From the NCBI GenBank assembly GCA_027451365.1, contig DAIDJN010000077.1, positions 1 through 28,209 of the forward strand: a DNA stretch of 28,209 bases. Reading direction: 5' to 3'. Under the pieces are notes generated by a model. It was not told where the DNA came from. It saw only the letters and a list, made by a program, of their open reading frames with translations, and did not search any database. Shown here in pieces: positions 1-28,209 of the stretch. Each line of letters starts with the position of its first letter. Position 1 is the first letter of the stretch. This DNA comes from Phycisphaerales bacterium. Lineage in GTDB: Bacteria; Planctomycetota; Phycisphaerae; WQYP01. Position numbers and translations under genes: made by a program.

Positions 1-141
1 ATGGACTGAAGCATAATACGCAGGACGCTTTTTCGCCGAGATGAAACGCCAGTCCCACCCGCCTGCTCAAGAGCCGCCCTCGGCACCTGAAGGTGCCGTC
101 GAGGATTCCTCGCGACTTTATACAAAGTGGGGAAACTCCAA
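1..141. repeat. Left copy of a 141-bp perfect inverted repeat; probable end of a multicopy mobile element (IS-like) at the contig edge
   Basis: 1..141 is the exact reverse complement of 28069..28209. Identity stops after ...GGGGAAACTCCAA. Contains an internal hairpin CGGCACCT-GA-AGGTGCCG. No transposase is visible, so the IS call is inference. Confidence 0.9.
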
Positions 142-151
142 AATTGTCTAC

Positions 152-180
152 TTGACCCTGCCTCCGACAAACAGTATTGT
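152..180 (+). promoter_or_regulatory. Sigma70-type promoter for rpsD
   Basis: TTGACC (152-157), 17-bp spacer, TATTGT (175-180), about 180 nt upstream of the rpsD ATG. Confidence 0.6.
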
Positions 181-360
181 AAATGGGCTATACATCCGCC
201 GAGAAGGCCTCGGAAGACTGTTTTCTTCCGCTGGTACGCCGGCTTTGAAAGCGATCAGGCAATTTCCGCGATTGAATTCGTTGGAAATATGTGCATGAGC
301 TATCCGGAATGGGACATATTCCGGCGGACCATGCGTTGATCGACTCGAAAAGGAGTTTTC

Positions 361-957
361 ATGTCCCGTTACCTTGGCCCCAAAGTCCGCCTTTCCCGTC
401 GTCTTGGCGTCGCTATTGCCGATCTTCCCAAACACAATAAATCCGAATTTGTAGCCCCTGGAATGCATGGCTTTCGTGCCAAGCGGCTCTCGGAATATGG
501 CATTCGTCTTCGCGAAAAGCAGCGTATGAAGGCCCATTACAGCGTCCTGGAAAAGCCCTTTCGCCGCTATATGGCCAGTGCCAAGCAGGCCAAGGGCAAT
601 ACCGCCGTTACACTTCAGCAACTGCTGGAATGCCGACTGGATAACGTGGTACGCCGCCTGGGCGTCGTACGCTCCATCTGGGCGGCGCGGCAGCTTGTGG
701 CGCATGGTCAAGTGCTTGTAAATGGCAAAAAAGTGGATGTTGCAAGCTTTCAAACCGCACCCGGAATGGTCGTCACATTCCGCGAAAAAATCCATAAACT
801 TTTGCGCGAAAATATGGAAGGTCTGGCGGGCCATCAGTTGCCCGCGTGGCTGGAATTCAATCCGGCGCAAATGGAAGCCAAGGTACTTGTGCTGCCTAAC
901 CCGGAACAGATTCCGTTCCAGATTAATGCGAATCTGATTATTGAATTTTATCGTTAA
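361..957 (+). CDS. rpsD: 30S ribosomal protein S4 (stand-alone, no zinc-ribbon cysteines)
   Basis: N-terminal MSRYLGPKVRLSRRLG, PGMHG, SEYGIRLREKQR and the S4 domain LECRLDNVVRRLG...ARQLVAHGQVLVNGKKVD. C-terminal IIEFYR. RBS AAAGGAG upstream. Confidence 0.97.
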   Translation: MSRYLGPKVRLSRRLGVAIADLPKHNKSEFVAPGMHGFRAKRLSEYGIRLREKQRMKAHYSVLEKPFRRYMASAKQAKGNTAVTLQQLLECRLDNVVRRLGVVRSIWAARQLVAHGQVLVNGKKVDVASFQTAPGMVVTFREKIHKLLRENMEGLAGHQLPAWLEFNPAQMEAKVLVLPNPEQIPFQINANLIIEFYR

Positions 958-992
958 TTTTTTTCGTCGCGTGAATTCCTTCGGAAAAATAC

Positions 993-1024
993 AAACGGCG
1001 TGCGGCTTGGCTGCACGCCGTTTT
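993..1024 (+). terminator. Rho-independent terminator after rpsD
   Basis: AAACGGCGTGCGGC-TTG-GCTGCACGCCGTTTT: 14-bp stem (one G-U pair) ending in a T tract. Confidence 0.75.
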
Positions 1025-1156
1025 CCGCTTTAACCGCCTGATCAGCAACAACCCACCGTATTCGACGTTTAAAGAAATGGCAGCCGCATTGCCCCGAATG
1101 CGCGGCCACCGGTGAATTTATCTTGGGATCAGCCTGCGGGCTTTATGTGAGATTGC

Positions 1157-2137
1157 GTGAAGCGAACACTTGTCATCATCCTGAAATTTGCGGTCATGGC
1201 GGCCATATTAGGCTTTGTATTTTTAAAATTGCACCGCGCCTGGCAGAATGTTGGATCCTATTCTGTGCACCTGGACTGGCGATACTGCTCCCTGATTCCG
1301 CTCTGTTTTGTGGGCATAATGGCCACCAACGCGCTTACGTGGCTCTGGCTTGCGCGGCGTATGGGTGACCGCGGAGCCAAGGTTCCGCTGCTTGGCGCTT
1401 ATGTATACAGTCAGGTTGGAAAATACGCGCCCGGCAAAGTTTTTCTGGTCATTATCCGTTTGGGCCGCACCCATCGCGCCGGCATGACACGGGAAGTCTG
1501 TCTCCTTTCTACCTTGCTGGAAAATGCCATGTACACGCTCTCCGGCGGCCTGGTGGGCGCGGTGACGCTGCTGGTTGCGGCTCGTGATCATCCGCTTTAT
1601 ATCGTCTGCTGCGTCGTGCTTATTACACTGCTGCTGGGCTTCTTTCACCCGCGCGTGTTTTTCACTGTTATTAACCTCGCACTTAAGTCCATGAAACGCG
1701 GCCCTATTCCACCAAATCGTCGCTTTGCGCTAAGCGATATGATTATCGCCGTGCTCCGATTTCTTCCATGCTGGGCGTTTGGCGGCATCGCCCTTTGGGC
1801 CTCGGTGCGTTCACTCCACCCGGTGCCAATGATTGATATCCTCAAACTTACAGGCGTGTTTGCACTTTCCGTTAGCCTCGGGATGTTCAGTCTTTTACCC
1901 AGCGGTCTTGGCGTGCGCGATGGCGTGCAGATGCTGTTTTTAGGACCACTGTTGGGGATTCCCCAACTCGTGGTGGTGGCGGTGGCCATTTTGCGGGTCG
2001 TTCAAATTCTTGTGGAACTTTCATTGGCCGGTATCGGCGGCGTTGTCAACTCACGCACCACTGCCTCTTCCCATTCGCCCCCGACATCTGATCCGAATAA
2101 CACCCCTGTCCAATCGCCAACACAACCAGTTCCCTGA
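1157..2137 (+). CDS. Integral membrane protein, lysylphosphatidylglycerol synthase TM / flippase-like (UPF0104) family
   Basis: About 8 hydrophobic segments, with family-type motifs SQVGKYAPGKV and LLPSGLGVRDG. GTG start. Confidence 0.75.
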   Translation: MKRTLVIILKFAVMAAILGFVFLKLHRAWQNVGSYSVHLDWRYCSLIPLCFVGIMATNALTWLWLARRMGDRGAKVPLLGAYVYSQVGKYAPGKVFLVIIRLGRTHRAGMTREVCLLSTLLENAMYTLSGGLVGAVTLLVAARDHPLYIVCCVVLITLLLGFFHPRVFFTVINLALKSMKRGPIPPNRRFALSDMIIAVLRFLPCWAFGGIALWASVRSLHPVPMIDILKLTGVFALSVSLGMFSLLPSGLGVRDGVQMLFLGPLLGIPQLVVVAVAILRVVQILVELSLAGIGGVVNSRTTASSHSPPTSDPNNTPVQSPTQPVP

Positions 2138-2312
2138 TTCAGCGCCGGCCCCGCCGTATAAAACAACGTGGCAAAAAAGAATGCGGAAAAATGATCGGGT
2201 CACGGCTGGAGGATTCGCTTGTGCAGCTCGATTTTCCAACGCGTGCTTTCGGCGGCCGCAGACTGCCGGGCACCTCGAATAATATCAATACAGTACGATA
2301 CTTTCACATTGT

Positions 2313-3689
2313 TTAAGTTCGCCGCAGGCCGCAGGCGTAGCCGCCATCGCAATTTTGCGAGGCTTGATCGGTGTGATTCGGCAGAGCGCGGAATTCTTCA
2401 ACTCTCTGCCAGCTTTTGCCGGCGGCGGATATCAGGAATTCGTCGACCAGCAGGTTGTTTTCCGCCGGGTCCATGCTGCAGGTGCTGTAGACCAGTGCGC
2501 CGCCCGGAACGACCAGTTCCGCCGCCTGCTGCAATAATTTCAATTGAGCCTGCCGCATTGCCGGGACGTTTAGCGAAGGCCATCGCCAGCGAGCCTGCAC
2601 TCGGCGCGCCAGAACTCCGGTGTTGGAACAGGGCACATCCACCAGAGCGGCATTAAATTTAGCTTTTTCGCCAAGCATGGCGGCATTGCGCGGTTCAATA
2701 TTCAGGGCCTGCAATTGGCGGGCACGTTCTATAAGCTGATCAAGTTTGGAACCATCAATATCGCTGGCAATAATTTTTGCGTTCGGCAGCGCTCGTGAAA
2801 GCTGCATGGTTTTGGTTCCCAGGCCGGCGCATAAATCCAGAATTTGGTGGCTGCCCGACGGTTGCCGGGCCGTTGTCATCAGCAGTTTGGCCAGCATGCC
2901 CGCCGCTTTTCCGGCGGTGGGGTCCTGTGGAGATAGAAAGCCGATGGCGATTTCGTTAGCCAATGCTGGAGACCAGCCATGAATGGCCAGGTAATATCCT
3001 TTTTGCTTATGCGCCAGCAGGCCGAGGCCCGGCGGCGGTGAATATTCCGGATCATCCGCCCGCAATGCGATAACCGGACGGGCGTTGTTGGCAATTAAAA
3101 CGGGTAAAACCGCGGTGGAATCCATCCAGGTGAAGATTGCCCGTACCAGCATCAGCGGATGGCTGGTGGCCAAGGCCAGGTGGCCGGGCAAATCTGTTTT
3201 TGGATCGGGAAAAACCGGTTTTGCCAACCGCACCTGGCGGTGAAAATCCAGTGGAAATGCATTGGCGGCGAGGCTGCCACGGTCTTCAATTTCCACCAGC
3301 AGTCGTTGCGCCGCCCGCAGAACTGCGTTGATAAGCCCCCCCGCGCGAACCGCAGTTGGATAGTTGCGAGCGAGTTCAACGGTCGTATCAATTGCCGCAT
3401 AGTCGGCAATGCCATCGCAAATTAGAAGTTGGTACATGCCGAGCAGTAAAAGTGTCTGAACATAGCCATCCAGCCGGTCAAAGGGTCTGTCCAGCAGCGC
3501 CTGGGACACGCATTGCAGCGTCGTACGCCATCGAATGACTCCATGAATAAGGTCGAAGGCCAAGGCCCGATCTCCGGGCTGGAGCTTCTCCCATATTGGC
3601 GCGTCGTGCGGGGGGATAGTTGGCGGGGAGGCAAGTTTCCGCCAGGCAATCAATACTTCAACGGCTCGGCCGCGGGCAGTGGTTCGCAT
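2313..3689 (-). CDS. rsmB: 16S rRNA m5C967 methyltransferase RsmB/Sun (NusB-like N-domain plus NOL1/NOP2 methyltransferase domain)
   Basis: DRALAFDLIHGVIRW and GLINAVLR (NusB-like domain), DLCAGLGTKT (SAM binding), DVPCSNTGV and YSTCS (catalytic Cys motifs). Start moved from 3785 to ATG 3689 (MRTTARGRA). Confidence 0.88.
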   Translation of the reverse strand: MRTTARGRAVEVLIAWRKLASPPTIPPHDAPIWEKLQPGDRALAFDLIHGVIRWRTTLQCVSQALLDRPFDRLDGYVQTLLLLGMYQLLICDGIADYAAIDTTVELARNYPTAVRAGGLINAVLRAAQRLLVEIEDRGSLAANAFPLDFHRQVRLAKPVFPDPKTDLPGHLALATSHPLMLVRAIFTWMDSTAVLPVLIANNARPVIALRADDPEYSPPPGLGLLAHKQKGYYLAIHGWSPALANEIAIGFLSPQDPTAGKAAGMLAKLLMTTARQPSGSHQILDLCAGLGTKTMQLSRALPNAKIIASDIDGSKLDQLIERARQLQALNIEPRNAAMLGEKAKFNAALVDVPCSNTGVLARRVQARWRWPSLNVPAMRQAQLKLLQQAAELVVPGGALVYSTCSMDPAENNLLVDEFLISAAGKSWQRVEEFRALPNHTDQASQNCDGGYACGLRRT

Positions 3690-3903
3690 GCCGCTATTGT
3701 AATGCAAAAAGCTCTTAAGTGGGTATGGCGCAGTGCAAATACGTATGTTTACGTAATGCCGATTGCCTGCGGATGAATGGCGCAATTTGTCCCGGCTTCA
3801 GCGGACCACGGGTTTGCACCCGCTGCTGGAATCCCGGAACCGCACCGGATGAAAAATCGGTTTGAACGCGATCTGAAGGGCATTATAGAAGGCGTCCGCC
3901 TAT

Positions 3904-6753
3904 TTAAGCGATGTCCAGTGTCTGCCCGGCGGTCAGTTTGACGGGGGTTGTAAAATTTAATTGCGTATAACGGGTATTGGCATGTTTTGTGAATGGAATT
4001 GCCGCCCCATTTATTGTTACCTTTTTGGCCGGCATGTTTACCAGCAGACTGCGGAATGTCAGAGTGCCGACGGCACAGCTTATTTCCAGCGAGGTGCCGC
4101 GGCGCGCCAAGCGGCCAAAGGCACTGCGCTGTGCCCATGGTGCGTGGAAATCTCCAGAAACCGGGGGGGCCAGCGTCAGAGTTTCGGCAGGGAAGTCTGG
4201 CTTAAAACCTGTGGCGGCCAACAGCGCGGCCCAACTGCTCATGGGGCGGGAATAATGGCTGCCACATTCCACATGATTCCACGGCATGCCCGCCCGCAGA
4301 TAGCGTTCATGGACTGCCCGCACAAGTTTTTCGCCGCGCTCATATTGCCCATGGTCCATCAGGAACGAAGCGAATGCGAATTCAATGCCGGACCAGACGC
4401 CGCCGGCCTGAAGGTTTTCCAGCACCAGCAGCGACTTTCCGCCACTTGGCGCAGAAGCATTTCGCAGTCCGGTTGCGGGACTGAAATTATTTTTCCAGAT
4501 GCTTTCCATCGCCGCAGTCAGATTGGCTTTGGAAATGCTGGTCGGCAGACCAATCAGATGGCTAAACCAGATGCCACTGATCTGGTCACTCATGCACATC
4601 TCATCGCGGAGGGCACCATCCACCCAAAGGCTGTAGTATTGGCCATTAAACAGCAGCCGATCGAAGGCGGCGGCGGCCTTTTCCAACTGCGCGGCCCATT
4701 TCGCGGCATGGTGTTTGTGATCCAGGGCTGTGGCAATGCGGCACGCCGCTGCCAATGCGCCGATCCACAAAGAACAAATGTATGAAGGAGATCCGCGCAA
4801 TCCCCACTGGTCATAGGTCTGAAATCCGCAATTGGAATTGGGTAGGCCGCCATTGTTGGTGTCCAGTGAAGCGGTGAATTCCATGGCTTTAAGTACATGC
4901 GGCCACATGTCTTGAATATAGGACTGATCCGCGGACCAGAGATAATCGCGCAGCACCATCATGACAAACTGGGGGTTCATATCCACGCGGCCCCAGCCCC
5001 CCTGGTCTACGTGATGAAAGTCGCCATCGTAGGTGTGGGGGACCTGGCCATTGGGCTTTTGGAATTGCAGAAGGTTCCGCATCTGTCCGAGTTTAAGTTC
5101 CGGAAACAGCGCGACAACCGAAAAACTGGCATCAAATTCAACATCCATCGTGCTTTGGCCGCAGCAGCCCAGACCCTCCCAGATTGAATAATGTCCGGCC
5201 TTATCCCACCATGTGTTGGTGACGGCTGTGCCCAGGTGGCTTGACCATGCGAAGGCCATCGGGGCACCAAGGGAAGTGTCCGCCAGCGTGCTTGCGAAAG
5301 ATTCTGTAATCGCCCGATGTGCGGCATAATTCCGATCAAGAAATTCACTCACGTCCAGCGCGTTGTTGAACCAATTCGTGTAATTGTGTCCCATGTCCTG
5401 GCCATATTTGCTGAAGTGATGCGGAAAATACCACGCCAGCGTAAAGCGGACTTCCCGCCTTTCGCCCGGTGCTAATTCGATCTTGGTGGCCAAGGCTCCA
5501 CTTCCCCAGGTGGAATTGGCGCGATCGATTCCGGCCAGCCGTGTCATGTTGTCCGCGATTTCCCGTAGAATTGCACGTTTTCCGGCGACAGTTGCCATTC
5601 CGTGTGGATCGGCCCTTTTGGCGTCGGAAATGATGCGCCCCAGCAGCGCATCTTTAGATAATTCCGCAAGCCAGCGGTCGGCGCTTGCCGCAGGCAGGTT
5701 CGCAATCTGTTCGTCAATCAGGGTAAACGTCTGCGCCGGATCATGGCTGGCGGTAGAATCAGGCAGTCGGCCAGTGTTGAAAAACTCGCCCAGCACATCC
5801 ACCAGCATGTAATTCAGTCGCGGTGTATTCCAATTGAATGGCCCAGCTGACGTGTATTGAGGAAAAGTTCCGGTGATAAAAGTGGTTTTGCCGCGCGGGT
5901 CATCCTCGGATTCGGTCACAGAAAGGCACATTCCTCCAATGGCGGTTTTGCTTTCGCCGCCCGCATTGGTCTGCATCAGAAGCCGAGTCGTTTTACCCGC
6001 AGTTTCAATAGAATTGTGCAATTCTCGCTGGTGGTAGCCCGTGGCCAGCGGATTATCCAACATGGAAAGCAGGCTGACGGCAACTGTTTTGCTGGAAATA
6101 TTTTCCAGCGTAAAAACAAAATGAAACCCCGGCGTTCCACTGGATTTCGCGTCCCCCGGAATAAAGGGTGAAAATGCCGCCGCGCTGACACGCACGGGCA
6201 ATTGACTGTCTATATATCGCAGGTTGGTCATGGGGAACCAGGCGTCATATTCAATTGCCTGCACATCCTGCACATATCCGAGCGAATATAAATTGTTTTC
6301 ATTGGGGCGCAGATACAGGCGCCGCATCTGTGTTTGCTTGGGATCATCGGTCGCGGTACGCAAAAGAAATTGCAGCGACTGCGGTCCCACAGGTGGCTGT
6401 CCGGCCTGTTTTGGCGGCAGTTCGCCGGCCCATGCACCAGCGTTGAAAATAAGCCAATCGTGGAAGCACCCATCGGGGCGAATTTCCACATACCCGGTAC
6501 CAATTCCACCCAATGGTGTGCCGGAAGCGGTCGCGATGGTCTGGGAAATATGCAGCGCGCCCAGGGCGGTACCGGCGGCTGGCTCACTTTCGGCTGCCCC
6601 GATGCTGTCACGCGTGACGCGAACCCGATGCGGCGGCGTTGGATGGGTTTTGTCTCTTGCGCCAGGTATGGCGGTGGCCGCCAGCGCGGCGGAAGTGGCT
6701 TGCAGAAATCCGCGGCGAGAAACGGACTGTGGCACTGGTTGATTTGAAGCCAT
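3904..6753 (-). CDS. Glycoside hydrolase family 116 (GBA2-like beta-glucosidase/glucosylceramidase) with Tat signal peptide
   Basis: SRRGFLQ twin-arginine signal, GTPLGGIGTG N-terminal GH116 motif, WEG...TMDV, VPH, QTYDQW, WSGIEF and ECGSHYSRPMSSW. Start moved to ATG 6753, which follows GAAAGG. Confidence 0.9.
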   Translation of the reverse strand: MASNQPVPQSVSRRGFLQATSAALAATAIPGARDKTHPTPPHRVRVTRDSIGAAESEPAAGTALGALHISQTIATASGTPLGGIGTGYVEIRPDGCFHDWLIFNAGAWAGELPPKQAGQPPVGPQSLQFLLRTATDDPKQTQMRRLYLRPNENNLYSLGYVQDVQAIEYDAWFPMTNLRYIDSQLPVRVSAAAFSPFIPGDAKSSGTPGFHFVFTLENISSKTVAVSLLSMLDNPLATGYHQRELHNSIETAGKTTRLLMQTNAGGESKTAIGGMCLSVTESEDDPRGKTTFITGTFPQYTSAGPFNWNTPRLNYMLVDVLGEFFNTGRLPDSTASHDPAQTFTLIDEQIANLPAASADRWLAELSKDALLGRIISDAKRADPHGMATVAGKRAILREIADNMTRLAGIDRANSTWGSGALATKIELAPGERREVRFTLAWYFPHHFSKYGQDMGHNYTNWFNNALDVSEFLDRNYAAHRAITESFASTLADTSLGAPMAFAWSSHLGTAVTNTWWDKAGHYSIWEGLGCCGQSTMDVEFDASFSVVALFPELKLGQMRNLLQFQKPNGQVPHTYDGDFHHVDQGGWGRVDMNPQFVMMVLRDYLWSADQSYIQDMWPHVLKAMEFTASLDTNNGGLPNSNCGFQTYDQWGLRGSPSYICSLWIGALAAACRIATALDHKHHAAKWAAQLEKAAAAFDRLLFNGQYYSLWVDGALRDEMCMSDQISGIWFSHLIGLPTSISKANLTAAMESIWKNNFSPATGLRNASAPSGGKSLLVLENLQAGGVWSGIEFAFASFLMDHGQYERGEKLVRAVHERYLRAGMPWNHVECGSHYSRPMSSWAALLAATGFKPDFPAETLTLAPPVSGDFHAPWAQRSAFGRLARRGTSLEISCAVGTLTFRSLLVNMPAKKVTINGAAIPFTKHANTRYTQLNFTTPVKLTAGQTLDIA

Positions 6754-6849
6754 GGGCTGCCTTTCAATACTTAAATGGAATTTCGGTCGGTGGTTTCGAA
6801 CCCAACTGTCGCTGGTTCGGGCAGCGCGCCGGCGAATTCCCAAGGATTC

Positions 6850-6878
6850 ATCGTAAATTCTATTCTGTGAATTGGCAA
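6850..6878 (-). promoter_or_regulatory. Sigma70-type promoter for the GH116 gene
   Basis: Minus strand TTGCCA, 17 bp, TACGAT. Confidence 0.55.
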
Positions 6879-6887
6879 ACAATCGCT

Positions 6888-6915
6888 TTGTCGCCAGCCA
6901 TTTAGCCGCTAGAAT
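6888..6915 (+). promoter_or_regulatory. Divergent sigma70-type promoter for TPR-YggX/greA
   Basis: TTGTCG, 16 bp, TAGAAT, followed by RBS AAGGAG at 6925-6930. Confidence 0.5.
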
Positions 6916-6939
6916 AGTGCAATTAAGGAGTAGTATGGA

Positions 6940-7536
6940 ATGCTGGATATTCCCAAAATTGAACGTTTTACACAAATGACCGAAGCGGATCCGCAAAACG
7001 ACCTGGGGTTTTTCTCTTTGGGCAAAGCTCTTGTAGATGGCGATGAATTTCGCCAGGCAATTCCGCCATTGATGCGGGCGTTAAAACTGAATCCGTCGCT
7101 TTCCCCCGCCTATGTTCTGCTGGCCGAGGCTCAACGGAAGGTTGGCGACCCGGAAAGTGCTATTCACACGCTGCAGAAGGGGTATAAGGTTGCTCAGGAA
7201 AAGGGCGATCTTATGCCGCGCAATCGCATGACTGCCATGCTGCAGGAACTCGGCAGCGCGCCGCCGGAAGAGAAGCCGGTGGAATTTACGCCGGAACTCG
7301 CAGCGGCCGGCAACATTCAATGTCGGCGGTGCGGACGGGTTGCACCTAAAATGAACGAACGTCCGTTCAGCGGGCCACTCGGCGAAGAAATTCATAAAAG
7401 CGTATGCAATCCTTGTTTCCAATTATGGATTCGCCAAGGTACAAAAGTAATCAACGAACTACGTTTGAACCTGACTGAATCCGCTGCACAGGATGTTTAC
7501 GATGGCCACATGAAGGAATTTCTAGGGATTCAGTAA
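6940..7536 (+). CDS. TPR-repeat protein fused to a YggX-like Fe(II)-trafficking / oxidative damage protection domain
   Basis: TPR-like helices (FFSLGKALVDG...AYVLLAEAQ). C-terminal CRRC...PFSGPLGEEIHKSVCNPCFQLW...KVINELRLNL...MKEFL matches the YggX pattern. Confidence 0.85.
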   Translation: MLDIPKIERFTQMTEADPQNDLGFFSLGKALVDGDEFRQAIPPLMRALKLNPSLSPAYVLLAEAQRKVGDPESAIHTLQKGYKVAQEKGDLMPRNRMTAMLQELGSAPPEEKPVEFTPELAAAGNIQCRRCGRVAPKMNERPFSGPLGEEIHKSVCNPCFQLWIRQGTKVINELRLNLTESAAQDVYDGHMKEFLGIQ

Positions 7537-7620
7537 CGAGGTTTTACCCACCGGTACGCAACCGATGGTGGTCTGTTACGTTGTTTGTCTGTTGCCGGAA
7601 CTCGCCGGCCTTGTGAGGTT

Positions 7621-8103
7621 ATGATGGAAGCTCAGTTGCTTACGATTCAAGAAAAGGCAAAACTGGATGAATTTCTTAAGTCCCTGATTGATAAACGTCC
7701 CGAAATTTCCCTGCGCATCGCTGAGGCCCGCGAAAAAGGCGATCTGAAGGAAAATGCCGATTACCATGCGGCTCGCGAGGAACTGGCCATGCTTGAAGCG
7801 CGGATTAAAGACCTTGAAAACCGCCTGCGCCATGCGTCTGTGGTGAATCCAGATGATATTCCCGCCGACATGGTGTTTTTGGGGAGCACCGTAAAAGTGC
7901 GTGATTGCAAAACCGGCGATCTGGAAACCTTTCGGCTTGTGGGTGAAATTAACAAAGGCTCCTTCGATGCGGATTCAGACATCATGGAAGTTTCGGCTAA
8001 CAGCCCGCTGGGTGAATCGCTTATGCGCGCCCGCGTGGGTGAAAAAGTTCGGGTGAGTGTGCCGCGCGGCGAAATTCACTACGAAATTATGGAGGTATTC
8101 TGA
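7621..8103 (+). CDS. greA: Transcription elongation factor GreA
   Basis: IAEAREKGDLKENADYHAARE signature and C-terminal SANSPLGESL...VGE. Start moved to ATG 7621 (or 7624). Confidence 0.93.
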   Translation: MMEAQLLTIQEKAKLDEFLKSLIDKRPEISLRIAEAREKGDLKENADYHAAREELAMLEARIKDLENRLRHASVVNPDDIPADMVFLGSTVKVRDCKTGDLETFRLVGEINKGSFDADSDIMEVSANSPLGESLMRARVGEKVRVSVPRGEIHYEIMEVF

Positions 8104-8150
8104 ACGGCGATTGTGCGGCGGCCGCCCCTTTGTGCGGCCGCGAACAGGCG

Positions 8151-9338
8151 ATGGCTGATCGGATGGTTATGAACAATTTATCAGATCATGCCGATTGCGC
8201 CAGATATCCGGAAAACGAATTATCCGGATCGGTGGCCGAGTATGACCCGCCGGAAACACCCACGGCAGCGCTAGATGAATCCGCTGATTTTATTGCCACC
8301 GACGCCTACGACGCTTCTGATCGAGTCCTGTCCGGATTGTCCGCCATTCTTTGGCGCGAACATATTGATTCAGAGGATGCCGAAAAACTTGCGGATCTGG
8401 CGGGTAATCGGATCATCGTGCTTGTGCCGCGCGGACCGGCGGGCATTTCATATGCGGCGATGCTGAGCCTTTTTCTTGCGATGCTGTTTGAGGCTTTGCT
8501 GGCGGCATTGTTTGTTTTTATTTTGCTCTGGCAGGCGGCCCACCACCCGGGCGGTCGAGGCGGCACGCTGGCAATTGCGGGCGACCAGGCCACCGCGGCG
8601 GGGGGGATCATACAGCCTCCTGGCGCACATAGCCGAAAATCTGCGCGTCTAACCACACACTGGAAGTCCTCCCCGTTTCCACGGCCACCCGTGTTGCAGG
8701 CCAATCAGCCCGATGCATCGGCCCTTGCCGACGCGAACATGCTCAATCCATCGCGGAATTCCGTTCCTGCCGAGCATCTGATTGGCATTCCCGGCCCCGG
8801 CCCGATATGGACGGGACAGATTCCCCCAGAGGTCGCCGCGCATATACTGCGGGCCTCGCCCGTTCAGCCACCGAAAGGTCCAGCATTTCCGACGGTGCGG
8901 TCGCGTGGACCCAAGCCAACTCTGTCTGACAATACCCGTTCACGCAATGGCGTAGATCCAAACGAGGGGTACGGCTCTCCGTTTTCGTTGCTGAAGCCCG
9001 GGTTATCCCCCAGCACCGGCGACTCCGGCCAGGGGCAGGGGCGAGACCGCGGTCTTTCGGCCTTTAACGATCCGCAGGCGCAGGTGCTAAAGCACCCGGA
9101 TCCAGATTTTCCGCTTAAATACCAGCTCGAGCCGCCTCCGCATTCACCCGTGCTGCGCATCGCGGTATTGCCGAATGGCCGAGCCGGTACCATTCAGGTG
9201 ATTCATTCCAGCGGGGTCAAGGCCGTGGACCAGGCGTGCGTGGATGCGGTTCGCCTCTGGACTTTTTTTCCAGCGATTAAGGATGGCAAAAAAGTGCTGT
9301 CGCATTTTACAGTGAAATTTCCGGTACATGGGTATTGA
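8151..9338 (+). CDS. TonB-family energy transducer (TonB C-terminal domain)
   Basis: Acidic N-terminus, one long hydrophobic anchor, Pro/Gly-rich linker and C-terminal VLPNGRAGTIQVIHSSGVKAVDQACVDAVRLWTFFPA (TonB_C). Start uncertain (8130-8170). Confidence 0.75.
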   Translation: MADRMVMNNLSDHADCARYPENELSGSVAEYDPPETPTAALDESADFIATDAYDASDRVLSGLSAILWREHIDSEDAEKLADLAGNRIIVLVPRGPAGISYAAMLSLFLAMLFEALLAALFVFILLWQAAHHPGGRGGTLAIAGDQATAAGGIIQPPGAHSRKSARLTTHWKSSPFPRPPVLQANQPDASALADANMLNPSRNSVPAEHLIGIPGPGPIWTGQIPPEVAAHILRASPVQPPKGPAFPTVRSRGPKPTLSDNTRSRNGVDPNEGYGSPFSLLKPGLSPSTGDSGQGQGRDRGLSAFNDPQAQVLKHPDPDFPLKYQLEPPPHSPVLRIAVLPNGRAGTIQVIHSSGVKAVDQACVDAVRLWTFFPAIKDGKKVLSHFTVKFPVHGY

Positions 9339-9401
9339 TTAACCGCCCGTATTTTCCGCCTCCGGTCACCTTCGTAGCGGCTGGCCAGGACGCTTGCGGT
9401 C

Positions 9402-10394
9402 CTATGGAACGACTTCCACTCGGGAATATGGCCGGCGGATTGCCGCGTGAAGCCATCGCATGGCACGGCTGCTTACGCGCACCCCACCGGTCTGTGACCG
9501 CAGGCAGCGGATGACAAACGCCTGTTGAGTCGCGCCGGAAGAGGGTGCAAGGTCAATATGGTCCAGATTAATCGTGCCGCTCTGTTTGACCTGATAATAT
9601 TCGCCGGTGACACGGTAACGGCCCGGCACAGGCGGAAAAATGGCGTCCGCGCGCATCGGCAAAGACATGATAAACTGCGAACGTATGGACAAGTCTATTC
9701 TATTTGCATGTAAAACCAGAGTGACATCCACCGGGCCAAGCAGAATTTTGATTGCTTCTCCCGCATCCAGTGCCCGCGGATTTAATTGTGGATTAAGAAC
9801 GCGGAGCATGGCCGGTGTAATGCGGTAAATGTCCGCCAGATAATCCGGTGTCTGGCCGCGTTGGACCGTGATCAGCCGACACAGCGGATCCCCTGGCGCC
9901 AATGCGGAACTTAAAAGAGTCCGGCGGTTTATCCGGTTGAGAAGGGCGCGAATCAGATATGCCTGGTGCTCGCCGAGTCCGGCCACCTCCTTAAGCGCCC
10001 GATTCAGGAGATTCCTTGCCGTAATCGGATTCCCATTGGCAAGTTGCCGCTTAGCAAGTGTGAAGAGCTTTGCTGACCGCGTAATAGAGCCTGGAGCCAG
10101 AACCAACAGCACATCCGGATGGCGTTGCAGAAGCGTCACGGTGGGGTCTGTTTCTGCAGGTGTGTTTAAGCCGTCCGTCGGACCAATGGCCGGATGGGCG
10201 GCAGTGCCTTTGGTCGCGTCGACTTGCACTGAAGATTGTATTGAGGGTGTCGTTTTCCGATGAAGAGAATGCAGAATAGACCGTCGAATGCGCAGGGCCT
10301 GATAGGCACCGCCCGCAACCAGGACACTGACGAACAGCCACATCAGCCAATTGCCGAATGGCGTGTCTTTTCTGGTTTTCAAGCGATATCGCAT
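9402..10394 (-). CDS. Membrane-anchored LysM-domain protein with a degenerate L,D-transpeptidase (YkuD)-like C-terminus
   Basis: N-terminal TM segment (WLMWLFVSVLVAGGAY) and LysM-like TVQRGQTPDYLADIYRITPAMLRVLNPQLNPRALDAGEAIKI. The C-terminal beta-rich region follows the YkuD layout. Start moved to ATG 10394. Confidence 0.7.
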   Translation of the reverse strand: MRYRLKTRKDTPFGNWLMWLFVSVLVAGGAYQALRIRRSILHSLHRKTTPSIQSSVQVDATKGTAAHPAIGPTDGLNTPAETDPTVTLLQRHPDVLLVLAPGSITRSAKLFTLAKRQLANGNPITARNLLNRALKEVAGLGEHQAYLIRALLNRINRRTLLSSALAPGDPLCRLITVQRGQTPDYLADIYRITPAMLRVLNPQLNPRALDAGEAIKILLGPVDVTLVLHANRIDLSIRSQFIMSLPMRADAIFPPVPGRYRVTGEYYQVKQSGTINLDHIDLAPSSGATQQAFVIRCLRSQTGGVRVSSRAMRWLHAAIRRPYSRVEVVP

Positions 10395-10453
10395 CGGCGA
10401 ACCAGGTAAAAAAAAGCCTTCGTGCGGCACGTCTTTCCGGTTTTATACCGGAA

Positions 10454-11029
10454 TCAGTCGGTCGCACAATGAATCGTCCGCTTGTCGGTGACAATTATTT
10501 TCACCGGCACATCGTGCGGTTCAGCCGGTATAAAATCGGCCAGCAACTGTTCATCAAAACAAAGCGCCACGGTTACCGCCCGCAAATCCTTTTGCGGCAA
10601 AAAGCGATCATAAAAGCCTTTGCCACGGCCCACGCGATAGCCGCGTAAATCAAATGCCAGCCCCGGAACCGCGACGATATCTATCATGGAAAGTGACACC
10701 GGAGAACCGGTTTTCGGTTGCCGCAGTCCCTGGAAGTGTGGGCTGGCTTCCGTTTCCAGCGAATTGACTTCCACTGGTTCTATCAACCGTTCCTGCCAGA
10801 GGACGCGCGGCATCACTATGGATTTTCCCGCTTGCCAGGCGCTCAGGGCCAGAGCGGCGGTTTCCACCTCGGTCTTCATCGATAAAAACAGCATCACGCT
10901 TTGTGCGGCGCGGAACGCCGACGTTTCCTCCAGTCGGCGGCAAACCGCCAGCGACCGCGTGTGCCGATCTTCAGGTGTTATTTTTTTCAGGGTTTCCCGC
11001 ATTTGCGACCGTATCCTGTTTTTGTCCAT
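10454..11029 (-). CDS. ygfA: 5-formyltetrahydrofolate cyclo-ligase
   Basis: KNRIRSQMR N-terminus, EVET, VMPRV, QP, and the family signature VPGLAFDLRGYRVGRGKGFYDRFL...EPHDVPV. Confidence 0.93.
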   Translation of the reverse strand: MDKNRIRSQMRETLKKITPEDRHTRSLAVCRRLEETSAFRAAQSVMLFLSMKTEVETAALALSAWQAGKSIVMPRVLWQERLIEPVEVNSLETEASPHFQGLRQPKTGSPVSLSMIDIVAVPGLAFDLRGYRVGRGKGFYDRFLPQKDLRAVTVALCFDEQLLADFIPAEPHDVPVKIIVTDKRTIHCATD

Positions 11030-11361
11030 CTTCGCCGCCTTTCCGCCAACCCCTTGATTACGACATCCTTAAACAACACTGCGTCGGCCGCAGCATTCTG
11101 CCTGCCATGATGCTGCGCTATTCTAACCGAATTTATTGATGTTGTTATCCGTCGGCCAATCGCCCGATTTGCAGCTATGCGACCGAATGGGTCGGCATCG
11201 TTGGACAAGGATTGGCACGAGGCTGGATTCCGCATTTTCAAAGTCAGGTCCGCACAGCCAGATTAACGCGCCTCTCATCGTCATCGCGGGGATGGGTGTG
11301 CGAACGAGCCTGCCTCGCGACGCTTCAAAGATTTTTTCGCGATCGGGAGGGCCAAATGTAT

Positions 11362-11982
11362 TTAATTCGGCGCAATGGTCGCTATGTCGGCCGGGGTGCA
11401 CCCTGTGAAGCGCTGTGCCAGGACGGTGATCTGTTCCTGGCAATCACATAAAAGATGCTGCACATTCGTATCATCAAGCTGCAGGCCGGTGGCGGCGTCG
11501 CGGATAAGCAACTGTGCCGCCCGATATAGATAAGTCGCCACCGCACGGATTTCGTTGGCGGTGGTTTCACTTACCAGCGCTCCAAATGCGGCGGCATGAT
11601 GCACCGCCGGCAGGGTCAGCGGGTCGAGCTGTGCATGCACCGCACTGGTCCATTCCCAACGCCGGGATTGTTCCCATAGCGCGGTCCCGGTTCGCAGCGA
11701 AGCGGCACACAAATCTGTTGGAAGCTTTTTCGTGGAAAGCAATTGCATCAATTCCCGAAACGGGGCGATATCTCCAGCGCGTGCGGCGCGAAAGGCGATA
11801 CCGGCCGCGATGCCCTCGGATGGGCCAATGACGTTCTTCAGTATTGCGGTCATGCCGCCTCGTACCATGTCCAGGGAATGTGGTGAAGTGATCCAGTCGG
11901 ATTCCAGACGGGTGAAATAAGTGGCATAACCGCTTTCCGCAGTGGATGGGGCAACCAATTGCAGCATTCCGGCCAGATTCAT
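11362..11982 (-). CDS. Divergent UreF-like (urease accessory fold) protein
   Basis: MLQLVAPSTAESGYATYFTRLE resembles UreF LQLADSxxPxGxYxxSxGLE. LCAASLRTGTALW, HHAAAFGAL, YLY and LQLDDTNVQHLL follow the UreF helix pattern. RBS GGAG before ATG 11982. Confidence 0.6.
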   Translation of the reverse strand: MNLAGMLQLVAPSTAESGYATYFTRLESDWITSPHSLDMVRGGMTAILKNVIGPSEGIAAGIAFRAARAGDIAPFRELMQLLSTKKLPTDLCAASLRTGTALWEQSRRWEWTSAVHAQLDPLTLPAVHHAAAFGALVSETTANEIRAVATYLYRAAQLLIRDAATGLQLDDTNVQHLLCDCQEQITVLAQRFTGCTPADIATIAPN

Positions 11983-12130
11983 AAACGAAACTCCAATCAC
12001 CCTTCCGGGCAGTTCCCATTTCGTTTCACTCCGTCAACTATTCTATCGGTCAGGCGGCAATTTTCCCAACATATTCTTCCCGCTTCGGCAGCCAAACGGG
12101 CCGTGCCAAGACCGGGGTTTCAGGTGGACC

Positions 12131-14104
12131 TCAGGCATAGCTGTGCAACCCGACCAGGAAAAAATTTACGCCGATCCAGTTAAACATCATGACCAGGAAT
12201 CCAACAATCGAAAGCCACGCTGTCCAGTCGGATCGGTATTTTGGCGAAACAAACCGCAAATGCACAATAATCAGATAGACGAGCCAGGTGACCAGAGCAA
12301 AGGTTTCCTTCGGGTCCCATCCCCAGGGCCGGCCCCAACTGTAATCCGCCCATACGGCTCCAAAGATAATTCCGGTTCCCAAAAACCAGAACGCCATTTG
12401 CAGCACAATGATATTGGCCTGATCCAGCCGGGTCAGAAATCCGAGGCGCTGCTCCGTAAGTTCGGCGGCCAGTTGTTCCGGTGTTTTTGATCCGCCGTAA
12501 CCCGTCGGACCAGACGGATATCCGCCGCCGCCACCGGCCATGGCCAAGGCCGGGCCACCGACCGTGGCGAATTTGAAGCGGTTTTGAATTACAAGCGACG
12601 CGGGCGTATTTGAATAATGCAATTTTGTAAACAAGTACACAAGTCCAAGACAAAAACTTGCGCCGATCAGCGCGTAGCTGCTGATGACGACATTCACATG
12701 AATGTAAAGCCAATAGGTGTTCAGCACACCATCCACATGGCTGATGTTGGCACCAATGCTTTTGCCCAGCACGAACGGCACCACGAAACAGGCTGTCATG
12801 GCCAGAAAGCCGACAAAACTGAACGCCAGTCCGAACAGACTGTTGCGTTTCCAGTATTCCAGTATAAGCCCGACGACGCAGCCGATGAATGCCGATCCGA
12901 GCACGCTCTCAAATTCGTTCTGAATCGGAATGCGTCCGGCCAGCCACCAGCGGATGCCCATGAATGTCGCATGAAGCAGCACCGCGAGGGTAAAAAATAT
13001 AATCGCCGGTTTGCGCGCCGCGGGGTATGCGCCGGTTGCGGCAATCAGAAACAGCGTCAGAGATATAAAATAAAAAAATACGCCAATCAGCGTTCCATTG
13101 AATACGCGGTTGTACCACACTTCCACAAACCGCTTTGCATATTCCGGGTAGACCGTCGGATTCACCGCGGGCAGCGCCACGGCAAGCTGGTGTATCCCCG
13201 CGTTTGCTTCTGACACATTGTTGCTGGTCCAGCCATATCCAAGGTCCACATAGGCCAGGGTAACGGCTTTGGCGGTTGCAGTGCTGTAACCAGGCAGCGG
13301 CTTGGCGGCCTTCAGGTTTGGTGCAATCGTACCGATCATTTTTCCAAGATTCGGCAGAAGTCGAATCGGCTCAACCCATCGCCCGTGCGGATCGCTTTTT
13401 GCGGGGGGCACAATCGCAAGTTGCTGTCCCAGGGTTTGAAAAGTCTGCATGGCAATGCTGATCTGCTGCACCGAGGAACTCAGAACGGACTGTGATCCGA
13501 TCTGAATCAGCAACTTTCGCACTTCCGGATTGGCAAGAAACACCGGGCTGACTGTTCCCTGTTCCAGAATGCGCTTCGCCTCCCGAGGGCTTACCAGTTT
13601 GCCCAGACGCTCGCGTATCGGCACCGCCATTATGTAGATGAAATTGCGGTTGTCCCAGGCCTGCGGCCGAAAGGCCATATCCAATGCCGTATAGAGCGGT
13701 TTTTCACCATTGATGGAACTGTAGCCGCAGATTGCATGAATAGACTCCCGCGCCCAGGTATCCAGGGTTTTAAGTTCATCATTGTTCTGAATCGTCAACA
13801 TTTCCAGCGCGCTTAAATGAATCCCTTTTTTGAATATTGTCCGATTTTGATTGACGATATCGCTGGTTTCCCGCATGCGAGATTTGCTCGGAATCGGGTT
13901 GACCTGGGGCGAACCAGGCCCAATGACCGGATGCCCCATCGGAAGTTTTGGCACGGCCGCTTCATCCACCTTAATCACCGCACCGCCTGCCACGCCCGGC
14001 AGTGCCGCCGTTATGGCGGTCAACAGGATCACAAGAGACGCCATAAATTGAATCCGCACATGCCCGGCCCGTGCAACGCTACGTCGAAGATTAAAACCCA
14101 TCAT
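12131..14104 (-). CDS. ccsA: Cytochrome c biogenesis protein CcsA/ResC (system II)
   Basis: WWD domain WADYSWGRPWGWDPKETFALVTW, YWLYIHV, C-terminal GLHSYA, and GRIPIQNEFES. Confidence 0.93.
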   Translation of the reverse strand: MMGFNLRRSVARAGHVRIQFMASLVILLTAITAALPGVAGGAVIKVDEAAVPKLPMGHPVIGPGSPQVNPIPSKSRMRETSDIVNQNRTIFKKGIHLSALEMLTIQNNDELKTLDTWARESIHAICGYSSINGEKPLYTALDMAFRPQAWDNRNFIYIMAVPIRERLGKLVSPREAKRILEQGTVSPVFLANPEVRKLLIQIGSQSVLSSSVQQISIAMQTFQTLGQQLAIVPPAKSDPHGRWVEPIRLLPNLGKMIGTIAPNLKAAKPLPGYSTATAKAVTLAYVDLGYGWTSNNVSEANAGIHQLAVALPAVNPTVYPEYAKRFVEVWYNRVFNGTLIGVFFYFISLTLFLIAATGAYPAARKPAIIFFTLAVLLHATFMGIRWWLAGRIPIQNEFESVLGSAFIGCVVGLILEYWKRNSLFGLAFSFVGFLAMTACFVVPFVLGKSIGANISHVDGVLNTYWLYIHVNVVISSYALIGASFCLGLVYLFTKLHYSNTPASLVIQNRFKFATVGGPALAMAGGGGGYPSGPTGYGGSKTPEQLAAELTEQRLGFLTRLDQANIIVLQMAFWFLGTGIIFGAVWADYSWGRPWGWDPKETFALVTWLVYLIIVHLRFVSPKYRSDWTAWLSIVGFLVMMFNWIGVNFFLVGLHSYA

Positions 14105-14128
14105 GAAACTCCAGGTAAGCTGCCACCG

Positions 14129-16294
14129 TCAGACGGAGGCATTTGTGTGTGTTGAAGATTTTTGCAGACGCGCGGCGTATGCAGCCAGTTGCTTCTTTTT
14201 AATATTAAGCAGAATCGGCTTGATGTAAAACGCATAGCCGATCCCCAGTATCACCATGATCACGCCCACCAGCATGGCATAAAATCCGTGCGTGTTGCCC
14301 ACGCCCAGAACGGTAAATGGACTGCCCGTCGCCGGATCGTGGCCGAAGCGGGCCTGAAACAGATGCAGCCCGTCCGCCTGTGCCGGGTGATTCAAATGAA
14401 TGACGGCAATTTTGTTTTGGCCGGTCTTATCGTTGGTCATACGAACCTTGCTGATAAAATCTCGCGGGAAATTCTCGCCGCCGCTGTAAAAAAGTTCCTT
14501 GCACGCCATCAGTTTAAGGGTCACCGGCAGCGGTCGCTCTAACTGGGAAAAAATAAAATCGGCGGTTTGTCCGTTCCCCATTCGCACTTTAGCCGGTGGC
14601 AAATCTCCGGACAGGCCAAATTGCTGGTATTGCAGGTAAATAGACTCCGGGCGGCGATCCGGTCGCGTAAGTTGGAGTTCTAGAACGCATTTGCCCATGG
14701 TGTTTTCCACCTTTGGCCGCCGATCTGCCGGTGGAATGAGTTCCGGTCTGAAACGCATATCCGCATCCGACTGAAGGCTGAACTGCACCGGCATGCCCTG
14801 AACTACGACTGGCGCATTAGACCCGAGTTTCATAGGCTGAACCGATACTTTTCCACCCGCGGCACGATGCACCAGGGTAAAGGTTCCGTTTTTGTGTTCC
14901 ACGACCCAGAATTGGTCGCGGGCAGCATCAAGATAGCGAATATGCAACTGGTGGTCGATTTTATTGGGAATCAATTCGCGCTTGCCATGTTTCAAAATAA
15001 AATCCACAGTGCGCGTCGGATAGCGGAAAAGAGCCACCCGCTGAAACTTAAATAGTCCGCCAGCATCTGTTCGCGTCACGTTAATCATGTAGCATTGGCT
15101 GGTTGCCCCCAGATAACCGGGCGATCGAAGCGGCATGGTGATTTTTGCAACTGGCAAAAGTGTGTAAGGTGTACCTTTGACGACAATTGGCGTATTGGGT
15201 TTTATAATATAAACCCGGCGGACATGATCTTTGGGAACATTGACGATAATGGCATTAGTGCCATGAAAACTGGTGGTAATGTCCCGCTGCCGCCGCGCCG
15301 AGGGATGATAAAGATATTCAATGCCAAATGGAGAACCGCGGTCCATTACCCGCCCTGCGGGCAACTTTCCCAGCAGCCATTGCGCCCCGCTGCTTACTCC
15401 GCCGGCGCTTAAATTCACCGCGATGGCCGGATTGTGCGGTGCATGATTCACCGGCCGGCTAAATGGCGTCGGCGCAATTTCCGAATATGGGTAATATCCC
15501 ACAATGGCCACATGCGCGTGTACCCAGGCGGGGTTGAGTCGGCTAAGATCCTTGGCTGGAATGGGAATATTCAGTGGAGTGTCGCCGGGGGATCGCTTTT
15601 TGAAAATAGGCAGTTGCGGCAGTCCGACCATGACATGCCGCTTATTTTGTGGGTTCACAATATAGAGCGCGCGAACCGAAGAATCATAATAGTGGTTCAC
15701 CTTCTGGTTTAGAAATATGCGGACCATTCCCTCATGTTTCATGCCGAAGTAAAAAAAACAGCCGATCACCAGCGTAATAATGCCCGTATGCACCGTCCAG
15801 ACGCCAAGTTTGTAAAGCGAAAGCCTGATTCGCCGCAAAGTGACCACGGTAAGTGTGGTAATCAGCAGAAGCATCAGGATGACCATGGGAAACGCGTCGA
15901 AAAATTCCATGCTCGTGACATCAAACGCCGAGCGCACCCACGGCATTCCGGAACCGATTGCAATGTATGTTGCAGTAAGAAATAGCCAAACCAGTCCCAA
16001 CTGCACGGAACTGAAGAACCAGACAATCCTGCCGATCGGACCGCGCCGCGCTGCAAGCCGGTCTAGCGCGCTGCCAATGGCCGCCGGGTACTGGCCAAGC
16101 CGGTTAAAGAACCGCTCAATGGCCCATTGGGGCGGTGCCGAGCCGGCCAGTTTTGCCGAGGACCCGGTTGGTACTTTCGAGGTGGATCCGATATTTGCAG
16201 TATGCGATGGGGCAAGATTGGCGTCGGAATTTAGATTCTCGGCGTCCGAGGATTCCGGTATGGCGCAATTGGAGTCCGGGTTTGTAACCGTCAT
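14129..16294 (-). CDS. ResB/Ccs1-like cytochrome c biogenesis protein (system II)
   Basis: Three N-terminal TMs with conserved His (GVWTVHTGII), a large periplasmic domain, PRDFISKV...IHLNHP...LFQ and a C-terminal TM. Directly upstream of ccsA on the same strand. Start moved to ATG 16294. Confidence 0.8.
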   Translation of the reverse strand: MTVTNPDSNCAIPESSDAENLNSDANLAPSHTANIGSTSKVPTGSSAKLAGSAPPQWAIERFFNRLGQYPAAIGSALDRLAARRGPIGRIVWFFSSVQLGLVWLFLTATYIAIGSGMPWVRSAFDVTSMEFFDAFPMVILMLLLITTLTVVTLRRIRLSLYKLGVWTVHTGIITLVIGCFFYFGMKHEGMVRIFLNQKVNHYYDSSVRALYIVNPQNKRHVMVGLPQLPIFKKRSPGDTPLNIPIPAKDLSRLNPAWVHAHVAIVGYYPYSEIAPTPFSRPVNHAPHNPAIAVNLSAGGVSSGAQWLLGKLPAGRVMDRGSPFGIEYLYHPSARRQRDITTSFHGTNAIIVNVPKDHVRRVYIIKPNTPIVVKGTPYTLLPVAKITMPLRSPGYLGATSQCYMINVTRTDAGGLFKFQRVALFRYPTRTVDFILKHGKRELIPNKIDHQLHIRYLDAARDQFWVVEHKNGTFTLVHRAAGGKVSVQPMKLGSNAPVVVQGMPVQFSLQSDADMRFRPELIPPADRRPKVENTMGKCVLELQLTRPDRRPESIYLQYQQFGLSGDLPPAKVRMGNGQTADFIFSQLERPLPVTLKLMACKELFYSGGENFPRDFISKVRMTNDKTGQNKIAVIHLNHPAQADGLHLFQARFGHDPATGSPFTVLGVGNTHGFYAMLVGVIMVILGIGYAFYIKPILLNIKKKQLAAYAARLQKSSTHTNASV

Positions 16295-16731
16295 GAAAGC
16301 CTCTTCCGCATTGATTCCGGGTAGCCCGGCTATCCGGGTCCCCATTCCAAAACGCTATGTTAGCAAATGGTCGGCGCAAAGTCTTGTGAAAATAATCACA
16401 AATCCAATACGTTGGTCGGAATCATATTGTTTGAATATGTCGCTTTTGTGGAAAATGCAAAGAAATTAATCGAAGTGCCGGAGTTCGCCTGATGCTTGCT
16501 GAATCAGGCCTTAATCGCAAAATTTGCACTTAACAGGCCGACGGTAAAGTCGGCGGGATTAAGCGATCCTTGCGCCGAGCAAAGCAAACCAAAATGTTAG
16601 CGGCTGGTAAAGACTTGGTAAGCAAACCAGTAAACTTTGCGCAATGGTCTTGACGCGACCTGGCACTGCGGTAATTGTTAACACTATTGCAGGTTTCGGT
16701 TGGTTTCCAACCTGTTTGGGTGGAGTTTTAT

Positions 16732-17436
16732 ATGTCCCGAAAAAAACGGATTTTAGTGGTCGATGATGAACGCGACCTGGTTGATTTAATTTCCATGAAT
16801 CTCCAGCGACACGGCTATGAGGTTCTGACCGCCCACGATGGCAAAATGGGACTGGAATTGGCGCGTAAGCAGGGGCCTGATCTTATCCTTCTGGACCTTA
16901 TGATGCCTGGCCTGACTGGTCAGGAAGTCGCCACCCGGCTTAAGGGTGATCCGCAAACAGCCACACTGCCCATTCTGATGCTTACGGCGCGTGGCGAAGA
17001 AACAGACATCATCGTCGGGCTTTCCCTGGGTGCCGACGACTATGTGACCAAACCCTTTTCAATGAAAGTGCTGATGGCCCGCGTGGCCGCGGTGTTGCGA
17101 CGCAAGGCGGGCGCGGAGTCATCACAGCAGATGATCACAAACGGCCCGATGATTATTGACCCGGCGCGCCACGAGATTACATTGGAAGGTCGCCCGATAA
17201 GTGTCACGCCCACCGAATTCAAATTGCTTAGCGCGCTGGCCAACGCCCGCGGACGGGTTCTTTCCAGGGACCAGCTAACCGATCGTATTATGGGGGCCGG
17301 CGTTCTGGTGACCGACCGCGCGATTGATGTGCATGTAACAGCGGTTCGCAAAAAGCTTGGCGACTGGCAATGGATGGTTCATACTGTCCGCGGTGTTGGT
17401 TACCGGCTACTGGAAACCCTTGAAGAGGAAGGATAA
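16732..17436 (+). CDS. OmpR/PhoB-family response regulator (PhoB/PhoP-like)
   Basis: ILVVDDE, DLILLDLMMPG, MLTARGEETD, ADDYVTKPFS and winged-helix TPTEFKLL...IDVHV...TVRGVGY. RBS GGAG before ATG 16732. Confidence 0.92.
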   Translation: MSRKKRILVVDDERDLVDLISMNLQRHGYEVLTAHDGKMGLELARKQGPDLILLDLMMPGLTGQEVATRLKGDPQTATLPILMLTARGEETDIIVGLSLGADDYVTKPFSMKVLMARVAAVLRRKAGAESSQQMITNGPMIIDPARHEITLEGRPISVTPTEFKLLSALANARGRVLSRDQLTDRIMGAGVLVTDRAIDVHVTAVRKKLGDWQWMVHTVRGVGYRLLETLEEEG

Positions 17437-17627
17437 CGCTCCGATTTACGGGTCGCTGGAAGCTGGCCCGTTGATAATATCTTGAATGAATTTGTGCACC
17501 ATCCGTCTCAATTGCGCAGCGTATCGAAATGTGGATCGCTTTTGCCCCGGTTCGTTCCGACACGACCGCACTGGACAGAAAATTTGTTCCGGGGATGATG
17601 GTCATGCCGAAATAACGCCGTCGATTC

Positions 17628-19100
17628 ATGAAGCGGGTCATGTACGGGCGTTATTGTGCGTTCAGGATTGCTGGCTCCATGGCATTGAATTTGACTATTT
17701 TGACTTTTTCACAGGTACCCCTTTCCCCGGCCGCGTGGCTGGCTGTTGCCGCGGCGGTCATTCTGGGATTGGTGGTGATGATGGCGGTGGGGGGGTGGCG
17801 GCGGCGCTATATTTACAAACGGATGATTGAAACTCTTGAAGCGATGGACCGCGGCGGCGCGGCCCGTAAGTTGCATCTGCTGGAAGCTGGCGAACTTGGC
17901 CAGATCGGGCGTTTAATAGATTCGCTATCCGTGGTGGGTGCCGCGGAACGCGAGCATATGCGGAGGCAAGGCAGTTGCCTTCAGGCGCTCCTTGCCGGAT
18001 TGGAACAGCCAGTGCTTGTTGTCAATATGGAAGGCAACGTGGAACTGGCGAATCCCCGTGCCACGGAAATTCTATCCGTTTCACCTGATTCACCAAACAG
18101 TGTGACCGGCGGCTTCGGTGAACTTCTGCGGAATTCCCAGATTGTCGAATTAATGCAGTTGGCAAAATCAGGCCACGCGCCTCCGGTGCGACAGGTTCGC
18201 TTGAACATGCTCTCGGGGATGCGCACCATGCGTGTTTCCATTCGGCCGATTCTGGAGGAAAAAAAGATAACGGGTCTGTTGCTTCTTCTGGATGACCAGA
18301 CCGATTTTATTCAAAACACGCAGATCAAGGCGGATTTTGCCGCCAATGCCAGTCATGAACTCCGAACGCCGCTGGCCAGTATTCGCGCCGCAGTGGAAAC
18401 AATTAATGAAACCGGGTTGGAAGAAGCGGAAATTGTTCGCCGCTGCCTCAGCATCATTGAAGGCCATGTTCTGCGGCTGCAACTGCTGGTGCAGGACCTC
18501 TTGGATCTATCCCGCACGGAAGACCCCCGCGCGCTTATTCGAACCGAAGAAATTGACCTGGAAGAAGTCCGTCCGGTTATTCTGGATATGTTCGGCTCGC
18601 TTGCCGCGGATAAAAATCTGGCCCTTCGATTCATTATCGCGCCCGACGCCCGTATCATGCGCGGTGATGAACGGCTGATCATGCTGATTCTCAAAAATCT
18701 CATCGATAACAGTCTTAAATTTACCGCCACTGGATTTGTCGAAGTCCGCTGGCGCCGGCAGATGCGGGCCACACTTCTGCCCGCCGTGCCAGCCGAAAAT
18801 TCGTTGCATTCTCAACCCCGACTCCCGGGCACAGTGGAAGTGCTCGTGCTGGAAGTTCAGGATACCGGTTGCGGCATACCCGTTGAAGATATTCACCGGG
18901 TTTTTGAACGGTTTTATACAGTCAATCGCAGCCGGGGGGGAGCCGATAGGGGCACAGGCCTGGGCTTGGCTATCGTCAAACACGCCGTTGCGGCCATGGG
19001 GGGAGCGGTGGAACTTGACAGCCAACCGGGCGTTGGAACTACAATGCGCTGCCTGTGGCCTATCGCGCAATCCGCCGTGACGAAAGCCGGCCCCACATGA
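17628..19100 (+). CDS. PhoR-like sensor histidine kinase (TM, PAS, HisKA, HATPase)
   Basis: H box ANASHELRTPL, N box NLIDNSLKF, G1 DTGCGIP, F box VFERFY, G2 GTGLGLAIVKH, and PAS-like VLVVNMEGNVELANP. The start may be 17679. Confidence 0.9.
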   Translation: MKRVMYGRYCAFRIAGSMALNLTILTFSQVPLSPAAWLAVAAAVILGLVVMMAVGGWRRRYIYKRMIETLEAMDRGGAARKLHLLEAGELGQIGRLIDSLSVVGAAEREHMRRQGSCLQALLAGLEQPVLVVNMEGNVELANPRATEILSVSPDSPNSVTGGFGELLRNSQIVELMQLAKSGHAPPVRQVRLNMLSGMRTMRVSIRPILEEKKITGLLLLLDDQTDFIQNTQIKADFAANASHELRTPLASIRAAVETINETGLEEAEIVRRCLSIIEGHVLRLQLLVQDLLDLSRTEDPRALIRTEEIDLEEVRPVILDMFGSLAADKNLALRFIIAPDARIMRGDERLIMLILKNLIDNSLKFTATGFVEVRWRRQMRATLLPAVPAENSLHSQPRLPGTVEVLVLEVQDTGCGIPVEDIHRVFERFYTVNRSRGGADRGTGLGLAIVKHAVAAMGGAVELDSQPGVGTTMRCLWPIAQSAVTKAGPT

Positions 19101-19305
19101 AACCCGTCAATTGCCATTTAATCGCGTTAGTAAATAAAAGCGGCATTTTTAACAATGCCGTTGGAATGGGCGTGGATTTCATCGGGGGCAAGGCTTACCG
19201 GAGATTGTCACATACGAAATAAGACATTTTGTCATGAAAGGCATTGGATTGTCCGCGGCTGGTTCGTTACACTTGCCATTGGCTTTATACATGGAGAACA
19301 GCCTG

Positions 19306-19791
19306 ATGCTCAAGGAAATACGTGGTTCGCTTAGGGTTTTGCCCAATCAGAAATTTGCCATTGTCACCGCCGAATTTAACAGCCTTATCACAAGTCGGCT
19401 GGCGGCTGCGGCAGTAGATGCATTGCAGCGGCATGGGGCGGCTGATTCACAAATTTTGCAGGTCTGGGTGCCTGGCAGCTTGGAATTGGCCACCGTGGCC
19501 CGCCGTCTGGCCGAAGAGGGCGCATATGCGGCGGTTATCTGCCTTGGCTGTATCATTCGCGGTCAAACTGGCCATTACGACCATGTCGCCGGTCAATCGG
19601 CCAGTCAGATCGCCGCCATTGGCCCGCAAACAGGCGTGCCGGCACTTTTTGGTGTGATCACTGCCGACACTGTCGAACAGGCCATGGACCGCGCCGGGCT
19701 TAAAATGGGGAATATTGGCTGGGTCTCGGCCTGCAGCGCGATTGAAATGGCCAGCGTCATGGCTGAATTAAAAAAACAATCAGATAAATAA
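19306..19791 (+). CDS. ribH: 6,7-dimethyl-8-ribityllumazine synthase
   Basis: FAIVTAEFNSLIT, VPGSLEL, LGCIIRGQTGHYDHV and FGVIT...EQAMDRAG. RBS GGAG at 19293. Confidence 0.95.
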   Translation: MLKEIRGSLRVLPNQKFAIVTAEFNSLITSRLAAAAVDALQRHGAADSQILQVWVPGSLELATVARRLAEEGAYAAVICLGCIIRGQTGHYDHVAGQSASQIAAIGPQTGVPALFGVITADTVEQAMDRAGLKMGNIGWVSACSAIEMASVMAELKKQSDK

Positions 19792-19796
19792 AGGAT

Positions 19797-20261
19797 GTGG
19801 TTTCAGTGTCTGTAAAAAAAGTTAATCGAGAGCAATCTGAAGGCAGGCGACTGGCGCTTCAGGTTCTTTTTCAGGCGGATGTACAAGGCCCGGAATTTTT
19901 AATTGAACAACTTCCTCGATTCGTCGCCGAACAAACCACCGATACCCTCGTGCGCCAAATTGCAACACGCTATGCTGGCGGTGCGTGGGACTACCGCGAA
20001 ACGGCGGACCGCTGGATCAGCCGCCTGGTGCCGAAGTGGTCGGTTTCACGCATGGCCCCGGTAGACCGCAATGTCATTCGCATGGCACTGTGGGAACTGT
20101 CACATGTGCCGGAAACGCCACCCAAAGTGGTTCTTGATGAAGCCATCAACATCGCCCGCGAATTCTCCACCCAGGATAGCGCCAGTTTTGTAAATGGGGT
20201 ATTGGATGCCGCTTTGAAGGAACATCTTGCGTTAATCGCGCCTGCGGCCGCCAGCGAATAA
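19797..20261 (+). CDS. nusB: Transcription antitermination factor NusB
   Basis: RRLALQVLFQ, WSVSRMAPVDRNVIRMALWEL, VVLDEAINIAREF and FVNGVLD. Classic position after ribH. Confidence 0.95.
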   Translation: MVSVSVKKVNREQSEGRRLALQVLFQADVQGPEFLIEQLPRFVAEQTTDTLVRQIATRYAGGAWDYRETADRWISRLVPKWSVSRMAPVDRNVIRMALWELSHVPETPPKVVLDEAINIAREFSTQDSASFVNGVLDAALKEHLALIAPAAASE

Positions 20262-20390
20262 CCGCCATGAAAAAAATAGGCATGTCGGCCGAATCTGCCG
20301 CGGCATGCCGGGATCCATTTTTACCGGGTAATATTCATCAACCGGGAAACCGGATCACCTTGCATCTGTAAAACAGGAGGCAGTTTCTCG

Positions 20391-22226
20391 ATGACAAAGG
20401 ATTCGTTACCGATGCGCGACCGGAATGCCACAACAGGGCAATCTGGATCAACCACTGAAGGTGTTGGAATTGCTCCATCTCTTGGCCCCGTTCTTTACCG
20501 TGAGGGCATAGGCCCCCATGCGACGCTTCTGGGACCAAGGGTCTACCTTGTCAGTTTGCTGGCGATGCTGCTGGGGGGAATTGGATTCGCGGCCGCTTGG
20601 ACATTAATTAAACTCATTGGGCTGCTTACGAACATCTTCTTTTATGGACGAATCTCCGTTGCCTTCAACAGCCCAACCGATCATTATTTGGGAATCTGGA
20701 TTATCGCCGTACCAGTGGCTGGCGCGTTGATTGTAGGGATCATGGCGCGTTTCGGGTCGCCGGCAATTCGTGGACATGGTATTCCAGAGGCGATGGAATC
20801 CATTCTGCTTAAGGGGAGTTCTATCCCCGCGCGTTTGACCTGGCTTAAACCTCTGTCGGCTGCCATCAGTATTGGTACCGGCGGCCCTTTTGGAGCGGAA
20901 GGTCCGATTATCGCCACTGGCGGCGCTTTTGGTTCATTGCTGGGACAGCTTTTTAGTTCCACCGCCGATGAAAGAAAAGTCCTGCTGGCCGCCGGTGCCG
21001 CGGCGGGTATGTCAGCCACGTTCGGATCCCCGGTAGCCGCGGTCTTACTGGCCGTCGAACTGCTTCTGTTTGAATTTCGCGCCCGATCTATCATACCTGT
21101 CGCCATTGCCAGTTCTGCCGCCGCCGGATTGCGTCTGCTGGTGTTTGGATCGCAACCGGTATTTCCTATGCACGCATTTTCCTCACCCGGACCCTGCGCG
21201 TTGCTGATTTACGCGGCGATTGGAGTCGCCGCGGGAATTCTCGCGGCCGGGGTCAGTCGTGCGGTATATATGGTTGAAGACGGCTTTGAAAAACATTGTC
21301 GGCTGCACTGGATGTGGTGGCCGGCCATTGCTGCCGTTGCCGTCGGCGTCTGCGGATACTTAGATCCGCAGGTGCTTGGCGTAGGGTATAACCACATAGA
21401 TCAGGTTTTGTCGGGAACCATGGCGGTGGGGGGGCTTTTTACGCTGCTGATACTCAAATGGTTAGCTTGGACGGCGTCACTTGGTTCAGGAACATCCGGC
21501 GGAACTTTGGCACCCCTATTTACCATCGGCAGTTCTTGCGGTGCGCTGCTGGGGAGCGCGGCGATGTATCTGTTCCCCCATGCGGGTGTCAATGTGCGCG
21601 TCGCGGCGCTGGTGGGAATGGCCGCTCTGTTCACCGGTGCTTCGCGGGCGATTCTCACTTCAATTGTGTTTGCATTTGAAACCACGCTTCAGCCTCATGG
21701 CCTGCTGCCCCTGCTGACCGGCTGCACCATGGCGTTCATGGTTTCCTGCCTGCTGATGCGGGATACCATCATGACCGAAAAGATCGCCCGCCGAGGGCTC
21801 CGCGTCAGCGGTGAATTTGCGATTGATTTTCTGGACCGGCTGTTTGTCCGCGATGCGGCGAATTTCGATCCGGTTTGTCTGCGAGCGGATAAAACCGTCG
21901 CAGAAATTCATCGCGACATCCTTGACCATCAATCCGCGCCGCGCCATCATGGTTTCCCCGTCATTGACTCGGCGGGAGAACTGATTGGCTTTTTGACCAC
22001 GCGCGAATTGCTGCGACCGGGCCTGTCGGCGGCGATGCGCATTCACGAAGTCATTGATCACCCGGCCGTTACCATTTATCCCGAATGCCCGTTGCGCATG
22101 GCAGACGAATTGATGGCGCGGCATAAAATCGGCCGGCTTGTGGTGGTGGAAAAGAAGCAACCCAAACGGGTTGTCGGTATCATCAGTCGTGCGGATTTGC
22201 TGTCCGCCCACCGCCGCAGCGGGTAA
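20391..22226 (+). CDS. CLC-family chloride channel/transporter with C-terminal CBS pair
   Basis: GHGIPE, GAEGP, AAGAAAGMSATFGSP and GTSGGTLAP, followed by two CBS domains (HGFPVID, IGRLVVV...GIISRADLL). Confidence 0.92.
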   Translation: MTKDSLPMRDRNATTGQSGSTTEGVGIAPSLGPVLYREGIGPHATLLGPRVYLVSLLAMLLGGIGFAAAWTLIKLIGLLTNIFFYGRISVAFNSPTDHYLGIWIIAVPVAGALIVGIMARFGSPAIRGHGIPEAMESILLKGSSIPARLTWLKPLSAAISIGTGGPFGAEGPIIATGGAFGSLLGQLFSSTADERKVLLAAGAAAGMSATFGSPVAAVLLAVELLLFEFRARSIIPVAIASSAAAGLRLLVFGSQPVFPMHAFSSPGPCALLIYAAIGVAAGILAAGVSRAVYMVEDGFEKHCRLHWMWWPAIAAVAVGVCGYLDPQVLGVGYNHIDQVLSGTMAVGGLFTLLILKWLAWTASLGSGTSGGTLAPLFTIGSSCGALLGSAAMYLFPHAGVNVRVAALVGMAALFTGASRAILTSIVFAFETTLQPHGLLPLLTGCTMAFMVSCLLMRDTIMTEKIARRGLRVSGEFAIDFLDRLFVRDAANFDPVCLRADKTVAEIHRDILDHQSAPRHHGFPVIDSAGELIGFLTTRELLRPGLSAAMRIHEVIDHPAVTIYPECPLRMADELMARHKIGRLVVVEKKQPKRVVGIISRADLLSAHRRSG

Positions 22227-22266
22227 AGCCGGCGTAAGGTGTTGAACTTTCCAGGGAATCAGGTGC

Positions 22267-23223
22267 ATGGCGTTTGGATTTTTAGGCAAGGTGATTGGAC
22301 AGGGGCTGGAAAAGCTGCGGACCGGCCTGGACCGCACACGTGAAGCGTTTGTTGGATCGCTTCGCTCCTTACTTCGCGGCCGGACCCTGGACCAGCAACT
22401 GCTGACTGAATTACGCCAGCGGCTTTTATTGGCTGATCTGGGCGTAGCCGCCACCGACAAGATTATGACGGATCTAAACGCCGCCTGGAAAGATGGGCGG
22501 ATTGCCAGTGGTGATGATGTTCTGGAATTTCTAAAGGCTGAAATGAAAGCCTATTGGCCCGTGGAAAGCCGCGAACTTAACTTCGCCGCCGAAGGTCCAA
22601 CCGTGATTCTGGTAACAGGCATAAATGGAGCGGGCAAAACCACCAGCATTGCCAAACTTGGTCAATATTTGAAATCCCGTAATAAAACGGTGATGGTTGC
22701 CGCCTGTGATACCTTCCGCGCTGCCGCCGTGGATCAACTTACCATCTGGGCGGGACGCATTGGTGTGGACATTGTGAAGCATCAGATGGGGTCCGACCCG
22801 GCTGCCGTTGCTTTTGACGCCTGCCACGCGGCCAAAGCCCGCCATATCGACGTATTAATTGTGGACACGGCGGGGCGGCTGCATACCCAAGACAATCTGA
22901 TGCGTGAACTGGAAAAAATTCGCCGCGTGATCGGCAAAAGTATCCCCAATGCCCCCCATGAATCTTTGCTGGTTTTGGATGCCACCATCGGCCAGAATGC
23001 CATTCGGCAGGCGGTTGAATTTAAAAAAGTGGTGGACCTTACCGGCATATTCCTGGCCAAGCTTGATGGCACTGCCAAAGGCGGCATCGTCGTGGCAATC
23101 CGACACCAGTTGGGATTGCCGGTAAAATTCGTCGGCTTGGGCGAACAGCCGGATGATATCGCCGCATTTTCACCTGATGATTTTGTTGAAGCGCTATTCG
23201 CTGAAACGCAGGCGGCCGGCTAA
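22267..23223 (+). CDS. ftsY: Signal recognition particle receptor FtsY
   Basis: GINGAGKTTSIAKL, DTFRAAA, DTAGRLH, DATIGQNA and KLDGTAKGG. Confidence 0.96.
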   Translation: MAFGFLGKVIGQGLEKLRTGLDRTREAFVGSLRSLLRGRTLDQQLLTELRQRLLLADLGVAATDKIMTDLNAAWKDGRIASGDDVLEFLKAEMKAYWPVESRELNFAAEGPTVILVTGINGAGKTTSIAKLGQYLKSRNKTVMVAACDTFRAAAVDQLTIWAGRIGVDIVKHQMGSDPAAVAFDACHAAKARHIDVLIVDTAGRLHTQDNLMRELEKIRRVIGKSIPNAPHESLLVLDATIGQNAIRQAVEFKKVVDLTGIFLAKLDGTAKGGIVVAIRHQLGLPVKFVGLGEQPDDIAAFSPDDFVEALFAETQAAG

Positions 23224-23281
23224 GCCCAATGAGAGCCGCCAAAGGCTGCTGCGGCCGGTCCCGGTCTGGGCGGGGGGTAAC

Positions 23282-23821
23282 TTACATAGGCCGGCGTTCA
23301 ATCGTTTGATCGTAAATCGCCAGCAGTTTTTCCTTGTCGAAAATCATTTCTTCACGGGTCAAGCCGACAATATCATATTCGTAGGTAAGTTCAATGGCGT
23401 CCACCGGACAGGCTTCTTCGCACATGCCGCAGTAGATGCAGCGAAGTTCATCAATGTCGAATTTAATCGGATATTTTTCACGGTCCGGCCAGCTTTGAGG
23501 TGCCGCGTCTCCAACAATATGAATGCAATGTGCCGGACAGGCGGTGGCGCACATATAGCAGGCGACGCACTTCACGCGGCCCTGTTCATCACGATTCAGG
23601 CGGTGCACGCCCCGATAGCGTTGCACGTCCATGCCTCTTTCCAGCACCGGCAGATTTTCGCGACGTTCTTCCGGGTATTGCATGGTGCGAACATGTCCGC
23701 CAACGGACTTGAACAAGTGCGTGATGGTGGTACCAAGGCCCGCAAGAACCGCGGGCAAAAACATGTTTTCGCTGGCGTTAAGCCGCGGCGGTTGCAGTTC
23801 AATTACATCTTCCGGCTTCAT
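23282..23821 (-). CDS. nuoI: NADH-quinone oxidoreductase subunit I (2x[4Fe-4S])
   Basis: TMQYPEE, RYRGVHRL, CVACYMCATACP and FDIDELRCIYCGMCEEACPVDAI. Start moved to ATG 23821. Confidence 0.92.
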   Translation of the reverse strand: MKPEDVIELQPPRLNASENMFLPAVLAGLGTTITHLFKSVGGHVRTMQYPEERRENLPVLERGMDVQRYRGVHRLNRDEQGRVKCVACYMCATACPAHCIHIVGDAAPQSWPDREKYPIKFDIDELRCIYCGMCEEACPVDAIELTYEYDIVGLTREEMIFDKEKLLAIYDQTIERRPM

Positions 23822-24126
23822 GAAAGCCCTTTCATGCACAAAAAGGTCCAACCCTCTATTAAGCCAGAATAATAAGCGCTCCGGGGCGGTAATGCCAGAG
23901 TACAATCAAAAACCGGCCGGAACGGGATACGATTCGCCCTTGATTGAATGGTTCGGCAACCCGCCGATCCAGCCACGGAATTTCACCCGATCGGTTTCCC
24001 GCTTGACCGGTCCGCGCCGACATAATCGGGCAAGGCAATTTGGGGATCGAAACAGTCCGGGTTAGAAACCAAACCCGGATCGCGGTACAATTCCTCCATT
24101 GCCGGTCGGCAAAAGGAAGTTGTGCT

Positions 24127-25485
24127 ATGAAAACGATCTGTCATTTGGCCCTCGGACTATTGGTGCTATGTGCTGTCAGCTTAATCTTCGTTTCGGTTTC
24201 CCGCGGTGGCACGGTCGCGCCGGCTGCGCCGCTGCCGCAGTTGATACAGCAGTTGGCTGATCCATCTTATGCGGTACGATTTCATGCACAGCAAAAACTG
24301 GTGGATGCTGGTGCGCAGGCAGTGCCCGCTCTGAAGGCGGCTTTATTGGCGGCCCAATCGCCAATACTGCGGCGGCGCATCCGACGGGTGATTTTTCAAA
24401 TCGATTACCAGGCCATACGCCGGGGCACGCTTGTTTCGCTTGTGGTGAATCATCAGACTGTGCCTCAGATTATAAAAAGGATTCAGAACGCGGTCGGTCC
24501 GGAATTTCATATCAAGCTTGGTACAACGGTCCCGGCGCTTTCGACCAGGCGGTTCTCATTCGATTTCCGCCACCAGCCGGTGCTGGAGGTGCTGCATGAA
24601 ATAGCGGAAAAAGCCGGACTGCTGATGGCGGATCCGGAACACGTGCCGGGGACTGTCCTTCTTTTTTCTGCATTGCACGACGATGCTCTGCGGGTTAGCC
24701 CGCGGGATCCATTTCAGTGTGATGGAGCTTTTCTAATCAGTGCCCGCACGGCGATCGTGCCCCGCGCGCTCGGTGCCCCGGCCAGCGGCCCGGCGGGGCG
24801 GCATCTGACGGTGTATCTGACCTTGTTGGCGGAACCGGGTGCCCACCTTGCGGGTTTTCCATCGCCCCCGGCGATTACCGCCGCCGTGGATGACCGTGGT
24901 CGAGGGCGCGCCTGGCCGTTCAGCCATCCGTGGCCGAATGCATTTTATTCCACCGCCGACGAATTGTTTGAATTTCAGCGACCGATCCGTCAATGGCCGG
25001 ACCATGCGACGTTATTGCGGGAGGTTCGCGGCGGTATGCCGGTTCGCGTGTATGTCACCGCTGCCGACGTGGTATTTTCAAAGCCGTTTGCGGGTGGCCG
25101 TGCGCTGGTTCGCCACGTCCGGCTTCGGCTTGGCCGAATGTATGCACAAGATAACATGTATTTGGTTCGTTTGCATTATCATGTACCGCGCGATGGTAAC
25201 ACACCGCTTCTTTCCGCTTCGGCGCAGGCTGTTGTCGATTCCTTTAATCCAATGAATTATCCGGTTTTAACCGATGCGGCAGGACGCTCCTTCAAAGCGG
25301 CCGGTTACAAGGGAAAGCTCGGGATGAGAAAGGGTTATTTTCAGTATTTCTACAAGCCGCTCGATTCCAACGGATCAAAAATTGCGGACCGGCCGGTCAG
25401 GATGAAAATGCGGATTTATGAGTCCACCCGCATCATCCGGTTGCCTTTTGTCTTTCGGAATCTGAAACTTCCATCCGGCGGCTAA
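24127..25485 (+). CDS. Secreted hypothetical protein with an N-terminal HEAT-like helical repeat
   Basis: Signal peptide MKTICHLALGLLVLCAVSLIF, HEAT-like LIQQLADPSYAVRFHAQQKLVDAGAQAVPALKAAL, then beta-rich domains. RBS AAAGGA upstream. Confidence 0.65.
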   Translation: MKTICHLALGLLVLCAVSLIFVSVSRGGTVAPAAPLPQLIQQLADPSYAVRFHAQQKLVDAGAQAVPALKAALLAAQSPILRRRIRRVIFQIDYQAIRRGTLVSLVVNHQTVPQIIKRIQNAVGPEFHIKLGTTVPALSTRRFSFDFRHQPVLEVLHEIAEKAGLLMADPEHVPGTVLLFSALHDDALRVSPRDPFQCDGAFLISARTAIVPRALGAPASGPAGRHLTVYLTLLAEPGAHLAGFPSPPAITAAVDDRGRGRAWPFSHPWPNAFYSTADELFEFQRPIRQWPDHATLLREVRGGMPVRVYVTAADVVFSKPFAGGRALVRHVRLRLGRMYAQDNMYLVRLHYHVPRDGNTPLLSASAQAVVDSFNPMNYPVLTDAAGRSFKAAGYKGKLGMRKGYFQYFYKPLDSNGSKIADRPVRMKMRIYESTRIIRLPFVFRNLKLPSGG

Positions 25486-25580
25486 GTTTTCTGATGGGTG
25501 GCAGAGTTTTAACGGCGAGCCTGACTTCGGCGCGGGCCGCACGGAATCAAACATTCCGAAGAGTTTGATTGAATGGCGGC

Positions 25581-26552
25581 TTAACCGCCACCGCCGAAAT
25601 AACCAATCGCGATGCCGGCCAGAAATACCAGCACACCGCCGATAAAAACAGTTCGGAAGGATTGCCAGAGCGGGGTATCCATATATTTAAAGCGAATCCA
25701 GCTGATCGTCATCAGTTCAAGAAACACCACGATAATGGCAACGGTCAGGGCCACGTGGTATTGCGGTATAAGAAAGGGAAGCGTATGCCCCAATCCGCCG
25801 CCTGCGGTCATTAACCCGCAGACGGTTCCGCGGGCCAGCGGATGGCCGCGGCCGGTTAGCGCGCCATCGTCGGACAAAGCTTCGGCAAAACCCATGGAAA
25901 TGCCCGCACCCACGGAAGTGGCAAGGCCCGCCAGAAAAGCCGGCCATGTGCTGTGGCTGTACAGGGCCACGGCGAAGATCGGTGCGAGTGTGGAAACCGA
26001 ACCATCCATAAGACCGGCAAGGCCCGGCTGGACGATTTGCAGCACGAAAAGCCGCCGCCGGGCTTCGTCCTCTTGTTTGCGAACGCCAGGGGTCAAATGT
26101 TCTTCCTGCAGCATGGCGGAGACATCGGAGTGCTTCCGTTCAGCTTCGGCCAGATCGGTCAGCAGCGTGCGGATGGCGGCATTGGAGGTTAGTGCCGCTG
26201 CAGTTTCATAAAAGCGGCTGGTTTCAAGTTCCATTATTTCCGCCTGCTGCCGCATGGCCTTCAATCCCAGTTTCAAAACCAGCCAGGTCGGGCGCCGGTT
26301 GATAAAGCCGCGGACATCTTCCCGCTTAATCATCACTATGTGTTGACCAAAATGCTGCACATAAAGTTCCGTCAGCCGGCGGCGGTGTTCAGATTCCTCT
26401 TTTTGCATTTCCTGGAAGATTTTCTGTGATGCGGGAAAATCTGTCCCCAAAGCCGCCGCAAATTCTGCATAAATTTTGCTGTCTTCTTCTTCCTGTTGTA
26501 TGGCCAACGCCAGAATTTCCCGCTCGGTCAGGTCTTTAAATTTTTTCGCCAT
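25581..26552 (-). CDS. mbfA: Membrane-bound ferritin / iron exporter MbfA (rubrerythrin-like N-domain plus VIT1/CCC1 domain)
   Basis: LALAIQQEEEDSKIY, EESEHRRRL and EAERKH di-iron motifs. QPGLAGLMDGSVSTLAP and GAGISMGFAEALSDDG VIT1/CCC1 motifs. Confidence 0.92.
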   Translation of the reverse strand: MAKKFKDLTEREILALAIQQEEEDSKIYAEFAAALGTDFPASQKIFQEMQKEESEHRRRLTELYVQHFGQHIVMIKREDVRGFINRRPTWLVLKLGLKAMRQQAEIMELETSRFYETAAALTSNAAIRTLLTDLAEAERKHSDVSAMLQEEHLTPGVRKQEDEARRRLFVLQIVQPGLAGLMDGSVSTLAPIFAVALYSHSTWPAFLAGLATSVGAGISMGFAEALSDDGALTGRGHPLARGTVCGLMTAGGGLGHTLPFLIPQYHVALTVAIIVVFLELMTISWIRFKYMDTPLWQSFRTVFIGGVLVFLAGIAIGYFGGGG

Positions 26553-26904
26553 TACAAACTCCGTGGTTCAACAATCAGTGGGTATTATAGATCGGTTTGC
26601 CGGTTTGTATATTGCTGGCTTAATAACCTGCCGAATGAGCCGGTGTTTTTCCAATCAATATTCTGAATTTCCAATGCCCTGGGGACACAATGGAAATCAA
26701 AGAATAAATTCCTATCCGGCTTTGGGCTTATTTCGGCGACCAGGAGCATGGGCCTATGGGGCAGCACAGTTGATCCGTATCTGCCCATCCGACGGGAGTG
26801 AAGGCATGGTTTGGCGGAAAGGGTGGCCATTTTACGTATAATCAACCATCAAATTCGCGGTATCTGGCGGTGTGGGAAAACTTCAGGTAGGATATGTGGC
26901 TCTC

Positions 26905-26979
26905 CGGGGCGTAGCTCAGCTTGGCTAGAGCGCTTGGTTCGGGACCAAGAGGTCGCAGGTTCAAATCCTGTCGCCCCGA
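26905..26979 (+). tRNA. tRNA-Pro (anticodon CGG), CCA not encoded
   Basis: Acceptor stem CGGGGCG/CGCCCCG, D arm GCTC...GAGC, anticodon arm CTTGG-TTCGGGA-CCAAG and T arm GCAGG-TTCAAAT-CCTGT. Confidence 0.96.
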
Positions 26980-27128
26980 TTTTGGCCAAGGGCCAAAATA
27001 GAGCAGGAGTTTTGAGAGAGTAGATAGTAGAGCAAAATTCGGCTGGGACAAAAGCGTGGCTGTCGCCGAGACACAACGCGACTCCTGCGGTCTATTTTCG
27101 ACTTTCTACTTTCAACCGCGGTGAACAG

Positions 27129-27209
27129 ATGGCCTTCGCCTCTGGAAAGCTGAGCCGGGTAACAAGCATTTTTTTGCCAGCCGGCAAAAAAATAGAGCAG
27201 GAGTTTTGA
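27129..27209 (+). other. 26-codon mini-ORF MAFASGKLSRVTSIFLPAGKKIEQEF, a truncated copy of the four-helix-bundle gene start
   Basis: ATGGCCTTCGCCTCTGGAAAGCTG versus gene start ATGGCCTTCGCTTTTGAAAAACTC. Translation is not shown. Confidence 0.4.
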
Positions 27210-27322
27210 GAGAGTAGATAGTAGAGCAAAATTCGGCTGGGACAAAAGCGTGGCTGTCGCCGAGACACAACGCGACTCCTGCGGTCTATTTTCGACTTTC
27301 TACTCTCAACCGCGGTGAACAG

Positions 27323-27403
27323 ATGGCCTTCGCCTCTGAAAGGCTGAGCCGGGTAACCAGCATTTTTTTGCCATCAGGCAAAAAAATAGAGCAGGGGTTT
27401 TGA
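27323..27403 (+). other. 26-codon mini-ORF MAFASERLSRVTSIFLPSGKKIEQGF, second truncated copy of the gene start
   Basis: Exactly 194 bp downstream of the first mini-ORF. Its N-terminus resembles MAFAFEKL of 27528..27890. Confidence 0.4.
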
Positions 27404-27527
27404 GAGAGTAGATAGTAGAGCAAAATTCGGCTGGGAAAAAAGACTTGCTGACGCACACAAAGACAACGCCACCTGCGGTCTATTTTCGACTTTCTACTTT
27501 CAATCCCAGAGCAATTATGGAGCAATA

Positions 27528-27890
27528 ATGGCCTTCGCTTTTGAAAAACTCATCGTCTACCAGAAAGCCATTTCCTACGGCGACTGCATTTGCGCCATAA
27601 CCGAAAAGTTCCCGCGCGGCTACGGCTTCCTTTCCGACCAACTCAACCGCGCATCCGTTTGCATCACCGCCAATATTGCCGAAGGCAATGGACGCTTTAC
27701 AATTCCTGATCGTAAAAACTTCTTCATGATTGCCAGAGGCTCCGTGCAGGAATGCGTGGCGCTAATGGAAATCGCTTTCCGCCGCAAATTGGTGGCCGCA
27801 GACGCCCATTGTCGACTCCGTTCTGATCTGGAAGAAATTTCCAAAATGCTCTCCGGACTGATCAACGGCTTGGAAAACCGAAAAGCGTAG
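27528..27890 (+). CDS. Four helix bundle protein (TIGR02436 / 23S rRNA intervening-sequence protein family, Avd-like fold)
   Basis: FEKLIVYQKA, FP, LSDQLNRASVCITANIAEGNGR, FFMIARGSVQEC and ISKMLSGLI family motifs. RBS GGAG at 27519-27522. Confidence 0.92.
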   Translation: MAFAFEKLIVYQKAISYGDCICAITEKFPRGYGFLSDQLNRASVCITANIAEGNGRFTIPDRKNFFMIARGSVQECVALMEIAFRRKLVAADAHCRLRSDLEEISKMLSGLINGLENRKA

Positions 27891-28068
27891 GGAGAATTTT
27901 CCGCTAGGCCCTCCGCGCGATCGCCGCTGCATACCTTGTCATCGCCTTGTTCGGCCGGATATCAATCCACTGCTCAATCGGTACTCTATTCATACGTCGA
28001 AATGATACCCGACAAGGCGCAGGGGATTAACCCTCATCCCCCGAACCCCCTTCTCTCTCTTCTCCCTC

Positions 28069-28209
28069 TTGGAGTTTCCCCACTTTGTATAAAGTCGCGA
28101 GGAATCCTCGACGGCACCTTCAGGTGCCGAGGGCGGCTCTTGAGCAGGCGGGTGGGACTGGCGTTTCATCTCGGCGAAAAAGCGTCCTGCGTATTATGCT
28201 TCAGTCCAT
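28069..28209. repeat. Right copy of the 141-bp perfect inverted repeat; probable multicopy element end at the contig edge
   Basis: Exact reverse complement of 1..141. Begins TTGGAGTTTCCCCACTTTGTATAAAG. Confidence 0.9.

Follow-up and report, generated by a model that had tools for sequence, protein, structure and literature searches.

The tandem array downstream of a tRNA-Pro gene in the window, by which we mean the whole 28,209-nt stretch of Phycisphaerales DNA that was analyzed (contig C77 of the 4.06-Mb source genome, G000), probably consists of three stacked heads of one cassette, a likely mobile unit that many Planctomycetota carry at tRNA and tmRNA 3' ends; the 194-bp period of the array is likely a local by-product. 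The 5' edge of the cassette is the discriminator base of the tRNA, single copies predominate, the leader covaries and the gene is conserved. Co-transcription of tRNA and cassette is plausible.

Organization of the array

The tRNA-Pro(CGG) gene lies at 26905..26979 on the + strand (ARAGORN; Rfam RF00005) and does not encode CCA. Its discriminator A (26979) doubles as the first base of head hairpin 1, and the sole tandem array that TRF detects in the window is placed at 26995-27503, with a period of 194 and 2.6 copies. Each unit is ordered as a near-perfect hairpin, a 7-mer purine arm, a variable core, the motif CGGTC, a pyrimidine arm and a start codon, which opens an intact gene in unit 3 and a decayed 13-codon stump in units 1 and 2. 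All of these features are on the + strand. In unit 1, head hairpin 1 (26979..26999; 21 nt, 9 bp, 3-nt loop), whose outer pair joins the discriminator A to T26999, is followed by leader 1 (27000..27115), comprising the 7-mer-repeat purine arm (27000-27035), the variable core, the invariant CGGTC (27088-27092) and the pyrimidine arm (27091-27113), and then by gene stump 1 (27129..27167), a degenerate version of the first ~13 codons of the four-helix-bundle gene. Unit 2 consists of head hairpin 2 (27168..27193; 26 nt, 11 bp), leader 2 (27194..27309), which has one difference from leader 1, and a second degenerate stump (27323..27361). Unit 3 begins with head hairpin 3 (27362..27387; 26 nt) and continues through leader 3 and a spacer (27388..27527), with GGAG in the spacer ahead of the start codon, into the intact four-helix-bundle gene (27528..27890; 120 aa; TIGR02436/PF05635). 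The core of leader 3 differs from those of leaders 1 and 2 and is nearer to copies on contigs C60 and C63 of the same genome, and its helix P1 (see below) is weaker.

Aligned to the 5' end of the gene, the stumps give a local score of 41, whereas random 45-mers from the window reach 35 at most (0/3000 reach 41). The frame of stump 1 continues into hairpin 2 to form a 26-codon mini-ORF, and the junction of stump and hairpin 2 carries ATTT, as does codon 15 of the intact gene. Because their start codons open either the gene or its stumps, the units are heads of a cassette and not separate RNA species.

An earlier note on this sequence described an exact 194-bp period beginning at the discriminator. 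Counted from the discriminator the period is inexact, the heads being spaced by 189 and 194, since the hairpin of unit 1 (26979-27167; 189 nt) has 21 nt rather than the 26 nt of units 2 and 3. In the 26995 register the divergence given in that note was reproduced: units 1 and 2 differ at 6/194 positions and unit 3 differs from unit 1 at 16/121, 15 of them within 27049-27083. The core of unit 3 does have the same length as its counterpart, but aligning the two needs a pair of compensating 2-nt gaps. We likewise detected no terminator-like or promoter-like site on the + strand between the tRNA and the gene. Among the sequencing runs listed as containing this sequence, none was of RNA.

The array is flanked by further features. 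A gene for the iron exporter MbfA (25581-26552; NF045676 above cut-off) is divergent from the tRNA. The stretch that follows the cassette gene (27891-28068) is degenerate and common to loci in G018, G002 and G170, and its - strand resembles the start of a decayed gene. The two contig ends (1-141 and 28069-28209) carry a 141-bp repeat in inverted orientation, with a further copy at G000:C69:3946-4086; the repeat is probably the end of an insertion sequence, at which the assembly broke.

Hairpin, leader and gene across copies

Among 103 distinct hairpins, defined by position alone and including those of genome G284 (flagged unpublished), 99 are symmetric and 80 perfect; the pairs comprise 1014 Watson-Crick, 12 G-T, 8 A-C and 11 other pairs. 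The 12 G-T pairs against 8 A-C show no G-T bias that would indicate a strand of action and are compatible with RNA or DNA. Hairpin sequence and loop vary freely across copies, and the outer pair tracks the discriminator, being A-T after Pro, Ala, Val and His and G-C after Ser, Gln and Asp; where CCA is encoded, the hairpin pairs it with TGG. Copies at different anticodons within a single genome have hairpin sequences in common (G020, G019, G183, G282 and G156). Two candidate roles for the hairpin were rejected. In the window a T-run precedes it and an A-run follows, which is terminator order reversed, and GNA, expected of GNA-type DNA mini-hairpin loops, occurs in 5/28 distinct triloop entries and its reverse complement in 3.

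The leader spans ~115 nt and carries complementary 7/8-mer arms. Helix P1 joins the first bases past the hairpin to bases around CGGTC (in leader 1, 27003-27010 with 27081-27088), and helix P2 is an alternative and longer pairing between the two repeat arms. For covariation analysis, 171 leaders were de-duplicated at 80% identity to 98. Pairs 1-6 of P1 are Watson-Crick in 87-97 of these 98 leaders, against maxima of 48-91 in shuffles that ignore relatedness, and 689/784 P1 cells (88%) are Watson-Crick compared with 18-46% in slid controls. On a 56-row alignment made up of the three window units and 53 of the 98 leaders, 93.3% of P1 cells are paired (slid controls, 37-63%), with six pairs showing two-sided changes and a result reached by 0/500 shuffles, again ignoring relatedness. 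Covariation had been proposed as a check on the units, and P1 supplies it in single-copy leaders. RNAalifold independently selects P1, which has a slight G-U excess, and arm type (7-mer or 8-mer) is concordant between the two arms in 66 of the 69 unambiguous leaders among the 98. At equilibrium P1 dominates in 4/66 leaders, at a median penalty of 14.7 kcal/mol, and P2 wins, so that P1 would be transient, protein-held or part of a pseudoknot. A translational switch between P1 and P2 was tried and rejected, the computed accessibility of the start region being 0.45 when free and 0.445 with P1 forced (66 leaders). Folded singly, a unit does no better than its own shuffles (z -0.79). An Rfam scan of the window and 20 related loci returned no leader family, and only tRNA and tmRNA reached gathering scores.

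The gene at 27528-27890 scores above both curated cut-offs, for TIGR02436 (83.2 vs 24 bits), in agreement with its earlier assignment to that family, and for PF05635 (90.5 vs 33.8 bits). To our knowledge this large family has no known function. The encoded protein has a pI of 8.9, and members of the tRNA-tail group are mostly 55-87% identical. Its closest solved structure is PDB 2GSC (E 7e-12), described as a homopentamer (PMC4990558). With dN 0.015 and dS 0.44 (dN/dS 0.03) relative to the C63 paralog, and dN/dS of 0.08-0.14 against its three closest relatives, the cassette gene is under purifying selection (dN/dS about 0.03-0.14); the dS of 0.44 further indicates that the copying which made the C63 paralog was not recent. 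Among 76 heads that follow a full tRNA, 22 have a full gene, 22 a partial gene and 26 none, and 6 are cut off. A single-protein query of IMG/VR found no relative.

Distribution, stacking and probable mobility

Elsewhere in the source genome, one copy follows tRNA-Pro(GGG) on C60 and another, on C63, follows a paralog of 91% identity; C71 and C74 hold others, and weak leader copies lie on C34 and at C63:44759. Contigs C60 and C63 both break inside a cassette, and we infer that C60 continues into C63. A pattern combining the tRNA-Pro end, the spacer and the start of the arm matched 66/301 class genomes, G284 included, and its reversed control none. Homologous units beside tRNAs or four-helix-bundle genes, which the earlier note proposed to look for, are thus present both within this genome (C60, C63) and across the class. 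The tRNA-Pro(CGG) gene carries a head in some genomes of the family and lacks one in others. In a GTDB-wide scan with the pattern, the named records among the matches listed were mostly from Planctomycetota, with some chance matches outside.

Since the tRNA-Pro pattern itself demands a tRNA end, a protein-first search was added. In the best 80 metagenome loci it returned, a full tRNA lies within 700 nt upstream in 43, the contig is too short in 18 and ARAGORN finds none in 19, i.e. a full tRNA in 43/62 informative loci. These tRNAs represent eight amino-acid types (Pro 27, Ala 8, Arg 2, Gln 2, and His, Met, Asp and Ile), and the hairpin is present at the tRNA end in 41/43. About 10 of the 19 loci without an ARAGORN tRNA show, by eye, tmRNA ends, att scars or tRNA fragments. 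Rfam confirmed a tmRNA target at L331, L334 and L343, and weakly at L318, and another locus (L278) follows tRNA-Val(CAC); overall, the targets are tRNAs for at least ten amino acids and tmRNA. At L347 the cassette lies within a co-oriented tRNA cluster, a placement that suggests read-through.

In 250 phylum genomes, relatives of the protein form a close group (at least 51% identity; 12 fetched loci besides G000) and a distant one. All 12 close loci have both arms upstream of the gene (read by eye, with one cut by the contig start), and 8/12 have a tRNA end and hairpin within the 330 nt inspected (Pro, Val, Ser). No leader was seen at L289, a 5'-truncated piece with 54% identity. Of the distant members (at most 46% identity), 15/15 tree rows from the phylum sample lack an upstream tRNA, and most have arms that flank the gene. 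One distant four-helix-bundle gene in the source genome (G000:C59:81000-81900) has a long array of TCTTCTG-type heptamers on either side, both in one orientation, with the complementary array ahead of them. In G307 a distant family member is present at least 17 times, mostly with an in-frame TGA, which may reflect either a multi-copy decayed element or another genetic code.

Some copies depart from the usual layout. G019 has at least five near-identical leader-only copies (L051-L055) dispersed among other repeat arrays, and three that were inspected showed no adjoining tRNA or gene. At G000:C71:42410-42586 a head and leader are followed by a tRNA-Pro 3' half, which is downstream rather than upstream; ARAGORN found no tRNA-Pro(TGG) in the G000 assembly. 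A different, ~145-nt palindromic element (L062:2680-2830; L017:1215-1513; L281) duplicates the tRNA-Pro 3' end, is tandem in G015 and is closer to a classical tRNA-linked repeat.

Across the fetched loci, G284 included, 138 heads with 700 nt or more of downstream sequence are single, against 14 multi-head clusters, some of them leader-only doublets, with spacings of 63-590 nt. As heads are mostly single and their spacing is this variable, the 194-bp period is likely a local by-product. An independent 254-bp array in G020 has 35-codon stumps and a TTT junction. At 11/111 gene ends another head begins directly, and 1-5 nt are often shared there with the tRNA end; judging by these junctions, the cassette probably has the discriminator as one boundary and roughly the stop codon as the other, and stacks of cassettes may decay by microhomology deletion. 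The alternative offered in the earlier note, a small non-autonomous element inserted repeatedly at the tRNA 3' end, is largely upheld, by way of insertion or duplication; the gene itself belongs to this element, and the units represent the element's 5' ends. Real as it is, the array is most likely a by-product.

Evidence for movement comes from the relationship between proteins and targets. Near-identical cassette proteins occur at tRNA-Ala and at tmRNA (supports 100 and 97), and the Pro label changes at least four times on starred branches, in a quick tree of 120 columns that does not resolve the tRNA-linked group as one clade. No pair of loci with the same flanks, one with and one without the cassette, was found; at tRNA-Pro(CGG), downstream sequence differs among genomes and gave no clean pair. 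In five genomes no tyrosine integrase, serine recombinase or reverse transcriptase was tied to the cassette, and our searches found no cassette-linked integrase, transposase or reverse transcriptase. PF07508 has no match in G000 (93% complete), RVT_1 has none in G183 or G282, and no recombinase gene abuts the tRNA in the window. A lone 295-aa reverse transcriptase (PF00078; L406:2238-3122 on G000:C18) is unlinked to the cassette.

Large serine recombinase islands (PF00239 + PF07508 + PF13408; G003, G183, G125) share the tRNA-Pro site with the cassette and sometimes displace it, sometimes bracket it. Unlike these islands, the cassette encodes no recombinase, and the att scar is absent from most copies. 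An att-scar motif, consisting of a 16-nt flank and the last 14 nt of the tRNA, was found in 17/251 class genomes; its opposite strand reads RGD[RW]TP[IV]ELF and continues large serine recombinases that abut tRNA-Pro and end in RGDRI. In G003 a complete island with a 507-aa serine recombinase sits at the tRNA and the cassette lies beyond its far att site, 17.7 kb downstream, a position that indicates passive displacement. Heads flank both sides of att-bounded cargo in G013, G010 and G277, and at L133, L325 and L384 a cassette stands alone between att-like ends. Minimal units of head, gene, tail and att occur at L133/L231, L325, L384 and L319, and in G000 across the proposed C60/C63 join. A recombinase tail lies close behind the gene at only 4/111 gene ends, which makes the recombinase a side route. 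A displaced tRNA 3' core with a recombinase tail is present after the C63 paralog and absent from the window up to the contig end, 319 nt past the gene; the window units also lack the 14-bp att core, and the att scars observed all had tRNA-Pro or tRNA-Ala cores.

Several observations concern the islands themselves. The tRNA-Pro large serine recombinases (L386:1227-2747 and 18932-18959, equivalent to G003:C6; L390; L391; L014) have a C-terminus that spans attP. The integrated frame ends in RGDRI-stop at the tRNA, with the tail, reading RGDRTPIELF..., left at the opposite end of the island, so that integration truncates the recombinase. Similar tails with tRNA-Ala cores are found at L325 and L384. 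Small att-bounded blocks of cargo that are stacked at tRNA-Pro (L407:268-938; L408:177-821) include a RelE-like/HTH pair and a nuclease-like ORF (named by eye), and G125 has three tandem att scars 1.5-3 kb apart (L127:9476-14072).

Proposed mechanism, alternatives and known systems

These observations can be accommodated by the following model. The cassette would be transcribed from the tRNA promoter, and its hairpin would stack on the acceptor stem and mask the discriminator or CCA until processing. In the leader, the short helix P1 may form first, followed by P2, the stronger pairing between the arms; the protein, basic and pentameric, would bind the 7/8-mer repeats of its own leader. New copies would enter at the tRNA end, on the left via sequence common to tRNA 3' halves and on the right through 1-5 nt of microhomology just past the stop codon, so that stacks of the form head-gene-head arise; copies that lie between serine-recombinase att sites could in some cases move as satellites. 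In the window, a head-gene-head-gene pair may have undergone a deletion from ATTT at codon 15 to the ATTTT that opens the next head, removing most of the first gene, after which the stump would have decayed and leader, stump and hairpin would have been duplicated once.

A rather unlikely alternative is that tRNA, leader and gene form a vertically inherited host operon, gene-converted through shared tRNA 3' halves and moved only passively by islands, with the array a neutral slippage duplication. Strong purifying selection on the gene, the passive displacement of the G003 cassette, the lack of any linked mobility enzyme and junction microhomologies that suit slippage all agree with such an operon. 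Against it stand targets that include tRNAs for at least ten amino acids and tmRNA, with near-identical proteins on different targets, the patchy distribution (12 fetched loci of at least 51% identity among 250 phylum genomes), the many heads with a partial gene or none (22 and 26 of 76), and heads on both sides of att-bounded cargo (G013, G010, G277). It is doubtful, too, that the array is a functional RNA array, in which tandem leaders cut from the tRNA precursor titrate or scaffold the protein. The covarying leader, the recurrence of tandem heads in 14 clusters (leader-only doublets included) and the missing terminator between tRNA and gene would fit, and the tRNA-linked repeats of Escherichia coli, as described in PMC8144298, include transcribed, protein-binding members. 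The earlier proposal that the array supplies multiple RNA sites as a conserved system is nevertheless at odds with 138 single heads vs 14 clusters, spacings of 63-590 nt, unequal and decayed coding stumps within the units, and a lone unit that folds like its shuffles.

We consider it highly improbable that the cassette is mainly a satellite, itself non-autonomous, of large serine recombinases that target tRNAs, with the order att core, head, gene, cargo and recombinase tail. The RGD[RW]TP[IV]ELF scars that continue recombinase bodies at the tRNA, and the minimal head-gene-tail-att units (L133/L231, L325, L384, L319), are what such a satellite would produce; the rarity of tails near gene ends, the missing 14-bp core in the window units and the restriction of scars to tRNA-Pro and tRNA-Ala cores, when the cassette targets far more, are not. 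Finally, an assembly artefact, a concern raised in the earlier note, is extremely unlikely. Cassette repeats do break contigs elsewhere (C60 and C63), and no contig among those listed covers the whole array. The units are nonetheless unequal, differing at 6 and 16 positions, contigs of sequencing runs X1 and X2 (one study, possibly the source of the window) cross from stump to hairpin at 27361/27362 and extend 31 nt or more to either side, and G020 has an analogous array. Stacked heads of a likely mobile cassette thus remain our preferred reading.

Several known systems resemble the cassette in part. RNase III excises 23S rRNA intervening sequences. Those bearing an ORF (S23p) are described as encoding a PF05635 protein, with heptamer repeats upstream of the ORF (PMC4990558). 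The cassette shares the PF05635 family, the 7/8-mer repeats upstream of the ORF and a stable-RNA transcript (predicted here), and works like such an intervening sequence moved to tRNA tails, but departs from it in location and architecture. It follows tRNA or tmRNA rather than lying in rRNA, with no rRNA match at the window; both of its arms are upstream of the gene and none follows the stop, whereas the repeats of intervening sequences, as described there, enclose the ORF; and it carries two extra elements, a hairpin that pairs the discriminator and a further helix, which covaries, around CGGTC. Generic four-helix-bundle cassettes (L288-L305; at most 46% identity) share the family, the 7/8-mer purine/pyrimidine arms and an accessory distribution, but their arms mostly flank the gene with no tRNA upstream, whereas in the tRNA-tail group the arms form a 5' leader tied to tRNA 3' ends.

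The tRNA-linked repeats of E. coli are reported as tandem units directly 3' of a tRNA gene, the last 18-19 bp of each matching the tRNA 3' end exactly (PMC8144298). Window units are similarly tandem and directly downstream of a tRNA gene, but unlike the repeats described there they terminate in a gene stump, belong to a protein-coding cassette as its heads and leave no second tRNA end in the array. Avd, the accessory protein of diversity-generating retroelements (DGRs), is described as a basic protein beside a structured non-coding region (PMC10053308), and the window protein belongs to a homologous fold family and is likewise basic and next to a structured non-coding region. Unlike in a DGR, no reverse transcriptase is nearby (the sole RVT_1 match of G000 is on C18, and the window contig ends 319 nt past the gene) and there is no template/variable repeat pair: the repeats are non-coding, and differences between units 1 and 2 lack adenine specificity, with 2/6 at an A of unit 1. 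The Gut-1 RNA motif (RF01706; PMC2864571) gave no Rfam match to the cassette leader in the window and 20 related loci. We found no description of a tRNA-tail cassette in the open literature, searched at abstract level.

A more speculative and quite improbable possibility is a tRNA-end-homing element with an RNA intermediate. Processing of the tRNA would release an RNA that is exact at its 5' end, where the hairpin lies, and ragged at its 3' end; the pentamer of the Avd family would bind the leader repeats and recruit a reverse transcriptase in trans, and the copy would be inserted at tRNA or tmRNA 3' ends, the newest beside the tRNA. If true, such a route would explain why the 5' edge is exact, why 3' truncations vary and how stop-to-head junctions arise, and the orphan PF05635/TIGR02436 family would gain a function.

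The array itself is the least important part of the finding. The tRNA-tail cassette gives the PF05635/TIGR02436 family a defined, covarying candidate ligand and a fixed promoter context, together with sharp sequence rules, in that the hairpin must pair the discriminator or CCA and CGGTC is invariant, and binding, processing and mobility thereby become directly testable. In Planctomycetota, a cassette without an enzyme of its own occupies tRNA and tmRNA 3' ends alongside recombinase islands.
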